A stretch of DNA of 64,000 nucleotides from Chryseobacterium sp. (GTDB taxonomy: Bacteria; Bacteroidota; Bacteroidia; Flavobacteriales; Weeksellaceae): NCBI GenBank assembly GCA_027492795.1, contig JAPUEB010000035.1, positions 63,221 to 127,220 of the forward strand, given 5' to 3'. Each line of letters begins with the position of its first letter. The stretch's first letter is position 1. The notes beneath the pieces were generated by a model, which saw nothing but the letters and a program-made list of their open reading frames with translations, had not been told where the DNA came from and ran no database searches. Position numbers and translations under genes: made by a program. Below, piece after piece: positions 1 to 64,000 of the stretch.

Positions 1-135
1 GAAAAGATACAGCAATATGTAATAGATCCTTACCTTATTTCAAGGCGTTCAAATGTCTATACAGTAAAGTTTTTTCCGAAAGAAACTGCTGCAATAAATT
101 ATAAGGGAAAAGAATATCAATTGAAAGACGATTGA
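1..135 (+). CDS. 3' end of an unidentified CDS (partial, enters from window edge)
   Basis: Frame +1 is open from base 1 to TGA at 133-135 (44 codons, ...KGKEYQLKDD*). No recognisable motif. Confidence 0.3.
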   Translation, partial: EKIQQYVIDPYLISRRSNVYTVKFFPKETAAINYKGKEYQLKDD

Positions 136-187
136 ATTTTGTGATATTATTCATTTTTGTTTAACCTACTAAAAGGCTGCAAAAGCT

Positions 188-195
188 TAATTTTG
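188..195 (+). promoter_or_regulatory. Bacteroidota-type -7 promoter box (TAatTTTG)
   Basis: Exact TAnnTTTG match 27 nt upstream of the ATG at 222. Confidence 0.4.
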
Positions 196-221
196 CACTG
201 CTAATAATAAATCATTAGAAG

Positions 222-1910
222 ATGTTAGACTGGCTCAAAACCCTCATGCTTCCCGTAGAAAATCCTACCGTTATACAATCATTGATCGTTATAATGCTTG
301 CAATTGGCACCGGAATTTTCTTCGGCAGACTAAAAATTTCAAAAATTTCGTTAGGAGTTTCGGCAGTAATGTTTACCGGACTCATTTTAGGTCATATTGG
401 TTACCGCATTAATCTGGAAATTCTTGATTTTATAAGAGATTTTGGGTTGATACTTTTTGTTTATGCAATCGGGATACAAGTAGGGCCGTCTTTCTTCTCA
501 TCATTCAAAAGTGAAGGTCTAAAGTTTAATATATTGGCTGTTTCCTGTGTGCTTTTGGGAGGCTTAATTACATTTTTCTTGTTTAAAGCTACCGGACTGA
601 AGATTGAAAACCTGGTAGGAATAATGTCCGGTGCCGTAACAAACACTCCCGGTTTAGGTGCTGCAAAAAGCACTTTGGAAGAGATTAAAAACCAATATCC
701 TGAAAGAAATTTTGATGATCCCACCATTGGTTATGCAATTACCTATCCACTGGGAGTTTTGGGAATTATTGTTACCATCATTATATCAAAAATACTTTTG
801 AAAATAAATCCGGAGAAGGAAATGCGACTTTTCAGGCTGGCAAAAATAAAAACAGAGTTGCCGGTTATCAGCAAAAAAATAAGAATTATAAAACCGGAAG
901 TTGTTGGCAAAACTTTGCACCAACTCATTAGCGAAAGCGGAAAAAATATAGTGGTTTCCCGTTTGAAACACAGCGGCTCCGAAGCCGTTTTTTCACCCAC
1001 TTTGGATTCGCACGTAAGAATGCGCGATGTTTTGATGATTGTGGGACTAGAGAAAGACCTGGAAGAATTTACAGAAATGGTTGGCCGAAATTCCAGTGAC
1101 CAATTTATTGAAACAGGAAGCGATATTGTAACCAAGAATTTTTTTGTAACGCGACAGTCGGCAATGCATAAAAAGCTTTCGGAGCTTGATTTGTACAATA
1201 AATATGATCTAAAAGTAACCAGAGTTTTTCGTGCAGGTAAAGAGATGCTTGCAAGGCCGTCGCTCGAACTGTTTTATGGGGATAAAGTGAGGATTGTAGG
1301 AACAGAAGATTCCTTGAAAGAGGCTGAAAGAATTATAGGAAACTCCGAAAAAAAGCTTATAGAGCCGGATTTCCTGTCACTTTTTGGCGGATTATTGATT
1401 GGGATTATTGTTGGCTCAATTCCTTTCATGGTTCCATCATTACCTGTGCCTATAAAACTTGGTTTTGCAGCCGGACCTTTAATAACTGCTCTTTTTGTAA
1501 GCCGTTACGGAGGGATTTCCTTTATCCACTCCTATATCAATAATGGTGCGATATACTTTATGAAGGATCTTGGGATTTGTCTGTTTTTTGCGGCGGTTGG
1601 TGTGCATGCAGGCGAAAGTTTTTATGAAAACTTCATGAAGTACAATGGATGGATTTGGCTTTTGTACGCTTCTGCAATTACTTTTATACCTTTAGTTTTG
1701 ATGGTTTTTATTGGAAGATTTTTCATGAAAATCAATTTCCTACAGTTATCCGGAATTATGAGTGGTAGTTATACAGATCCTGCCGCGCTTTCATTCAGCA
1801 CTTCTTATCTGGATAGTGATGTTCCTTTGCAAAGCTATGCGCAAGTATATCCTTTGGTTACTATTTTCAGGATTTTTGTAGCGCAGATTCTGATACTTTT
1901 GCTGGTATAA
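222..1910 (+). CDS. Putative transporter of the YidE/YbjL (AspT/aspartate-alanine antiporter-like) family with central RCK_C/TrkA-C domains
   Basis: 562 aa. N- and C-terminal multi-TM halves flank a soluble about 170-aa segment. The duplicated architecture is typical of YidE/YbjL. Confidence 0.75.
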   Translation: MLDWLKTLMLPVENPTVIQSLIVIMLAIGTGIFFGRLKISKISLGVSAVMFTGLILGHIGYRINLEILDFIRDFGLILFVYAIGIQVGPSFFSSFKSEGLKFNILAVSCVLLGGLITFFLFKATGLKIENLVGIMSGAVTNTPGLGAAKSTLEEIKNQYPERNFDDPTIGYAITYPLGVLGIIVTIIISKILLKINPEKEMRLFRLAKIKTELPVISKKIRIIKPEVVGKTLHQLISESGKNIVVSRLKHSGSEAVFSPTLDSHVRMRDVLMIVGLEKDLEEFTEMVGRNSSDQFIETGSDIVTKNFFVTRQSAMHKKLSELDLYNKYDLKVTRVFRAGKEMLARPSLELFYGDKVRIVGTEDSLKEAERIIGNSEKKLIEPDFLSLFGGLLIGIIVGSIPFMVPSLPVPIKLGFAAGPLITALFVSRYGGISFIHSYINNGAIYFMKDLGICLFFAAVGVHAGESFYENFMKYNGWIWLLYASAITFIPLVLMVFIGRFFMKINFLQLSGIMSGSYTDPAALSFSTSYLDSDVPLQSYAQVYPLVTIFRIFVAQILILLLV

Positions 1911-1918
1911 TAAAAAAA

Positions 1919-1938
1919 GGCTGCAAAAAATTGCAGCC
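1919..1938. terminator. Bidirectional hairpin terminator between convergent genes
   Basis: ggctgcaa-aaaa-ttgcagcc is a perfect 8-bp stem. It is flanked by an A-run upstream and T-rich sequence downstream. Confidence 0.6.
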
Positions 1939-1946
1939 CTTAGATT

Positions 1947-2285
1947 TTATTCCACTTCTTCGTCCGATTCTATAGTGTATGATCTGGATTTAAAGTCTTT
2001 GTCGTGTTTTTCAGAAATTACATCCTCTCCTTTTTCATTGATGATGTATTCTGTACTTTCTTTAAACATTTCATGGAAAGCGCTGAAATCTTCTTTGTAA
2101 AGATAAATCTTATGCTTCTCGAATGTTGCCTCCCCGTTTTCTCCAAAGTTCTTTTTGCTCTCCGTAATCGTAAGATAATAATCTCCCGCTTTCGTCTCGC
2201 GCACATCAAAGAAATAGGTTCTTCTTCCTGCTTTTAACACCTTCGTGAAAATTTCGTTTTCGTGGCGTTCCTTGTAATCACTCAT
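1947..2285 (-). CDS. DUF3276 / PUR-alpha-like nucleic-acid-binding protein
   Basis: 112 aa. The ...FTKVLKAGRRTYFFDVRETKAGDYYLTITESKK... motif is typical of Bacteroidota PUR-like proteins. Confidence 0.7.
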   Translation of the reverse strand: MSDYKERHENEIFTKVLKAGRRTYFFDVRETKAGDYYLTITESKKNFGENGEATFEKHKIYLYKEDFSAFHEMFKESTEYIINEKGEDVISEKHDKDFKSRSYTIESDEEVE

Positions 2286-2400
2286 TGTACGATAATTTTA
2301 GAAATCTTATTCTAACAAATATAAAAGAAATCTTGGAATTGCAAAATAATTTTTAACCAATTCTCAACTAAAATGAATTATTTTTAGGATTTATTGAAAT

Positions 2401-4062
2401 TTATGCCGATTGCTGATCCTGTACTGCAGTGAGATTCAATATTTTATCTGCTCTTTTCGCGCTGCTTTCGCGGTGGGTAATAATGATGCAAGTGGTATTT
2501 TTTAGTTCTTTTTCTATATTTTGTAGGATATTTTCTTCGGTTTCCGTATCCAATGCAGAAAGCGAATCGTCGAAAATTAATATTCCCGGCTTCTTGATCA
2601 TGGCTCTCGCAATGCAAATTCTTTGTTTTTGTCCACCGGAAAGCATTACACCGCGCTCTCCTACCATGGTTTTGTACTGATCTTTAAACTCTATAATATT
2701 CTTGTGTACATCTGCCTTTTTTGCAAATTCTATAACAGTTTCCAGTGAAGGACTTTCGAGCGGAAAACCAATGTTATTTTCTATAGTATCCGAAAATAGA
2801 TAACTTTCCTGCGGAATATAACCTATAAATTTTCTGTAAATCTCAAGATTGTGGTCCCTCAAATCTTTACCATCAACTAATATTACCCCTTCTGTAGGAT
2901 CTATCAATCGGCAAAGCAAAAGCGCAATTGTAGATTTTCCGCTACCCGTTTTTCCCATAATTGCAAGGCTTTCTCCGGCTTTTATCTTAAAGCTTAAATT
3001 ATCCAATGCCTTTAAACCTGTGTTTGGATAAGTGTAGGAAACATTTTTAAATTCAATATCGCCTTTAATATCATAAATTGCGGAGTTGGTGTTTTTTATT
3101 TCAGTTTGCGCATCTAAAAACTCATTAATTCTGGACATGGATGCATCTGCTCTTTGATTTACAGACGTTACCCAGCCTACCATAGAAAACGGCCAGATAA
3201 GAATGTTGATGTACATAAAAAAATCTGCAATTTTTCCTACGGAGATTTCATTTGCCAAAAATTTAGAACCACCTATCAGTAATATTGCCACGTTCAAAAT
3301 CCCAATTACAAACAAGATTATTGTGAAAAAATAGGCTTCGGTTTTAGCTAGATCAAGTGCTTTATTTTGATAGTCAGCTACCTTCAAACCGTAATTTTTC
3401 TCAATGTACTTTTCTTTCGCAAAAAATTTGATAACCCGAATGCCAGAAAAGCTGTCCTGTACAAATGTGGAAATAGCAGACTGGCTTTTCTGCATAATTT
3501 TCGATTTTCGGTTAATTATCGAGCTTACTTTATAGATTACAAATGAAAGAATTGGTAATGGAATCAGCGTCCACAAAGTCATCTGTATATCGGTGTTCAA
3601 CATGTAGATGCTTGTAATAATCATCAAAACCATTAAATTCACCACATACATTACACCGGGTCCCAAATACATACGAACTGCCACTACATCTTCGCTTAAG
3701 CGGTTCATCAAATCCCCAATATTGGTTTTTTTGTATTGTGTAAGCGACATTTCCTGGTAATGCCGGTAAATTTTATTTTTCAGTTCATACTCAATCTTTC
3801 GGGAGGCTACAATAATGGTTTGGCGCATCATGAAGGTAAAAAAACCTGTGAGCAAGGATGAACCAACAATTATCGCCACATAGATAAGAACCTGCTTATT
3901 GAACCCAAAATGTTGATTTTTTGAAATTTCATCTACAGATTTTCCTACAAACTGAACTTTATAAATATTGAAGAAGTTACTTGCCACAATAAACAAAAAA
4001 CCCCAAAACAACATTACTTTGTGTTTCCAAAAATAGGGATTTAGAGTTTTTAGTGCGTTCAT
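2401..4062 (-). CDS. ABC transporter, fused permease/ATP-binding protein (MsbA/exporter type)
   Basis: 553 aa. N-terminal 6-TM domain, Walker A GKTGSGKST, signature LSGGQKQR, Walker B ILIFDD. Confidence 0.9.
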   Translation of the reverse strand: MNALKTLNPYFWKHKVMLFWGFLFIVASNFFNIYKVQFVGKSVDEISKNQHFGFNKQVLIYVAIIVGSSLLTGFFTFMMRQTIIVASRKIEYELKNKIYRHYQEMSLTQYKKTNIGDLMNRLSEDVVAVRMYLGPGVMYVVNLMVLMIITSIYMLNTDIQMTLWTLIPLPILSFVIYKVSSIINRKSKIMQKSQSAISTFVQDSFSGIRVIKFFAKEKYIEKNYGLKVADYQNKALDLAKTEAYFFTIILFVIGILNVAILLIGGSKFLANEISVGKIADFFMYINILIWPFSMVGWVTSVNQRADASMSRINEFLDAQTEIKNTNSAIYDIKGDIEFKNVSYTYPNTGLKALDNLSFKIKAGESLAIMGKTGSGKSTIALLLCRLIDPTEGVILVDGKDLRDHNLEIYRKFIGYIPQESYLFSDTIENNIGFPLESPSLETVIEFAKKADVHKNIIEFKDQYKTMVGERGVMLSGGQKQRICIARAMIKKPGILIFDDSLSALDTETEENILQNIEKELKNTTCIIITHRESSAKRADKILNLTAVQDQQSA

Positions 4063-4249
4063 TGTTGGATTTTCTGTGCTTGGAAGTCTTCTTTCGGCTT
4101 TTTGAACTGCAAAAGTATGAAAATGAAATTTGATTTCTCACCTTTAATTAATATGACATCTTTTTGTTTTTAAATTGATGTTCCGAAAATTATTAATGCT
4201 TTTCAAGAGCTTTCTTTTGTCATTCAACTTCCATCTTGCAACTTTTTCC

Positions 4250-4257
4250 TATCTTTG
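4250..4257 (+). promoter_or_regulatory. -7 promoter box (TAtcTTTG)
   Basis: Exact TAnnTTTG 21 nt upstream of the ATG at 4278. It lies inside the longer TTG-started track ORF, which argues for the 4278 start. Confidence 0.45.
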
Positions 4258-4277
4258 CACGCATAAAGTTCTTTGAA

Positions 4278-5183
4278 ATGTTAGGAAGACGACAAATTCG
4301 TGAAAAAGTAGTAGAATTTCTATATTCTTATCAGCAAAACCCTGTACCAATAGATGTTCTGGAGAGAAAACTTCTTTCAGAAATTGAAAAAATTTATCAT
4401 CTCTACATTTATCAGCTCAACTTTATGGTTGCCTTGAAAGAGCTTGCCATACAACAAATTGAGATTTCAAAAAACAAATTCATCAAAACAGATGAAACTA
4501 TAAATCCCAACCAAAAATTCATCAGCAACGAAATACTTCAGCAAATTGAAGATAATTCGGAAAGAATAGCATTCACATCCAAACACAAGGAACTTACTTG
4601 GGAGCTACACGATGATTTGCTTGTAAAAACGTTCCAGAGAATGGTGGCGGGGAAAAGGTATCAGGATTTCATGAAGGAAAGTGATGATACTTTTGAAGAA
4701 GGACAAAAATTTATCGGGAAACTTTTTTTAAGATATATTGCCGAAAATGAAGATTTCCACGAGCATTTGGAAGAAAAGGAGCTCAGTTGGGCGGATGATT
4801 TCCATATCTCGAATTCCATGATTCAGAAAACGATTGGATTTATGAAAAAAGATGAGCCAACACACACGCTCATTAAAATGATGAAAGATGAAGAAGATGA
4901 AACATTTGCCAAAAAACTCCTTCGAGAAACCGTTTATAATTGGGAAGAATCTGAAAAGAAACTAGTAGAAAAGCTGGAAAATTGGGATATAGAGAGAATT
5001 TCTTTAATAGACAAAATTATCCTCATTACCGCAATAACCGAACTGGATTATTTTCCGCTCACAGCTTCACGAATTATTATTAATGAATATATTGAAGTTT
5101 CAAAAGTATTTTCAACAGACAAATCCAATATCTTCGTGAACGGAATTTTAGATAAATATACCAAAGAAAAAAATCGAATTTAA
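4278..5183 (+). CDS. nusB: Transcription antitermination factor NusB (long Bacteroidota form)
   Basis: Starts MLGRRQIREKVVEFLY. C-terminal ...IINEYIEVSKVFSTDKSNIFVNGILDK is the NusB signature region. Confidence 0.85.
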   Translation: MLGRRQIREKVVEFLYSYQQNPVPIDVLERKLLSEIEKIYHLYIYQLNFMVALKELAIQQIEISKNKFIKTDETINPNQKFISNEILQQIEDNSERIAFTSKHKELTWELHDDLLVKTFQRMVAGKRYQDFMKESDDTFEEGQKFIGKLFLRYIAENEDFHEHLEEKELSWADDFHISNSMIQKTIGFMKKDEPTHTLIKMMKDEEDETFAKKLLRETVYNWEESEKKLVEKLENWDIERISLIDKIILITAITELDYFPLTASRIIINEYIEVSKVFSTDKSNIFVNGILDKYTKEKNRI

Positions 5184-5194
5184 TTATAAATAAT

Positions 5195-5701
5195 ATGAAA
5201 AGAACCGTTTTTATCGCAGCTTTGGCTTGTATGGCAACTGTTGCCTGCAAAGAGAACAAAAAAGCTGAAGTTCTACAAGAAGAAACCTTGATAGAAGGCC
5301 ATCCTAAAGGATTAGACAGTACGCAAACAGTAGCTCCCGCAATACCAACGCAAGATGAACTTATAAAAAACGCGCAAAGCAAACCGCTTACAAATTTAGT
5401 TTTATCCGAAAATCATTTTGATTTCGGAAAAATAAAAAAAGGTGAAAAAGTAGAGCACGTGTACGAAGTAACCAATACCGGTACAAATCCACTCATTATT
5501 TCTGAAGTAAAACCCGGTTGTGGATGTACTGCGCCAGAATTTACAAAAGAACCAATATTACCCGGAAAGAAAGGAAAAATTACTTTGAGTTTTGATTCCA
5601 GCAACTTCGACGGAATGGTGAACAAACAGGCAGAAGTATATGCCAATGTAGAAAAAACACCTATAACGCTGACATTTTCGGCAGACATACAACCTAATTA
5701 A
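5195..5701 (+). CDS. DUF1573 domain lipoprotein
   Basis: Lipoprotein signal (..ALACMATVAC). HFDFGKIKKGE...VTNTGTNPLIISEVKPGCGCT motif. Confidence 0.8.
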   Translation: MKRTVFIAALACMATVACKENKKAEVLQEETLIEGHPKGLDSTQTVAPAIPTQDELIKNAQSKPLTNLVLSENHFDFGKIKKGEKVEHVYEVTNTGTNPLIISEVKPGCGCTAPEFTKEPILPGKKGKITLSFDSSNFDGMVNKQAEVYANVEKTPITLTFSADIQPN

Positions 5702-5710
5702 TATAATAAA

Positions 5711-6043
5711 ATGCTAACAATATTTTTACAGGCAGCTCCATCCGGAGACGGAGGAATGACCATGATGCTGATGATGGCGGTAATGTTCGCGGGATTTTAT
5801 TTCCTGATGATTCGACCGCAGATGAGAAAGCAAAAACAAGAAAAAAACTTTCAGGAAGCCCTTAAAGTAGGGCAACGTGTGGTAACAACTTCCGGTTTAC
5901 ACGGTAGAATTGCCCAAATTCAGGAAGACGGTATTGTGCTGGAAACTCTTTCGGGAAAACTGAAATTTGAAAAGGCGGCTATTTCCAGAGAATTTACGCA
6001 GCAGAGATTTCCGGAAGGAGGCGCAAGCGACGAAAAGAAATAA
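5711..6043 (+). CDS. yajC: Preprotein translocase subunit YajC
   Basis: 110 aa. Single TM followed by FYFLMIRPQMRKQK...VGQRVVTTSGLHGRI. Confidence 0.85.
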   Translation: MLTIFLQAAPSGDGGMTMMLMMAVMFAGFYFLMIRPQMRKQKQEKNFQEALKVGQRVVTTSGLHGRIAQIQEDGIVLETLSGKLKFEKAAISREFTQQRFPEGGASDEKK

Positions 6044-6070
6044 CAGCAATTGAGGCTAAAAAACAAAAAA

Positions 6071-6098
6071 AACGTGTTGAAAATCAGCACGTTTTTTT
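6071..6098 (+). terminator. Rho-independent terminator after yajC
   Basis: Stem aacgtgttg / cagcacgtt (9 bp including one G-U), then a T7 run. Confidence 0.7.
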
Positions 6099-6101
6099 AT
6101 T

Positions 6102-6179
<78 letters not shown>

Positions 6180-6214
6180 GTTTTGTGGGTGCAAATATAA
6201 TACTTTTCCCAATA

Positions 6215-6934
6215 TTACAAAACTAATCCCTCAAAATTTCTGAAGGCGAGAAGTTTTTCAGTGGTAAAACCTTCTGCAAAATCACAACCTGAAAGCCTGC
6301 CTAAATTTTGGGCGCGGTAAGTAAGACTTTCTAAAAAATCTTTCGTTGCGATTGGAGTTACAGGTTCATTGGAATTTGGATCGTAAAACTGCGTTTTGAA
6401 AGCGAGACAAGCCTCAATTTTTTTATCCATAACATTCGAAATATCTACCACAAAATCTGGTGTTATTTCTTTCCATTGAATATAATGAAAAACCTGTTTC
6501 GGACGCCAAACTTCCTGATTTTTTCCTTCTAGAGAAGTTTCTATTTTCCGAAGTCCCGACAAAAAACAAGCATCCGAAACCAATTTCGAACCTTTCCCGT
6601 GATCCGGATGACGATCTTCTATGGAATTACAAAAAACAATTTCGGGACGGTATTTTCTTATCATTTTCACGACTTTTAGCTGGTGTTCTTCATCGTTTTT
6701 GAAAAAACCATCTCTCATTTCCAGATTTTCCCGATAAGAAATTCCTAATATTTTTGATGATTCCTCTGCTTCAGCTTTACGTGTTTCGTCTGTTCCCCTT
6801 GTTCCCAATTCTCCTTTGGTAAGATCCACTATGGCAACTGTTTTTCCCTCGGAAATAAGTTTCGCAAGCGTTCCGCCACAACCAAGTTCTACATCGTCAG
6901 GATGCGCGCCAAATGCTAATATATCTACTTTCAT
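6215..6934 (-). CDS. bshB1: Bacillithiol biosynthesis deacetylase BshB1 (LmbE/PIG-L family)
   Basis: MKVDILAFGAHPDDVELGCGGT...HPDH motifs. The longer track start (TTG at 6955) falls inside a -7 box. Confidence 0.8.
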   Translation of the reverse strand: MKVDILAFGAHPDDVELGCGGTLAKLISEGKTVAIVDLTKGELGTRGTDETRKAEAEESSKILGISYRENLEMRDGFFKNDEEHQLKVVKMIRKYRPEIVFCNSIEDRHPDHGKGSKLVSDACFLSGLRKIETSLEGKNQEVWRPKQVFHYIQWKEITPDFVVDISNVMDKKIEACLAFKTQFYDPNSNEPVTPIATKDFLESLTYRAQNLGRLSGCDFAEGFTTEKLLAFRNFEGLVL

Positions 6935-6952
6935 TTCAATAAAATCTAAAAT

Positions 6953-6960
6953 CAAATATA
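6953..6960 (-). promoter_or_regulatory. -7 promoter box (TAtaTTTG on minus strand)
   Basis: Plus-strand caaatata is the reverse complement of TAtaTTTG, 19 nt upstream of the ATG at 6934. Confidence 0.4.
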
Positions 6961-7025
6961 CAATTTTAAGTAAGAAAAAATCCCAACTTTAAAGTTGGGA
7001 TTATGAAAATTTCGCAAGGGAAAAT

Positions 7026-8699
7026 TTATTTATTAAGCAGTTTATTCAGATTAACTGCATCCGGATAAGTTGGATTCAGCTGTACCGCTTTTGCTGCGTA
7101 ATCTTTAGCTTTCACGATATCCTTTTTCTGGTTGTAGAAAGCTACAAGATAATAGGCATAAGAAAGCGCATCTTTGTTTTGTGCTTGTTCTGTAGGAGTT
7201 TGAGACAATACTGTGTCAATAAATTTTTGGTACGAAGCTTCTGCAGAAGCATCATTCTTCAAATGCTGATAAGCTGAACCTCTCGCGTAGTAAGAATATG
7301 CCCAAGTTGGTGAAATAGAAATCATCTTATCCCAAGTCATAATAGCACCGTTCCAGTTTTCAACCTCTTGATAAGCAGCTCCCAGCTTTACGAGTGCATC
7401 TACATCTTTTGGATTTGCTGCAACTTGCTTTTTCAGAGCTTCCACTGTTGGACTTGTAGGTCCTGCGTTTGCAGCTGAAACATCTGCACCTCCACCTTGC
7501 ATTTTAGCTAATTCCTGCGTCCAGTCTAAGGTTTCGTCCTTTGCGTTTTGAGCAATCTGTATCTTAGCCTGTGCATCCTGCATCATCGCATTCTTTTTAG
7601 CTGCATCTTTTTCATTTTTTGCCAAACCTGCAATTATCAAACCTTCTAAACCTTTATCTGCAGGTACAATCCTTGTTTTATCTACAACTGTATTTGCAAA
7701 AGTATTGAGGTTGGTTTGTGCTTGTGCATAATTACCATCGGCATAATCCAAATATGCTTTTAATTTGAATTTTATAGGATCCTGAACTGCATTAAAAATC
7801 TTGTCTAAAGTAGATCTGGAGTTTGTATAATCCTTGTTTGCAAAATATAATTTTGAAATTTCCAATTGTGTGTAGGGATCTTCATCTGCATATTTTGAAT
7901 AATTAATTAAAGCTTGGGTAGCATTTTGCGGTCTCTGAAATCTCATCTCAAAGGCAGCTAAAGCTTTGTATGCAGGCGCATAAGTAGCATCTGTAGCAAT
8001 AGCTTGTTTAATTTTCTCTTCGGCTTTTTGCCACTGCTGAGCCTGCATCCATAAAGTACCGATTCTGGTATATACCGATGCTTTATTTTTTGCTAATGGC
8101 AAAGCTTTATCATAAGCGGTCATTGCGTTTCCTGCAACCTGTGGACTGTTTGTTAATTTTAAACGATAAGCATCGCCTAATGTATAGTAATAATGTGCGG
8201 GAACACCTTTTTTATAGGCAATTTCTATTGCTTTATTAAGGTATTGAACCGCTAAATCGGGATTACTGTTTTTCGGAAAAAGAACTAAAGCTTCGCCCGC
8301 TCTGAACAATACTTCTGCATCTTTTTCTTTAGAATCTTTTACGATATTTTGGATTTCTGTTACTGCACTTTTATCACCTTTTCCCAGTCTTATGCTTGCG
8401 ATACCAACTTTATTGACTAAGCTTTTGCTACTTGCAGCCAAACCTTTCCTAAAGTTTTCTTCTGCTTTCACAAAATCTGGTTCGTTTTGCTTGAGGTAGG
8501 TATTGCCTAAATAAAAGTAATTTTCTGCGGATGGCGATTTCACCACCATTTCCTCAAAATTTTTCTTTGCTTTTGCATATTTATCACTATCCATACTTGC
8601 GATTCCTTCTTCCAAAGTTTGCGCAAAAGTGAGATTGGCAAAAAATGCTACCGCAACCCCTAAAACGATTTTCTTTGATACATTCATTATGTTTTTCAT
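7026..8699 (-). CDS. Secreted tetratricopeptide (TPR) repeat protein
   Basis: 557 aa. Signal peptide, then many A/Y/L-rich 34-aa TPR-like repeats (..YYLGNTYL.., ..AYSYYARGSAYQ..). Confidence 0.75.
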   Translation of the reverse strand: MKNIMNVSKKIVLGVAVAFFANLTFAQTLEEGIASMDSDKYAKAKKNFEEMVVKSPSAENYFYLGNTYLKQNEPDFVKAEENFRKGLAASSKSLVNKVGIASIRLGKGDKSAVTEIQNIVKDSKEKDAEVLFRAGEALVLFPKNSNPDLAVQYLNKAIEIAYKKGVPAHYYYTLGDAYRLKLTNSPQVAGNAMTAYDKALPLAKNKASVYTRIGTLWMQAQQWQKAEEKIKQAIATDATYAPAYKALAAFEMRFQRPQNATQALINYSKYADEDPYTQLEISKLYFANKDYTNSRSTLDKIFNAVQDPIKFKLKAYLDYADGNYAQAQTNLNTFANTVVDKTRIVPADKGLEGLIIAGLAKNEKDAAKKNAMMQDAQAKIQIAQNAKDETLDWTQELAKMQGGGADVSAANAGPTSPTVEALKKQVAANPKDVDALVKLGAAYQEVENWNGAIMTWDKMISISPTWAYSYYARGSAYQHLKNDASAEASYQKFIDTVLSQTPTEQAQNKDALSYAYYLVAFYNQKKDIVKAKDYAAKAVQLNPTYPDAVNLNKLLNK

Positions 8700-8779
8700 T
8701 TTTTAAATCTAAATTAAATTTTTACAACGCTATACTTTACACAATATTTATTCCAAAAATTTGAAAACCTTGATTTTTT

Positions 8780-9643
8780 TTACCTCATCTGCACTTCTCG
8801 TCTGTATAAATTATACTTTTGCAAACCTTCTTTTTCAACTATCATTTGCCCTAAATGAGTACATGAAAAGCGAATAAAACCATTTGCCATTCCGAAGTTA
8901 CCTTCGCTGGTAAGAAAATAAAGAACTCTGGTAAAAGGATATTGCATGGTGCGAAGATTATTGGAATCCGGCAAAAATATTTTACCTTTTTCGGTAATCG
9001 GCAAAATCTTTATAAGCGACCTAAGTGAATCCGCATCTTTGGAATAAGGCCTACTTATTGAGTTTAATGCAATCACACCTATCTTATTTGGATATCTTGA
9101 CAACTCTTTAATTATGTTTCTATTGCTATTAATAATAGAAAACTTAAGTTCTGACGGTTTTTTGTTCATTTTCTGCGCCACAAAGTTCAAATTACTGGAG
9201 TTCGTACCATCAAAAATAAACGGCTTATCATCCGAAAGCAATCCATTTTTAATTTCATCCATTGAAATAGATTCTTTAACAGAGTTTTTTGGAACAACAA
9301 AAACTACGGCATCCGCAGCAAACTTATCTGGTCTATACTTTAGATCCACCACTCTTTCAAACTCTGCAATCTCTTTTGCACTTAATTCGCGAGACATAAC
9401 GATGATTTGCGCCTTATTCTTCAACAGATCCATGAAACCAAAATCCTCTTTTTTTACCTGTACTTTCAACTTTGCATCCGGATAGTTAATCATGTAACCA
9501 TCTGCTAAAGCCTGTGTAACGCTTTCGAAGGATTCATCCGTAAGAATTGTAAGATTTCCTTGATGATAATTTTCAGGTTCTGAATTCTTTTTGCAGGAAC
9601 CGAAAAAAAGCAGAACCAGCAACAATATAATATTAATTCTCAT
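8780..9643 (-). CDS. PstS-like (PBP2) substrate-binding lipoprotein associated with the TonB/ExbBD locus
   Basis: 287 aa. Lipoprotein signal (FFGSC). Periplasmic-binding-protein-like sequence, in the conserved position downstream of tonB in Flavobacteriia. Confidence 0.6.
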   Translation of the reverse strand: MRINIILLLVLLFFGSCKKNSEPENYHQGNLTILTDESFESVTQALADGYMINYPDAKLKVQVKKEDFGFMDLLKNKAQIIVMSRELSAKEIAEFERVVDLKYRPDKFAADAVVFVVPKNSVKESISMDEIKNGLLSDDKPFIFDGTNSSNLNFVAQKMNKKPSELKFSIINSNRNIIKELSRYPNKIGVIALNSISRPYSKDADSLRSLIKILPITEKGKIFLPDSNNLRTMQYPFTRVLYFLTSEGNFGMANGFIRFSCTHLGQMIVEKEGLQKYNLYRREVQMR

Positions 9644-9830
9644 CTCGATTCTGTTTTATTCTGTAAATAGACCTTCCAATCCTAAAAACACCATAAAGCA
9701 TCATCAAACCACCTAATATGTATGCAATATTAGCTTCGAGCTGCACAAAAAACCACAGCTTCAGTATAATAAAAACACCTAGAAGAATGTAGAAAAAACC
9801 AGTTACAAGAGACAGCCAGTTAAACATCAT
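9633..9830 (-). CDS. Small two-TM membrane protein
   Basis: 65 aa with two hydrophobic helices. Overlaps the downstream gene start by 11 nt, suggesting operon coupling. Confidence 0.45.
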   Translation of the reverse strand: MMFNWLSLVTGFFYILLGVFIILKLWFFVQLEANIAYILGGLMMLYGVFRIGRSIYRIKQNRDEN

Positions 9831-9902
9831 TTATACTAAAAAATTATTAAAATTGAAAAAAGAGAAGCTATGCCTCTCTTTTTGATAATTTTGATTAAGA
9901 AT

Positions 9903-10745
9903 TTACTCGAAGTTCATTGTCAAAGGCAATCTGTATCTGGAACGTACGGGCTGTCCATCAATCTTTGCTGGTGTCCATTTGTTTTTTACAGATTTCACAG
10001 TTCTAATAGCCTCATCGTTGAAATCTCTGTTAGGTCCAGTAGCTTTCACATCAGTTATGGAGCCATCTCGCTCTACCACAAAAGATATTTCTGCTTTCAC
10101 TGTTCCTTCTCCTCCTTCCATTGCTGAACTGTCAAAATTTTCACGAATTTTCGTTCTAAAAGCATTAATACCACCTGGATATTCAGAGGATTGATCCACC
10201 TTATCATAAACCTGAGTGGTACTCACCTGCGGTTTTACTTCAACAGTTGATGTAGCCGTTCCTGTGGAAGGCGGCGGCGGCGGAGGTGTGTAACTTGGTG
10301 CCTTCACTCCTTCCTGATTCTGTAAACCTGTAGTAGTTTCCAACTGCTTTGTAATAGGCGGCGGTGGAGTTTCTACTTTTGGTGCTTTTTTAGGTTCAGG
10401 AACCACGTTTTGAATTACCTCAATCTTTTCTTCCTGTTTTGGCGGAGGTGGTGGCGGAGGTGGTTCTTCTTCTTTTGGTACTTCTAAAATTTTATCTTCC
10501 TGAAGAACATCAACAAGTTTTGCATCCACTTCCTGCTTGTTTTTTTCTGCCATTTGCTGAATTTTCATTACAACAAAAGGTGTAACTACTAATAATACAA
10601 AAAGCAAAGTGCCAAGAAGGAATGCCCTTGTTAATATTCTAGGATATTTTTTTCTTAAATCATAAGCACCATATTCCTTATTTCTATTCTCAAATACAAT
10701 CTCATCTAATGTTAGATTGTCATTGTATGCTGTATCATTTGCCAT
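9903..10745 (-). CDS. tonB: TonB family energy transducer
   Basis: N-terminal TM, proline-rich spacers (EEPPPPPPPPK, PPPPPPS), C-terminal TonB domain (..YPGGINAF...G.V.AEISFVVERDGSI..). Confidence 0.85.
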   Translation of the reverse strand: MANDTAYNDNLTLDEIVFENRNKEYGAYDLRKKYPRILTRAFLLGTLLFVLLVVTPFVVMKIQQMAEKNKQEVDAKLVDVLQEDKILEVPKEEEPPPPPPPPKQEEKIEVIQNVVPEPKKAPKVETPPPPITKQLETTTGLQNQEGVKAPSYTPPPPPPSTGTATSTVEVKPQVSTTQVYDKVDQSSEYPGGINAFRTKIRENFDSSAMEGGEGTVKAEISFVVERDGSITDVKATGPNRDFNDEAIRTVKSVKNKWTPAKIDGQPVRSRYRLPLTMNFE

Positions 10746-10773
10746 ATTCTATAAAAAATTTATGGTTTTACGA

Positions 10774-11343
10774 TTATTTTGTTGGTTCAGTTGCAGGTGC
10801 TGCTGCGCCTCCAACCCTCTTCTTGTAAACGGCAATTTCCCAAGGTTTCGGATCTGTAACACCGTACTGCTCACTTTTGGTAATTGCCATTTCATCAAGA
10901 ATATCAACAAAGTTTTTATATACTGCATCTTCGGTGGGCTTTATAATCACGGTAAATTTCGTAACGTCTGCCGCATTCGCTTTTGCTTGCTTTATCACAT
11001 TTCTTATTCCTTCTCTGTCGAACGTAGTTTCATTAAGGTTTGCATCCGTTAATGAAGTATTATCCTGTTGGTGCCAAAAGACTTTATTGTCTTTTCCCAG
11101 CAATATAGAGATAGAATTTGAAAGTTTAATTTCTGTATCCGGTTGTTTCTGGTTTTCCTTTGGTTTAGCTGGAAGACCTAAATCCATTACATTCGGTTTA
11201 GAGAAAGTGGTGGTGAACATAAAGAAGGTGATTAATAAAAACCCTAAATCCACCATCGGAGTCATATCTACTCGCGTGCTCAGTTTTTTCGAGCGAACCT
11301 TACCGCCTTTCGCGGCTTGTTCTTTTACTTGTACTTCTGCCAT
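10774..11343 (-). CDS. exbD: ExbD/TolR biopolymer transport protein
   Basis: Motif VDMTPMVDLGFLLITFFMFTT. Confidence 0.9.
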   Translation of the reverse strand: MAEVQVKEQAAKGGKVRSKKLSTRVDMTPMVDLGFLLITFFMFTTTFSKPNVMDLGLPAKPKENQKQPDTEIKLSNSISILLGKDNKVFWHQQDNTSLTDANLNETTFDREGIRNVIKQAKANAADVTKFTVIIKPTEDAVYKNFVDILDEMAITKSEQYGVTDPKPWEIAVYKKRVGGAAAPATEPTK

Positions 11344-11351
11344 TGTTTGAT

Positions 11352-11963
11352 TTATTCAGGTTTTACGCCTACTTCTTGTGATGTTATCAGCCAGAATTTA
11401 AGAAAATCTATATCTCTTAAACCTTCAAATAGGTTTTTAACTTTTGGGAACTTGGTGTTTACGTCTCCTTTGATTGCCAATTTGTAATCAGGATTTACCG
11501 CCAAACTTTGCTGTACCCAGTCTATTAACTCTTTTTTTGTACTGTCCATAGGGATTCCCGTAGGACTTTTATATGCTTTCCGCTCTTCATCGGGCAAATT
11601 AAGGAAACTTTTCATCTGCGACATCGGAACTCCCACTGCCTGAACTTTCGTAAAAGCTGTTTTTTCTTTGTCGTTAAAAGTCATTCCGTATTTCTGTGCC
11701 ATATTATCCAGCAACTGAAGTCTTTCTGTGCCGTTTTCTACTGGTTGAAAATAAAATTTACCGTCCGGAGTTGCATCAATGGTCATTAAACTCGCATCGG
11801 GCAACAATTTTTCCGAAATTGAAGATGGCGGCTTAATTGCTTCCACATCCGGCTTCTTGAACTGCGTCGTCAAGATAAAGAATGTAAGCAATAACCAGGC
11901 TACGTCACACATCGCAGTCATATCTACAACTACGGGGTGTCTTTTTGGTTTTACTCTCGCCAT
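11352..11963 (-). CDS. exbD: ExbD/TolR biopolymer transport protein (second copy)
   Basis: Motif VVDMTAMCDVAWLLLTFFILTTQF. Adjacent to exbB. Confidence 0.9.
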   Translation of the reverse strand: MARVKPKRHPVVVDMTAMCDVAWLLLTFFILTTQFKKPDVEAIKPPSSISEKLLPDASLMTIDATPDGKFYFQPVENGTERLQLLDNMAQKYGMTFNDKEKTAFTKVQAVGVPMSQMKSFLNLPDEERKAYKSPTGIPMDSTKKELIDWVQQSLAVNPDYKLAIKGDVNTKFPKVKNLFEGLRDIDFLKFWLITSQEVGVKPE

Positions 11964-12024
11964 TTTTTAATAATAATTTTTATTGAACTTCTTTTATTTT
12001 AAAATATACAAAACTCCTGCCGAA

Positions 12025-12891
12025 TTATTTATTAAATTCTGCAAAAGATTGTTGGATAGACATTGCAATCTCGTCGATTTTGTAAGTCAATCCGTCTATT
12101 TTAGATGTAAAGAAGTTATAAAGGATAATTGCGATAGCGGAAGTTCCAATACCTAAAGCAGTATTGATAAGTGCCTCTGCAATACCTACAGAAAGTGCAG
12201 CAGAATCTGGAGTTCCACCACCTGCTCCAAGAGCGAAGAACGCACGAATCATCCCTAATACCGTTCCAAGAAGTGCAACAAGCGTCGCAACAGTTCCTAA
12301 AGTAGAAAGAATCATCATATTTTTCTCCAACATTGGCATTTCAAGGGTTGTTGCTTCTTCGATAGACTTATTTAAAGCTGCCATTTTCTGTTCTTTATCC
12401 ATAGAGTGGTCGTTAGAAAGAACTTTGTAGGTTGTAAGACCTTCTCTTACTACGTTTCCTACAGTTCCTCTTTGTCTGTCGCACTCTTCGATAGCCTCGT
12501 CGATTCTGTTTTGGTTTAGTAAGCTTCTTACTTTTACAACAAAATGATCAAGATTTCCGTTTCCTTTTGCTTTGTTAAGAACCAAGAAACGCTCAATAGA
12601 GAACACAATTACGGTAATCATAAAAGTAATAAGGATTGGTACGATGAAACCTCCCATGTAAATCATCCCCATTGCTGATTCTGGGTGCAAATCTTTAGCT
12701 GCAATATCTGTAAACGCTACAGACGATACTCCGCTGATTCTCGGGTCTGCCTTGAAGTTCCCGGGATTGCCGAAAACAAACACATAAATTAATACACCAA
12801 TCAACAAAAGAATTGGTAAAATGATTGCAGGATTAAGCCCTCCTGTCTTTTTAGCAACTACTTGCTCCTCGTTTGAAACATTCATTTCCAT
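12025..12891 (-). CDS. exbB: MotA/TolQ/ExbB proton channel protein
   Basis: 288 aa. Three TM segments. Conserved C-terminal ..LGTVLGMIRAF....AL..TALGI. Confidence 0.9.
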   Translation of the reverse strand: MEMNVSNEEQVVAKKTGGLNPAIILPILLLIGVLIYVFVFGNPGNFKADPRISGVSSVAFTDIAAKDLHPESAMGMIYMGGFIVPILITFMITVIVFSIERFLVLNKAKGNGNLDHFVVKVRSLLNQNRIDEAIEECDRQRGTVGNVVREGLTTYKVLSNDHSMDKEQKMAALNKSIEEATTLEMPMLEKNMMILSTLGTVATLVALLGTVLGMIRAFFALGAGGGTPDSAALSVGIAEALINTALGIGTSAIAIILYNFFTSKIDGLTYKIDEIAMSIQQSFAEFNK

Positions 12892-13149
12892 ATTAAACTA
12901 AATTATAATTGTTATTTTTTTAAGTTTTCGAGCCGTAAAATAAAGGGAAATATTTCGATAATGCAAGTATTTGCACCAATCGACACCATATTTTTTTCAA
13001 TGTTACGAAAGATTAATATTACAGATTTTTTAAATATTTTTTGATATTTTGTCTAATTTTTGTGCTTTTAGAAAATAACTTGAGTATTCAGAAAAATTGA
13101 AACTAATTTTTACCGATTTGTCAATTTATTTTCAACTGAAAAAATTGAA

Positions 13150-16100
13150 TCAGGAAACAATATTAATGATTTTTTTCGGAACAATAATTACTTTTTTCGG
13201 TGAATTTCCAGCCAGTTGATTCTTTACCCTTTCATCACTCATCGCTGCCTCTTCTATTTGTTTGGCATCAAAATCTGCCGGAAGCGCCAATTTGAAACGC
13301 ATTTTTCCATTGAAACTTACCGGATATTCTATTTCATCTTCCTCCAAATAAGATTCATTTAAGATTGGGAAAGGCTCAAATTCAACACTTGTTTCATGGC
13401 CAAGCAAACTCCACAATTCCTCGCAAATGTGTGGTGCGTAAGGAGAAATGATGATTGCTAAAGGTTCTAAAATTTTTCTTTTGTTGCATTTTAGCTTTTG
13501 AAGTTCGTTTACGGCAATCATAAATTGCGAAACGGAAGTGTTAAAAGAAAAATGTTCTATATCAAAAGTAAATTTCTTGATTAAAGTATGTAGAATTTTG
13601 TACTCCTCTTTCGTTGGTTCCTCATCTGAAACTGAAAACGTATCACCATCGAAATACAGGTTATAGAATTTCTTCAAAAATCCGTAAACTCCGCTTAAAC
13701 CTTGCGTGTTCCAAGGTTTTGACTGTTCCAAAGGTCCCAGAAACATTTCATATAAACGCAGACAATCTGCACCGTATTCTTCGCAGATATCGTCGGGATT
13801 GACGACGTTGTATTTGGATTTGGACATTTTTTCGACTTCTCTTTCAGTAATGTATTTTCCCTCTTCCAAAATAAATTCTGCATCTGCGAATTCCTTTCTC
13901 CAATTTTTGAATTTCTCAATATCCAATTCATCGGAAGTTCCTTTTAATAAAGAAACATCTACGTGAATTTTTTGGAAAGAATAAGTACCGGGAAATAATT
14001 CTTTATTAAAATGACTAATATTGTCTTTAAATAATATTTTTTCAATCTCACCCCATATTTCACGATCGTATTTCCCTAATACTTCATTTTGTTTTAAATT
14101 AAATTCTAATGTTTCCTGAGATAGCTCTTTACCCTTAATTATTGGTCTTACTGATTTAAAATATTTAATTAATCTAGGATCAACATATTTATTTAACACA
14201 ATATGCTCTAAAGCTCCAAAGTCATTTTCCTTTGACGGAATTCTGTAATTAACCACTAAACGATAAACAAACGCACTCATTCCCAAAATCATTCCCTGAT
14301 TAATCAATTTTTTGAAAGGCTCTTCCTGATGGATGTAACCTCTGTCCTTCAAAAACATATTCCAAAAACGGGAATACAGCAAATGTCCTGTTGCGTGTTC
14401 GCTTCCGCCAATATACAAATCAACCTGTCCCCAATAATCTGTTAAATTTTTATCCGCAAAATTTTCAGAATTTTTCGGATCCATATATCTTAAAAAATAC
14501 CACGAACTTCCAGCCCAACCCGGCATTGTGGAAAGTTCAATGGGAAATATCCTCTCCCCAACCCTCTCCAAAGGAGAGGGGGGCGGAACTACCTTTTCAG
14601 AAAGCTCGTCCCAATACCACGCTTTAGCGTTTCCAAGTGGCGGATCGCCGTCTTCGGTTGGCAAATATTTTTCAACTTCTGGAAGTTCCAAAGGAAGCGC
14701 AGAAACTGGCAAAGTGTAAGGCATTTCATCTTTATAATAGACAGGTACTGGTTCTCCCCAATATCTTTGGCGTGAAAAAATAGCATCGCGCTGACGGTAA
14801 TTCGTTGTTCCGTGACCAATTCCGCGGTTTTCTATTTCGTCAATGATTTTCGTTTTGGCGGTTTCATAATCCAATCCATCCAAAAATTCTGAATTTACAC
14901 AGACAGAATCTTTGGAATCGTACGATTCTTCCTGAATATCATTATCATTTTTAATGACATTTACGATGTCCAAGCCGAATTTTTTCGCAAATCTGTGGTC
15001 GCGTTCGTCGTGTGCAGGAACTGCCATTACAGCACCAGTTCCGTAACCCATCAAAACATAATCGGAAATATAAATTGGAATTTCTTTTTCTGTAAAAGGA
15101 TTGATTGCATAACTTCCCGTGAATGCTCCGGAAACGGTTTTCACATCCGACATTCTGTCGCGCTCGGTTTTTTTGGAAGTTTCTTCTACATATTTTTCAA
15201 CTTCCGCTTTTTGTGAATCGGTTGTTATTTTTTCAACCAAAGGATTTTCTGGTGCCAAAACCATAAATGTTGCGCCGAAAATAGTGTCGGGACGAGTTGT
15301 GAAAACGGTGATCACATTCCCCCTTTCCCCCAAAGGGGAGAGCTGTGGCAAATTATTCTGGTTGTATTGTGGTTGATTCTCTGGGTGGATTGTGGATATT
15401 TCTTGGACTTCTGATTTTTTTTCTACAAAATCTGGTCTTGATTCTAACTTTACTACAATTTTTTCGATAACATTTTCATTATCACCGATTACTTCCTCAT
15501 TTCTGAATCTAACTACTTCAAAGCCTTCAGATTCCAAAATTTTCGTTCTTTCTTCATCTGAAATTTGTTGCTCCTCCTCATCGTGGTAACCGCCATCAAC
15601 TTCAATAATTAATCTTTTTGATAAACACACAAAATCAACAATAAAATTGTCAATTAGGTGTTGTCTCCTGAATTTATAATCTAATTTTTTAGATTTTAAT
15701 TGCTCCCAAAGAATACTTTCTGCCACAGTTGGATTATCTCTATTTTCCTGTGCTTTTTTAATTAATAGTGCAGAATTATTTCCTCCTGTTAAATATCCAA
15801 ATTTTTGAGCATCACTTTTTAAATCAGCATTTTTTAAAGACTCATTATTAGATTCATTTTTTAGAGACTCAATATTAGATTCATTTTGTAGAAATTCATT
15901 ATTAGAGACATTCTCCCCTTTGGGGGAAAGGGGGAATTTAACCTGCGCTCCCATCGATTTCCCAATCCAATATTCCTGCGAATCTTTCAACGGTTGTGGC
16001 CAATCGATTTTTTGTAAACCTTGCAATAGTCTTTCAGAATAGGCGGTAATTCTCATACTCCATTGCATCATTTTTTTCTGAAAAACTGGGAAGCCGCCAC

Positions 16101-16800
16101 GTTCAGATTTTCCGTCTTTTACCTCATCATTTGCGAGAACTGTTCCTAATGCAGGACACCAATTCACAGTTGTTTCTGCTCGGAAAGCCAATCTGTAATT
16201 CAATAAAGTATCTTGTTTATCGAGTTCTGAAGCGTTGTTCCATTCTTCTGCCGTGAAATTTAATTTTTCGGTTTCTGCAGCGTGAAGATTTTCCGTTCCG
16301 TGTTCTTCAAAATATTTGATTAAAGTAGAAATCGGTTCTGCTTTATCCGTCGTTTTATTGTACCACGAATGAAATAATTCAATAAAAATCCATTGCGTCC
16401 ATTTGTAATACGATGCATCGGAAGTTCTTACTTCGCGATTCCAATCGAATGAAAAACCGATTTTTCTTAATTGTTCTTCGTATCTGGTAATATTTTGTTC
16501 GGTGGTAATTGCAGGATGTTGACCGGTTTGAATGGCGTATTGTTCCGCAGGAAGTCCGAAAGAATCGTAACCAATCGGATGCAAAACATTAAATCCTTGA
16601 TGCCGCTTAAATCTCGCATAAATATCGCTCGCAATATAACCAAGCGGATGACCAACATGAAGCCCCGCTCCTGAAGGATACGGAAACATATCCAAAACGT
16701 AGAATTTTGGTTTATCTGTTGCGTCAGAAGTTTTATAAGTTTGGTTGTCTTCCCAATATTTCTGCCACTTTTTTTCTATCTGCTGATGATTGTAGAACAT
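13150..16800 (-). CDS. leuS: Leucine--tRNA ligase, about 300 aa longer than usual because of in-frame insertions
   Basis: HIGH-type motif (GLHVGHPLGY), TTRPDT editing-domain motif, KMSKS, and a full-length continuous ORF of 1216 aa. Confidence 0.9.
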   Translation of the reverse strand: MFYNHQQIEKKWQKYWEDNQTYKTSDATDKPKFYVLDMFPYPSGAGLHVGHPLGYIASDIYARFKRHQGFNVLHPIGYDSFGLPAEQYAIQTGQHPAITTEQNITRYEEQLRKIGFSFDWNREVRTSDASYYKWTQWIFIELFHSWYNKTTDKAEPISTLIKYFEEHGTENLHAAETEKLNFTAEEWNNASELDKQDTLLNYRLAFRAETTVNWCPALGTVLANDEVKDGKSERGGFPVFQKKMMQWSMRITAYSERLLQGLQKIDWPQPLKDSQEYWIGKSMGAQVKFPLSPKGENVSNNEFLQNESNIESLKNESNNESLKNADLKSDAQKFGYLTGGNNSALLIKKAQENRDNPTVAESILWEQLKSKKLDYKFRRQHLIDNFIVDFVCLSKRLIIEVDGGYHDEEEQQISDEERTKILESEGFEVVRFRNEEVIGDNENVIEKIVVKLESRPDFVEKKSEVQEISTIHPENQPQYNQNNLPQLSPLGERGNVITVFTTRPDTIFGATFMVLAPENPLVEKITTDSQKAEVEKYVEETSKKTERDRMSDVKTVSGAFTGSYAINPFTEKEIPIYISDYVLMGYGTGAVMAVPAHDERDHRFAKKFGLDIVNVIKNDNDIQEESYDSKDSVCVNSEFLDGLDYETAKTKIIDEIENRGIGHGTTNYRQRDAIFSRQRYWGEPVPVYYKDEMPYTLPVSALPLELPEVEKYLPTEDGDPPLGNAKAWYWDELSEKVVPPPSPLERVGERIFPIELSTMPGWAGSSWYFLRYMDPKNSENFADKNLTDYWGQVDLYIGGSEHATGHLLYSRFWNMFLKDRGYIHQEEPFKKLINQGMILGMSAFVYRLVVNYRIPSKENDFGALEHIVLNKYVDPRLIKYFKSVRPIIKGKELSQETLEFNLKQNEVLGKYDREIWGEIEKILFKDNISHFNKELFPGTYSFQKIHVDVSLLKGTSDELDIEKFKNWRKEFADAEFILEEGKYITEREVEKMSKSKYNVVNPDDICEEYGADCLRLYEMFLGPLEQSKPWNTQGLSGVYGFLKKFYNLYFDGDTFSVSDEEPTKEEYKILHTLIKKFTFDIEHFSFNTSVSQFMIAVNELQKLKCNKRKILEPLAIIISPYAPHICEELWSLLGHETSVEFEPFPILNESYLEEDEIEYPVSFNGKMRFKLALPADFDAKQIEEAAMSDERVKNQLAGNSPKKVIIVPKKIINIVS
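14549..14583. repeat. Short palindromic element (CCTCTCC-n-CCCTCTCC-aaa-GGAGAGGG) inside the leuS coding frame
   Basis: atcctctccccaaccctctccaaaggagaggg. The same 32 nt with 1 mismatch occurs intergenically at 47769-47800. Confidence 0.8.
15316..15937 (-). mobile_element. TIR-bounded cassette carrying a DUF559 (Vsr-like PD-(D/E)XK) endonuclease domain, in frame within leuS
   Basis: Perfect 26-bp inverted repeats: attccccctttcccccaaaggggaga at 15316-15341 and its exact reverse complement at 15912-15937. The interior encodes ESILWEQLKSKKLDYKFRRQHLIDNFIVDFVCLSKRLIIEVDGGYHD...GFEVVRFRNEEV (about 15455-15725). Confidence 0.8.
15830..15910. repeat. 3 x 27-bp tandem repeat inside the leuS cassette
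   Basis: Units at 15830-15856, 15857-15883 and 15884-15910. They encode (E[SF]L[KQ]NESN[NI]) x3. Confidence 0.8.
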
Positions 16801-16852
16801 TCTTTCTTGAATTAATAATTAAAAATTAATAATGAATAATTTTTTGGAAACA

Positions 16853-16860
16853 CAAATTTA
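16853..16860 (-). promoter_or_regulatory. -7 promoter box (TAaaTTTG on minus strand) upstream of leuS
   Basis: Plus-strand caaattta, 53 nt upstream of the leuS ATG. Confidence 0.35.
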
Positions 16861-16921
16861 AGGTTTTGAAATGAAAAATCCCCACCTGAAGAAGATGAGG
16901 ATTTTTTAGCTAAGCTTTTAT

Positions 16922-18538
16922 TTAATGTTCTACCAATAATTTTTTTGAAAATTCTTCGGTATCGGTTTTTATTTTAAGTAGATAAACACCGTTCAGGAGG
17001 CTTTCCGTATTCAACTCCAATTCTTTTGAAAATCCGGTTTTCTGTATTTTTTTAATCATTCTTCCAGAAGTATCATAAAGATGAACCTGGACATTTTGAT
17101 AATTTTTTGTTCCAAAATTAATCTTTACAAATATGTTTGCAGGATTGGGATAAACTCGTATTTCATCCTTCACATTCACATTGGATGTTGCCAAAGCCGA
17201 ACAAACCACAGCTGCTGTTTTGTTTGGAGATACGATATCGACCTTCTGACCAGGAAGAACAAAATTCTGCAATTCGGTTTCCGCAATAAGGGCAGAATCT
17301 GCACCCAACCAATCTTGAAGCAAAGACGCAAAAATCTGCCTGTAATCGTATTTTCTTTGACTTTGATTGTAATAAAAGCTTGTGGAATTGCTGAAAACAG
17401 GATGGTCTCCCAAAATTCCCGCTGCAATACTGTTTCCAACTACAAAAAACGGTGCAATATCCCCATGATCTGTTCCAAAATTAGCATTCTCACGAACCTG
17501 TCGACCAAACTCACTGAAAGTAACGGTAAGAATTTTGTCGCCAATTCCCAAGAGTTCAATATCCGACTGAAAAGCCGCAATTGAATTTGAAATATCTGCC
17601 AAAAGATTAGCGTGAGTTCCTAAATAGGCACTTCCGGATTGCACTTGGTTCACATGCGTATCGAAACCGCCAATGTTTACTTGAAAAATCTTGGTTTTAC
17701 TGCCGCCTTTTATCATTCTGGCAACAGTTTTTAGCTGTTTTCCAAGAATTGTATTAGGATAACTGGAAGTTGAATTTACTCCAGCTGCAAAAACTTGCAT
17801 TACTCTATTGTAATAAGCATCCATGCTGGTTGCAACGCCTTTTATGTACGTTAGCAAATCATCATATTCCGAAGGAACAATAACCTGAAGCTGCGAAAAC
17901 ATTGTACTTTGGAAACCAGTAAGATTGTATTCAATATTTTTTTCCATGGTATGTTCATAGAAAAGACAAGGATTCAGGTTTCCGAGCTGTATTGCAAGAG
18001 GATCTGGGTTCAATGTAGTTGGATTTCCTGATAAACCAGGGAATAGCGCTCCCAAATATCTTCCGAAAATTCCATCGGGCAAATCTTGGCTATTCGTACC
18101 GTCCTTTCCTGAAAACATTAAATTTTCTGAACGAAAATGGGAATAATTTGGATTGGGATAACCTACTCCATTCAGCAAAGTAAGCTTACCAGAATCGTAT
18201 AAGGATTTAAAACCCGTCATCACAGGATGCAGCCCAACTTGTTTCGTAGCTGAAACCGTAGTATCCAGAGGAATATAACTATTGGCTCCCGAATTGGATA
18301 TTTTTATATTGGGCCGAAGATTAGCGTAGGTATCATATTGATTAACAGGAATTACCGTATTCAAACCATCATTCGCTCCAGCAAGCCTTAAAATCACTAA
18401 AACCCTGTCATTTACGGCATCACAGTTGGTCTGCATATCCAGAAAACTGTTCATAAATCTTGTTGGCATTCCGTTCAGAACAAATGGTGCTCCTACTCCT
18501 GCCATAGATACCAATTTTAAAAATTCTTTTCTTTTCAT
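16922..18538 (-). CDS. DUF1501 (sulfatase-fold) protein with C-terminal T9SS sorting domain
   Basis: 538 aa. Tat-like N-terminus (KRKEFLKLVSMAGVGA), GGFDTH.. core, C-terminal IRVYPNPA...GVYLLKIKT Por secretion tail. Confidence 0.8.
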   Translation of the reverse strand: MKRKEFLKLVSMAGVGAPFVLNGMPTRFMNSFLDMQTNCDAVNDRVLVILRLAGANDGLNTVIPVNQYDTYANLRPNIKISNSGANSYIPLDTTVSATKQVGLHPVMTGFKSLYDSGKLTLLNGVGYPNPNYSHFRSENLMFSGKDGTNSQDLPDGIFGRYLGALFPGLSGNPTTLNPDPLAIQLGNLNPCLFYEHTMEKNIEYNLTGFQSTMFSQLQVIVPSEYDDLLTYIKGVATSMDAYYNRVMQVFAAGVNSTSSYPNTILGKQLKTVARMIKGGSKTKIFQVNIGGFDTHVNQVQSGSAYLGTHANLLADISNSIAAFQSDIELLGIGDKILTVTFSEFGRQVRENANFGTDHGDIAPFFVVGNSIAAGILGDHPVFSNSTSFYYNQSQRKYDYRQIFASLLQDWLGADSALIAETELQNFVLPGQKVDIVSPNKTAAVVCSALATSNVNVKDEIRVYPNPANIFVKINFGTKNYQNVQVHLYDTSGRMIKKIQKTGFSKELELNTESLLNGVYLLKIKTDTEEFSKKLLVEH

Positions 18539-18540
18539 GG

Positions 18541-20175
18541 CTAAAGAACTTGAAATTCAGGTGATTTTATTAAAGCTTTTACAAGGCGGTCAATCGGAAT
18601 TTTCACGGCAGTTGAAGTTCCGGTGTTTACATAATTGTTCCACTCGTTACTCCAATTGATGGTGCTTAAACCTCCTAAAAAGACATCTCGGAAGTATGTA
18701 TATCGTGTTCCTGTAGGAACTTCAATGTGTAAAATTGAGAAAAAATCCTGCAGTAAAATGTCTGCGTTTGCCGGATTGCTGAAATTGCCGCTATCTTTCA
18801 CAAAAATAGGCAAATTAAGCTTATACAAAAATCCAGATTTTGTAAAACCGCTAATCAACATATCTATCGAATTGTAATAACGGATTCTTAATGTGGACGT
18901 AGTAATCCAGTTTTTATCGTAATGCGGACTGCTGGAATAACCGGAATAACCGTTAACAGACTGCGGACGGAAAATTGGCATCCCTGCACTTTGCGCGTAA
19001 TAATAAATGGTGCTGAACAAACCATGTATAGAATCTGCATTGACGGTGTAAAGTGGGGTTTGTAATTGTAAGAGATTAAATAAATGAAGGTAAAATTCCA
19101 AAGGAGATTTTACGAGGCTTCCAATGATTTGGTCTCCTGCGGTGGTGTCTTCCTCGTCATAAAAGTGTTTGCTCCAAAGCAGTTCTTTAATTGTGGGGAG
19201 AATTTGGTAATTATTATTCTTTAAAAATACAGCCAGAGGAACTATAATGCCATTTTCAATTTCCGTGGTAATTTCACGCCCTACAAAATAGCGGTAAATC
19301 CTTCTGCAATAGGCTTTCGCAGTTTCATCTTGATTAAAAACCAGCGTTATAAAGTTTTCAAGTTCAGTTTGTATTGCAGCTTCTGTAGTTCCACCTGTTA
19401 TCACTGCATTTCCAAACGCGCTGCTAAAAGTTTTATCCGCAGGTTCGTGGTTGGCAACACTTATGAATCCCTTTGGAAGCTTGGTTACTGGATCCAAAAG
19501 ATTGAGACGCGCCGTTTTGTTCAACTGATTAGCGGATGTAAGTGTAAAACCTGTAAACACCTTTGCAGCCTGCTGAACGTCCGTTTCGGTATAATTGGTA
19601 TAATTTCCGGTAGCGATTTGTGGCCCCTTTAAAATTGTAAAAAGCTCCAAAAACTCTCGCGCGTAGTTTTGGTTCGGGCTGTTTTTTTTATTGAGATTAT
19701 TGTTTAGATAAATCAGCATACTTGGGTCTGAAGTTATCCTCACAGCCAATTCCTTCAAACTTCCGTTGGCGTGAAACCTTAAAAGCTCCTTATAATCGAA
19801 ATTGGTAAAAAAAGCAGCATTATCATCCGTTACAAAAAGCAAGTGCAGAAAATAGGCAATCCTGTATTGCGCAGATTGATCCTTCATCGCCTGATAAAGC
19901 CACCAATAATTGTCGTAGCTTACTGAATTATCAGTATTCAGCGTGTCTGTAATGGTAGGATTTGCAAAAGTGGGGATTATTGTTTCCTGATTGGCATTCA
20001 AAGGACTTGGCGGAATTGGAGAAGTAAAATTAAAAAGAATGTCCAAAGCCTGTTCCGGCGTTTTGGTGGACATATCCAATATCCTTGCCTTTGTAATGTT
20101 AAACGTGGTTCTGCGCAACAAATGATAGGCATTGCTATAACCCAAAACCGTTGTTTTTTTAGCTAAACTTGGCAT
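18541..20175 (-). CDS. DUF1800 family protein (usual partner of DUF1501)
   Basis: 544 aa. Motifs LLRRTTF, REFLELFTL, HE. Its stop is 2 nt from the DUF1501 gene start. Confidence 0.75.
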   Translation of the reverse strand: MPSLAKKTTVLGYSNAYHLLRRTTFNITKARILDMSTKTPEQALDILFNFTSPIPPSPLNANQETIIPTFANPTITDTLNTDNSVSYDNYWWLYQAMKDQSAQYRIAYFLHLLFVTDDNAAFFTNFDYKELLRFHANGSLKELAVRITSDPSMLIYLNNNLNKKNSPNQNYAREFLELFTILKGPQIATGNYTNYTETDVQQAAKVFTGFTLTSANQLNKTARLNLLDPVTKLPKGFISVANHEPADKTFSSAFGNAVITGGTTEAAIQTELENFITLVFNQDETAKAYCRRIYRYFVGREITTEIENGIIVPLAVFLKNNNYQILPTIKELLWSKHFYDEEDTTAGDQIIGSLVKSPLEFYLHLFNLLQLQTPLYTVNADSIHGLFSTIYYYAQSAGMPIFRPQSVNGYSGYSSSPHYDKNWITTSTLRIRYYNSIDMLISGFTKSGFLYKLNLPIFVKDSGNFSNPANADILLQDFFSILHIEVPTGTRYTYFRDVFLGGLSTINWSNEWNNYVNTGTSTAVKIPIDRLVKALIKSPEFQVL

Positions 20176-20331
20176 CGCACAAAATATTAAATTCTAAGCG
20201 AAGTTATAAAATAATTAAATTAAAATTACAAAATACAAAAAATTGTTGAAAAAATAATATTGTTTTGAATTTATGAGGAATAAAAAAAGGAAGCTTGCAA
20301 TGCCTCCTTCGATAGATATTTTATGAAAAAA

Positions 20332-20781
20332 CTATTTAACTCTTACCAGCGTATAGGTCTTGGAGTTATATACACCCGTATCTGTATCTAAATACTCGAT
20401 TTTAAGGTTCATGCCATTTTCTGTTAAATCAGAAATTTTGCCTTTATCCTGATTGGACAAATATTTAATAACGATTTCGCCTGTTTTGTCGTTGTACTGA
20501 TACGTTAGGTTACTTTCAAATTTTGTGTGGCAAACCACATAGGTGTCGTCCCTCATCCAGACACTTCCAGAATTATCCTCCTTAAAAACCCATCGCGATT
20601 CCTGTTGGCAAGTAGAATAGATGTACGTATCCGATACACTAGTGTTATTTGTTACGTTGGTTTCTACCATCTTCACGGGCTTCCAAGTTCCTACGATTTT
20701 CTGTTTCACCGGTTCGTCTTCCTTACAGCTAACTATTGTTAAAAGAAATAATGAAGCGAAAAAAATAATGAATTTTTTCAT
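20332..20781 (-). CDS. Lipocalin-like lipoprotein
   Basis: 149 aa. Lipoprotein signal (TIVSC) and a KIVGTWKPVK lipocalin-like start. Confidence 0.55.
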   Translation of the reverse strand: MKKFIIFFASLFLLTIVSCKEDEPVKQKIVGTWKPVKMVETNVTNNTSVSDTYIYSTCQQESRWVFKEDNSGSVWMRDDTYVVCHTKFESNLTYQYNDKTGEIVIKYLSNQDKGKISDLTENGMNLKIEYLDTDTGVYNSKTYTLVRVK

Positions 20782-20894
20782 GTTTTATAATTATGGGCTA
20801 AATTTAGTAATATTTTTAAAAACTCAAATCTTTTTATCACATTTTTGCACTTGGAATTTTGGTTTTGGCAAAACTAAATCCTAAAACTAAATCC

Positions 20895-20902
20895 TATCTT
20901 TG
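20895..20902 (+). promoter_or_regulatory. -7 promoter box (TAtcTTTG)
   Basis: Exact match 14 nt upstream of the ATG at 20916. Confidence 0.45.
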
Positions 20903-20915
20903 CAAAAACACAGCA

Positions 20916-21668
20916 ATGCCCGAAGTTTCCATCATCACGCCCTGTTATAATTCCTCAAAATTTTTAGGTGAAACCATTCGCTCCGTCCAAAACCAGACGT
21001 TTCACGATTGGGAATGGATCATTACGGATGATAAATCCTCCGACAATTCAGTGGAAATTTTAAATGCTGTAAAAGATTCCAGAATTATTATTATCGAAGC
21101 CAACAAAAACGGCGGAGCTGGACACGCCAGAAATTTGTCTTTGGAAAAAGCATCGGGAAGATTCATCACTTTTTTGGATGCGGATGATTATTGGGAACCC
21201 AATTTTTTGGAGGAAATGGTGAATTTCATGAAAAAAGAAAACGCCGAACTCGCCTACTCCAATTATGCACGATGCAACGAAGATTTGGTTCCACAAATTG
21301 AAGATTTTAAAGCTGATAAAGAAGTTACTTTCAATAATTTGCTAAAAACTTGCAGGCTTTCACTTTTAAGTTCGATGTACGATTCAAAGCGTGTAGGAAA
21401 AGAATTTTTTCCTGAGGGAAGCAAACGCGAAGACCACGTAATGTGGCTGAATTTGCTGAAAAAAATTCCTGTGGGAAAACCGCTTCCAAAAACGATGGCA
21501 AAATACAGAATGCACTCCACAAGTGTTTCCCGAAAGAAAACCAACATTATTAAAGACCAATATTTGGTGTACAAAGATTTTATGAAATTTTCTACGCTGA
21601 AATCGCTGTATTACACAGCAAATTGGGCAATTAACGGATTTATGAAATATTCAAAAATTTTTAACTGA
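20916..21668 (+). CDS. Family 2 glycosyltransferase
   Basis: MPEVSIITPCYNSSKFL...DDKSSDNS...FLDADD motifs. Confidence 0.85.
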   Translation: MPEVSIITPCYNSSKFLGETIRSVQNQTFHDWEWIITDDKSSDNSVEILNAVKDSRIIIIEANKNGGAGHARNLSLEKASGRFITFLDADDYWEPNFLEEMVNFMKKENAELAYSNYARCNEDLVPQIEDFKADKEVTFNNLLKTCRLSLLSSMYDSKRVGKEFFPEGSKREDHVMWLNLLKKIPVGKPLPKTMAKYRMHSTSVSRKKTNIIKDQYLVYKDFMKFSTLKSLYYTANWAINGFMKYSKIFN

Positions 21669-22294
21669 TGGAGTACAGCAAAGAATTCAAACAGGCAATT
21701 TCCAATTTTTCATCGCTTGAAAAAGACAGGCTGATTTTCAGGTTGTTGAAGAAAGACAAAATTCTTTCCGAAAAATTATATTTTGAATTAATTGATCCCG
21801 AAACTGCGGATGAAAAACGAAACCATCTTGAAAATAACATTAAAGATAAGTTCGAAAAACACTATCGAGAGGTGAAAAACGCCAAATATTTCCTGATGCT
21901 CATTCGTGGAGTTTCGGGCGATATTACCCATCACGTAAAGGTAACTTCCGATAAATTCGGCGAAATTTATCTCAATTTATTTTTGGTGAATGAAAGTTTG
22001 AGTCAAAAAAATGCATACACAAACGCACGTTTCGATGATGTGTACAAGGTGTATATTTATTGCCTTAATAAAATCTTCAAATCTCTTACTTTAATCAAAA
22101 AAATTGATGAAGATTACTGGATGGATTTTGATGAAATTCTTGAAAAAATTCTTGAAAAAATCTTGTCGAACAACCATCTTCCAAGACTTTGCATTAATAA
22201 TGGTTTGGATTTCAACTGGTTTAAAACCGAAAACATCCCCAATGACATTGCGGATATTTTGCGGGATATAAAAAATCAAGGTTTTTTGAAATAA
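21668..22294 (+). CDS. Hypothetical protein
   Basis: 208-aa ORF. Its start overlaps the upstream stop (TGATG). No motif recognised. Confidence 0.55.
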   Translation: MEYSKEFKQAISNFSSLEKDRLIFRLLKKDKILSEKLYFELIDPETADEKRNHLENNIKDKFEKHYREVKNAKYFLMLIRGVSGDITHHVKVTSDKFGEIYLNLFLVNESLSQKNAYTNARFDDVYKVYIYCLNKIFKSLTLIKKIDEDYWMDFDEILEKILEKILSNNHLPRLCINNGLDFNWFKTENIPNDIADILRDIKNQGFLK

Positions 22295-23526
22295 AGTTCC
22301 TGCATTTTCTTCAAAATAATTTCCGTAGAATTTGGCTGTGAATTGACAAAATGAGCCGCATTTTTACCCATTTCTTTAATTATTTCGGGAGTTTTCATTA
22401 ATCCAAGCAACTCATTTCCGGCAAGAAATTCATCATCGAAAGATTTTGCACCTTTTTCGGCAATCAGCGCGTCTGCTTCAGGATTTTTTCGATAATGATT
22501 TCCAAAAAACACCGGAATTCCAAAAGTGGCTGCCTCCAAAATATTATGAAGTCCAGCTGAATGAAAACCACCGCCAATAACGGCAAGATCTGCGTAAGAA
22601 TAAAGTTTGGAAAGGAGACCAATGCAATCTACGATGAGTATTTGAGTAGCTGAATGGTTTAGTGGTTTAGCGGTTTGCAATTCGCTGTAAAGTAGTGCGC
22701 TTGGAAACAATTGGTGTAAAATTTCTACTCTTTTTAAATCATGCGGCGCGATGATGATTTTTAGGTCGGATTTTTTGGCTAAAATTTGGGCAATTCGTTC
22801 TTCTGCCTCCCAAGAACTTCCAAAGACAACGGTTTTTTGTCCGTTTTTATATTCATCAATAAAATCTACAAAATTATCACGCTCGCGAAGCTGTTTTACA
22901 CGGTCGAAACGAGTATCTCCTGCTGTGGAAGACTGCATTAAGCCAATGGTTTTTGCCAATGCGGAAGAGTTTTTGGTTTGATGAAAAAACCAGTCGATAT
23001 TTTTTTTCAGTTGCTCCGTAAACCACGAACCATACACTTTAAAGAAGATCTGTTTTTCGTAAAAAAGTGCTGAAATCACGTAGGTTTTTGCGCCATTTTT
23101 TTTCAAAAAATCCAAAAGATTGTACCAGTAATCATATTTTACCGTGAAGAAAATATCGGTTTGAAAATTCGACGCAAATTCAGAAATCCATTTGTTCAAA
23201 TCGAAAGGAAGATAGCAAACCACATCTGCAATATGATTTTTCTTCACCACATTTTCGTAACCGGAAGGCGAGAAAAAAGTAATGAGAATCTTGTGTTGCG
23301 GATGTTTCTCCTTCAGTTTTTCCAAAACCGGAAGTCCCTGTTCATATTCGCCCAAACTTGCAGCGTGCATCCAAATCACTTTGTCGTTTTTTGAAAATTT
23401 CTCTTTCACACGCTCGCAACTTTGCCTTCTTCCAGCCAAACCGCGCTTCAATTTATAGTTGAAAGCCGCCCCGATTTTGAAACCGAAAATCATTAAGGAA
23501 ATGAATATGTTGTAGAGGAATTTCAA
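22276..23526 (-). CDS. waaA: 3-deoxy-D-manno-octulosonic acid (Kdo) transferase
   Basis: 416 aa. WMHAASLGEYEQGLPV motif and a GT-B C-terminal half. Apparent TTG start. Confidence 0.85.
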   Translation of the reverse strand: MKFLYNIFISLMIFGFKIGAAFNYKLKRGLAGRRQSCERVKEKFSKNDKVIWMHAASLGEYEQGLPVLEKLKEKHPQHKILITFFSPSGYENVVKKNHIADVVCYLPFDLNKWISEFASNFQTDIFFTVKYDYWYNLLDFLKKNGAKTYVISALFYEKQIFFKVYGSWFTEQLKKNIDWFFHQTKNSSALAKTIGLMQSSTAGDTRFDRVKQLRERDNFVDFIDEYKNGQKTVVFGSSWEAEERIAQILAKKSDLKIIIAPHDLKRVEILHQLFPSALLYSELQTAKPLNHSATQILIVDCIGLLSKLYSYADLAVIGGGFHSAGLHNILEAATFGIPVFFGNHYRKNPEADALIAEKGAKSFDDEFLAGNELLGLMKTPEIIKEMGKNAAHFVNSQPNSTEIILKKMQELYFKKP

Positions 23527-23569
23527 GGTTGATGTGCTGATTTTTGATTTTTGATATACTGATTTTTTG

Positions 23570-23600
23570 CTCTCGCAGATTTGGCTGATGACGCAGATTT
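23570..23600 (+). repeat. CTCGCAGATTT-type 31-nt repeat, copy 1
   Basis: ctctcgcagatttggctgatgacgcagattt. Confidence 0.8.
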
Positions 23601-23710
23601 TTGCCCAATAAAAATTTTAATCTTACAAATTTATTCTACGATATTCTCTTTAAACACAAATATTTTCTACTAATAATCTAATCTTTAGCCAAATTCACAT
23701 TTTTTTTCGA

Positions 23711-24187
23711 TTAATTATCCTTTGTTTCAATCGCAGTTTTTTCTTTTCTACCATTTCCTAAAAAAATTAACAAACCTATAATTCCCAAATATAAAAGTCC
23801 GATTAATAAACCTGCTGGAAAACTCAACTCATCTTTTTTCTGAAGCGGAGCCTGAACATTTTGATAACTTATAAACGCAAAAATCGACATTACAATAACC
23901 GTAAAAATCTGCAAAAACATTTTTAAAGATTCTGTATTTTTCTTCATATAATCGGGAAGATTGATCAACTTCGGGTTTCTTTGGAGAAACATCAAGAATA
24001 CGAAAAGTGCGGTAGCAATTCCACATTCCAGAAAAATTAGACTTTTTGAGCCAAAACCATCCGCTTTTCCGCTGCCATCAAAATGTGTTGGAATAATTTC
24101 AGGCAATTTCGAAAAATGAATCGCTGGATAAACCCAAATAAAAATTAAAAGTGATAAACTCAAAAAATTTACAAAATTTGTTTTCAT
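23711..24187 (-). CDS. DUF1648-like membrane protein
   Basis: 158 aa, 4 TM, N-terminal ..LPEIIPTHFDGSGKADGFGSK. Confidence 0.6.
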   Translation of the reverse strand: MKTNFVNFLSLSLLIFIWVYPAIHFSKLPEIIPTHFDGSGKADGFGSKSLIFLECGIATALFVFLMFLQRNPKLINLPDYMKKNTESLKMFLQIFTVIVMSIFAFISYQNVQAPLQKKDELSFPAGLLIGLLYLGIIGLLIFLGNGRKEKTAIETKDN

Positions 24188-24189
24188 TT

Positions 24190-24220
24190 CTCTCGCAGAT
24201 TTTGCTGATTGCGCAGATTT
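24190..24220 (+). repeat. CTCGCAGATTT-type repeat, copy 2 (direct with respect to copy 1)
   Basis: ctctcgcagattttgctgattgcgcagattt. Confidence 0.8.
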
Positions 24221-24222
24221 AA

Positions 24223-24606
24223 TTATTCTTCTAAATTATTGGCGATTCTTTTTATGGAATCCAAAATACTTGTTGTGTTGAAATTCACTAAAATTCCCAA
24301 TTTCTTGTTAGAAAGTTTTAGATAGGTATTGAGTTGCTTATAATGAATGTCTTCAAGATTTTTCACGGATTTTATTTCTATAACGACTTTATCTTCAACT
24401 AAAATATCCATTCTCAAATTACAATCAAAAACTATGTCATTATAAACAATTGGAATGTCAATCTCCGATTTTACTTCCAAGCCTAAATCTTCCAATTCAT
24501 AAACTAAGACTTTCTGATAAACAGACTCCAGTAATCCGGGACCTAATCCATTGTACACATTAAATATGGCTTTCCTTACAAGATAAGAAATTTCATTTTC
24601 TTTCAT
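24223..24606 (-). CDS. GxxExxY protein (PD-(D/E)XK nuclease-fold family)
   Basis: 127 aa. ..GPGLLESVYQKVLVYEL..., DILVEDKVVIEIKS, LVNFN. Confidence 0.85.
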   Translation of the reverse strand: MKENEISYLVRKAIFNVYNGLGPGLLESVYQKVLVYELEDLGLEVKSEIDIPIVYNDIVFDCNLRMDILVEDKVVIEIKSVKNLEDIHYKQLNTYLKLSNKKLGILVNFNTTSILDSIKRIANNLEE

Positions 24607-24627
24607 ATTTGTGATATAATAAAATTA

Positions 24628-24658
24628 AAATCTGCGTAATCCGCCAAATCTGCGAGAG
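24628..24658 (-). repeat. CTCGCAGATTT-type repeat, copy 3 (inverted)
   Basis: The reverse complement ctctcgcagatttggcggattacgcagattt matches copy 2 at 28 of 31 positions. Confidence 0.8.
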
Positions 24659-24660
24659 CT

Positions 24661-25362
24661 TTAAAAAACTCGTTTCACAAAACGCAATTTATGCGTATGT
24701 TTTTTCAAATCATTACTATAAATCCCCGATGAATCCAAGGAATCCAAGCGTACTTTTCCAAATGCGTGAATTACTTCATAAGCATTCAGCATAATTCCAA
24801 CGTGGTTTATTTTTCCTTCCTCGTTTTCAAAAAAAGCCAAATCTCCGGCTTCACTTTCGCCCAAAAAATCAATTACTTCGCCGGTTTCAGCCTGTTTTTC
24901 AGCAGTTCTTGGCAAAACAATTCCATGCACTTTATACACCAACTGCACAAAACCATCATCATCCACACCAAAAAAACTTCTTCCGCCCCACAAATAAGGC
25001 ACATTCAGGAATTTTTTAGCAGTCTCAACTATGCTTTCTCGTAGATTTTCAGTTTTAAGAACTTTTTCTGTCGGAAAATCAACTTCGGAACCGATGGATA
25101 AAAGACTTCTTCCCTCTTTCAAATCAAAAACTCCGAAAGGTTCTTCAACTAAATATTTTGTGGGAATTTCCTTGATTGGATGAAGATGATTGGTGTTCGT
25201 CCAACCTTTCGTGCCGTCGAAATCCATTTTTATTTTTGAAAAACTTCCATTATTTTCCAAAATTTCGCAGGTTTCGCCGTAAAGCATTTGCGAAATCATT
25301 TCACTCTGTTCCGAATTTTCTTTTCGCAGCGGCGAAATCAGAACGTGGCATTGTGCAATCAT
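24661..25362 (-). CDS. C40 (NlpC/P60) family peptidase with N-terminal SH3-like domain
   Basis: 233 aa. ..YLWGGRSFFGVDDDGFV.. and ..GDLAFF...INHVGI.. motifs. Confidence 0.8.
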   Translation of the reverse strand: MIAQCHVLISPLRKENSEQSEMISQMLYGETCEILENNGSFSKIKMDFDGTKGWTNTNHLHPIKEIPTKYLVEEPFGVFDLKEGRSLLSIGSEVDFPTEKVLKTENLRESIVETAKKFLNVPYLWGGRSFFGVDDDGFVQLVYKVHGIVLPRTAEKQAETGEVIDFLGESEAGDLAFFENEEGKINHVGIMLNAYEVIHAFGKVRLDSLDSSGIYSNDLKKHTHKLRFVKRVF

Positions 25363-25374
25363 TTATTTAGATTC

Positions 25375-25413
25375 AGATGTTAGATATCAGATTTCAGACA
25401 TCAGATATCAGTT
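25375..25413. repeat. Simple CAGAT(A/T)T-type tandem repeat tract
   Basis: ttagattcagatgttagatatcagatttcagacatcagatatcag. Confidence 0.6.
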
Positions 25414-25472
25414 TTTATAATTTTAAAATGATAGGAAAAACTCAATCACCCTCAAACTCTCCCACTCTCAAA

Positions 25473-26120
25473 CTACTTTCTGCGCAAAAGGTTCACTCCG
25501 TCGCGCAAAGGTAATATTAGATTTTCAAAATCTTCGTCTTTGGCTATGATATCGTTCAGTTCTTTAATTTTTTTTGTGGAAAGCTGTTTCGGATTTTCGT
25601 CCAAAACTTTTCCGTACCACAACACATTGTCAAAAATGATTACAGAACCAGATTTTATTTTTGGCTTGATTAAATGAAAATATTCCACATAATTTTCCTT
25701 ATCCGCATCGATGAATACGAGGTCGAAAATCTCATTCGTTTCTTTCAGAAAATCTTTCGCGTCCTGCAAACGGAAATCTATTTGAGAAGAAAACTCACTT
25801 TCCGCAAAATATTTTTTGGGAATGTAAGTCAAATCTTCATTCACATCCAACGTAATTAATTTTCCATTTTTTGAAAGTCCTTCTGCCATACAAAGTGAAG
25901 CGTAACCGGTAAAAGTTCCGATTTCGAGGATTTTCTCCGGCTTCAAAATTTTGGAAATAATGGAAAGCAATCTTCCCTGTTGATAACCGGAAATCATGTG
26001 CGGTTGCGTGGTTTTTTGGTAGGTTTCGCGACGCAGTTTTTTCAGAATTTCGGGTTCTGTGGAAGCGTGATTTTCCAAATAGCGGTCCATTTCCGGACAG
26101 TTTTCTTCAAAAAAACTCAT
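25473..26120 (-). CDS. Class I SAM-dependent O-methyltransferase (caffeoyl-CoA OMT-like)
   Basis: 215 aa. ILEIGTFTGYASL SAM-binding motif and FDLVFIDADKENY. Confidence 0.85.
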   Translation of the reverse strand: MSFFEENCPEMDRYLENHASTEPEILKKLRRETYQKTTQPHMISGYQQGRLLSIISKILKPEKILEIGTFTGYASLCMAEGLSKNGKLITLDVNEDLTYIPKKYFAESEFSSQIDFRLQDAKDFLKETNEIFDLVFIDADKENYVEYFHLIKPKIKSGSVIIFDNVLWYGKVLDENPKQLSTKKIKELNDIIAKDEDFENLILPLRDGVNLLRRK

Positions 26121-26236
26121 GTATTTTTTTATAAATGATGAATAATAGTTGATGAATGATGTAAAAATTTATCCCAAAAGTAAAGATTTTGAAATAAAAT
26201 TTTCAGATATTGAGAAATTAGCTTTGATGATTTTCA

Positions 26237-26290
26237 ATCCTCCAGCGACAAGTCGCAAGAGGTTAACATTGTGTCGCGCTCCGCGCGAAA
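26237..26290 (+). repeat. 54-57-nt intergenic repeat family (TCCTCCAGCGACAAGTCGC...), copy 1
   Basis: atcctccagcgacaagtcgcaagaggttaacattgtgtcgcgctccgcgcgaaa. Contains gcgac-aa-gtcgc and tcgcg-ctc-cgcga hairpins. Confidence 0.85.
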
Positions 26291-26403
26291 AATAATTGCG
26301 TTATCAATGGCGAAAAATATAAAAATATATCGAAAAAAAACCTTGTCAAGATTTGGAATCTTGACAAGGTTGGGAGAAATTTTCAAAATAGGTCTTCTAA
26401 AAA

Positions 26404-27240
26404 CTAATTCTTTACCGGAGCGATATCCATCAACTTCATAAATTCATCCAGTTTTGGCATAATGATAATCTCCGTTCTGCGATTTTCTGCTCTTCCAGAA
26501 ACGGATGCGTTGGTGGTTTTAGGGTTGTATTCGCTGCGTCCTCCTGCTGTAATTCTCGCCGGATTTACACCAAATTGCGTTTGCAAAACTTTCGCCATCG
26601 AAGTTGCTCTCAAAGCAGACAAATCCCAGTTGTCTTTCGGTAAATTGGCTGAACTCAATGGAACATTATCTGTATTTCCTTCAATCAGAACAGAATAAGT
26701 GTCGTAATCGTTGATTACCTTCGCAACTTTGCCCAAAACTTCCTGAGCTTGTGGAAGCACATTGTAATCACCAGTTTTATAGAGCATTTTGTCGGAAAGC
26801 GATATCATCACCACTCCTTTCAGCACTTTTACCTGAACATCGTTGTCGGAAACATTGTCCAAAGAACGCTTCAACTTGTTGGAAAGCGCCAAATTCAGGC
26901 TGTCGTTTTTAGAATTTGTGGAAATTAATTGTTTGATGTATTTGTTGGAAGCATTGATTTCGCCAATCAATTTATCAATATTTGCAGAACCTTTTCCGGC
27001 GTTGCTCAAACAGGCATCCAAAGAAGATTTCAGCGCATCATTTTGGTTTTTCAAGAGATTATTTTCGCTGGACAAACCTGCATTTACCCCCTTCAAATCC
27101 TGAATTTCGCGCTGTCGTTCACCCAAATTTTCCAAACTCTGTTTATAATTGGTATTCAGTGCGTCATACTGTTTTTGGCTTACGCAGGAAGTCAAAAAAA
27201 TCGCTGTCAATCCTGCTGCAACAAATTTTGTAATTTTCAT
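26404..27240 (-). CDS. OmpA family lipoprotein with coiled-coil N-terminal region
   Basis: MKITKFVAAGLTAIFLTSC lipobox. C-terminal OmpA motif ..NTDNVP...NWDLSALRA...GRAENRRTEI. Confidence 0.8.
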   Translation of the reverse strand: MKITKFVAAGLTAIFLTSCVSQKQYDALNTNYKQSLENLGERQREIQDLKGVNAGLSSENNLLKNQNDALKSSLDACLSNAGKGSANIDKLIGEINASNKYIKQLISTNSKNDSLNLALSNKLKRSLDNVSDNDVQVKVLKGVVMISLSDKMLYKTGDYNVLPQAQEVLGKVAKVINDYDTYSVLIEGNTDNVPLSSANLPKDNWDLSALRATSMAKVLQTQFGVNPARITAGGRSEYNPKTTNASVSGRAENRRTEIIIMPKLDEFMKLMDIAPVKN

Positions 27241-27294
27241 ATGTAGATTTTTATTATTTTTCTGAAGTATTTTTAAGTATTTGCTGATGATTTT

Positions 27295-27302
27295 CAAATT
27301 TA
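27295..27302 (-). promoter_or_regulatory. -7 promoter box (TAaaTTTG on minus strand)
   Basis: Plus-strand caaattta. The track's TTG start at 27297 lies inside this box, which favours the ATG at 27240. Confidence 0.4.
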
Positions 27303-27325
27303 CAAAATCATTTTCTCAGAAGCCT

Positions 27326-27333
27326 TATATTTG
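27326..27333 (+). promoter_or_regulatory. -7 promoter box (TAtaTTTG)
   Basis: 33 nt upstream of the tilS ATG. Confidence 0.4.
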
Positions 27334-27365
27334 TGAGATTTTAGAAGTTTTTAAGATATTTTAAA

Positions 27366-28295
27366 ATGCTTTCACAAAAAAAATTCGAAAAAGCTTTTTC
27401 GTCGCTAGAACCTGACTTTAGGGATAAAAAATACCTTCTTGCGGTTTCGGGAGGTGCAGATTCTATGGTTCTCGCTTATCTGTTTAAAGTTTCAGGTTTG
27501 AAGTTTGATGTTGCGCTCATCAATTATAGATTGCGTGGCGAAGATTCGGATTTAGACGAAAAATTGGTGAAAAACTTTTGTGAAAACCATCAAATCAAGC
27601 TTCATCTCTACCAAGTTTCCGAAAATGATCAAAAACCGGAAGGTTCCATTCAACTTTGGGCAAGAAATCTGCGCTACGATTACTTTTTTAAAGTTTTAGA
27701 AGAAAAAAATCTGGACTTCATCGTAACTGCTCATCATTTGAACGACGATTTGGAAACCTTTCTCATCAATCTTTCGCGAGGTTCGGGAATTAAAGGATTA
27801 AGCGGAATTCCGGCGAATGAAAACCAAATTTTACGTCCGTTTTTGAGTTTTTCAAAAGAAGAGATTTACGATTTTGCAAAAGAAAACAATATTGAATTTC
27901 GCGAGGATCTGTCCAATCAAAAAAATGATTATTTGAGGAATAAAATCCGAAATGAAATTGTGCCGGAACTTAAACAAATCAACGACAATTTTTTGGAAAA
28001 TTTTGGTAAAAGCTTGAATTATTTATATCAAACTAAAATTTTCGTTGAAGAAAAAATTTCTGAAATTGAAACAAAAATCATAAGGGTAAATGATGACAAT
28101 TTGGTCATTAATAAAATTCTTTTTGATAAGGAAAGTGATTTCGTAAAAACGGAAATCCTGCGAAAATTAGGCTTCATTGGAATTGAGATTGAAAAAATCA
28201 TCAACGCCGAAAACGGGAAGTTTTTTCGAAGCAAAACACATGAAATCAGCATTGGGCGTAATGAAATTTTGTGTCAGAAAAGAACTGAAAAGTAA
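27366..28295 (+). CDS. tilS: tRNA(Ile)-lysidine synthase (short form, no TilS_C domain)
   Basis: 309 aa. PP-loop LLAVSGGADSMVL. ..VTAHHLNDDLETFLINL.RGSG..G. Confidence 0.8.
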   Translation: MLSQKKFEKAFSSLEPDFRDKKYLLAVSGGADSMVLAYLFKVSGLKFDVALINYRLRGEDSDLDEKLVKNFCENHQIKLHLYQVSENDQKPEGSIQLWARNLRYDYFFKVLEEKNLDFIVTAHHLNDDLETFLINLSRGSGIKGLSGIPANENQILRPFLSFSKEEIYDFAKENNIEFREDLSNQKNDYLRNKIRNEIVPELKQINDNFLENFGKSLNYLYQTKIFVEEKISEIETKIIRVNDDNLVINKILFDKESDFVKTEILRKLGFIGIEIEKIINAENGKFFRSKTHEISIGRNEILCQKRTEK

Positions 28296-28380
28296 ATCAA
28301 AATCACTATTTTAGCCCGTCTAAATTTTCGCAGATACTTGATTGTCTGCATTCAAAAAGTAAAAAATAAAAAGTAGTAAA

Positions 28381-30459
28381 ATGAAATTCAGAAACTGGTT
28401 CATCCTTGTTTTAATGTTCCTTTTCACGGGACTTTCGGCACAAATAAAAGATCCCGTAAAAATAAAATACACCGTAAATCCTGTTGGCGACAACGTTTAC
28501 GAAGCCGTTCTCACCGCTACAATGGAAAATAAATGGCATATTTATTCCAAAGATTTGCCACCCGATTCCGGAATTCCTACCGAAGTGAAAATTTCCTCCA
28601 AAGAAGGCATCGAACTGATTGGAAAACTTGTGGAAGTCGGCAAAAAACACGACGAATTTTCGGAAGCTTTCGGTGCACAAATCGTTTATTATGCAAACAA
28701 AGTTGATTTTAAACAAAAATTTAAGCTTAAAAATCCCAACAAACCTGCGACAGTAGCTGCGGAAATCACCTATCAAACCTGCGACGACCGCGTTTGTCTC
28801 GCTCCAAATACTTTGGAATTTCAGCAAAAAATCACACCAACTTCAGCCGGAGTTGCCACAGTTACCGATGCTGAAAAAGACAAAAAAACAGCCGACAGTT
28901 TAGCCGCAATTGCAGCAATTCCTGCCGTAAAACCAGATTCTGCAACTGCCACAGTTTCCTCTGTAAGCAAATTGGATCCAAAAAATCTAAAAATAAATTC
29001 GCTCGATTTTGAAAATCCGCTCACCGATTGCGGAACCGTGAAGGAGAAAAAAAATGAAAGTTATTGGATGTACCTTTTCCTCGGATTTTTGGGCGGATTG
29101 ATTGCGTTGCTTACTCCGTGCGTGTTTCCGATGATTCCATTAACGGTTTCTTTCTTCACAAAAGGAAATAAAAATAAGGCAAAAGGAAAGCGCGACGCCA
29201 TTATTTATGGATTTTTCATTCTAATTATTTTCGTTTTACTTTCTGTTCCGTTCCACTTAATTGATGGAATTGCGGGAAATATTTTCAACGAAATTTCCAC
29301 TTCAGTTTGGCTGAACATCGCATTTTTTGTGATTTTCCTGTTTTTTGCGGGAAGTTTCTTTGGATATTACGACATTACTTTACCAAGTTCCATCGCCAAT
29401 AAATCATCAAAAGCTGAGGAAGCGGGAGGAATTATCGGGATTTTCTTTATGGCGCTTACTTTGGTAATTGTTTCGTTTTCCTGCACCGGTCCAATCTTGG
29501 GAAGCCTTTTGGGAAGCGCAGTTACAGGTTCTACTAACGTTCCGATGTTGCTGACTTTCGCACTGGCCGGTTTCGGATTGTCTTGGGCAATTGTTTTCGG
29601 ACTTTTAGCACTTTTTCCGCAAGCTTTGCAAAGTTTACCAAAATCCGGAGGTTGGATGAACACCGTGAAAGTGGCTCTAGGATTTATCGAACTTGGTTTG
29701 GCTCTCAAATTCCTTTCAAAAGCAGATTTGGTTTCCAAAACGTTCCTTTTGAAGCGAGAACTTTTCATCGTTTTATGGATTTTAATAACCATTGGTTTGG
29801 TACTTTATTTATTCGGATTGATAAGGTTTCCTCACGATGATAAAAAACCAAAAATCTCGATCGCCAGAAAAATCTTCGGTGTTTTGGGAATTGGTTTTAT
29901 AATTTATTTGGTTCAAGGTTTATTTCCATCAGAAAGGCCTAAACTGCAAATGCTTTCGGGAATTTTGCCGCCTTTAAATGTAAGTTATCTTCACAATGAA
30001 AAAGACGGAATTTTAGGAATGAAACCCGAACACGATTTCTTTAAAGCCATCGAAATTGCCCAAAAAGAAAACAAGCCTGTGATGGTGGATTTCACCGGTT
30101 ACGGTTGCGAAAACTGCCGTAAAATGGAGGAATTTGTATGGAGCGAACCCGATATTTTGCCGATTTTGCAAAACGACGTCGTTCTTGCCTCACTTTACGT
30201 GGATGACAAGGAAGAACTCCCTGAAAACGAGCAAACTAAAATCGATATGGGAGGCGGACAAATGAAAAAACTAAAAACCATCGGCGATAGATGGAGCATG
30301 TTCCAACAGGTGAATTTCAACAATAATTCGCAGCCGCATTATGTTTTGATAACTCCCGACGGAAAAGTGATTAATACTCCTGTTTCAGGATATATGCCGA
30401 AAGAAGATTTCAAAAAGTTTTTGGAATGTGGCGTGAATTTTTATAAATCGAAAAAATAA
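28381..30459 (+). CDS. dsbD: Thiol:disulfide interchange protein DsbD (N-terminal domain + CcdA-type TM core + C-terminal thioredoxin)
   Basis: 692 aa. TM cysteines (LTPCVFPMIPL, SFSCTGPIL) and C-terminal ..FTGYGCENCRKME. Confidence 0.85.
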   Translation: MKFRNWFILVLMFLFTGLSAQIKDPVKIKYTVNPVGDNVYEAVLTATMENKWHIYSKDLPPDSGIPTEVKISSKEGIELIGKLVEVGKKHDEFSEAFGAQIVYYANKVDFKQKFKLKNPNKPATVAAEITYQTCDDRVCLAPNTLEFQQKITPTSAGVATVTDAEKDKKTADSLAAIAAIPAVKPDSATATVSSVSKLDPKNLKINSLDFENPLTDCGTVKEKKNESYWMYLFLGFLGGLIALLTPCVFPMIPLTVSFFTKGNKNKAKGKRDAIIYGFFILIIFVLLSVPFHLIDGIAGNIFNEISTSVWLNIAFFVIFLFFAGSFFGYYDITLPSSIANKSSKAEEAGGIIGIFFMALTLVIVSFSCTGPILGSLLGSAVTGSTNVPMLLTFALAGFGLSWAIVFGLLALFPQALQSLPKSGGWMNTVKVALGFIELGLALKFLSKADLVSKTFLLKRELFIVLWILITIGLVLYLFGLIRFPHDDKKPKISIARKIFGVLGIGFIIYLVQGLFPSERPKLQMLSGILPPLNVSYLHNEKDGILGMKPEHDFFKAIEIAQKENKPVMVDFTGYGCENCRKMEEFVWSEPDILPILQNDVVLASLYVDDKEELPENEQTKIDMGGGQMKKLKTIGDRWSMFQQVNFNNNSQPHYVLITPDGKVINTPVSGYMPKEDFKKFLECGVNFYKSKK

Positions 30460-30627
30460 GATTACACAAAAAGCCTGAAGTTTTTTCACGAAGAACTCAA
30501 AGTGTTTTTATTCACAACCCTTTCAGCGTTTCAAATCGCTGAAAGGGTTTTTTGTTAAAGACCAAATCATAATTATTGAATTCAAGAACTCACGCAATGC
30601 AATATATTTGTGCATTAGCGGCATAAA

Positions 30628-30682
30628 ATCCTCCAGCGACAAGTCGCGAGAGGTTAACAATGTGTCTCGCTCCGTGCGAACC
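30628..30682 (+). repeat. TCCTCCAGCGACAAGTCGC repeat family, copy 2
   Basis: atcctccagcgacaagtcgcgagaggttaacaatgtgtctcgctccgtgcgaacc. Confidence 0.85.
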
Positions 30683-30863
30683 AAAAATGCTGATTTTTTT
30701 TTGTAAATTTTGTTATTCTTGAACTTCTCTGCGTTACATATGAAAAATGTCATTTTTTCAAAGAAATTACAATTCAGGCATTATTATTGATTTTCAAAAA
30801 TCAAATTCCTTATCAATTTTCTATTGATTATCAAAATTTGTTTCACTTTTAAAAAACACAATT

Positions 30864-31385
30864 ATGGCTGAAGTAATGACACCCGAAAGCAAAGGCGCGA
30901 AATCTCCTCAAAAAAAGAAATTTATTCGCGTAGATATGACACCGATGGTTGACCTTGGTTTTCTGCTGATTACCTTTTTTATGTTCACCACACAATTCAC
31001 CAAACCGAATGTGATGGATCTTGGTTTGCCAGCAAAAAGCCCAACTCCGCCCACGAATGTAATTGATTATCGCAATCAAATAACGTTTGTTCTGGGAAAA
31101 GACAACCGTATTTTCTATTATCAAAAAGAACTTCAAGATTTGTCAAAATCAGATTTTCACGAAACTTCTTTGCAAGGTTTGGAGGTAGCTAAAACGATTC
31201 AAAAATTTAAAAAATCAGCCTTGAACCCTGATATTTTTACTGTAATCATAAAACCTACTGATGATTCCAATTATAAAAACTTTGTAGATATAATGGATGA
31301 AATGGCAATTTCAAAACATGAGATTTACGGCATCACCGATTTGAAACCCAAAGAAGAACAACTTTACAAAGAACTCCTTCAATAG
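30864..31385 (+). CDS. exbD: ExbD/TolR family protein (orphan paralog)
   Basis: RVDMTPMVDLGFLLITFFMFTTQFTKPNVMDLGLPAK is near-identical in its core to the 10774-11343 product. Confidence 0.85.
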   Translation: MAEVMTPESKGAKSPQKKKFIRVDMTPMVDLGFLLITFFMFTTQFTKPNVMDLGLPAKSPTPPTNVIDYRNQITFVLGKDNRIFYYQKELQDLSKSDFHETSLQGLEVAKTIQKFKKSALNPDIFTVIIKPTDDSNYKNFVDIMDEMAISKHEIYGITDLKPKEEQLYKELLQ

Positions 31386-31389
31386 AAAA

Positions 31390-31414
31390 ATCCCGATGTT
31401 TTCGGGATTTTTTC
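31390..31414 (+). terminator. Rho-independent terminator
   Basis: atcccga-tgttt-tcgggat followed by a T6 run. Confidence 0.7.
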
Positions 31415-31433
31415 ATTGTATGTTTCTAGAATA

Positions 31434-31799
31434 TTATTTTAATTCGCGCTCCATATTTTCGGTATTAATACCGTTGGTAACGTTTTTAATGCCATTCTCT
31501 TCCAAAATTTCTTTCGCTTGTCCGCTGCGGTTTCCGCTTCTGCAAAATACAATTACAGAAGACTTTCCTTCAAATTCCTTCACTCTTTGTTTCACTTGAT
31601 CCAAAGGAATATTTACCGCCCCTTTTACGGAACCTCCTGCAAATTCTTCCGGCGTTCTCACATCAACCAGAAACGCACCTTTTTGCACCTGTTCTTTAAT
31701 AGTGATTTCCTTTTGAGCACTGTTGTTGGCGGCATTTGGTGAACCGCATTGAACTGCTACAAAAACGGATAATGATAGTATAAAAACTTTGATTTTCAT
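31434..31799 (-). CDS. Secreted rhodanese-like domain protein
   Basis: 121 aa. Signal peptide and active-site loop FCRSGNRS. Confidence 0.85.
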   Translation of the reverse strand: MKIKVFILSLSVFVAVQCGSPNAANNSAQKEITIKEQVQKGAFLVDVRTPEEFAGGSVKGAVNIPLDQVKQRVKEFEGKSSVIVFCRSGNRSGQAKEILEENGIKNVTNGINTENMERELK

Positions 31800-31873
31800 A
31801 TTTTTAAATTTAATTCACAAAATTATTTTTCCGAATCCGAATAGTCTGTAACTGTAGTTACAAAATAAAATAT

Positions 31874-31881
31874 TAGTTTTG
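31874..31881 (+). promoter_or_regulatory. -7 promoter box (TAgtTTTG)
   Basis: Exact match 32 nt upstream of the ATG at 31913. Confidence 0.4.
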
Positions 31882-31912
31882 AATATCCTTGCAAACCAAA
31901 AACAAACTCCGG

Positions 31913-32842
31913 ATGAGTAAAGATATAAACTTTGGCTTAATCGTATTCTTTCTTCTTGCAATTTTATCTCTTTTTCCTTTTATTTCCGCACCTGTCGCTT
32001 TGGTGATGGGGATTTTGTACATCAATATTTTTAAAACAAAAATTGAAAATCTAGGAAACTACACCAAAAAAGTTTTGCAGTACAGCATTGTAGGACTTGG
32101 GTTCAGCATCAATCTTCGCACCGCTGTAGAAGCAGGAAGCAACGGATTTCTGTTTACGGTTTTCAGCATCATTATGGTTTTTGCAGTAGGTTTGGTTTTC
32201 GGAAAATTTTTAGGAATTGATAAAAAAATACGGGAGTTAATTGCTGTAGGTACCGCAATTTGCGGAGGAAGCGCCATCGCTGCAATTTCGCCCATCATAA
32301 AAGCCGAAAACAATCAAAATTCAATTGCTTTGGGAATTGTATTTCTTCTCAATGCACTTGCACTTCTTATTTTCCCTTACATTGGAGAGTTTTTTCATCT
32401 TACACAGCATCAGTTTGGGATTTGGGCTGCAATTGCGATACACGATACCAGTTCCGTAGTTGGCGCAGCGAGTAAATTTGGCGATGAAGCATTACTGGTA
32501 GCTACCACCGTAAAATTGGCGAGAGCACTTTTCATCATCCCAATTGCAGTAATTTTTTCACTGGTTTACAAAAAGGAAACTAAGGTAAAATTCCCTATGT
32601 TTATACTGTATTTCGTAATCGCTATCATTCTAAATACCTATCTTCCTTTCTTAAAAAACATCACTCCTTATCTTTCCGAAATTTCAAAATCCGGACTCAA
32701 ACTGGCTTTATTTCTTATCGGAATGGGGCTTTCGATCTCACATTTTAAAATTATTGGTGCAAAACCGTTTATACTTGGAATTTCACTGTGGATTCTTATA
32801 AGTGTTGTTTCATTTTTTGCCGTAACCCATTTTATCAATTAA
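31913..32842 (+). CDS. yeiH: YeiH/UPF0324 family putative sulfate exporter-type membrane protein
   Basis: About 10 TM. ..GTAICGGSAIAA.. motif. The ATG at 31913 is preferred over the TTG at 31889 because of the -7 box position. Confidence 0.75.
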   Translation: MSKDINFGLIVFFLLAILSLFPFISAPVALVMGILYINIFKTKIENLGNYTKKVLQYSIVGLGFSINLRTAVEAGSNGFLFTVFSIIMVFAVGLVFGKFLGIDKKIRELIAVGTAICGGSAIAAISPIIKAENNQNSIALGIVFLLNALALLIFPYIGEFFHLTQHQFGIWAAIAIHDTSSVVGAASKFGDEALLVATTVKLARALFIIPIAVIFSLVYKKETKVKFPMFILYFVIAIILNTYLPFLKNITPYLSEISKSGLKLALFLIGMGLSISHFKIIGAKPFILGISLWILISVVSFFAVTHFIN

Positions 32843-32856
32843 ATTTTTCTTCAATA

Positions 32857-33035
32857 CATGACAATTTTTAAAACCATAAAAGTCACAAAAGTTTAAAAAT
32901 TTAAAAGCTTATGAATCGAATTGTTAAAGACAAAATAAAATTTGCGTAAAGACTTATTTTAACTTTAAAAAATTATGTTTTTGATAATCAATTACTTTTG
33001 TGACTTTTGTGGTTAAATATTAATTTTTTGTCATG
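32857..33035. repeat. MITE-like element with about 36-42-bp imperfect terminal inverted repeats (CACAAAAGTCACAAAAG family)
   Basis: Left arm catgacaatttttaaaaccataaaagtcacaaaagt. Right arm acttttgtgacttttgtggttaaatattaattttttgtcatg. Confidence 0.7.
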
Positions 33036-33101
33036 TACTAATAAAATTTCCATAAATTTTTCATACCGTTTTGTTTCGCTAAATTTGTTGAAAACAAGCT
33101 T

Positions 33102-33605
33102 ATGAAAAAACTAATTTTTATTTTAATATCTCTTTTAGTGGTTTCGTGTGGAAAAAAACAAACTGAAGTATCCGAAAAAAGATTGTTGCAAGATACCTTG
33201 CAAAAAATAGACAGCATAAACGCTCATCGCACAAAATATAACGACAGTATTCGTGCGTTGAACAGCCAAAACAGATACCGCGATTACAGCGGAACTCATC
33301 AATTTTCTCACAGTGAAATTAATAAAACAGGTACTGTAAAGTTCACGAAAATTGGGCGCGATGAGTACAAATTGAGTGGCAAAATCTCTTCCGGAATTAA
33401 TTCGGTCGAAATTTCTGGCGTCGGAGAATTGGTTACCGAAAAATATTTGAATTTTGATGGAAAAATCATTCAAAAAATTGATGGAACTACCTATGTACGC
33501 AATAAAAAAACATCCTTCAAAGATGAGAAAAAAGGAAATTTCTGGCGACTGCAGGATAAAGTGAACAGCGATGGTTTTGTGGATTATATTGATATCTATT
33601 TTTAG
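33102..33605 (+). CDS. Hypothetical lipoprotein
   Basis: 167 aa with lipobox LLVVSC. No motif recognised. Confidence 0.55.
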   Translation: MKKLIFILISLLVVSCGKKQTEVSEKRLLQDTLQKIDSINAHRTKYNDSIRALNSQNRYRDYSGTHQFSHSEINKTGTVKFTKIGRDEYKLSGKISSGINSVEISGVGELVTEKYLNFDGKIIQKIDGTTYVRNKKTSFKDEKKGNFWRLQDKVNSDGFVDYIDIYF

Positions 33606-33670
33606 GTTGAGGTTGAGGTAAAGGTTGAGGTAAAGGTTGAGGTAAAGGTTGAGGTAAAGGTTGAGGAAAA
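33605..33670. repeat. 12-bp tandem repeat (ggttgaggtaaa) x about 5.5
   Basis: Directly visible. It starts at the last base of the upstream stop codon. Confidence 0.9.
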
Positions 33671-33714
33671 ATTTAGAGTTGAAGTTAAAATATAAATTTT
33701 AAAAAAATTAGAAA

Positions 33715-34497
33715 ATGTTGAATTACGAAATTTCAGGAAAAGGGAAAGAACATTTGGTGCTGTTGCACGGTTTTATGGAGAATCTGATGATTTGGGAAGA
33801 TTTGGAAACAAAACTTTCCAAAGATTTTACGTTGATAAAAATTGATTTGCCGGGACACGGACTTTCAAAAATTTACAGCGAAACTCACACAATGGAATTG
33901 ATGGCGGATGAAGTGAAAAAAGTGACGGACAAACTGAACTTGCAACAATTTCATTTGTTGGGACATTCTATGGGAGGTTACGTTTCGCTTGCTTTTGCAA
34001 AGAAATTTCCTGAATTTTTGAGATCTTTCACGCTGTTTTTTTCAACATTTTTTGCAGATGACGACGAGAAAAAAGACATCCGAAAAAGAAGCCTGAAAGT
34101 GATTGATGAAAATTTCAAAACGTTTGTTGGCACAAGTATTCCGAATCTTTTTAATGCGAATGAAAAAGACATTTTGGAAGGTAAAATAGAACTCGCCAAA
34201 GAAATTGCCCTTTCCACAAAAATTGATGGCGTAAAAGCAGCCGTTCGTGGAATGATTGAGCGCACCGATAAATCTGAAATTTTAGAAAATTTTGAGGGAA
34301 AAATCCTCCTTATTTCCGGAAAACATGACAATGCTGTAAATTCCAAAAAAACGTTAGACGCCGTTCCTGAAAAAACCAATATCAAAACCTATCTTTTGGA
34401 TTGCGGACATAACGGACATTGGGAAAAGCCGGCGATTTGTGCAGAAATTATCAATTCGGAGTTGCTGCATAATTTGCCGAAGAAGTTTTTATTGTAA
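33715..34497 (+). CDS. Alpha/beta hydrolase (MenH-like)
   Basis: 260 aa. LVLLHGF, nucleophile elbow GHSMGG, C-terminal CGHNGHWE. Confidence 0.8.
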   Translation: MLNYEISGKGKEHLVLLHGFMENLMIWEDLETKLSKDFTLIKIDLPGHGLSKIYSETHTMELMADEVKKVTDKLNLQQFHLLGHSMGGYVSLAFAKKFPEFLRSFTLFFSTFFADDDEKKDIRKRSLKVIDENFKTFVGTSIPNLFNANEKDILEGKIELAKEIALSTKIDGVKAAVRGMIERTDKSEILENFEGKILLISGKHDNAVNSKKTLDAVPEKTNIKTYLLDCGHNGHWEKPAICAEIINSELLHNLPKKFLL

Positions 34498-34701
34498 TTG
34501 TAGAGAAAACGCGCGCACTATTTTCACCACAAAGTTTCGCAATAGGGATTGCAGTGGAAATCCCGCAGTAAGCGATGGGAAAGTTTTGCGGAATTTTGTA
34601 AGCGTAGGAACGAGGAATTGCAACGAAAAGCCCGACCCTTTTTGCAAAATTTTTTTGGATTTTGATGTTGGAAATTTTGCAAATTGGGGATTGCCCAAAT
34701 T

Positions 34702-35313
34702 TTAAGTCAACAAATTTTCGTACACCACAAATCCACCGTAAAAAATACACAAAAGCGAGGAAACCAAAATCAAAACAGCTTGCAGTTTCCCCGATTTCAT
34801 TAGGTTTCTGCTGAAAGGAATGCTGAACAATCCCGACGCGAGAAACATACCGAAAATAGAACCTATTCCGAAAATCAAAATATACAAAAGTCCTTCTGTG
34901 ACAGATTTCATTTGGCTTAAAACCAATACGACCAAGGCTCCGCTTCCTGCCAAACCGTGAATTAAACCAACTCCAAAAGCCATTTTGTGATGATGAGAAT
35001 GTGGTTTTTCAATGGATTTTTTTTCGGATTTTCTGAGCTTTAAAAGCCGCCAAACTCCGAGTGAAATTAGCACCAAACCGACGATTGCCTCAAAATAACT
35101 GAAGGTTTCTTCGGGAATATTGTATTTTAATAATATCATTAAAATTCCTACCATAAAAATGGTGGAAGTGTGACCAATACCCCAAAAAATACCGTCTTTT
35201 ATGGAGTGGGAAATTTTTTCGCGGTTGCTCACGAGATTATTGACCGCCAACAAATGGTCGGCTTCAAAAGCGTGTTCTAATCCGGCGTAAATGGTGACTA
35301 AAAATCCAAACAT
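34702..35313 (-). CDS. UreH/NiCoT-related nickel (cobalt) permease
   Basis: 203 aa, 6 TM. LEHAFEADHLLAVNN resembles the NiCoT signature RHA(V/F)DADHI. Also GIGHTST and a His-rich loop KPHSHHHK. Flanks the hyp genes. Confidence 0.6.
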   Translation of the reverse strand: MFGFLVTIYAGLEHAFEADHLLAVNNLVSNREKISHSIKDGIFWGIGHTSTIFMVGILMILLKYNIPEETFSYFEAIVGLVLISLGVWRLLKLRKSEKKSIEKPHSHHHKMAFGVGLIHGLAGSGALVVLVLSQMKSVTEGLLYILIFGIGSIFGMFLASGLFSIPFSRNLMKSGKLQAVLILVSSLLCIFYGGFVVYENLLT

Positions 35314-35317
35314 TTTT

Positions 35318-35407
35318 TAGATTTCAGATATCAGACTTCAGATATCAGATTTTTTTTTCAAATTAATAAAATATTTTTCAGAGTCTGAAATCTGACATCT
35401 GAAATCT
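35318..35407. repeat. Inverted repeat built from CAGAT(A/T)TCAGA units
   Basis: agatttcagatatcagacttcaga (35319-35342) pairs with tctgaaatctgacatctgaaatct (35384-35407) with 2 mismatches. A/T-rich loop. Confidence 0.75.
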
Positions 35408-35412
35408 CGTGT

Positions 35413-36489
35413 CTAACTATAATGATAATACGCTGCACAAGCGCCTTCCGAAGAAACCATTGGTGCTCCCAAAGGATTTCCGGGATTGCAAATTTTTCCA
35501 AATTGTGGACATTCAAATGGTTTTTTAATGCCTTTCAAAATTTCTCCGGCGATGCATAAATTTTCTTCAACTAAATTTTTAGTTTGGATATCAAATTTTC
35601 GGGAAGCGTCAAAATCTGCATATCGTTCTTTCATTACCAAACCACTTTTAGGAATTTCTCCAATGCCTCTCCATTCTTGAGTTCCTACTTCAAAAATTTC
35701 ATTCACTACATTTTTTGCGGGAATATTTCCTTCATCTTTTACCAATCTTTCGTAGCAATTTTCAACTTTATGTTCGCCTTTTTCCAATTGCAAAACGGCG
35801 TGATAAATAGCCTGAAGTAAATCTGCCGGTTCAAAACCCGAAATTACAATCGGAATTTTATATTTTTCTGCGAGTGGAACATATTCCGAAGTTCCCATGA
35901 TGGTACAAACGTGACCTGCGCCGAGAAACGCATCAATACTACAAAATTCATCATCCAAAATCGCTTCCATTGCTGGAGGAACCAAAACGTGGGAAACCAA
36001 AAGTGAAAAATTTTTTAAGCCTAATTTTTGCGCGTGAACCACACTTAAAGCGTTACTTGGAGCCGTCGTTTCAAAACCAACGGCGAAGAAGACCACCTCT
36101 TTTTCAGGATTTTTTTCAGCGATTTTCACGGCTTCCAAAGGTGAATATAAAATCCGCAAATCGCCACCGTCTGCTTTTGCCTGCAACAACGATTTTTTGC
36201 TTCCGGGAACACGAACCATATCTCCAAACGAACACAAAATTGCGCCTTTTTCCATTAAAACAATGGCTTTGTCAATCAAAGAAATCGGCGTCACACAAAC
36301 CGGACAACCGGGACCGTGAATCATCCGAACTTTTTCGGGAAGCAGTTCCAATAATCCGTTTTTTACCAAAGAATGCGTTTGTCCGCCACAAATTTCCATA
36401 ATGCTCCAAGGTTTTGTGATGGTTTTTTCTATCTCGTGCAAATAAAATTTGACGAGTTCTGGATTGCGGTATTCTGTGAGGAATTTCAT
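35413..36489 (-). CDS. hypD: Hydrogenase formation protein HypD
   Basis: 358 aa. MEICGGQTHS, GPGCPVCVTP, FETTAP, C-terminal GACAAYY. Confidence 0.9.
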   Translation of the reverse strand: MKFLTEYRNPELVKFYLHEIEKTITKPWSIMEICGGQTHSLVKNGLLELLPEKVRMIHGPGCPVCVTPISLIDKAIVLMEKGAILCSFGDMVRVPGSKKSLLQAKADGGDLRILYSPLEAVKIAEKNPEKEVVFFAVGFETTAPSNALSVVHAQKLGLKNFSLLVSHVLVPPAMEAILDDEFCSIDAFLGAGHVCTIMGTSEYVPLAEKYKIPIVISGFEPADLLQAIYHAVLQLEKGEHKVENCYERLVKDEGNIPAKNVVNEIFEVGTQEWRGIGEIPKSGLVMKERYADFDASRKFDIQTKNLVEENLCIAGEILKGIKKPFECPQFGKICNPGNPLGAPMVSSEGACAAYYHYS

Positions 36490-36508
36490 TCAGTTCAAAG
36501 TTCAGAAT

Positions 36509-37354
36509 TTATTGTTCAAGGTTTTTTGGTGGTTTGTTTTTATTTAAAATTGTCTTTGCATTTTTGGAACTTACCACTCTATTTCCTGTGCTTTCTTCCA
36601 AACGTTCACGCGCAACTTTTGCAACATCGCCTCCTTTTTTCGCAACTTCAATATTTTCATCTAAATTTTTAGGATTTACGGTTTGGGAAATATCTTTAGT
36701 GGATGCTTCCGCTAACATATTCAAAATCAATTCAGTATTTGTCATATGGTCGCGAAGATTTTCTTTTTTTAAATCTTTCAGTTTTTTATATTCTTTTGTA
36801 GATTTTCCTGACCAAGTTTTAGTGATAACATCTGTAAGAATAGCAAACTGAAGACCTTCCTTCATTCCTCTCTTCTTCCATTCATCTGTCAATTCTTTAC
36901 GAATTTCTATACTTTTCAAACGCTGATTTATCCAATTTTCTGAATATCCTAATTGCAAATATTCCTTCATTGCACGCTCTACCGTAAGTTCCGGATTTTG
37001 CATTTCATCCAATCTTTCATTGGCAATTTTCGCTAACCAAAGTTTAAATGGCTCCGCTTTTGGTGAAGGAATGGACTGAATTAAGCGAAAAAGTTGTTCT
37101 GTGTCTGCAACATCTGTTTTGTAAAATTTTCCGTCCGCAGATTTCATTTTCAGTTGACTACAATTTGTAGTCAACTCACTTCCTTCCTTTTTTAATCGGG
37201 TTTTTAGTACGCTCCAGTATTTTCGTGCATTTGGGCTTTCTGTTAAAACCTCAATTACATCAACGATAGAAAAATACCATTTTTCCTGTTCGTCATCCCA
37301 AATCGTACGAACTTTTTTGGATTCAAAAAGTTGTATTGCGTTTTTTTGTGTCAT
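36509..37354 (-). CDS. dinD: DinD-like DNA-damage-inducible protein with N-terminal Bro-N domain
   Basis: 281 aa. FESKKVRTIWDDEQEKWYFSIVDVIEVLTES...LFRLIQSIPSPKAEPFKLWLA. Confidence 0.7.
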   Translation of the reverse strand: MTQKNAIQLFESKKVRTIWDDEQEKWYFSIVDVIEVLTESPNARKYWSVLKTRLKKEGSELTTNCSQLKMKSADGKFYKTDVADTEQLFRLIQSIPSPKAEPFKLWLAKIANERLDEMQNPELTVERAMKEYLQLGYSENWINQRLKSIEIRKELTDEWKKRGMKEGLQFAILTDVITKTWSGKSTKEYKKLKDLKKENLRDHMTNTELILNMLAEASTKDISQTVNPKNLDENIEVAKKGGDVAKVARERLEESTGNRVVSSKNAKTILNKNKPPKNLEQ

Positions 37355-37395
37355 CGATTTTATTAAAGGTTTAGAATTTTAAAAATATGAAAATT

Positions 37396-38025
37396 TTACC
37401 TTACAATTTTATTCAACTCAATAATAAAAACCAACGTCGCATTTGGTTGAATCATTGGTGGTGCTCCATTTTCGCCATAGGCTAAATGTGAGGGAAGCCA
37501 AACTTTCCAGCGTGAACCTTCCGGCATTTTGGTGATGACTTCGCGCCAACCTTCAATCATTTCAGAAATTTTGAAAATTTGCGCTCCGATATCTTTGGTA
37601 GAATCAAAAACCTGTTGATTCAAAAGATAGCCTTCATATTCTACTTCCACAGCATCAGAGATTTTTGGAATTTCGCCGTTTCCTGCTACCAAAATTTCGT
37701 ATTGAAGTCCGTTTTCTAATTCAGTTACTTTAGGGTTTTCTTTGTTTTTTGCTAAAAAATTTCTGCCTTCTTCTTCGTTTTGCAACTGCAAATCCTGACG
37801 CAGCAACAAGACATAATTGTTGAAAATATCAATGGCTTTTTTCGGCGAAATTTTCCCCATTTCATTGTTGAAAATGGTTTTCATTCCTTCTGTAAAATCG
37901 TCGTATTTGATGTCATCAAAACCCATATCTTTCAGGCTCATCGCCAAAACAACACCCGCAGAATACGAAACTTTGTCTTGGTCTTCGGTGTGGTCTATTT
38001 TTCCTAGTAAATCGTAAATGTCCAT
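37396..38025 (-). CDS. FKBP-type peptidyl-prolyl cis-trans isomerase (FklB-like)
   Basis: 209 aa. C-terminal ..V.VEYEGYLLNQQVFDS......F....MIEGWREV...MPEGSRWKVWLPSHLAYGE. Confidence 0.85.
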   Translation of the reverse strand: MDIYDLLGKIDHTEDQDKVSYSAGVVLAMSLKDMGFDDIKYDDFTEGMKTIFNNEMGKISPKKAIDIFNNYVLLLRQDLQLQNEEEGRNFLAKNKENPKVTELENGLQYEILVAGNGEIPKISDAVEVEYEGYLLNQQVFDSTKDIGAQIFKISEMIEGWREVITKMPEGSRWKVWLPSHLAYGENGAPPMIQPNATLVFIIELNKIVR

Positions 38026-38085
38026 AAAAATTTCATTGTTAATTTGATATTGAAAATTTGATATTTGAAATTCATGTTTTTAATT

Positions 38086-40533
38086 TCAAATCTCAAATTT
38101 CAAATTGTTTAAATAATAATTCAATTGCCCGAAACTGATATTCTCATCATTTGGAGAGAGTTTTTCGTGAAAATGTAAATTAAATTTTTCGCCCAAAACG
38201 TCAATCGCCATATCTACTAATAATGCATTTTGCCAAACGCCACCGGAAAAAGCCAAGTGTTTTTCCTCTGTCACACTGAGCTTGTCAAAGTGTCTATCGA
38301 CAATTTTTTCAATAAATTTAATTAAAGTGTTGTGAAAATTTAGTCCGATTTCTCCGGCGTTTTTTCCTGAAAGTTTTTCATCTAAAATTTTATCAAAAAG
38401 TTTTTTTGTCGGAAGATTTTCAGAAGTTTCGTTTTCTAAATAATCAGTTAATCTGTGAACATCTGTGCAAAATTTTTCCTGAGAAATTTTCTCCAACCAC
38501 ATTGCAGATTCTCCTTCAAAATAAATTGGTTTTTCATAGCCCAAAACAAAAGCAACAGCATCAAAAAAACGTCCCATTGATGAAGTTTTGATTTCCGATT
38601 TATCAATGAGATTGGTGTAGATTTTCCATTCGTTTTCGTCAAAGAATTTTTTAAAAAAAATTAGATTTCGCACCTTCGGCGCTCCGCAATTCACGCCCTC
38701 ATCTTTCATTGGGCTTTGCCCAATGCTGTTGATTTCCGCCACTTCGTGGCTCAAATTGTGTTCATCAACCTTTTTGTTAAAGAAAATTGAAAGTGCGGAA
38801 ATTTTTGGTGTTTTGGACATTTTATCGCCTAAAATCCAAGCGAAATTTTCTAATTGTGAGGTTCGTGTTATTTTTGGATGTCGCACCTTCGGCGCTCCGC
38901 AATTCTCGTCCTCAATTTTCATTGGTCTTTGCCCAATGCTGTTGATTATCGCCACTTTGTGGCTGTTTTCTAAACTTTCAATTTCTGAATTTTCATACAT
39001 AAAAAATTCGCCGCCCCAAATTTCTGTTTCAGTTCCGAAACCGATGCCGTCCCAAATTATACCGAGAACTTTTTCTTTTTCCCAAAGTTTTTTTTCGCCT
39101 AAAATGGAAGCGAAATGTGCTTTGTGATGTTGGATTTTTTGGTTGCTCACAGATTTCCACAGATTTCCACAGATTTTTTGATTTTCATATCGTGGATGTA
39201 GGTCTGAAAGAATAAGATTTGGTTGAAAATTGAAAATTTTTTGATATGATTTTATCGTGTTTTCAAATCTTTCGTAGGTTTCAAAATTGGCCAAATCGCC
39301 GATGTATTCTGAAATATAAACGTGATTGTTTGGAACAACGGCGAACGTGTTTTTCAAATCTCCACCCAAACATAAAATTTTATTCTTTTGATAATTTTTT
39401 TCTGACAATTCATCCGCGAAAAAATAGTTTGGCGCAAAACCTCGTGAACGTCGGAAAATGATTTTTTGTTGGTGTTTTGGAGAAAATTTTATCACAGAAT
39501 CATCTTGTGGATGTTGAATTTCCAAAGTATTGTGCAAGAAAAAATCGGCGATTTTCCATAAAATAGTTTCGGCTTCTTCTGTGGTGGAACAAATCGGCGA
39601 ACCGTGAAAATTTCCGCTGGTTGCGATGAGCGGTTTTCCGAAAACTTTGGAAATGAGTTTCAGCGTTCCGGAATACGGAAACATTGCGCCAATCGTGTTC
39701 ATATTTGGCGAAATTTCTTCTATTGCCAAATCTTTTTTGTCTTTGATTTTTGTAACGATAATCGGACTTTCTGAAGACTTGAAATGCTGGATTTGTAGTT
39801 CGGAAACTTCTAAATATTCCTGCATTTTTTCAATTCCTGAAAACAAAACCGCGAAAGGTTTTGTTGGTCTGCGTTTGCCTTTTCGCAGTTCTGAAACGGC
39901 TTCGGGATTGGTTGCATCACACATTAATAAATAGCCTGCGGTATTTTTCAAAGCAATAATTTTCCCTTTGGCTAATTCTTCGGCTAATTTTTCAAAAATT
40001 TGTTTGTTTGTGCCTTTGAAATCGTTTCCCTGATGGTCTTTTAACCAAATTTGAATGCCACATTTCGGACAGGAATTGGTTTGGGAATGAAAACGAACGT
40101 CATCAGGATTTTTATATTCTTCCAAACAATTTGGACACATTTTGAACACTTCAATCGCCGTGTTTTCACGTTCAAAAGGGAATTTTTTCGCGATGGAATA
40201 ACGTGGTCCACATTGTGTGCAAGTCGTGAAAGGATAAAAATAGCGGGGATTTTTCTCGTCAAAAATTTCGGTTTCGCAATTTTCGCAGGTTGCAAAATCG
40301 GGCGTCAATGGAATGTCAACAACGATGTCTTTTTTCGTGGGTTTGATGAAGAAATTTTCAAAAACTTCGGTGGTTGCTATATCTTTGATTTCGGAGAAAA
40401 TGATTTCGGAAGATTTGGGTTTTCGTTCGTGAATTGCTTTGAAAAATGCGTAAGAACCTTCGCCTTGACAAATAATGATGACGCCCAATTCGTCATTTGA
40501 AACGTAACCTTTCAGTCCGTATTCTTCTGCCAA
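38086..40533 (-). CDS. hypF: Carbamoyltransferase HypF. The coding frame actually stays open to 40612, and three repeat insertions lie in frame
   Basis: Zn-finger CxxC pairs (CENC..CTQCGPRY, CPNC..CPKCG), YrdC-like and Kae1-like domains. The acylphosphatase motif GRVQGVGFRPF lies upstream of the track's TTG start. Confidence 0.85.
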   Translation of the reverse strand: MAEEYGLKGYVSNDELGVIIICQGEGSYAFFKAIHERKPKSSEIIFSEIKDIATTEVFENFFIKPTKKDIVVDIPLTPDFATCENCETEIFDEKNPRYFYPFTTCTQCGPRYSIAKKFPFERENTAIEVFKMCPNCLEEYKNPDDVRFHSQTNSCPKCGIQIWLKDHQGNDFKGTNKQIFEKLAEELAKGKIIALKNTAGYLLMCDATNPEAVSELRKGKRRPTKPFAVLFSGIEKMQEYLEVSELQIQHFKSSESPIIVTKIKDKKDLAIEEISPNMNTIGAMFPYSGTLKLISKVFGKPLIATSGNFHGSPICSTTEEAETILWKIADFFLHNTLEIQHPQDDSVIKFSPKHQQKIIFRRSRGFAPNYFFADELSEKNYQKNKILCLGGDLKNTFAVVPNNHVYISEYIGDLANFETYERFENTIKSYQKIFNFQPNLILSDLHPRYENQKICGNLWKSVSNQKIQHHKAHFASILGEKKLWEKEKVLGIIWDGIGFGTETEIWGGEFFMYENSEIESLENSHKVAIINSIGQRPMKIEDENCGAPKVRHPKITRTSQLENFAWILGDKMSKTPKISALSIFFNKKVDEHNLSHEVAEINSIGQSPMKDEGVNCGAPKVRNLIFFKKFFDENEWKIYTNLIDKSEIKTSSMGRFFDAVAFVLGYEKPIYFEGESAMWLEKISQEKFCTDVHRLTDYLENETSENLPTKKLFDKILDEKLSGKNAGEIGLNFHNTLIKFIEKIVDRHFDKLSVTEEKHLAFSGGVWQNALLVDMAIDVLGEKFNLHFHEKLSPNDENISFGQLNYYLNNLKFEI
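38668..38751 (-). repeat. 84-bp palindromic element, copy A, in frame in hypF
   Basis: tcgcaccttcggcgctccgcaattcacgccctcatctttcattgggctttgcccaatgctgttgatttccgccacttcgtggct. Encodes SHEVAEINSIGQSPMKDEGVNCGAPKVR. Confidence 0.85.
38881..38964 (-). repeat. 84-bp palindromic element, copy B, in frame in hypF
   Basis: About 90% identical to copy A and in the same orientation. Encodes SHKVAIINSIGQRPMKIEDENCGAPKVR. Confidence 0.85.
39146..39175. repeat. CACAGATTT-type tandem repeat inside hypF
   Basis: ctcacagatttccacagatttccacagatt. Related to the arms of the inverted repeat at 40889-40980. Confidence 0.7.
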
Positions 40534-40608
40534 ATTGAAAATAAATGGGCGAAAACCTACACCTTGAACGCGCCCTGAAATATGGATTTCTGTTGTTTTG
40601 ATGATAAT

Positions 40609-40755
40609 TTTTTAAACGCAAAGAGCGCAAAGATTTTTTTAAATGTTTGAAAATATTTTTAAGTTCGCAAATCGTTGATTCGCTGATTCCTCTAAAAATA
40701 ATAAAAATTTCAGAGGCAAAGATTCATCTAAAGATGAATTGCAATGTTCGCAAAG
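40609..40755. repeat. CGCAAAG-family element, copy 1 (abuts the hypF 5' end)
   Basis: ttttttaaacgcaaagagcgcaaagattttttta...caaagattcatctaaagatgaattgc..cgcaaag. Both ends are shared with 41507-41606. Confidence 0.75.
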
Positions 40756-40765
40756 ATTTTTCTTT

Positions 40766-40873
40766 TGTCATTCTGAATGTAGCACAGCGAAATGAAGAAT
40801 CTCTTAAATAGTAGATTTTTCACTCCATTTCTGAACTTCGTTCGTAAAACCACGTTTTATGTTCAGAATAACA
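40766..40873. repeat. GTCATTCTGAA-family MITE-like element, copy a
   Basis: Ends tgtcattctgaa ... ttcagaataaca. The interior gcgaaatgaagaatct is shared with copy b. Confidence 0.7.
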
Positions 40874-40888
40874 TTATTTTCTTTTTTT

Positions 40889-40980
40889 TCACAGATGTCA
40901 CAGATTTACACAGATTTTAATGTGATATATTTTAGAAACTTTTTTCTGTGAGAATCTGTGAAATCTGTGAAATCTGTGAG
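40889..40980. repeat. Inverted repeat of CACAGAT(T)T units immediately downstream of the protease gene
   Basis: Left arm tcacagatgtcacagatttacacagatt (40889-40916). Right arm tctgtgagaatctgtgaaatctgtgaaatctgtgag (40945-40980). Confidence 0.8.
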
Positions 40981-40983
40981 CGT

Positions 40984-41571
40984 TTAATTTTTTCTAATTT
41001 CATTAACCAATTCCAAAACCATTTCCGTGACTTTAGGGATGGCTGCAGCGACTTTCGGGGATAATTCTAAATACATCGGTTCCATTTTGGAAATCGTGAC
41101 GGTGTAAAGATAAATGTTCGGCATTTTTTCCATAAAGGTCAGAATATCAACCATATCTTTGAGCCCGAAATTGTGTCCGCTTAATGAAACGGGGAAATCT
41201 TCGGAAAATTTTGGTTTTAAAAGCGTGATGCTTCCTTCTTCTTTTCCGTCCATTGTTGCATCTACAATGATGACGTGTTCGTGACTTTCAATGTAGGGAA
41301 CCAAAGAAAAACCGCCAGTTCCCCCGTCCATAAAAGTTATTTTTTCGGGAAATTTTGTGGTGTCCAAATTTTTGATGAATTGAACGCCAATTCCTTCGTC
41401 GCCCATTAAATAATTGCCGATTCCGAGAATGAGGATGTTGTTTCCGTCGGAATGGAAGGAATCTGTGGTGTATTGAAATGTTTCTGTGTTTTTTTCCAAT
41501 TCTATATTTTTTAAACGCAAAGAGCGCAAAGGTTTTTTTATAATTTCTTGAAAATATTTTAAGATAAACAA
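40984..41571 (-). CDS. hyaD: [NiFe] hydrogenase maturation endopeptidase (HyaD/HupD family). Start uncertain
   Basis: ILILGIGNYLMGDEGIGV and ..IIVDAT.. motifs. The N-terminal about 25 aa of the track ORF are a translation of the CGCAAAG repeat. Confidence 0.8.
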   Translation of the reverse strand: MFILKYFQEIIKKPLRSLRLKNIELEKNTETFQYTTDSFHSDGNNILILGIGNYLMGDEGIGVQFIKNLDTTKFPEKITFMDGGTGGFSLVPYIESHEHVIIVDATMDGKEEGSITLLKPKFSEDFPVSLSGHNFGLKDMVDILTFMEKMPNIYLYTVTISKMEPMYLELSPKVAAAIPKVTEMVLELVNEIRKN

Positions 41572-41606
41572 AGATTCATCTAAAGATGAATTGCGAAGAC
41601 CGCAAA
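41507..41606. repeat. CGCAAAG-family element, copy 2 (overlaps the hyaD 5' end)
   Basis: ttttttaaacgcaaagagcgcaaaggttttttta...caaagattcatctaaagatgaattgcgaagaccgcaaa. Confidence 0.75.
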
Positions 41607-42002
41607 ATTTTATGTTTTAAATCTACAAAAAATCTACTACAAAAAGTCCGCAATTTTGAACGGTAAGTTTGTCGCAGCCCGACTTGAGCGGAGCTCTTTT
41701 TGTGGAGCGTAGCGGAACAAAAAAGCGGGAGCGGAAGGCATAAATGAAAAGGAAGCGAAGGCTTTCTTGAAATTTACGAACGTAGTTCTTGCTGCCCAAA
41801 TAAAAATTAAATCTAATGCTAGTTTTAAGATTGAACTTCCCGATAAATCGGGACAGGCTCTACGGAGTTCCTTTTTCTGCTATATCATTATTCCTACACA
41901 GATATTGTTCCTACGGAACAAAGCGTTTTTGAAAAATTAGTAAAATCTGAAATTTAAAATTCCCCGAAATGTTGTGTTTCAGGGAATTTGAAAAGGTTAA
42001 TT

Positions 42003-42758
42003 TTATTGATTTTCTTCTTGCTCCTGATAATCTTTGAAGCGCTCTTTTCTTACAAATTTGTAACCGCTGACCATTGCTGAGGATTCTCCGCGACCTTCCA
42101 ACCAATCGTGGAAAAGGACGAGGTAAAAATGCACCAAAATGAAGAGGATAAATGCCCACATTACAATGTGGTGGATTTTGCGGATTAAAAATTCGTCGGT
42201 GGTAAATAAATGCGTGAACCAAGCGAAAATTTTTGGGAAAAACCAAGTGGAAGTCGGCGCATACAAGGCAAATCCCGTGAAAATCATCACAATTGCCAAC
42301 ACGAACATTACCAAATATGACGCCGCAGCAACTGCATTGTGACCAATCGGAATGCTTGTGTATTTGTACTCTTTTTCATTGAGTAGGAAAATGTCGTATT
42401 TGATGACGTGCCACATTTTTGCCCGTCCTTCTTTGTCAAACGGCACAAACTGACGCCAATTTGAAAATCGGTTTCCCACAAAAGCCCAATAAACACGCAT
42501 TATCATCACGGCAACCATTGCATAAGCGCTTATGAAATGCACCATTCTGATTAGTCCCATCCAAAATTGTCCGGATGCTTCTTTGGCGGTCATAATTGCG
42601 GGTGGATTTGCGATGAGAAAACCTGTAATGATGAGGAAAGTGATGGCAAATCCGTTAATCCAATGGAAAAAACGAACTGGCAATTGCCAAACATAAGCAC
42701 GCCGAAAACTGACTGTTTTTACGGGAACTCCTTCTATATGAGTTGTTTTGGTTTCCAT
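42003..42758 (-). CDS. hyaC: [NiFe] hydrogenase b-type cytochrome subunit
   Basis: 251 aa, 4 TM. RFFHWINGF.. and conserved His ligands (HFISAY, HHIVMW). Confidence 0.85.
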   Translation of the reverse strand: METKTTHIEGVPVKTVSFRRAYVWQLPVRFFHWINGFAITFLIITGFLIANPPAIMTAKEASGQFWMGLIRMVHFISAYAMVAVMIMRVYWAFVGNRFSNWRQFVPFDKEGRAKMWHVIKYDIFLLNEKEYKYTSIPIGHNAVAAASYLVMFVLAIVMIFTGFALYAPTSTWFFPKIFAWFTHLFTTDEFLIRKIHHIVMWAFILFILVHFYLVLFHDWLEGRGESSAMVSGYKFVRKERFKDYQEQEENQ

Positions 42759-42777
42759 TTTTAAAAATTTTTAAAAA

Positions 42778-44514
42778 TTAAACGGTGCAAACAGAAACAT
42801 CATTAATTTCTTTAATAATATTCCCTTTTTCGTCGTAAAGATGCACTGCGCAAGCAATACAAGGATCGAAAGAGTGAATGGTTCTGATGATTTCCAAAGG
42901 AAGTTCAGGGTTTGCAACAGGCGTGTTAATCAAAGTGCTTTCGTAAGGAGAGCGTTCTCCTTTTGGATCTCGCGGCGAAGCATTCCAAGTGGAAGGAACG
43001 ATTTGCTGATAATTTTCGGTTTTTCCGTCTTTGATGTGAATCCAATGGCTTAATGCTCCACGAGGCGCTTCTATCAAACCAACGCCTTTTGCTTCTGCAG
43101 GCCAAGTTGAAATGTCCCATTTTTCCATATTTGCCATTCTTTCGTCGCCACCTTTGATATTGTTGATTAAATTATCGTAAAATTCTAAATTCCAATTGGC
43201 AACCAAAGCCGTTTCCAAACCACGTGCTGCAGTTCTTCCCAATGTTGAGAACAACGCTGCTGCAGGAACTTGTAATTTTGACAAAGTAGAATCTACAATT
43301 TCTTTAAATTCAGGACGCCCCGAAGCGTAACCAACCAAAACCCTCGCAAGTGGTCCAACTTCCATTGGTTGTCCTTTCCAACGAGGTGTTTTGATGAAAC
43401 TGTATTTTTTGGTAACGTCAAGTTGTTCGTAAGGCGGTTTTGGACCGGTGTAATTTATTTTTGTTTCGCCACTCCAAGGCTGTTTTCCAGCGTTTCCGTC
43501 GCCAGTGTAATCGTACCAAGAATTGTTGATAAATTCTTCAACAGTTTTTAAATTTCTAAAATCCGGATCGTGAACTTTGCTTAAATCTTTATTTAAAATA
43601 ACACCTTTCGGGAATTTAAAAGTAGCATCGTCTGCATTGTTGTGTCCGTTCATTGGGAAATCGCCAATCGCCATAAAATTATGGAAACCGCCAATTCCGC
43701 CCCAATCTTTATAAAAACCCGCAATCGTCAATAAATCAGGAACATAAACTTGATCTACAAATTCTTTTGCTTGAATTAATAATTTTTGAACCAAAGCCAA
43801 ACGTTCTGCATTCAAACCACTTGCATCGTCAATATTTACAGCACAAGCCATACCTCCAACCAAGAAATTCGGGTGCGGATTTTTTCCACCGAAAATCGCG
43901 TGGATTTTCACGATTTCTTTTTGCCATTCCAATGCTTCCAGATAATGCGCTGTTGCCATTAAATTGGCTTCGGGCGGAAGTTTCATTTGTGGATGTCCCC
44001 AATAACCATTGGCGAAAATCCCTAATTGTCCGCTTTCTACAAATTTTTTCAAACGTTTTTGTAAATCTGAAAAATATCCGGGAGAAGATTTTGGCCAATT
44101 AGAAATAGATTGCGCCAATTCTGAAGTTTTTTTAGGATCTGCGCTAAGTCCGCTCACAACATCCACCCAATCTAAAGCGTGAAGATGATAAAAATGCACT
44201 ACGTGATCGTGAACGTATTGCGAACCCATCATAATATTTCGCACCATTTCTGCATTTGGCGGAATCACAATTCCCAAAGCATCTTCCACCGCACGAACCG
44301 ACGCAATGGAATGTATCGAAGTACAAACTCCGCAAGTTCTTTGCACAAAAGCCCAAACGTCTTTTGGATTTCTGCCTCTCACAATATTTTCAAGTCCGCG
44401 AACCATTCCCGAAGACAAAAAAGCGTCTTTTATGGTTCCGTCGGTAATTTCAACTTCTGCTCTTAAATGACCTTCAATCCGTGTAATGGGATCTACTACT
44501 GTTCTGTTTGCCAT
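42778..44514 (-). CDS. hyaB: [NiFe] uptake hydrogenase large subunit
   Basis: 578 aa. PITRIEGH, RTCGVCTSIH, C-terminal DPCIACAVH plus a cleavable tail. Confidence 0.95.
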   Translation of the reverse strand: MANRTVVDPITRIEGHLRAEVEITDGTIKDAFLSSGMVRGLENIVRGRNPKDVWAFVQRTCGVCTSIHSIASVRAVEDALGIVIPPNAEMVRNIMMGSQYVHDHVVHFYHLHALDWVDVVSGLSADPKKTSELAQSISNWPKSSPGYFSDLQKRLKKFVESGQLGIFANGYWGHPQMKLPPEANLMATAHYLEALEWQKEIVKIHAIFGGKNPHPNFLVGGMACAVNIDDASGLNAERLALVQKLLIQAKEFVDQVYVPDLLTIAGFYKDWGGIGGFHNFMAIGDFPMNGHNNADDATFKFPKGVILNKDLSKVHDPDFRNLKTVEEFINNSWYDYTGDGNAGKQPWSGETKINYTGPKPPYEQLDVTKKYSFIKTPRWKGQPMEVGPLARVLVGYASGRPEFKEIVDSTLSKLQVPAAALFSTLGRTAARGLETALVANWNLEFYDNLINNIKGGDERMANMEKWDISTWPAEAKGVGLIEAPRGALSHWIHIKDGKTENYQQIVPSTWNASPRDPKGERSPYESTLINTPVANPELPLEIIRTIHSFDPCIACAVHLYDEKGNIIKEINDVSVCTV

Positions 44515-44525
44515 TTTAGTTTTTT

Positions 44526-45662
44526 TTAAATTTTATTTGAGTCTAATTCTTTTTCGCCAATCTCTGCTTCCTTAATTCTCCTGTCCAAATCTCTTCGTTT
44601 AGAAATATTAGAAGCCACTGCGTGAACTGCTGCTCCAACTGCAACTGCGCCCAAAGCAACTTTACCAACGTTATCGGCATTCATTTCGGCTTTTCCGCCA
44701 GTTGCGGTTAAATCTCTTGAATAGAAACTATCCGCAGCATCCCAGAATTTATCGGCACTGCAACCTAAACAAGGGTGTCCAGATTGAATTGGGTAAGAAA
44801 TTCCGCCATTCCAACGCATATTTCCGCAAGCATTATAAGTAGAAGGTCCTTTGCAACCTACTTTATACAGACAATAGCCTTTTTTCGCATTATCATCATC
44901 AAAACTTTCTACAAAAAGTCCCGCATCAAAATAAGGACGACGATAGCAAGAATCGTGAACACGTTTTGAATAGAATGCTTTTGGACGACCTGCAGAATCC
45001 AGTTCAGGCAATTTTCCGAATGCCACGTAATGAACGATAACTCCTGCCATTACCTCGCCAATTGGCGGACAACCTGGAACATTGATAATCGGTTTATCGG
45101 TAATAATTTTTTGGATTGGAACTGCGTTTGTCGGATTTGGTTTCGCAGCTTGAACACAACCAGACGTCGCGCAACTTCCCCAAGCAATAATTGCGGCAGC
45201 ATCTTTTGCGGACTCTTTCAAAATGTCAATCGCCGTTCTACCAGCAATGACGCAGTAATTTCCGTCATCTCCAAGAGGAACGGAACCTTCCACACAAAGG
45301 ATATATTTTCCTTTGTATTTTTCCATTACCGATTTTTTCGCGGCTTCTGCTTGATGTCCACTTGCAGCCATCAATGTTAACGTGTAATCCAAAGAAATTT
45401 TGTCTAAAATAATATCAGCAACAATCGGGTGATCGCTTCGGATAAAAGACTCGCTGCAACAAGTACACTCCTGAAAATGCTCCCAAATTACAGGAAGACG
45501 AGGCGTAGTTTCTAACGCTTTGGCAACTTGACCAAGCATAGAACTTTCAATTCCCATATAAGCACCAATAAAGGCGACGAATTTCATAAAATCTCTTCGC
45601 GAATAGCCCTTACTTTCAATGCTTTCAAGGTAAGTCTGGTTTTTAGTGGCTGTTTGTCTCAT
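44526..45662 (-). CDS. hyaA: [NiFe] uptake hydrogenase small subunit (Tat signal)
   Basis: SRRDFMKF twin-arginine motif, FeS cysteine clusters (ECTCCSES, GCPP, CLGCS) and a C-terminal anchor. An alternative upstream start lies at 45707. Confidence 0.9.
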   Translation of the reverse strand: MRQTATKNQTYLESIESKGYSRRDFMKFVAFIGAYMGIESSMLGQVAKALETTPRLPVIWEHFQECTCCSESFIRSDHPIVADIILDKISLDYTLTLMAASGHQAEAAKKSVMEKYKGKYILCVEGSVPLGDDGNYCVIAGRTAIDILKESAKDAAAIIAWGSCATSGCVQAAKPNPTNAVPIQKIITDKPIINVPGCPPIGEVMAGVIVHYVAFGKLPELDSAGRPKAFYSKRVHDSCYRRPYFDAGLFVESFDDDNAKKGYCLYKVGCKGPSTYNACGNMRWNGGISYPIQSGHPCLGCSADKFWDAADSFYSRDLTATGGKAEMNADNVGKVALGAVAVGAAVHAVASNISKRRDLDRRIKEAEIGEKELDSNKI

Positions 45663-45873
45663 TTTGAGATATTTTTTATAACTTAAAATTAGGAAATCCA
45701 CAAACATCTTTAAAAAATATTTTTATATCCTTATAATTTTCAAATCATCTTTAAATTAACTTTATTGAATTGATGCGCTCTTTAGAAGATGCTCAAAATA
45801 AAAATGTGACAAAAATCATATTTTTGAATGCCTTAAAAAGGTTTTTTGAACAAAAAAATCTTCAAAATATGCG

Positions 45874-45881
45874 TAGATTTG
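45874..45881 (+). promoter_or_regulatory. -7 promoter box (TAgaTTTG) for hypA
   Basis: Exact match 22 nt upstream of the ATG at 45903. Confidence 0.45.
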
Positions 45882-45902
45882 TTTTGATAAGTCCACCAAA
45901 AA

Positions 45903-46244
45903 ATGCACGAACTTTCCATCGCGACCTCTATTTTGAAAACTGCCGAAGAAGAAGTTGCGAAAATAAAAGGCAAAAAAGTGACAGAAATCTTCCTTGAAAT
46001 TGGTAAAATTTCGGGGGTTGAAATGTCATCGCTCACTTTTGTTTGGGATTTGTGTATGAAAGACAGCGTTTTGGACGGCGCAAAAGTCCACATTTCCGAA
46101 CCCGAAGGTTTTGCAAGATGTGCAGAATGTGACCACGAATTCAAAATTCAACATATTTTTGATACGTGCGAAAAATGCGGAAGTCCTTTCAAAGAAATTG
46201 TGACAGGAAAGGAAATGAAAATTAGGAAATTGTTGATTAGTTGA
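45903..46244 (+). CDS. hypA: Hydrogenase nickel incorporation protein HypA
   Basis: 113 aa. Starts MHELSI and has two CxxC pairs (CAEC, CEKCG). Confidence 0.9.
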   Translation: MHELSIATSILKTAEEEVAKIKGKKVTEIFLEIGKISGVEMSSLTFVWDLCMKDSVLDGAKVHISEPEGFARCAECDHEFKIQHIFDTCEKCGSPFKEIVTGKEMKIRKLLIS

Positions 46245-46298
46245 TGTGTTGATTTGATGATGTGGAAATTAGATAATTTAAAATAAAATTTGGAACGG

Positions 46299-46399
46299 TG
46301 TCATTCTGAATACAGACGAAAAGTCTGCGAACGAAGTTCAGAAGCGAAATGAAGAATCTATTAATTGATTGAAAGATTCCTCCTAACGTCGGAATGACA
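46299..46399. repeat. GTCATTCTGAA-family MITE-like element, copy b
   Basis: tgtcattctgaa...gcgaaatgaagaatct...ggaatgaca. Confidence 0.7.
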
Positions 46400-46450
46400 G
46401 ACTACTTATTTTTTTTGCGAAATATTAATAAAAATTAAAAACCTTAAAAT

Positions 46451-47272
46451 ATGTGTTCAACTTGCGGTTGTAGTGCCAATGAAAAAGGCATCACTTTAAC
46501 AAAAATGGGCGAAAATCATCACGTTCACGTAGGAAATGACGGACATACACATTCGCACGAACATTCCCACGATGAACATTATCACGACCACGACCATTCC
46601 CACGAACATCACCATCATCACGGCGAAACCAATATTGTGGAATTAGAAAAAAATATCCTTCATCAAAATCAATTGGGTGCAGAACGAAACCGTGGATTTT
46701 TTGAGGCTTTAAATATTTTCGCGATGAATTTGGTAAGTTCGCCAGGTTCGGGAAAAACATCACTTTTGGAAAAAACCATCGCCGATTTGAAAAATGAAAT
46801 TGAATTTTCTGTAATTGAAGGCGACCAACAAACCACGAACGACGCTGAAAGAATTCACGCTCTGAATGTTCCTGTGCTACAAATCAACACCGGAAAAGGT
46901 TGCCATTTGGATTCGGAAATGATTGCAAAATCTTTGAAAGAACTCAAACCAAAGCAAAATTCCATTTTAATGATTGAAAATGTGGGAAATTTAGTTTGTC
47001 CAGCAATGTTTGATTTGGGTGAAAATCAACGTGTTGTCATTATTTCAACAACTGAAGGTGAAGACAAACCTTTGAAATATCCCGATATGTTTTACGGCTC
47101 GCAAATTTGTATTATTAATAAAATAGATTTGTTGCCTTACCTTAAATTTGATGTTGAAAAATTGAAAGAAAACGCCAGAAAAGTTAATCCAAACTTACAG
47201 TTTTTTGAGGTTTCATCAATTTCGGGAGAAGGAATGGAAAAATGGTATGATTATTTAAAAGGTCAATTGTGA
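46451..47272 (+). CDS. hypB: Hydrogenase nickel incorporation GTPase HypB
   Basis: N-terminal CxxC and a His-rich tract (HSHEHSHDEHYHDHDHSHEHHHHH). P-loop SSPGSGKTS. ENVGNLVCP. Confidence 0.9.
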   Translation: MCSTCGCSANEKGITLTKMGENHHVHVGNDGHTHSHEHSHDEHYHDHDHSHEHHHHHGETNIVELEKNILHQNQLGAERNRGFFEALNIFAMNLVSSPGSGKTSLLEKTIADLKNEIEFSVIEGDQQTTNDAERIHALNVPVLQINTGKGCHLDSEMIAKSLKELKPKQNSILMIENVGNLVCPAMFDLGENQRVVIISTTEGEDKPLKYPDMFYGSQICIINKIDLLPYLKFDVEKLKENARKVNPNLQFFEVSSISGEGMEKWYDYLKGQL

Positions 47273-47314
47273 ATTCGCTTCGCTGTGAATAGTGAATATT
47301 TGCAATAAAAAATT

Positions 47315-47474
47315 AACCACAAAAGGAACAAAAGAATTGATGCTGTTTTAAGGATTACAAAAGAATACAAAAGTTTAGAAATCAAAGATTTCTATTTTGT
47401 GAAATTTTAAAACGCAATATATTCCATCTTTGATTGCTTCGTACCTCGCAAAGACTCTTTTGTGACTTTTGTAT
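47315..47474. repeat. CACAAAAG-family inverted-repeat element in the hypB-hypC spacer
   Basis: aaccacaaaaggaacaaaag and ttacaaaagaatacaaaagt face ctcttttgtgacttttgtat. Related to 32857-33035. Confidence 0.5.
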
Positions 47475-47513
47475 TTTAAAAAAAATAGAACTTTTGGTTT
47501 AAAAACAAAACTT

Positions 47514-47768
47514 ATGTGTTTAGCAATCCCAGGAAAATTAGAAAGCATCACGACCAAGCTCGACGAAACCTTCCGTATTGGAAGCGTTGATTTTGAAGGC
47601 ATCAAAAAGGAAGTCAATCTCGCATTGGTTCCCGAAGCGAAAATTGGCGACTACGTTTTGGTTCACGTTGGTGCCGCAATTGGAATTATTGATGAAGAAG
47701 AAGCCCAAAAAACAATGGACGCGCTGAAATTAATGGGCGAAGATTTGGAATTGGATTCGGAATCCTAA
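47514..47768 (+). CDS. hypC: Hydrogenase assembly chaperone HypC
   Basis: Starts MCLAIPGKL (essential Cys2), so the longer track ORF start is rejected. Confidence 0.9.
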   Translation: MCLAIPGKLESITTKLDETFRIGSVDFEGIKKEVNLALVPEAKIGDYVLVHVGAAIGIIDEEEAQKTMDALKLMGEDLELDSES

Positions 47769-47800
47769 ATCCTCTCCCTAACCCTCTCCAAAGGAGAGGG
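47769..47800. repeat. Short palindromic element, twin of the one inside leuS
   Basis: atcctctccctaaccctctccaaaggagaggg matches 14549-14580 at 31 of 32 positions. Confidence 0.8.
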
Positions 47801-47964
47801 AACGATTACGCTCCAGTTTTGAAAATAGAACTAAAAATGTAAAAATTATATTTTTTAAAAACAGAACACTCGCATTTAATTTTAGAATTTTTGAAATTTA
47901 GTTTAAAAAATATCACACAATCATAAAACGTACGAAGTCCTTCTCCTTCTGAGAAGGATTTAGG

Positions 47965-48972
47965 ATGAGGCTTATGGAATCAATCAACCTGCAACACGGA
48001 AGTGGTGGCGAAAAGCAAACAGAACTTCTTAACAATCTGATTTTCAAAATTTTAGATAATGAAATTCTGAACCAAAAACACGACGGTGCTTTTCTGAATC
48101 TTTCCGGAAAATTGGCTTTTTCCACCGACAGTTTTGTGGTTTCGCCGATATTTTTTAAAGGTGGAAACATTGGAGAACTCGCAGTTTTTGGAACAGTAAA
48201 TGACGTTTCAATGTGTGGTGCAGAACCGAATTATTTGTCGCTTTCATTCATTATTGAAGAAGGTTTTTCGATGGAAGATTTTCAAAAAATCATCAATTCC
48301 ATAAAAATTGCATCAGATAAAGCGCAGGTAAAAATCGTAACGGGCGATACAAAAGTTGTGGAGCGTGGAAAAGGCGATAAAATCTACATCAACACGTCGG
48401 GAATTGGCACGGTTTACGAAAATTCTAAAATCGGAATTCAATATATCAAACCAAACCAAAGCATCATCATCAACGCGGGAATTGCTTCTCACGGAATGGC
48501 GATTATGAGCGAAAGAGAAGGTTTGAAATTTGATTCTGAAATTCTCAGCGACACCAAAAACCTCAATTTTGAAGTCAAAAAATTAATAGAAAATTTCGGA
48601 GAAAAAATACATTTTTTGCGTGATGCAACAAGAGGAGGAGTAGCGTCCGTTCTCAACGAAATTACTTCCGAAAGCAACCTCGGAATTCATCTTTTTGAAG
48701 AAAAAATATTTGTAGAAAAACAAGTGCGAAGCGCTTGTGAACTTCTCGGCTTAGACCCAATGTATGTTGCAAATGAAGGCGTTTTTCTTTGTGTTTGCGA
48801 TGATGAAATTGCCGATGAAGTTTTAGAAATTCTAAAAATAGTAAATTCTCACGCTTCAAAAATTGGTTTCATTACAGAAGAACACGCAGGAAAAGTAATT
48901 ATGGAAAGTGCTTTTGGTGGAAAACGCGTGGTAAACCCTTTGATTGGAGAGCAGTTGCCGAGGATTTGTTAA
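47965..48972 (+). CDS. hypE: Hydrogenase expression/formation protein HypE
   Basis: ..LQHGSGG.., AIR-synthase-like fold, C-terminal PRIC. An alternative ATG lies at 47974. Confidence 0.9.
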   Translation: MRLMESINLQHGSGGEKQTELLNNLIFKILDNEILNQKHDGAFLNLSGKLAFSTDSFVVSPIFFKGGNIGELAVFGTVNDVSMCGAEPNYLSLSFIIEEGFSMEDFQKIINSIKIASDKAQVKIVTGDTKVVERGKGDKIYINTSGIGTVYENSKIGIQYIKPNQSIIINAGIASHGMAIMSEREGLKFDSEILSDTKNLNFEVKKLIENFGEKIHFLRDATRGGVASVLNEITSESNLGIHLFEEKIFVEKQVRSACELLGLDPMYVANEGVFLCVCDDEIADEVLEILKIVNSHASKIGFITEEHAGKVIMESAFGGKRVVNPLIGEQLPRIC

Positions 48973-49053
48973 TTTTATCACCACGAATGCAAGAATTTTC
49001 GCTCAAAATCACTTAATTATTCGAGCATACGTAGCAAATTTAAATGAAGAACT

Positions 49054-49419
49054 ATGGAAATTATATCAAAAATCTTAATTGCACTCGTTGCTTTAGAACA
49101 CCTTTATATTTTATATATGGAAATGTTTGCTTGGGAAACTTTAGGCAAAAAATCGTTTAAAGGTGCGCTTCCCGACGAATTATTTAAACCAACGAAAGGA
49201 TTGGCAAAAAATCAAGGTTTGTATAACGGATTTCTTGCTGCGGGCTTGATTTGGTCGCTAATGATTTCTGATGAAATTTGGTCTAAAAATATTGCGATTT
49301 TCTTTCTGGGATGTGTTATTGTTGCAGGAATTTACGGTGCAATTACGGCTTCCAGAAAAATATTTTTTGTACAGGCGCTTCCTGCGATTTTGGCGTTGAT
49401 TGCTTTACTTCTTTCGTAG
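49054..49419 (+). CDS. DUF1304 family membrane protein
   Basis: 121 aa, 4 TM. ..LEHLYILYMEMFAW.. and NQGLYNGFLA. Confidence 0.7.
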   Translation: MEIISKILIALVALEHLYILYMEMFAWETLGKKSFKGALPDELFKPTKGLAKNQGLYNGFLAAGLIWSLMISDEIWSKNIAIFFLGCVIVAGIYGAITASRKIFFVQALPAILALIALLLS

Positions 49420-49696
49420 AAAAAAGAGTTTTAAAATTCTGAAAAAGTAAAATAAATACAATAAGAAAAACAACTACACTTAGAAAATACTTCAATAAAC
49501 GATTACCAATTCTAGGCAATTCTTTTACATAATCCGGTTGATAGTTTTTCCAAATGAAAAACAGAAAAATAAAGATTGAAACAAATCCAAAAACTTCCGA
49601 AATTCTCGCCAACCACAATTCTCTATTTGCCGAAAACCACTCCTGCAAATATTCCTTTAGTTCAGAGAAGAACTGATTAAAAATCCTCATTTTCAA
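49343..49696 (-). CDS. Hypothetical membrane protein (3' end overlaps the convergent DUF1304 gene by 77 nt)
   Basis: 117-aa ORF with 2 TM. Its start overlaps the nrnA stop region. Confidence 0.4.
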   Translation of the reverse strand: MKMRIFNQFFSELKEYLQEWFSANRELWLARISEVFGFVSIFIFLFFIWKNYQPDYVKELPRIGNRLLKYFLSVVVFLIVFILLFQNFKTLFSTKEVKQSTPKSQEAPVQKIFFWKP

Positions 49697-50687
49697 TTTT
49701 CTCTTTGAAATCTTCTATCGTTTCATAAATATCTTTAAAATATTTTCCGCCGGCTGCATTGATGTGTCCACCTCCGTTGAAGTATTTTCGTGAAAACTGG
49801 TTTACATCCACATCATCTTTGGAACGGAAAGAAATTTTAATAAAATCCTCATACAAATCTTCCATAAAAAACGCGGACATTCTCGTTCCGGCAATGCTTA
49901 AACCATAGTTTACAAAACCTTCGGTGTCGCCTTTTTCAAATCCAAATTCTTTCAATTCGTCGCGTTTTAAATATAGAACGGCGACTTTTCCGTCTTTTAC
50001 AACTTCTATTCTGCTTAAAATTAAAGATAAAAGATGAAGGCGTGAAACGGTATTGGTGTCCCAAGTATTAGAAGTAATCATCGCCGGATCTGCACCTTTT
50101 TCAATTAAATTTGCAATAATTCGGTGTGTTGTAGCCGAAGTGGAACGAAAACGAAATCCACCTGTATCCGTCATAATTCCGGTGTAAAGGCACTCTGCAA
50201 CATCTTGGTTTACATGTTTTTCTTCATCCAGAGCTTCAATAAAATGATAAACCATTTGGGAAGTCGCGGGAATCGTAACATCCGAATACACAAAATCAAA
50301 ATTTTCTGGCTGCTGATGATGGTCAATAAGTATTTTTTTTGCCTTTGCACGCTCAATCCAAGGTGCTACCAAATTTCCGGCGCGGTGAGAAGCATTGAAA
50401 TCGAGAACGAAAATAACATCTGCCTCATCAATCATTTCCCAAGCTTTTTTACGCTTGTAGTCGGCAATGGTGATTTTTTTTGCTTCTGGCATCCATTTTA
50501 AGAACTTTGGAAAATCATTTGGAACAACAATTTCTGCTTCCAATCCCTTGTTTTTCAAAAAATATTTCAACCCAAGCGAACTTCCAATCGCATCGCCATC
50601 CGGATTGTAATGCGTGATGATGACTATTTTGTTTTCAGGCGTTAAGAGTTGATTGATTTGGGAAAGTTCGGTAGAATTAAACATCAT
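49677..50687 (-). CDS. nrnA: Bifunctional oligoribonuclease / pAp phosphatase NrnA (DHH-DHHA1)
   Basis: 336 aa. HYNPDGDAIGS, DHH, C-terminal GGGHINAAG. Confidence 0.85.
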   Translation of the reverse strand: MMFNSTELSQINQLLTPENKIVIITHYNPDGDAIGSSLGLKYFLKNKGLEAEIVVPNDFPKFLKWMPEAKKITIADYKRKKAWEMIDEADVIFVLDFNASHRAGNLVAPWIERAKAKKILIDHHQQPENFDFVYSDVTIPATSQMVYHFIEALDEEKHVNQDVAECLYTGIMTDTGGFRFRSTSATTHRIIANLIEKGADPAMITSNTWDTNTVSRLHLLSLILSRIEVVKDGKVAVLYLKRDELKEFGFEKGDTEGFVNYGLSIAGTRMSAFFMEDLYEDFIKISFRSKDDVDVNQFSRKYFNGGGHINAAGGKYFKDIYETIEDFKEKIENEDF

Positions 50688-50852
50688 TTTATTGAAATTT
50701 TTTGGGAGGTCAAAGATAGGGATTTGAGAAGTAAGTTTGAAGTTAAACGGAAAATTTGTAAAAAATTAAAATTAATTCTGAAAATTAATTTATACATTAA
50801 GATAATATTTATATATTAGTCAAAATTTTACGAAATATAGCATTTGCTATTT

Positions 50853-50964
50853 CTTGTTAAGGAAAACTGGTAATTTTTCGAAAAGCAACAAGAATAGGCG
50901 ATGCTCACGCTTCGGCGTGGGCTTGTTTATTTGTTGCTTGGGTATACCAGTGCCTCCTTAACAG
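50853..50964 (+). ncRNA. Candidate structured RNA (three-tier hairpin capped by a C(UUCG)G tetraloop). Class unknown
   Basis: P1 is 50853-50872 paired with 50945-50964 (16 bp, one bulge, one internal loop). P2 is 50884-50891 with 50931-50938 (8 bp). P3 is 50903-50910 with 50915-50922 (8 bp, UUCG loop). Confidence 0.35.
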
Positions 50965-51001
50965 TAAACATAGTTCCACGCTTTTTTTATAAACAAAAAA
51001 C

Positions 51002-51044
51002 AACGGAACTGTTATAGAATATTTTGTATGCCGTTCCGTTTTTA
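51002..51044 (+). terminator. Possible terminator hairpin with a competing upstream alternative pairing
   Basis: aacggaac (51002-51009) pairs with gttccgtt (51033-51040), followed by TTTT. The 23-nt loop is large. agttccacg (50972-50980) can instead pair with cggaact (51004-51010). Confidence 0.35.
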
Positions 51045-51217
51045 CTTTGCGTTTTAAGAGTATAGCACAGAAAGTTTTAAAAAACTATACCAAATGGAAA
51101 ATATTTTATGACAAAAGGTAGGAAAAACCGAAAACCTACCTCCGAAAGGAAAGTCTGAAAACTTCTCTGTAGAAGTTTCGGTAAAAAAAGTAGGATTTTT
51201 ATAAATTTAATAACATC

Positions 51218-51454
51218 ATGAAAAAAATTGTTTTTCTTGCCACTATCATGTTTATAATAGGTGGCTCCTCATTAGTAAATAATGCAAATGCATGTTCAGT
51301 AGATGGATATGTAGGTCCAAATGGAACTAGCTGTATATATAAGGATTCTGCTGGCTGTTTTTGGAAAGTTACAAGTCATCGATTTCTATTCGGTTTATTC
51401 AAATGGAATACTGAAGAGATGGTTACTTGTGATCAATCATTTGCTCCTTTTTAA
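51218..51454 (+). CDS. Small secreted Cys-rich protein
   Basis: 78 aa. Signal peptide ..SLVNNANA, then a 53-aa mature part with 4 Cys. Confidence 0.45.
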   Translation: MKKIVFLATIMFIIGGSSLVNNANACSVDGYVGPNGTSCIYKDSAGCFWKVTSHRFLFGLFKWNTEEMVTCDQSFAPF

Positions 51455-51504
51455 TCAATCTTTGGCTTTCCAGTCGGAAAGCCATTTAAATTTCATTATA
51501 ATTT

Positions 51505-52170
51505 ATGAATAGAACACCTTTAATCGTTTTTTTACTTTTTTATTTTCAGTTTTTTAATTCTCAAACGAAATTTGAGGATACATTAAAAACAAAAGAAATA
51601 GAAACAGTAATTATAAATGAACATGATTACACAAAAGTTAATATTTCCTATGATTTGACTAAAGAAACAAACACCAGGTTACTTGTAGATCCTTTTTTTG
51701 AAATTGGAGTTGTGTTTAGAAATACTGAAAAACAAAAAGGACGGATAAACAATGTAAAGCTATATCTCCATAAAACTGAAAAAGAAAGAGTTACAACCAC
51801 TCTCGAAATTATTTTTTATGAACTGGATACCTTAACAGGGAAACCCGGAAAAAAAATTAATACAGAGAATCTTTATTATACTCCCCCAAACAAAACAAGG
51901 AAAATTGTAAATATCAATGTTTTGAATAACAAAATTCCATTTCCTGAAAACGGAATTTTTGTGGCAATAAAATGGTTGCCGACTCCAAATGGAGATAAAA
52001 AAGTTGGTCCTTCCGTACGATTGACGGCTTATTCTGAAGAACTTACTTTTATGAGACACAATGGTGGGAATTGGATTAGAAAAGGAAATATATTTTCTAA
52101 AAGTAATCGTTATACCAATTTGATGATGGGAATTGATGTATACTATAAAAAGAAAAAAAATGAAAACTAA
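51505..52170 (+). CDS. Hypothetical secreted protein
   Basis: 221 aa with an N-terminal signal-like helix. No motif recognised. Confidence 0.55.
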   Translation: MNRTPLIVFLLFYFQFFNSQTKFEDTLKTKEIETVIINEHDYTKVNISYDLTKETNTRLLVDPFFEIGVVFRNTEKQKGRINNVKLYLHKTEKERVTTTLEIIFYELDTLTGKPGKKINTENLYYTPPNKTRKIVNINVLNNKIPFPENGIFVAIKWLPTPNGDKKVGPSVRLTAYSEELTFMRHNGGNWIRKGNIFSKSNRYTNLMMGIDVYYKKKKNEN

Positions 52171-52579
52171 ATATTTGTACATAATCATTGCGCTATTGTG
52201 CATTGTTATCGTTTCGCTACTTACATATGAGAAAACGGAAACTTATGTTTTTAAAAGTGACAATACTGTTTTTACACATAATTTTGGAACAATTAAAAAA
52301 GAAGCAGACTCCATTATTGAAATTGAAATCAACTACCTAAACAAAGAATTTGATTCCTTAAAAGTTTATGACGTAAAAGATGGTTGTGATTGCACCAACA
52401 GTAATGTGAGAGCAGGAGTGTATAAAAAAAATGAAACTATTTCTATAAAAACCTTTTACAATCCAAACAAATACAATGATTCAGGTGAAACGATTAAACA
52501 AATTTTCCTACGTACAAATAAGAAAACCATTAGGTATGATACCATAATTCCTATAAAAATAAAAGGATTTGTGAAATAA
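52160..52579 (+). CDS. DUF1573-like membrane-anchored protein
   Basis: MKTKYLYIIIALL.. anchor. HNFGTIKKE and DGCDCT resemble the DUF1573 HFDFG/GCGCT motifs. Confidence 0.55.
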   Translation: MKTKYLYIIIALLCIVIVSLLTYEKTETYVFKSDNTVFTHNFGTIKKEADSIIEIEINYLNKEFDSLKVYDVKDGCDCTNSNVRAGVYKKNETISIKTFYNPNKYNDSGETIKQIFLRTNKKTIRYDTIIPIKIKGFVK

Positions 52580-52617
52580 TTTTTAATAAAAACATTTGCA
52601 GTATAAAAAAATATTCC

Positions 52618-52625
52618 TACTTTTG
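52618..52625 (+). promoter_or_regulatory. -7 promoter box (TActTTTG) for rpmH
   Basis: Exact match 45 nt upstream of the rpmH ATG, with a TTTG -33-like element at 52595-52598. Confidence 0.45.
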
Positions 52626-52669
52626 CAGTCTGAAAATAAAGAGATAGTTTTACACTAAAGATATTAGAA

Positions 52670-52828
52670 ATGAGCAAGAGAACATTCCAACCATCAGAAA
52701 GAAAAAGAAGAAACAAGCACGGTTTCCGCGAAAGAATGTCCACGCCAAACGGTAGAAGAGTTTTGGCAGCTAGAAGAGCAAAAGGCAGAAAGAGTTTAAC
52801 TGTTAGTGCAGCACGCGCTAAAAGATAA
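52670..52828 (+). CDS. rpmH: 50S ribosomal protein L34
   Basis: Not in the ORF track (52 aa). Translation: [52 protein letters not shown]. Confidence 0.9.
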
Positions 52829-52850
52829 TTCTTCAATTATCATAAAGATT

Positions 52851-52884
52851 ATGCTTGAAAAAGAAATTTTTCAGGCATTTTTTG
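52851..52884 (+). terminator. Rho-independent terminator after rpmH
   Basis: atgcttgaaaaa-gaa-atttttcaggcat followed by a T-run. Confidence 0.65.
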
Positions 52885-53013
52885 TTGTTAAAATTTGCTA
52901 AAATTTACAGTTTTCAAAGCTTTTTTAGTTACTTTTGAAAATTCAACTTTTCACGTTTTTTTGGAAACTTTGAAACAAATCATTTATCAATAATCACTTA
53001 TCATTTTATAAAG

Positions 53014-53724
53014 ATGCCGCACAGAAACGATACCGGAGAAAATATCATCAGCCTAAGCAACGCTACGATTGCACAGAAAAATTTCACGGTTCTTACCAAT
53101 GTAGATTTACACATCCAAAAAGGTAAATTTTGCTATCTTATTGGAAAAACAGGCTCTGGGAAAAGTTCTCTCTTGAAGACGCTTTACGGCCATATTCCGT
53201 TAGCTGGTGGACAAGGGAGTGTTGCCGGATTTGATCTTGCGAAAATGAAAATGTCGCTTATTCCAGATTTGCGCAGAAAATTAGGAATTGTATTTCAGGA
53301 TTTCCAGCTTTTGCCGGATAGAACGGTGGAAAAGAACCTAAAATTCGTACTTGAAGCAACCGGATGGAGCGATTCTAAAAAAATGGACGACCGAATCAAT
53401 GAAGTTTTGGGTAGTGTTGGGATGAAAACCAAAAAACACAAAATGCCGCACGAACTTTCCGGTGGAGAACAGCAACGTGTAGCAATTGCGAGAGCTCTAC
53501 TGAATCATCCGGAACTTATTCTTGCTGATGAGCCAACAGGAAACCTTGATCCAGAAACTTCCAACGAAATTATGACGCTGCTGAAACAGGTAGCTATTGA
53601 AAACAATGCTGCTGTTGTAATGGCAACCCACGATTACCACATGATTCAGAATTTTCCGGGCGAGGCGATAAGATGTGAAGATGGTAAAGTAACAGTATTG
53701 GAAACTGCCGAACTTTTTGAATGA
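53014..53724 (+). CDS. ftsE: Cell division ATP-binding protein FtsE-like ABC ATPase
   Basis: GKTGSGKSS, LSGGEQQRVAIARAL, ILADEPTGNLD. Confidence 0.8.
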   Translation: MPHRNDTGENIISLSNATIAQKNFTVLTNVDLHIQKGKFCYLIGKTGSGKSSLLKTLYGHIPLAGGQGSVAGFDLAKMKMSLIPDLRRKLGIVFQDFQLLPDRTVEKNLKFVLEATGWSDSKKMDDRINEVLGSVGMKTKKHKMPHELSGGEQQRVAIARALLNHPELILADEPTGNLDPETSNEIMTLLKQVAIENNAAVVMATHDYHMIQNFPGEAIRCEDGKVTVLETAELFE

Positions 53725-53766
53725 TTTTTTTTCATTTTATATGATAGTATTTTTTTTAGCTATCAT

Positions 53767-53823
53767 GTCCTCCAGCGACAAGTCGCAAGAGGTTAACAAT
53801 TGTGTCGCGCTCCGCGCGAAACC
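53767..53823 (+). repeat. TCCTCCAGCGACAAGTCGC repeat family, copy 3
   Basis: gtcctccagcgacaagtcgcaagaggttaacaattgtgtcgcgctccgcgcgaaacc. Confidence 0.85.
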
Positions 53824-53831
53824 AAAGATCG

Positions 53832-54530
53832 CTAATTTTTATCAAAAAGATGAAACTCTTTGGTGAGTTCAAGATATTGGTCCGAGTAGTTTCTCGGACT
53901 TTTTTCTATCACAAAATCTTCTTCAACTAAATTTTTCGGTGAATGCGAAAATTCCACAATATTTCTTTTTAAAATACCATCTTTAATTCCGTAAATATTG
54001 ATTTTTCGGATTAATTTTAAATTAAACTTTTGAGAAATTTTACAAAAATCTTCGGTAGATTCAGAAGGAATAATCACTGAAAAAACTCCTTTGCTCGATA
54101 AAAGTTCGGCAGATTTTGAAATTAGATTTTCAAAACTTAACTCCACTTTTTGTCTTGCCAAAACATCTTTCTCTGAAGAATTTTCTTCAAAATAGGGTGG
54201 GTTGGAAATGATCAAATCAAATTTTTCATCCGTTTGAAAGTTTTTGAAATCTTGGTGCAAAACCTTTAATTTATCAGAAAAAATTGAATTGGTAAAGTTT
54301 TCTGAAGCGAGATTTGCAGCAATTTTATCGATTTCCAAAGCCAAAATATTTGCAAAAGGATTTCTTTGCGCCAACATTAGGGAAACCAGCCCTGCTCCCG
54401 TTCCCACCTCCAAAATTTTTGAGGAATTTTCAACAGATGACAATGCTCCAAGCAAAACGCCGTCCGTTCCTACACGAAAAACTTTCTTTAATTGTTGAAT
54501 TGTAAACTTTTGAAAACGAAAAGGTTTCAT
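53832..54530 (-). CDS. tRNA1(Val) (adenine37-N6)-methyltransferase (TrmN6/YfiC-like)
   Basis: 232 aa. ILEVGTGAGL SAM motif and the NPPY catalytic motif (ISNPPYF). Confidence 0.8.
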   Translation of the reverse strand: MKPFRFQKFTIQQLKKVFRVGTDGVLLGALSSVENSSKILEVGTGAGLVSLMLAQRNPFANILALEIDKIAANLASENFTNSIFSDKLKVLHQDFKNFQTDEKFDLIISNPPYFEENSSEKDVLARQKVELSFENLISKSAELLSSKGVFSVIIPSESTEDFCKISQKFNLKLIRKINIYGIKDGILKRNIVEFSHSPKNLVEEDFVIEKSPRNYSDQYLELTKEFHLFDKN

Positions 54531-55984
54531 TACAGATTTGTAGGTAAACTAATGACAAATTTGGTACCTTTATCTATTTCTGATTTTAATGAAATTTGCC
54601 CTCCATAATCTTCCACCATTTTGCGAACCATGGTAAGTCCAAGTCCCATTCCCGAATTTTTGGAGGTGAAATTGGGTTCAAAAATTCGCTCAAACATATT
54701 TCTAGGTATTCCAACTCCATTGTCTTCAACAGAAATTACTATGCGTTTGTTCATCTGTTCTATATCTACATTTATAATTGGATTTTTATGGTCTATAAGA
54801 GCCTGTTGTGAATTGGTGACTAAATTGGTAATAATGCGGTTGAGGTAAATCCTGTCCATATTAACCATAATGCTTTCTTTGTTGGAATGCACAAAAATGC
54901 GGTCATCATTAAAAATGCGCAGAATATTTTCTACCTCTTTATTGAGGTCGAAGATTTCATTATTTTTTTCCGGCAATTGGGCAAACTGTGAAAAAGCATT
55001 GGCTACTGTGGCAATCATATCTATTTGATCTACCAGAGAATCGCTCATTTTCTTCACTTTTGATGAAATACCAGGATCTTCTGGGTCAAATTTTCTTTCA
55101 AAATTCTGAATGGTAAGCTTCATGGGCGTTAGAGGATTTTTTACCTCGTGCGCTACCTGTTTAGCCATTTCGCGCCAAGCTTTTTCTTTTTCACTAAAGG
55201 CAAGTCTTTCTTTCTGATCCTGAATTTGCAAAATCATTTTATTGTAAGCTTTTACCAGCGCACCAAGTTCATCATTATGATAGTATTTCACCGGTTGCAT
55301 TTCCTTATCGAAAAGCGTAATGCGTGTAATCATCTCAGAAAATCTGGTAATAGCATTGGTTAAATTGCTAGAAATTATCCAGCTGAGCCAGATGCTGAAA
55401 ATAATAATTAGTAGGTTTACAAGCACCATATATTTTAGATACTTGTTCAGAACACTTAAATAAGCTCCATCGTTATGATAATAAGGAAGATAAACAATGC
55501 CAATTGGCTCCAGTGAATTATTAGATAATATCGCGTAGGATGAAGTCTTGTTTGCACCAACACTCTGATCGTATTCCTGAATATCTACTCTTCGATCTTT
55601 TGTGATTATCTTCGTTAAAATATTGTGGGGAATTTTCTTTTGAGAAACTTGGTTTTTTTCCTTGTTTGAAATTAGAAAGTTACCATCCAGATCATAAATC
55701 ATGATATCATGTTTGTTGATATCTGCAATTTCCATAATCTTGTTTTTCAAAACCTCGGGAATATCTTCGGTAGAAATATGCTTTCTGCTTACCGCATAAT
55801 CTAGTGAAGATGTGAGAACATTGGTTTTATTTTGCAAATCTGTTCGGCTTTGTTCATCTGCATTATTTTTTAAAATAACATAGGACAATACAGAAGCTCC
55901 GGTCATACTCAGGATACATACAATCAAAAATCCCCAGAAAACACGATTCCGAAGACTGTACCCTTTATATTTGCTTAATGCCAT
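54530..55984 (-). CDS. Sensor histidine kinase (2 TM, HAMP, HisKA, HATPase_c)
   Basis: H-box AKQVAHEVKNPLTPM. N, G1 and G2 boxes (..NSQQA.., DNGVGI, GMGLGL). Confidence 0.85.
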   Translation of the reverse strand: MALSKYKGYSLRNRVFWGFLIVCILSMTGASVLSYVILKNNADEQSRTDLQNKTNVLTSSLDYAVSRKHISTEDIPEVLKNKIMEIADINKHDIMIYDLDGNFLISNKEKNQVSQKKIPHNILTKIITKDRRVDIQEYDQSVGANKTSSYAILSNNSLEPIGIVYLPYYHNDGAYLSVLNKYLKYMVLVNLLIIIFSIWLSWIISSNLTNAITRFSEMITRITLFDKEMQPVKYYHNDELGALVKAYNKMILQIQDQKERLAFSEKEKAWREMAKQVAHEVKNPLTPMKLTIQNFERKFDPEDPGISSKVKKMSDSLVDQIDMIATVANAFSQFAQLPEKNNEIFDLNKEVENILRIFNDDRIFVHSNKESIMVNMDRIYLNRIITNLVTNSQQALIDHKNPIINVDIEQMNKRIVISVEDNGVGIPRNMFERIFEPNFTSKNSGMGLGLTMVRKMVEDYGGQISLKSEIDKGTKFVISLPTNL

Positions 55985-56567
55985 TTTTTGAAATAAGTTT
56001 TGCTATATATTTCCCAATAATATCGAACTCCAAATTCACTTGGTCGCCAATTTTCAGAAATTTCATATTGGTAAACTCCCAAGTATAAGGAATTATGGCG
56101 ACGGAAAACTTAAAATCTCCACTTTCTGCAACTGTTAAACTAATGCCATTCACCGTTATCGAACCTTGCGGAACGGTGATGAAATTTCCAGCTGCATCAT
56201 ATTTGAAAGTGATGAAATAACTTCCGTCACGATTTTCGATAGCAACAACCTCGCCAGTTTTATCAACGTGGCCTTGAACAATGTGTCCATCCAGTCTGCC
56301 GTCCATTTTCATACAGCGCTCCAAATTTACCACGCTTCCAGCTTGCCATTTTCCCAGGTTTGTTTTTTCTAAAGTTTCGTCTATTGCCGTTACAACATAT
56401 TGATTTTCTGAAATTTCAACCACAGTGAGGCAACAGCCGTTGTGCGCAAGACTTTGGTCGATTTTCAATTCGTTGGTGAATGGACAACTTAATGTGAAAT
56501 TGATATTTCCACCAATTTTTTCAATTTTTTCGACGGTTCCGGTTGCTTCTATGATGCCTGTAAACAT
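55965..56567 (-). CDS. ribE: Riboflavin synthase
   Basis: Starts MFTGIIE. Duplicated lumazine-binding repeats (..GHVD..). Confidence 0.9.
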   Translation of the reverse strand: MFTGIIEATGTVEKIEKIGGNINFTLSCPFTNELKIDQSLAHNGCCLTVVEISENQYVVTAIDETLEKTNLGKWQAGSVVNLERCMKMDGRLDGHIVQGHVDKTGEVVAIENRDGSYFITFKYDAAGNFITVPQGSITVNGISLTVAESGDFKFSVAIIPYTWEFTNMKFLKIGDQVNLEFDIIGKYIAKLISKNGIKQI

Positions 56568-56696
56568 ATTTTTGATTTTAAGAGCCAAGAAAAAAGTAAA
56601 AAGAAACAAGTGATTTCAAACGATTTTTTTACTTTTTTTTAAAATTTTCATTTGAATTAAACATAAAAAAAATGTTGTGCATTTAGTGATAAATTT

Positions 56697-56880
56697 AATC
56701 GCAAGGAACGCAAAGAATTTTTATTTAATATTTTTTTTAAACATTTACGTTCGCAAAGACACTTCGTTCAGCAATTGCTAAAAAAGAAATTCACCAATAT
56801 TTTGCTAAGCTAAGCGCCTTTGCGAACGATTTTGATATTTATTAAAAAAATCTCCTTGCGAACTTTGCGTTAAAAAATTA
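56697..56880. repeat. Nested inverted repeats of the CGCAAAG family
   Basis: cgcaaggaacgcaaag...gttcgcaaag faces ctttgcgaac...ccttgcgaactttgcg. Confidence 0.6.
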
Positions 56881-56959
56881 TTAATCAAGCTGTTATTGAT
56901 TGTATTTCAAATGCATAACTGATATAAAAAATAATTCAAACCACTAATTTCTAATTCCC

Positions 56960-56967
56960 TAAATTTG
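56960..56967 (+). promoter_or_regulatory. -7 promoter box (TAaaTTTG) for pdxA
   Basis: Exact match 34 nt upstream of the ATG at 57001. Confidence 0.4.
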
Positions 56968-57000
56968 TAAAATTCAAATAATCATCAAAGATAATTAAAA

Positions 57001-58092
57001 ATGAGCAGTCATAAACACCAAAAGGTAAGAGTAGGCATTTCTGTAGGCGATTTCAACGGTATTGGTCCGGAAATTATTATGAAAGCACTTTCCGATAAGA
57101 ATATTACGGATTTTTTTACTCCCATTATTTTTGCTTCCGGAAAACTTTTCACTTACCAAAAAAATATTTTCAAACTGAACCTGAATTTTAATTACATTAC
57201 AGAAGTCAGTCAAGCTCAAGGTGGAAAACTGAACATGGTAAACCTTTGGAAAGACAATGTGAACGTAGATTTGGGAAAACCTACCGAAGAATCCACAAAA
57301 ATGGCAATCGATTCCTTGGAAGCTGCTACGGATGCTTTAATGAAAGGCGAAATCGATGTTTTGGTAACCGCTCCTATTAACAAGGACGAAATGATGAAAC
57401 ATGGTTTCAAACACGCAGGACACACCGGCTATTTGGAAGAAAAATTTGGCAAAAAAGGCTTGATGTTTTTGGTAACAGACGATTTGAAGGTTGCAGTTTC
57501 CACGCATCACATTCCAATTGCCGAAGTGGCACAAAATATTTCCAAAGAAAAAATAAAAAAGCAAATAAAACTGCTCAATCAATGCCTTATCGAAGATTTT
57601 TGCATTGAAAAACCAAAAATCGCGGTTTTGGGACTCAATCCACATTCTGGCGACGGCGGCGTGATTGGAAATGAAGAAATTGAAATCATCCAACCGGCAA
57701 TTCGTGAGCTTTTCGACAACGGCATTATGACTTTCGGGCCTTTTCCGGCAGACAGTTTTTTCCAGCCCAATAAATACAAAAATTACGACGCCGTTTTGGC
57801 GATGTATCACGACCAAGGATTGGCACCGTTCAAAACTTTGGCTTACGAAGAAGGCGTGAATTATACAGCCGGACTTCCATTCATCCGCACTTCTCCCGAC
57901 CACGGAGTTGCGTATGACATTGCAGGACAAAACGTTGCAGATGCGCAAAGTTTTTCCGAAGCTATTTTTATGGGAATTAAAATTTTCAAAAATCGCTCAG
58001 AATATCAAGATTTAATGGAAAACCGCTTGAAACCGAAAAAAGTTTTGGCGGATAATGGTGTGGATGAGGATTTGCCGGATGAAATGCATTGA
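57001..58092 (+). CDS. pdxA: 4-hydroxythreonine-4-phosphate dehydrogenase
   Basis: 363 aa. ..GDFNGIGPEI.., GHTGYL, LNPHSGDGG, MYHDQGL, RTSPDHG. Confidence 0.9.
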   Translation: MSSHKHQKVRVGISVGDFNGIGPEIIMKALSDKNITDFFTPIIFASGKLFTYQKNIFKLNLNFNYITEVSQAQGGKLNMVNLWKDNVNVDLGKPTEESTKMAIDSLEAATDALMKGEIDVLVTAPINKDEMMKHGFKHAGHTGYLEEKFGKKGLMFLVTDDLKVAVSTHHIPIAEVAQNISKEKIKKQIKLLNQCLIEDFCIEKPKIAVLGLNPHSGDGGVIGNEEIEIIQPAIRELFDNGIMTFGPFPADSFFQPNKYKNYDAVLAMYHDQGLAPFKTLAYEEGVNYTAGLPFIRTSPDHGVAYDIAGQNVADAQSFSEAIFMGIKIFKNRSEYQDLMENRLKPKKVLADNGVDEDLPDEMH

Positions 58093-58104
58093 GAGGTTTG
58101 AAAA

Positions 58105-58190
58105 ACGAAGTGAGAAATGCGAATTACGAATAGTGAATTACGAAGTTTGAACTACGAAATTTGAACTACGAAATTTGAAACTATCATATG
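58105..58190. repeat. Degenerate tandem repeat (GAA(T/C)TACGAA(A/G)TTT units)
   Basis: ..gaattacgaatagtgaattacgaagtttgaactacgaaatttgaactacgaaatttgaaac. Confidence 0.7.
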
Positions 58191-58209
58191 CAGAAAGTTT
58201 AACACAAAG

Positions 58210-58319
58210 TTTGTCATTCTGAAAGAATCTCAACAAATTATTTAGAGATTTCATTAAGAATTATATTCAATATTAAAGAGATTGATTATTAAACGTTTAG
58301 ATTCTTTCAGAATGACAAA
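58210..58319. repeat. GTCATTCTGAA-family MITE-like element, copy c, with perfect 21-bp TIRs
   Basis: tttgtcattctgaaagaatct (58210-58230) and its exact reverse complement at 58299-58319. Confidence 0.85.
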
Positions 58320-58375
58320 AAAACCGCTTATTTTTAGGATTAAACCATTAGTTGTAAAGATTAAAGTAGGAAAAA

Positions 58376-58777
58376 ATGAAAAAGATTGCCATAAATAGAA
58401 GCAGTGAATATGTAAACGCTCTTCGGGATTATAAAATTTATGCAGACAATCAAAAAATCGGGGCGATTGGAAATGGAGAAATCAAAACTTTTGAAATCCC
58501 AGAAAATGCCAAACAAATTTCTGCGAAAATAGATTGGTGCGGAAGCAATTCCGTTGAAATTTCATCAGCGGAAAACCAAAATTTTGAAATCAAGGGGCAA
58601 GAATTTTTAACCAAAACTTTTCTGATCTCATTTGTAGGAATTATTTTACACTTAATTTGCACTTATTTCTTCCCAGACATTTATTGGCCAAGTATTTTCA
58701 TCATTCCCTTCTTTTTAATTTTGATTTTTCATCTTACTATAAATAGAAAAAACTATCTAACGATTAGAAAAATTTAA
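58376..58777 (+). CDS. Hypothetical membrane protein
   Basis: 133 aa. Soluble N-terminal half followed by 2 TM. Confidence 0.5.
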   Translation: MKKIAINRSSEYVNALRDYKIYADNQKIGAIGNGEIKTFEIPENAKQISAKIDWCGSNSVEISSAENQNFEIKGQEFLTKTFLISFVGIILHLICTYFFPDIYWPSIFIIPFFLILIFHLTINRKNYLTIRKI

Positions 58778-58860
58778 GGTTAAAAAAGTGAGTTTAAACT
58801 TCAAACATTAAACTTTAAACCTCAAACCAAAAAATTATTTGTAGAATCAAAAAATTTGCA

Positions 58861-58868
58861 TATTTTTG
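58861..58868 (+). promoter_or_regulatory. -7 promoter box (TAttTTTG)
   Basis: 12 nt upstream of the ATG at 58880. Lies inside the longer track ORF. Confidence 0.45.
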
Positions 58869-58879
58869 CACCCTCAATT

Positions 58880-59401
58880 ATGGACAATTTCAGAGACTAT
58901 GAAGTAGCGTTCTCCGGATTGAAAACCGGAAAGCATACGTTTCAGTTTGAGATAGATAAAGCGTTCTTTGACCTTTTTGACACTGAAAAAGAATTTACAA
59001 ATCCTAAAATTGTAGCCGATGTTCTGCTCGACAAACATTCTACTTTTTTAGAATTTTGGATAAAAACTTCAGGAACTGTAGAGCTGATTTGCGATATTAC
59101 CAACGAAGCTTTCGATTATCCTATCGAAAACGAAATCAAGGTATTGGTGAAATTTGGAGAGGAATATGATGACAGCGATGAAGACGTTATTACCATTCCA
59201 ACCAGCGACCACGCTTTCAATGTAGCGCAACTGATTTACGAAGATGTAATGCTTTCTATCCCAATGAAGAAAATTTCTCCAAATGTAAAGGAAGAAGATT
59301 TGGAAATTCTAGAAAAATTCAGTCCAAAAAAAATTGAAGAAACAGAAGAAGAAGTGGATCCGAGATGGGAAGCTTTGAAAAAATTGAAAGACAACAATTA
59401 A
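58880..59401 (+). CDS. yceD: YceD/DUF177 family 23S rRNA accumulation protein
   Basis: Conserved position immediately upstream of rpmF. Acidic C-terminal tail. Confidence 0.75.
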   Translation: MDNFRDYEVAFSGLKTGKHTFQFEIDKAFFDLFDTEKEFTNPKIVADVLLDKHSTFLEFWIKTSGTVELICDITNEAFDYPIENEIKVLVKFGEEYDDSDEDVITIPTSDHAFNVAQLIYEDVMLSIPMKKISPNVKEEDLEILEKFSPKKIEETEEEVDPRWEALKKLKDNN

Positions 59402-59476
59402 TTAAATTTGAATAATGATGAGCAGATTTGGGATCACTCATCACTCATCAATTATCATTTATAAAAATAAAGAGAA

Positions 59477-59680
59477 ATGGCACATCCAAAGAGAAGACAA
59501 TCGTCAACAAGAAGAGACAAAAGAAGAACTCATTATAAGGCAGAAGTTCCTCAATTGGCAAAAGATGCTACTACAGGTGAGCTTCACCTTTACCACAGAG
59601 CACATTGGCACGAAGGAAAACTATACTACAGAGGAAAAGTAGTATTGGAAAAAGCAGTAGAAACTACAGAAGAAAACTAA
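59477..59680 (+). CDS. rpmF: 50S ribosomal protein L32
   Basis: [21 protein letters not shown]. Confidence 0.9.
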
Positions 59681-59713
59681 AAGAATTTTTTAGAAAAACT
59701 TCGTTTTCATACC

Positions 59714-59760
59714 AAAACCACTCGATTTTTGCAAAAATTGAGTGGTTTTTTGTTGTTTTT
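59714..59760 (+). terminator. Rho-independent terminator after rpmF
   Basis: aaaaccactc...gagtggtttt is a 10-bp stem (59714-59749), followed by T-rich sequence. Confidence 0.75.
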
Positions 59761-59773
59761 TGTGTTTTTTTGG

Positions 59774-59781
59774 TATCTTTG
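59774..59781 (+). promoter_or_regulatory. -7 promoter box (TAtcTTTG) for accBC
   Basis: Exact match. It overlaps the track's ATG at 59783, which favours the start at 59807. Confidence 0.45.
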
Positions 59782-59806
59782 AATGTTAAAATCAAATACC
59801 ACATAT

Positions 59807-60292
59807 ATGGACATCAGAGAAATCCAAAACCTCATCAAATTTGTTTCTAAAGCAGAGGTTTCCGAAGTAAAGTACAAAACCAAAGATTTTGAAATCACCA
59901 TCAAAACTCCACTTGCTGGAAACGAGGTAAGTTATATGCCACAACCTGCGGTTTACCAATCCGCTCCACAAATGGCGGCTCCTGTTGCTGCTCCGGCTGC
60001 AAGTTCTGCTCCTGCTGCTGAAAAAGCTGAGGCTTCTGCAGACGACAGCAAATTCGTAACCATAAAATCTCCAATGATTGGAACTTTCTACAGAAAACCG
60101 GCGCCGGATAAAGATGCTTTCGTAAGCGTAGGTGACGAAATTTCTGTAGGAAAAGTAGTTTGCGTAATCGAAGCGATGAAGCTTTTCAACCAAATAGAGG
60201 CTGAAGTTTCAGGAAAAATCGTGAAAATATTGGTAGATGACGCTACTCCTGTAGAATACGACCAACCTTTATTCTTAGTTGACCCATCTTAA
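59807..60292 (+). CDS. accB: Acetyl-CoA carboxylase biotin carboxyl carrier protein
   Basis: MDIREIQNLIKF.., Ala/Pro linker, biotinylation motif EAMKLFN. Confidence 0.9.
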   Translation: MDIREIQNLIKFVSKAEVSEVKYKTKDFEITIKTPLAGNEVSYMPQPAVYQSAPQMAAPVAAPAASSAPAAEKAEASADDSKFVTIKSPMIGTFYRKPAPDKDAFVSVGDEISVGKVVCVIEAMKLFNQIEAEVSGKIVKILVDDATPVEYDQPLFLVDPS

Positions 60293-60373
60293 TTATAATT
60301 GATAAATGATGATTGATGAATGATAATGTTCATCAATTTCAAATCTCAAATCTCAAATCTCAAATTAATTAAG

Positions 60374-61726
60374 ATGTTCAAGAAAATATTAATAGCCAAT
60401 CGTGGCGAAATTGCGATGCGTATTCTTCGCACGTGTAAAGAAATGGGAATCAAGACGGTAGCTGTCTATTCCACTGCGGATAAAGACAGTTTGCACGTTC
60501 GTTTTGCGGATGAGGCAGTTTGTATAGGACCACCTGCGAGCAAAGATTCCTACCTTAAAATTTCGAATATTATTGCGGCGGCAGAAATTACCAATGCGGA
60601 TGCCATTCATCCCGGATATGGCTTTTTATCGGAAAATTCTAATTTTTCCAGAATTTGTCAGGACAACGGCATCAAATTTATCGGCGCAACACCTGAACAA
60701 ATCGACAGAATGGGCGATAAAGCCAATGCAAAAGCAACCATGAAAGAAGCTGGAGTTCCTTGCGTTCCCGGTTCCGATGGTTTGATTGACGGCTACAAAA
60801 CCGCTGCAAAACTCGCTGAAGAAATTGGCTATCCTGTAATGATAAAAGCAACTGCAGGTGGCGGTGGAAAAGGAATGAGAGCCGTTTGGAAAGCGGAAGA
60901 TTTGCAAGATCATTGGGATTCTGCGGTTCAGGAAGCAACTGCAGCTTTCGGAAATGGCGGAATGTATATGGAAAAATTGATTGTCGAGCCACGACACATC
61001 GAAATCCAAATTGCAGGAGACCAATACGGAAAAGCGTGTCACCTTTCGGAAAGAGACTGCTCTGTTCAGCGTAGAAACCAAAAATTAACGGAAGAAACGC
61101 CATCACCATTTATGACCGATGAACTTCGTGAAAAAATGGGTGAAGCAGCAGTAAAAGCAGCAGAGTATATTGGTTATGAAGGAGTGGGAACTATAGAATT
61201 TTTGGTGGATAAACACCGCAATTTCTATTTTATGGAAATGAATACGAGAATTCAGGTAGAGCATCCAATTACGGAGCAAGTAATTGATTATGACTTAATT
61301 AGAGAGCAAATTCTACTTGCAGCCGGAACTCCAATTTCAGGAATTAACCATTTCCCAAAATTGCATTCTATAGAATGTAGAATTAATGCGGAAGATCCTT
61401 TCAACGATTTCCGTCCAAGTCCAGGAAAAATTAAAGAATTAAACATTCCTGGAGGACACGGAATCCGTGTTGATACACACGTTTACTCTGGTTACACGAT
61501 TCCTTCCAACTACGATTCGATGATTGCAAAACTGATTACCACGGCGCAAACCCGTGAAGAAGCGATTGCAAAAATGAAACGCGCTTTGGAAGAATTCTAT
61601 ATTGAAGGTGTAAAAACCACCATTCCTTTCCACAGACAACTGATGGAAAATCCAGATTATCTTGCCGGAAACTACACCACGAAGTTTATGGAGGACTTTG
61701 TGATGGATAGGAAGTATGATAATTAA
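60374..61726 (+). CDS. accC: Acetyl-CoA carboxylase biotin carboxylase subunit
   Basis: [17 protein letters not shown].., [19 protein letters not shown]. Confidence 0.95.
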
Positions 61727-61746
61727 GTGATTATTTTTATATTATT

Positions 61747-61780
61747 AAAACTGCTCATAAAGGGCAGTTTTTTTGTTTTT
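61747..61780 (+). terminator. Rho-independent terminator after accC
   Basis: aaaactgctc-ataaa-gggcagtttt followed by a T-run. Confidence 0.65.
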
Positions 61781-61802
61781 ATAAACATCAGAAAAAAAAC
61801 AT

Positions 61803-61810
61803 TAATTTTG
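61803..61810 (+). promoter_or_regulatory. -7 promoter box (TAatTTTG) for the toxin-antitoxin pair
   Basis: 17 nt upstream of the ATG at 61827. Confidence 0.4.
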
Positions 61811-61826
61811 TTTAAATTCATATGAT

Positions 61827-62030
61827 ATGGAAAATACATTCACAATAGAGGTAAAAAACAGTAAGACAATAGATTTACTGAAAAAACTTGAGGAGTTAAA
61901 TCTAATTAAGTTTTTAAAGAAAGAAAAGAAAAATAACATGAAACTTTCTGATAAACTGCGTGGAAGCCTAACAAAAGAACAAGCTGCCGATTTGGACGCA
62001 CACATTAAGAAAGCAAGAGAAGAATGGTAA
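61827..62030 (+). CDS. Putative antitoxin of a type II TA pair
   Basis: 67 aa and Lys/Glu-rich. Its stop overlaps the PIN gene start (ATGGTAA). Confidence 0.5.
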   Translation: MENTFTIEVKNSKTIDLLKKLEELNLIKFLKKEKKNNMKLSDKLRGSLTKEQAADLDAHIKKAREEW

Positions 62031-62413
62031 ACTTCATATTTGATACAAATGTAATGTCAGGTTATGTTTCAAATAAATATGACACGGACAAAATGTTGAT
62101 TCTTACAAAAATAATCGATGAAGGATTTAGCATAAGTGTGATTTCGAAAATTGAAATTCTAAGTTGGAAAGCGGATGAGGAAATCGAAAAGGTAATGAAA
62201 GACTTTGTTGACGGTTCCAGTGTTTTGTCATTATCAGAAGAAATTTGTGACCACACTATTGTTATTAGAAGAAAGAAAAATATAAAGACTCCAGATGCTA
62301 TTATTGCAGCAACAGCAATCCTTTACAATTTGACTTTAATTACCGAAAACGAAAAGGATTTTGCGAATATTAAAGGATTAAAAATTACTCACCCTGACAG
62401 ACTCAGCATTTAA
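62024..62413 (+). CDS. vapC: PIN-domain (VapC-type) toxin
   Basis: 129 aa. N-terminal FIFDTNV, central acidic residues, C-terminal ..LITENEKDF. Confidence 0.75.
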   Translation: MVNFIFDTNVMSGYVSNKYDTDKMLILTKIIDEGFSISVISKIEILSWKADEEIEKVMKDFVDGSSVLSLSEEICDHTIVIRRKKNIKTPDAIIAATAILYNLTLITENEKDFANIKGLKITHPDRLSI

Positions 62414-62500
62414 TAAAAATTAGGGAGATTTAACGAATTATAAAAACTTGATAGGTCTTTTCTTTGAGATTTACCTTCTTTGCTATTCAATAATAATCAT

Positions 62501-62508
62501 TAATTTTG
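62501..62508 (+). promoter_or_regulatory. -7 promoter box (TAatTTTG) for rocD
   Basis: 16 nt upstream of the ATG at 62524. Confidence 0.45.
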
Positions 62509-62523
62509 TAAAAAAGTAAAAAT

Positions 62524-63774
62524 ATGTCAACAGCTACCAAAACCAAAAATTCGCAATATTTTATAGACCTAGAAAACCAGCACGGCGCACACAATTATCA
62601 CCCGCTTCCGGTGGTTTTGGATAAAGGTGAAGGCGTTTATGTTTGGGATGTGGAAGGTAAAAAATATTTCGATTTCCTTTCGGCTTATTCTGCTGTCAAT
62701 CAAGGGCATTCTCACCCAAAAATTGTGGAAGCTTTGGTGAATCAGGGGCAAAAACTGGCTTTAACTTCCCGAGCTTTTTACAATTCAAAATTAGGGGAAT
62801 ACGAAAAGAAAATTACCAAACTTTTTGGTTTTGATAAAGTTTTACCGATGAATTCTGGTGCGGAAGCGGTAGAAACTGCCATAAAAATTGCAAGAAAATG
62901 GGCTTACGAAGTAAAGGGGGTTCAAGGAAATACTGCGAAAATAATTGTTTGCGAAAATAACTTCCACGGAAGAACAACTACCATCGTTTCTTTTTCTACT
63001 GATCCCGAAGCAAGCACGAATTACGGACCTTACACTCCAGGTTTTATAAAAATTGCCTACAATGATACAGATGAGCTGGAAGATGTGTTGGAAGCTGAAG
63101 GAGAACATATTGCGGCGTTTTTGGTTGAGCCAATTCAGGGTGAAGCCGGTGTTTATGTTCCCTATGAAGGATTCTTAAAAAAAGCCTCCGAACTTTGCAA
63201 AAAACATAACGTACTTTTCATTGCAGACGAAGTTCAGACTGGAATTGCAAGAACAGGTAGATTAATTGCGTGTCATCACGAAGACGTTCAACCCGATATT
63301 TTAGTTTTAGGAAAAGCACTTTCCGGAGGAATGTATCCTGTTTCGGCAGTTTTGGCAAATAATAATATCATGAACGTTATTCATCCCGGACAACACGGTT
63401 CTACTTTTGGTGGAAATCCTTTAGCTTGTGCTGTTGCAATGGCGGCATTGGAAGTGGTGGAGGAAGAAAATCTTTCTGAAAAAGCCGAAAAATTGGGCAA
63501 AATTTTCAGAAATGAAATGAAAAAACTCATCGAAAAAACCGACCTTATTGCAAGTGTTCGTGGAAAAGGCTTGCTGAACGCCATCATCATCAACGATTCC
63601 CAACACTCTCCTACCGCATGGAATTTGTGCGTAGATCTAATGAAAAACGGACTTCTTGCAAAACCAACCCACGGAAACATCATCCGTCTTGCTCCACCTT
63701 TGGTAATTACCGAAGAACAACTGATGGAATGTGTGGCGATTATCGAAAAAACGGTTTTGGAGTTTAAGAGGTAA
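62524..63774 (+). CDS. rocD: Ornithine--oxo-acid aminotransferase
   Basis: 416 aa. [39 protein letters not shown] (PLP Lys). Confidence 0.9.
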
Positions 63775-64000
63775 TGAGACTTTCGGTTGCCGTCATTACT
63801 TTTAATGAAGAAAAAAACATTGAAAGACTTCTAAATTCTGTTAATGATATAGCAGATGAAATTGTTGTGGTCGACAGTTTTTCGACGGATAAAACAAAAA
63901 ATATTTGCGGAAAATTCAATAAAGTAAAATTTGTTCCGCATCAATTTGAAGGATATGGACCGCAGAAAAATTTCGCAATAGAAAATTGCGCCGGAAAATG
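63774..64000 (+). CDS. Family 2 glycosyltransferase (5' part, runs off window end)
   Basis: [20 protein letters not shown]...VVVDSFSTDKT. The ATG overlaps the rocD stop (TAATG). Confidence 0.7.
   Translation, partial: MRLSVAVITFNEEKNIERLLNSVNDIADEIVVVDSFSTDKTKNICGKFNKVKFVPHQFEGYGPQKNFAIENCAGK

Follow-up and report, generated by a model that had tools for sequence, protein, structure and literature searches.

What does the 530-bp non-coding gap between nrnA and a small open reading frame (ORF) encode, and does it act on the genes that follow it? The window analysed in this study is a stretch of 64,000 nucleotides from Chryseobacterium sp. (GCA_027492795.1), and the gap was found at 50688-51217, as given in the initial annotation. 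That annotation had placed an unclassified structured RNA in the gap and had offered either a small RNA or a cis-regulator of the next genes as its function. The module is flanked by the housekeeping genes nrnA and rpmH. Of the three ORFs downstream, the first, starting at 51218, encodes a Cys-rich secreted peptide, for which no Pfam family was found; the second and third encode an exported protein and a membrane-anchored protein, respectively. The features of the locus are listed in Table 1.

Table 1. Features of the RNA locus, in positions of the window
Feature	Position	Strand	Remark
nrnA	49677-50687	minus	ORF call; upstream divergent neighbour of the RNA
Promoter-like -7 box, TATATTAG	50812-50819	+	Near match to TAnnTTTG; candidate promoter of the RNA
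P0, 5' mini-hairpin UAUAGC-AUUU-GCUAU	50837-50850	+	P0 cells 95.5% paired
State A rod, long hairpin	50855-50963	+	Fold z = -6.5; P1-P4
P1, 9 bp	50855-50863 with 50955-50963	+	Three to four types at almost every pair
P2, 7 bp	50866-50872 with 50945-50951	+	Paired in 100% of 75 sequences
P3, long interrupted helix	~50877-50901 with 50923-50943	+	Rod fold
P4, 8 bp	50903-50910 with 50915-50922	+	Capped by UUCG (50911-50914); 99.7% paired
State B clamp	AGCA 50839-50842 (P0 5' strand) with UGCU 50902-50905	+	Alternative to P0
State B 5' hairpin core	50852-50893	+	UCUUGUU (50852-50858) with AACAAGA (50887-50893)
H-a, apex of State B 5' hairpin	GAAAA 50862-50866 with UUUUC 50875-50879	+	Loop shows CUGGUAAU
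beta strand, G + GCGUGGGCUU	50914-50924	+	P4 3' arm = terminator helix 5' strand
H-b, GGUA[UACCAG]UGCC	50941-50954	+	Apex of State B 3' hairpin; loop = P2 3' strand
3' tail UAGUUCCACGC (50971-50981), then U7 (50982-50988)	50971-50988	+	Terminator helix with beta
Second terminator-like hairpin	51002-51044	+	AACGGAAC (51002-51009) with GUUCCGUU (51033-51040), then U5; by folding
Co-oriented downstream genes	51218-52579	+	ORFs of 78, 221 and 148 aa; presumed regulated cargo

The rod fold

The plus strand of 50840-51050 folds at -69.5 kcal/mol, as compared with -43.7 +/- 4.0 kcal/mol for shuffled sequences (z = -6.5), and none of 200 shuffles equalled this value. The minus strand gives a less stable fold (z = -4.5). 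The long hairpin claimed by the initial annotation is present, and its C(UUCG)G apex was confirmed at 50910-50915. The three tiers of 16, 8 and 8 bp described there, however, were not reproduced; the rod (State A) consists of the four helices P1 to P4. The encoded structured RNA spans 50837-50990 on the plus strand and is about 165 nt long.

In the alignment of 75 homologues (A4), which had been fitted to a model resembling State A, so that counts for State A lean toward this fold, 91% of the pair cells are standard pairs, and 396 cells show changes on both sides as compared with 126 in shuffles, a number reached by none of 500 shuffles. When the partner strand was slid as a control, 37-42% of the cells paired. 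P2, like P1, shows three to four pair types nearly everywhere, for example CG 55 / UA 20 and UA 43 / CG 27 / AU 4. A U-G pair is conserved in P4 (UG in 71 of 75), which fixes the plus strand as the RNA strand. The conservation and covariation in relatives, by which the initial annotation proposed to judge the element, are thus present, and it is confirmed that the window encodes a genuine, conserved structured RNA.

Comparison with known RNA classes

Rfam 15 was searched at the gathering score over the whole window and at E <= 10 over 50650-51260 and 20 homologous loci. No family matched the RNA, the only matches being noise (U4, LhrC, mir-84), and the description of the RNA as unclassified holds in that it is absent from Rfam 15. 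The more specific suggestions of the initial annotation did not survive. 6S-Flavo (RF01685) gave no match at E <= 10, and the best 6S-Flavo-like match of the genome lies on another contig (C18:91859-91963). Flavo-1 (RF01705) gave no match at E <= 10 in 50650-51260. SRP RNA (RF00169), named there as a check, gave no match at the locus, and the SRP RNA of the genome is at C18:13743-13840. These three resemble the RNA in being ncRNAs of Bacteroidota or Flavobacteria of similar size, with long hairpins and internal loops. 6S RNA in general was rejected, being either elsewhere in the genome or not found.

FopS and GibS are multicopy Bacteroidota sRNAs with a functional tie to the expression of SusC-like transporters, and a six-member sRNA family (BTnc020, BTnc054 and others) lies beside transposases or invertases (PMC11697453). 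FopS, however, is about 65-70 nt long, is limited to Bacteroidaceae and acts in trans on translation initiation regions (PMC11697453), whereas the present family is about 165 nt long and cis-linked. The FopS family was rejected for its size and clade. A repeat, a MITE or a DNA palindrome was also rejected: the element is single copy in its own genome, and the copies of other genomes have diverged with compensatory changes. In addition, the conserved G-U pairs, in P4 and in the tail helix described below, fit a plus-strand RNA only, which argues against a strandless DNA palindrome. Phage origin was rejected as well, with no match in a phage collection and 9 pattern matches in 2.9 million viral contigs.

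An alternative fold ending in a U-run

Covariation backs two mutually exclusive folds of the RNA, namely the rod with a free 3' tail and a pair of separate hairpins (State B). In the 5' hairpin of State B, the variable pair between UCU[Y]G and C[R]AGA is CG in 27, UA in 23 and UG in 3 copies, with one mismatch, and two pairs of H-a show AU 50 / UA 12 and AU 57 / GC 5. The clamp nucleotides, one after AAGC and the other before GCUCACG, form UA 25, AU 24, GU 19 and GC 13 times among 99 distinct copies; they are pairable in 84 of 97, as against about 49% expected.

The 3' hairpin is supported in the same way. H-b shows UA 53 / CG 6 / UG 10 and AU 46 / UA 6 / GU 9 at two of its pairs, and 91% of its cells are paired, compared with 37-65% when the strands are slid. 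Except for rare G-to-A changes, the beta strand is the same in all 75 aligned copies. These changes are matched by C-to-U changes in the tail, giving four AU cells (loci L098, L053, L022 and L034). The helix between tail and beta is 91.6% paired, with CG 33 / UA 12 / AU 4 at its outer "toehold" pair, and is rich in GU pairs. The 3' half alone (50914-50992) folds at -28.1 kcal/mol (z = -4.5).

This hairpin has the features of an intrinsic terminator, that is, a G+C-rich beta:tail helix followed by U7, with an alternative partner of beta in P4. About 90 of 98 copies have a U-run after the tail; a few (L059, L078, L080 and L111) lack it. From this arrangement, the 3' end of the RNA would be placed at about 50985-50990.

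The energies of the two folds were compared with ViennaRNA. Of 11 members, 6 have State B as their minimum-energy fold or show it within 1-2 kcal/mol of State A. For the window copy itself, State A is favoured by about 9 kcal/mol (-57.4 versus -48.2 kcal/mol). Termination there would therefore require a kinetic trap or a pseudoknot. Two further arrangements were considered and rejected. Pairing of the P0 3' strand GCUUAGAA with the downstream UUCUAAGC fits loci of the Chryseobacterium type and lacks covariation in those of the Flavobacterium type. Kissing of the H-a and H-b loops inside a four-way junction is sterically implausible; between two separate State B hairpins, such kissing would be possible.

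Competition downstream of the element

The initial annotation had also noted that two downstream segments compete for one partner, and this proved exact. The tail segment AGUUCC (50972-50977) and the 3' arm of the second hairpin, which is followed by U5, are both complementary to about 51002-51010, where the 5' arm of that hairpin holds GGAACU (51005-51010). The terminator/antiterminator layout suggested there is present. At roughly 18 of 96 loci, a complement of the tail is found at a fixed offset (about 17-36 nt past the tail) and covaries with it, as in AAAUGUCCC/GGGACAUUU (L109), AAUUCCC/GGGAAUU (L054) and UGUCCC/GGGACA (L113). Since the pairing is significant in just about 12-18 of the 96 loci, which form a short-leader subclass, it was rejected as a family-wide trait.

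As a separate observation, the main switch sits inside the element, where the P4 3' arm pairs either with its own 5' arm or with the 3' tail, and not in the downstream hairpins alone.

Distribution and gene neighbourhood

A covariance model (R1) seeded with the window sequence found full-length homologues in 93 of 151 sampled Weeksellaceae genomes, with 1-12 copies per genome; the matches in these 151 genomes number more than 230. The family is patchy across Bacteroidota and occurs on plasmids too; it is absent from all 31 genomes of f32, the largest family without a name in the phylum sample. The next downstream gene is co-oriented with the RNA in 89 of 95 loci, often at a spacing of just 45-75 nt. 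For this reason, cis regulation of the co-oriented downstream genes, one of the two functions initially offered, is the best reading. Upstream, XRE-type HTH proteins make up 37 of the 63 divergent neighbours scanned, so that the association with hth is frequent and not obligatory. The window copy has no hth neighbour, its upstream divergent gene being nrnA, and the relatives show no synteny of the RNA with nrnA.

The downstream genes include 23 SusC-like, 5 sigma70 and 5 TlpA-like genes and are otherwise very heterogeneous, mostly without known function. TonB-dependent SusC-like transporters are a class often under riboswitch control. A leader that senses a ligand or a protein, in which conserved internal loops form a binding pocket that shifts the balance between States A and B, would account for these transporters and for two conserved folds in which a terminator serves as expression platform. 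The nucleotides of the conserved loops, however, are largely explained as the stems of H-a and H-b, and the great heterogeneity of the downstream genes also speaks against this reading. The RNA resembles no Rfam riboswitch, and no candidate ligand emerges. We regard a sensing leader as highly unlikely, and return to attenuation by the two folds.

Relationship to the hth-associated ncRNA

An hth-associated ncRNA on dCas12f-sigmaE target sites was reported by Hoffmann et al., Nature 2026 (PMC13472631). It is found in the interval from hth to rpoE and also ahead of susCD, and it overlaps gRNA-matching targets on the same strand, including every native target. The ncRNA is abundant, its function and promoter were described as unknown, and seven such loci were found in Chryseobacterium gleum. 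Transcription by dCas12f-sigmaE starts 46 bp downstream of the TAM (PMC13472631).

The present family shows the same arrangement. The order hth, RNA, rpoE, dcas12f and guide RNA was found in several loci, and the full-length matches to R1 in L037, L038, L040 and L052 (E 1e-19 to 1e-20) have an XRE hth gene on one side and, on the other, a 271-aa sigma70 gene that precedes dcas12f. The apical hairpin of the RNA carries, as its invariant 3' arm, exactly the guide seed GCGUGGGCU, and the guide GGCGUGGGCUC matches the element on the same strand in loci of the above order. In 7 loci, dcas12f is followed after about 90 nt by a guide RNA with a beta-identical seed. In the window, G50914, as a 5'-G TAM, together with GCGTGGGCTT (50915-50924) equals the seed of guides from other genomes. 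Of 90 copies, 82 carry G as the TAM base, and the distance from TAM to tail is 60-77 nt in 90 copies, so that position +46 always falls between beta and tail. Because the guide seed equals the apical 3' arm and the locus order is shared, the window RNA family is identified, by description and locus order, as the hth-associated ncRNA of Hoffmann et al. (PMC13472631). The window RNA and that ncRNA are also alike in phylum, in belonging to a multi-copy family, in sharing the strand of the guide RNA and of the downstream genes, and in the target with a 5'-G TAM.

There are also differences. The published guide-like sequence is placed at the 5' end of the ncRNA (PMC13472631), whereas in our family it lies in the middle of the element, with about 85 conserved nt upstream that covary with the 3' part. 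The family as defined here also adds a -7 box of the Bacteroidota type and the two alternative folds. This discrepancy would be explained either by processing of the abundant species to its 3' half or by a 5' boundary of ours that is too generous.

The former bears on another reading, in which the RNA is a stand-alone, stable small RNA that binds a protein partner or base-pairs with mRNAs, its neighbourhood being incidental and its folds reflecting maturation, such as cleavage within the P4 loop to yield a stable 3' hairpin. The 5' end in the published RNA-seq is apparently at beta, which would leave, after processing, a 3' half about 79 nt long with a very stable fold, and the multiple copies, the promoter-like box and the terminator-like end are all in keeping with an independent small RNA. 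Such an RNA, however, would not call for the co-orientation seen in 89 of 95 loci, and 45-75 nt before the ATG, as found at many loci, is insufficient for a separate Bacteroidota promoter and leader. Nor would it explain the covarying complement of the tail in the leaders of a subclass of loci. We consider a stand-alone role improbable as compared with action on the downstream genes.

No dCas12f was detected in the window's own genome (97% complete) with one protein query, and no guide RNA with one 15-mer query; GCGTGGGCT occurs there solely at the RNA locus. In contrast to the published loci, the window copy is not upstream of susCD, two-component or rpoE-dcas12f genes, and its cargo is three small exported proteins. 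With the same single protein query, dCas12f was undetected in 68 of the 93 RNA-bearing genomes, or about two thirds, and all 25 dCas12f-bearing genomes carry the RNA.

These counts also bear on a role of the RNA in trans. The authors hypothesized that the ncRNA is a negative regulator, by analogy with anti-sigma factors (PMC13472631). The released RNA might act as a decoy or "anti-guide", in that its tail and P4 5' arm, which are complementary to the guide GGCGUGGGCUC, titrate gRNA-loaded dCas12f. Both segments complement beta, which is the guide seed, by construction, and the reported abundance of the RNA (PMC13472631) would suit titration. In about two thirds of the sampled RNA-bearing genomes, however, the RNA is kept together with its invariant strand and co-oriented cargo where dCas12f and gRNA are not detected, and strict co-orientation with short spacing is unneeded for action in trans. 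A decoy thus seems unlikely to us, and we retain the reading in which the RNA acts in cis.

It is worth considering whether the window copy is still active. The consensus of the Bacteroidota -7 box is TAnnTTTG. Most homologues carry TAACTTTG or TAATTTTG at the corresponding position, about 25 nt before the 5' hairpin begins. The box of the window copy is imperfect; the nearest perfect plus-strand box is at 50732-50739, and none is found within 50740-51217. From the position of the imperfect box, the RNA would start at about 50822-50830. This imperfect box, the single copy in the genome, the lack of a neighbouring hth, the failure to find dCas12f and gRNA, and the position between the housekeeping genes would all fit a decaying, inactive relic of a mobile hth-RNA-cargo module. 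On the other hand, both folds retain all their helices, the invariant beta is intact, as are the tail, U7 and the TAM G, and the locus-specific second terminator matches the tail, a match that one would not expect chance to preserve in a relic. It is thus quite improbable that the copy is a relic.

Proposed mechanism

Taken together, the window holds a single, intact orphan copy of the hth-associated ncRNA family, and we propose, with a probability of roughly 0.6, that it acts as a promoter-proximal bistable attenuator or insulator before accessory operons. In State A, the 5' half would pair with the 3' half through P1-P4, leaving the tail free, and RNA polymerase would pass the U-run. In State B, the 5' half would form a hairpin of its own, built of the clamp AGCN:N'GCU together with UCUYG:CRAGA and H-a, while GCGUGGGCU and the P3 3' strand would pair with the linker and the tail to give a long hairpin ending in U7. 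This hairpin would serve as an intrinsic terminator and release the RNA of about 165 nt.

In genomes with dCas12f-sigmaE, the guide RNA binds the DNA counterpart of the 5' strand of the putative terminator. A transcript that starts 46 bp past the TAM has the tail and the U-run without their partner, and so would be unable to terminate. Since dCas12f, the guide RNA and hth were not found in the window's own genome, the three downstream genes for exported proteins would depend there for their expression on the partition of the RNA between States A and B, and the second terminator would be openable by a free tail only. In published reporter assays, HTH and the ncRNA were dispensable for activation (PMC13472631). 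This is compatible with an insulator role and is no demonstration of one.

The proposed switch resembles classical attenuators, such as the trp leader (1:2/2:3/3:4) and the RAT/terminator systems of BglG/SacY, in its mutually exclusive helices with a shared strand (beta), in the terminator followed by a U-run and in the nested upstream 1:2 hairpin. Their topology sets 1:2 and 3:4 against 2:3. Unlike these attenuators, the RNA has no conserved leader peptide or known binding protein, its antiterminator state would be locked by an additional long-range rod (P1/P2), and the 5' strand of its terminator doubles as the DNA target of an RNA-guided sigma factor.

Implications

A broader hypothesis, which we hold tentatively and at somewhat less than even odds, is that the hth-associated ncRNA functions as a bistable attenuator or insulator, is older and far more widely spread than dCas12f-sigmaE and has a split terminator whose 5' strand is the guide target of dCas12f, and that dCas12f-sigmaE was exapted onto this pre-existing switch. 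If so, a guided start 46 bp downstream would yield a 5'-truncated transcript lacking the terminator, and at the present locus the free tail would also open the second terminator. The enigmatic ncRNA and its invariant sequence would then be explained. The description of "RNA-guided transcription" by dCas12f-sigmaE in 2026 left one loose end, the abundant RNA that overlaps the targets, and the mechanism proposed here addresses it. What this study adds is two folds backed by covariation, one of them a putative terminator whose 5' strand is the DNA target of the guide, and the observation that most RNA-carrying genomes in the sample have no detectable dCas12f system.

For the window, the RNA noticed in the initial annotation is an orphan member of this family before three exported proteins, none with known function. 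For the family as a whole, the proposed switch may bear on how targets are kept silent without their activator, on how the dCas12f-sigmaE system evolved, and on the reuse of natural insulators in genetic engineering of Bacteroidota.

Structured RNA in the nrnA spacer

The 530-nt spacer between nrnA (49677-50687, minus strand) and a 78-aa ORF (51218) contains no coding sequence. The plus strand of 50840-51050 showed a fold energy of -69.5 kcal/mol, against -43.7 ± 4.0 kcal/mol for shuffled sequences (z = -6.5), and the minus strand folded less strongly (z = -4.5). The hairpin with downstream competition described in the initial annotation was found in the same layout, with different helix sizes. 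The genome carries one copy of the element. Between nrnA and rpmH, both housekeeping genes, the genes at 51218-52579 resemble a small inserted islet; they encode a Cys-rich secreted peptide (78 aa), an exported protein (221 aa) and a membrane-anchored protein (148 aa).

Features of the RNA element and its downstream leader
Feature	Position	Strand	Remark
Long hairpin	50855-50963	+	C(UUCG)G cap at 50910-15
Beta	50914-50924	+	GCGUGGGCUC; P4 3' arm and next three bases
Tail	50971-81	+	GAGUYCCAYGC, then U-run
GGAACU stretch	51005-10	+	complement common to AGUUCC (50972-77) and GUUCCGUU (51033-40, then U5)
Second terminator-like hairpin	51002-44, then U5	+	contains GGAACU (51005-10)
H-a			GAAAW[CUGGUAA]WUUUC; loop is a P2 strand; covaries
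H-b			GGUA[UACCAG]UACC; loop is the other P2 strand; covaries

The Rfam search proposed in the initial annotation gave no match for the window at the gathering score (Rfam 15; noise alone at E ≤ 10), and 20 homologous loci likewise gave no family match, noise alone. The RNA is not in Rfam. An identity with SRP RNA or 6S-Flavo was not borne out: the genome's own SRP RNA and its best 6S-Flavo-like match lie on another contig. A sub-threshold 6S-Flavo match outside the window (C18:91859-91963, minus strand, L016; 54.3 bits, below the cut-off of 85; E 7e-8) is probably the diverged 6S RNA of this genome.

Two alternative folds

In the first fold, a rod (P0, P1, P2, P3 and P4; State A), pairing was 91% across 75 sequences. 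Cells changed on both sides numbered 396; shuffles gave 126, with none of 500 reaching the observed count, and pairing dropped to 37-42% with slid partners. P1 and P2 showed three or four pair types at nearly all positions. P4 (GCUCACG/CGUGGGC) showed no two-sided variation in any copy. Its U-G pair, kept in 71/75 sequences, and many further G-U pairs elsewhere identify the plus strand as the RNA strand.

The tail is complementary to beta, and the pairing of this helix was 91.6%. Its outer pair covaries (CG 33, UA 12, AU 4), and in four separate lineages rare G-to-A changes in beta are compensated by C-to-U changes in the tail. The apparently conserved internal-loop nucleotides form the stems of two small hairpins, H-a and H-b, which loop out the P2 strands. 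Two contacts specific to the second fold covaried strongly in 99 distinct raw sequences. The clamp contact, between the nucleotides after AAGC and before GCUCACG (UA 25, AU 24, GU 19, GC 13), was pairable in 84/97, where about 49% would be expected; for UCU[Y]G with C[R]AGA the counts were CG 27, UA 23, UG 3 and one mismatch. Together, H-a, H-b, the beta:tail helix and both contacts define a second global fold, State B. It comprises one hairpin on the 5' side and another on the 3' side, the latter pairing beta and the P3 3' strand with the linker and tail. Since the 3' hairpin ends in a U-run, it is predicted to be an intrinsic terminator. The earlier switch-like reading was broadly right, and the feature is real. 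In a few Flavobacteriaceae and Cytophagales copies (L059, L078, L080, L111), the tail is kept and the U-run after it is absent; these may be non-terminating variants.

In 6/11 members, ViennaRNA gave State B as the minimum-energy fold or placed it no more than 1-2 kcal/mol from the rod. In the window copy the rod was preferred by about 9 kcal/mol, and the 3' half by itself gave -28.1 kcal/mol (z = -4.5). Prefix folding showed the 5' hairpin forming first and being overtaken thermodynamically later by P3/P4, which makes the outcome a kinetic competition. Topologically the RNA corresponds to a classical attenuator, with 1:2 and 3:4 (terminator) versus 2:3 (antiterminator). Unlike the classical case, this family has an additional P1/P2 rod that locks the antiterminator.

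Relation to dCas12f

Hoffmann et al. (Nature 2026) reported that rpoE-dcas12f loci carry a divergent hth, and that an abundant "hth-associated ncRNA" sits between hth and rpoE and also beside hth homologues upstream of susCD (PMC13472631). On the same strand as these ncRNAs, targets matching the gRNA "precisely overlap" them, the TAM is 5'-G, and the start site lies 46 bp (45-48) downstream of it; the function and promoter of the ncRNA were stated as unknown (PMC13472631). In genome G069 the order is hth, RNA, 271-aa sigma, 365-aa dCas12f and gRNA, the last ending in ...UAUACAAC-GGCGUGGGCUCUUUU. The same arrangement occurs in five more Weeksellaceae loci and one Salegentibacter locus, with the scaffold-plus-seed 15-mer about 90 nt 3' of dcas12f throughout. 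From these gRNA sequences, the guide seed is identical to the invariant beta strand, and the TAM is the base just 5' of the seed match, a G in 82/90 copies. The window RNA is an orphan copy of this family, which is already in the literature. The published ncRNA has the guide-like sequence at its 5' end, whereas here it is mid-element, and about 85 nt of covarying sequence precede it. Processing to a 3' half, which would be the stable terminator hairpin of State B, would reconcile the two.

The TAM-to-tail distance was 60-77 nt in 90/90 copies measured, so that a start at +46 always falls past beta and ahead of the tail (about 50960 in the window). Such a transcript would have the tail and U-run and lack beta, and the terminator could not form; in transcripts from an upstream promoter it could. 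The geometry and pairing thus lead us to infer that the +46 start would bypass the terminator. In the window copy, the free tail could pair with GGAACU and open the second terminator hairpin, which would stay intact with the tail locked in the first. A covarying tail-complementary segment at fixed offset was found in a short-leader subclass (about 18/96 loci). Pairing of the tail with the downstream leader was rejected as a family-wide feature, being confined to these loci.

In 151 Weeksellaceae genomes, dCas12f was found in 25, all of which have the RNA (25/25). Another 68 have the RNA without detectable dCas12f, and most of these also miss the gRNA 15-mer. Modules of hth-RNA-susC and hth-RNA-tlpA occur in dCas12f-negative genomes (e.g. 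G010, G141, G070, G150, G106). The window's genome (97% complete) gave neither dCas12f nor the gRNA motif with one protein query and one 15-mer, and GCGTGGGCT occurs in it once. Since the RNA is kept in the 68 genomes and in this one, it has a role independent of dCas12f, absence being judged throughout by that one protein query and one 15-mer. In three small genomes of genus g24 (G077, G132, G157), a gRNA-like 15-mer, ATACATCGGCGTGGG, is present and dCas12f was not detected with the G069 protein, which points to a divergent effector or orphan guides.

Distribution and gene neighbourhood

A BLAST comparison with 40 relatives, also suggested earlier, showed conservation: the hairpin core was matched in four other genera, with one genome from a different family (f13). 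A covariance model seeded from five sequences gave full-length matches in 93/151 Weeksellaceae genomes and 35/49 genera, with 1-12 copies each. When named genomes were scanned with a degenerate pattern and the hits re-scored by the model, carriers turned up in Chryseobacterium, Flavobacterium, Kordia, Maribacter, Flagellimonas/Allomuricauda, Salegentibacter, Belliella, Siphonobacter, Dysgonomonas, and Prevotella-like and other Bacteroidales MAGs. In a phylum-wide sample the RNA was patchy (24/151 genomes), and it was rare in viral contigs.

Plasmid-borne copies were found in Chryseobacterium and Rhizosphaericola. On the Chryseobacterium shandongense plasmid NZ_CP033916 (L169, 60652-60804), the RNA follows a LexA-family regulator and an imuB/dnaE2-like cassette and precedes a T9SS-sorted protein, so mobilizable plasmids are among the carriers of the family. 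At L043, L045 and L046, a serine recombinase gene is followed by the RNA, a 268-aa membrane protein and a much weaker second copy (42.6 bits) about 1 kb downstream (1501-1671 and 2646-2809). A serine recombinase is likewise immediately upstream at L007 and L035.

Gene context was counted in about 97 loci. In 89/95, the first ORF downstream has the orientation of the RNA, and it is frequently only 45-75 nt away. These 89 encode SusC-like TonB receptors (23), sigma70-type (5) and TlpA-like (5) proteins, and otherwise mostly small exported proteins without family. The upstream ORF is divergent in 68/97, and 37 of the 63 scanned are XRE-type HTH proteins. In homologous loci, P0 is preceded at about 25 nt by a TAnnTTTG -7 box, often beside a GTTAC-N8-GTAAC palindrome. 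In many loci (e.g. L021, L026, L028, L039, L042) the palindrome stands between two such boxes, some 30-50 nt 5' of the RNA. It likely serves the divergent XRE HTH protein as operator, a reading consistent with reported inverted repeats near hth (PMC13472631). SusC- and TlpA-type loci (L021, L025, L026, L029, L042, L064 and others) have a second conserved block about 60-130 nt past the RNA, ...TTCTAAGC ... TACAATGG-N7-CCATTGCGGC ... CACGGGA, including a hairpin. Situated between the ncRNA and the transporter gene, this block may represent an additional regulatory RNA.

As far as we found, the literature describes neither the two-state terminator model and the placement of the dCas12f target on the 5' strand of the terminator, nor the promoter-like box and wider distribution of the RNA. 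The two-state model, the target placement, the box and the distribution are all directly testable.
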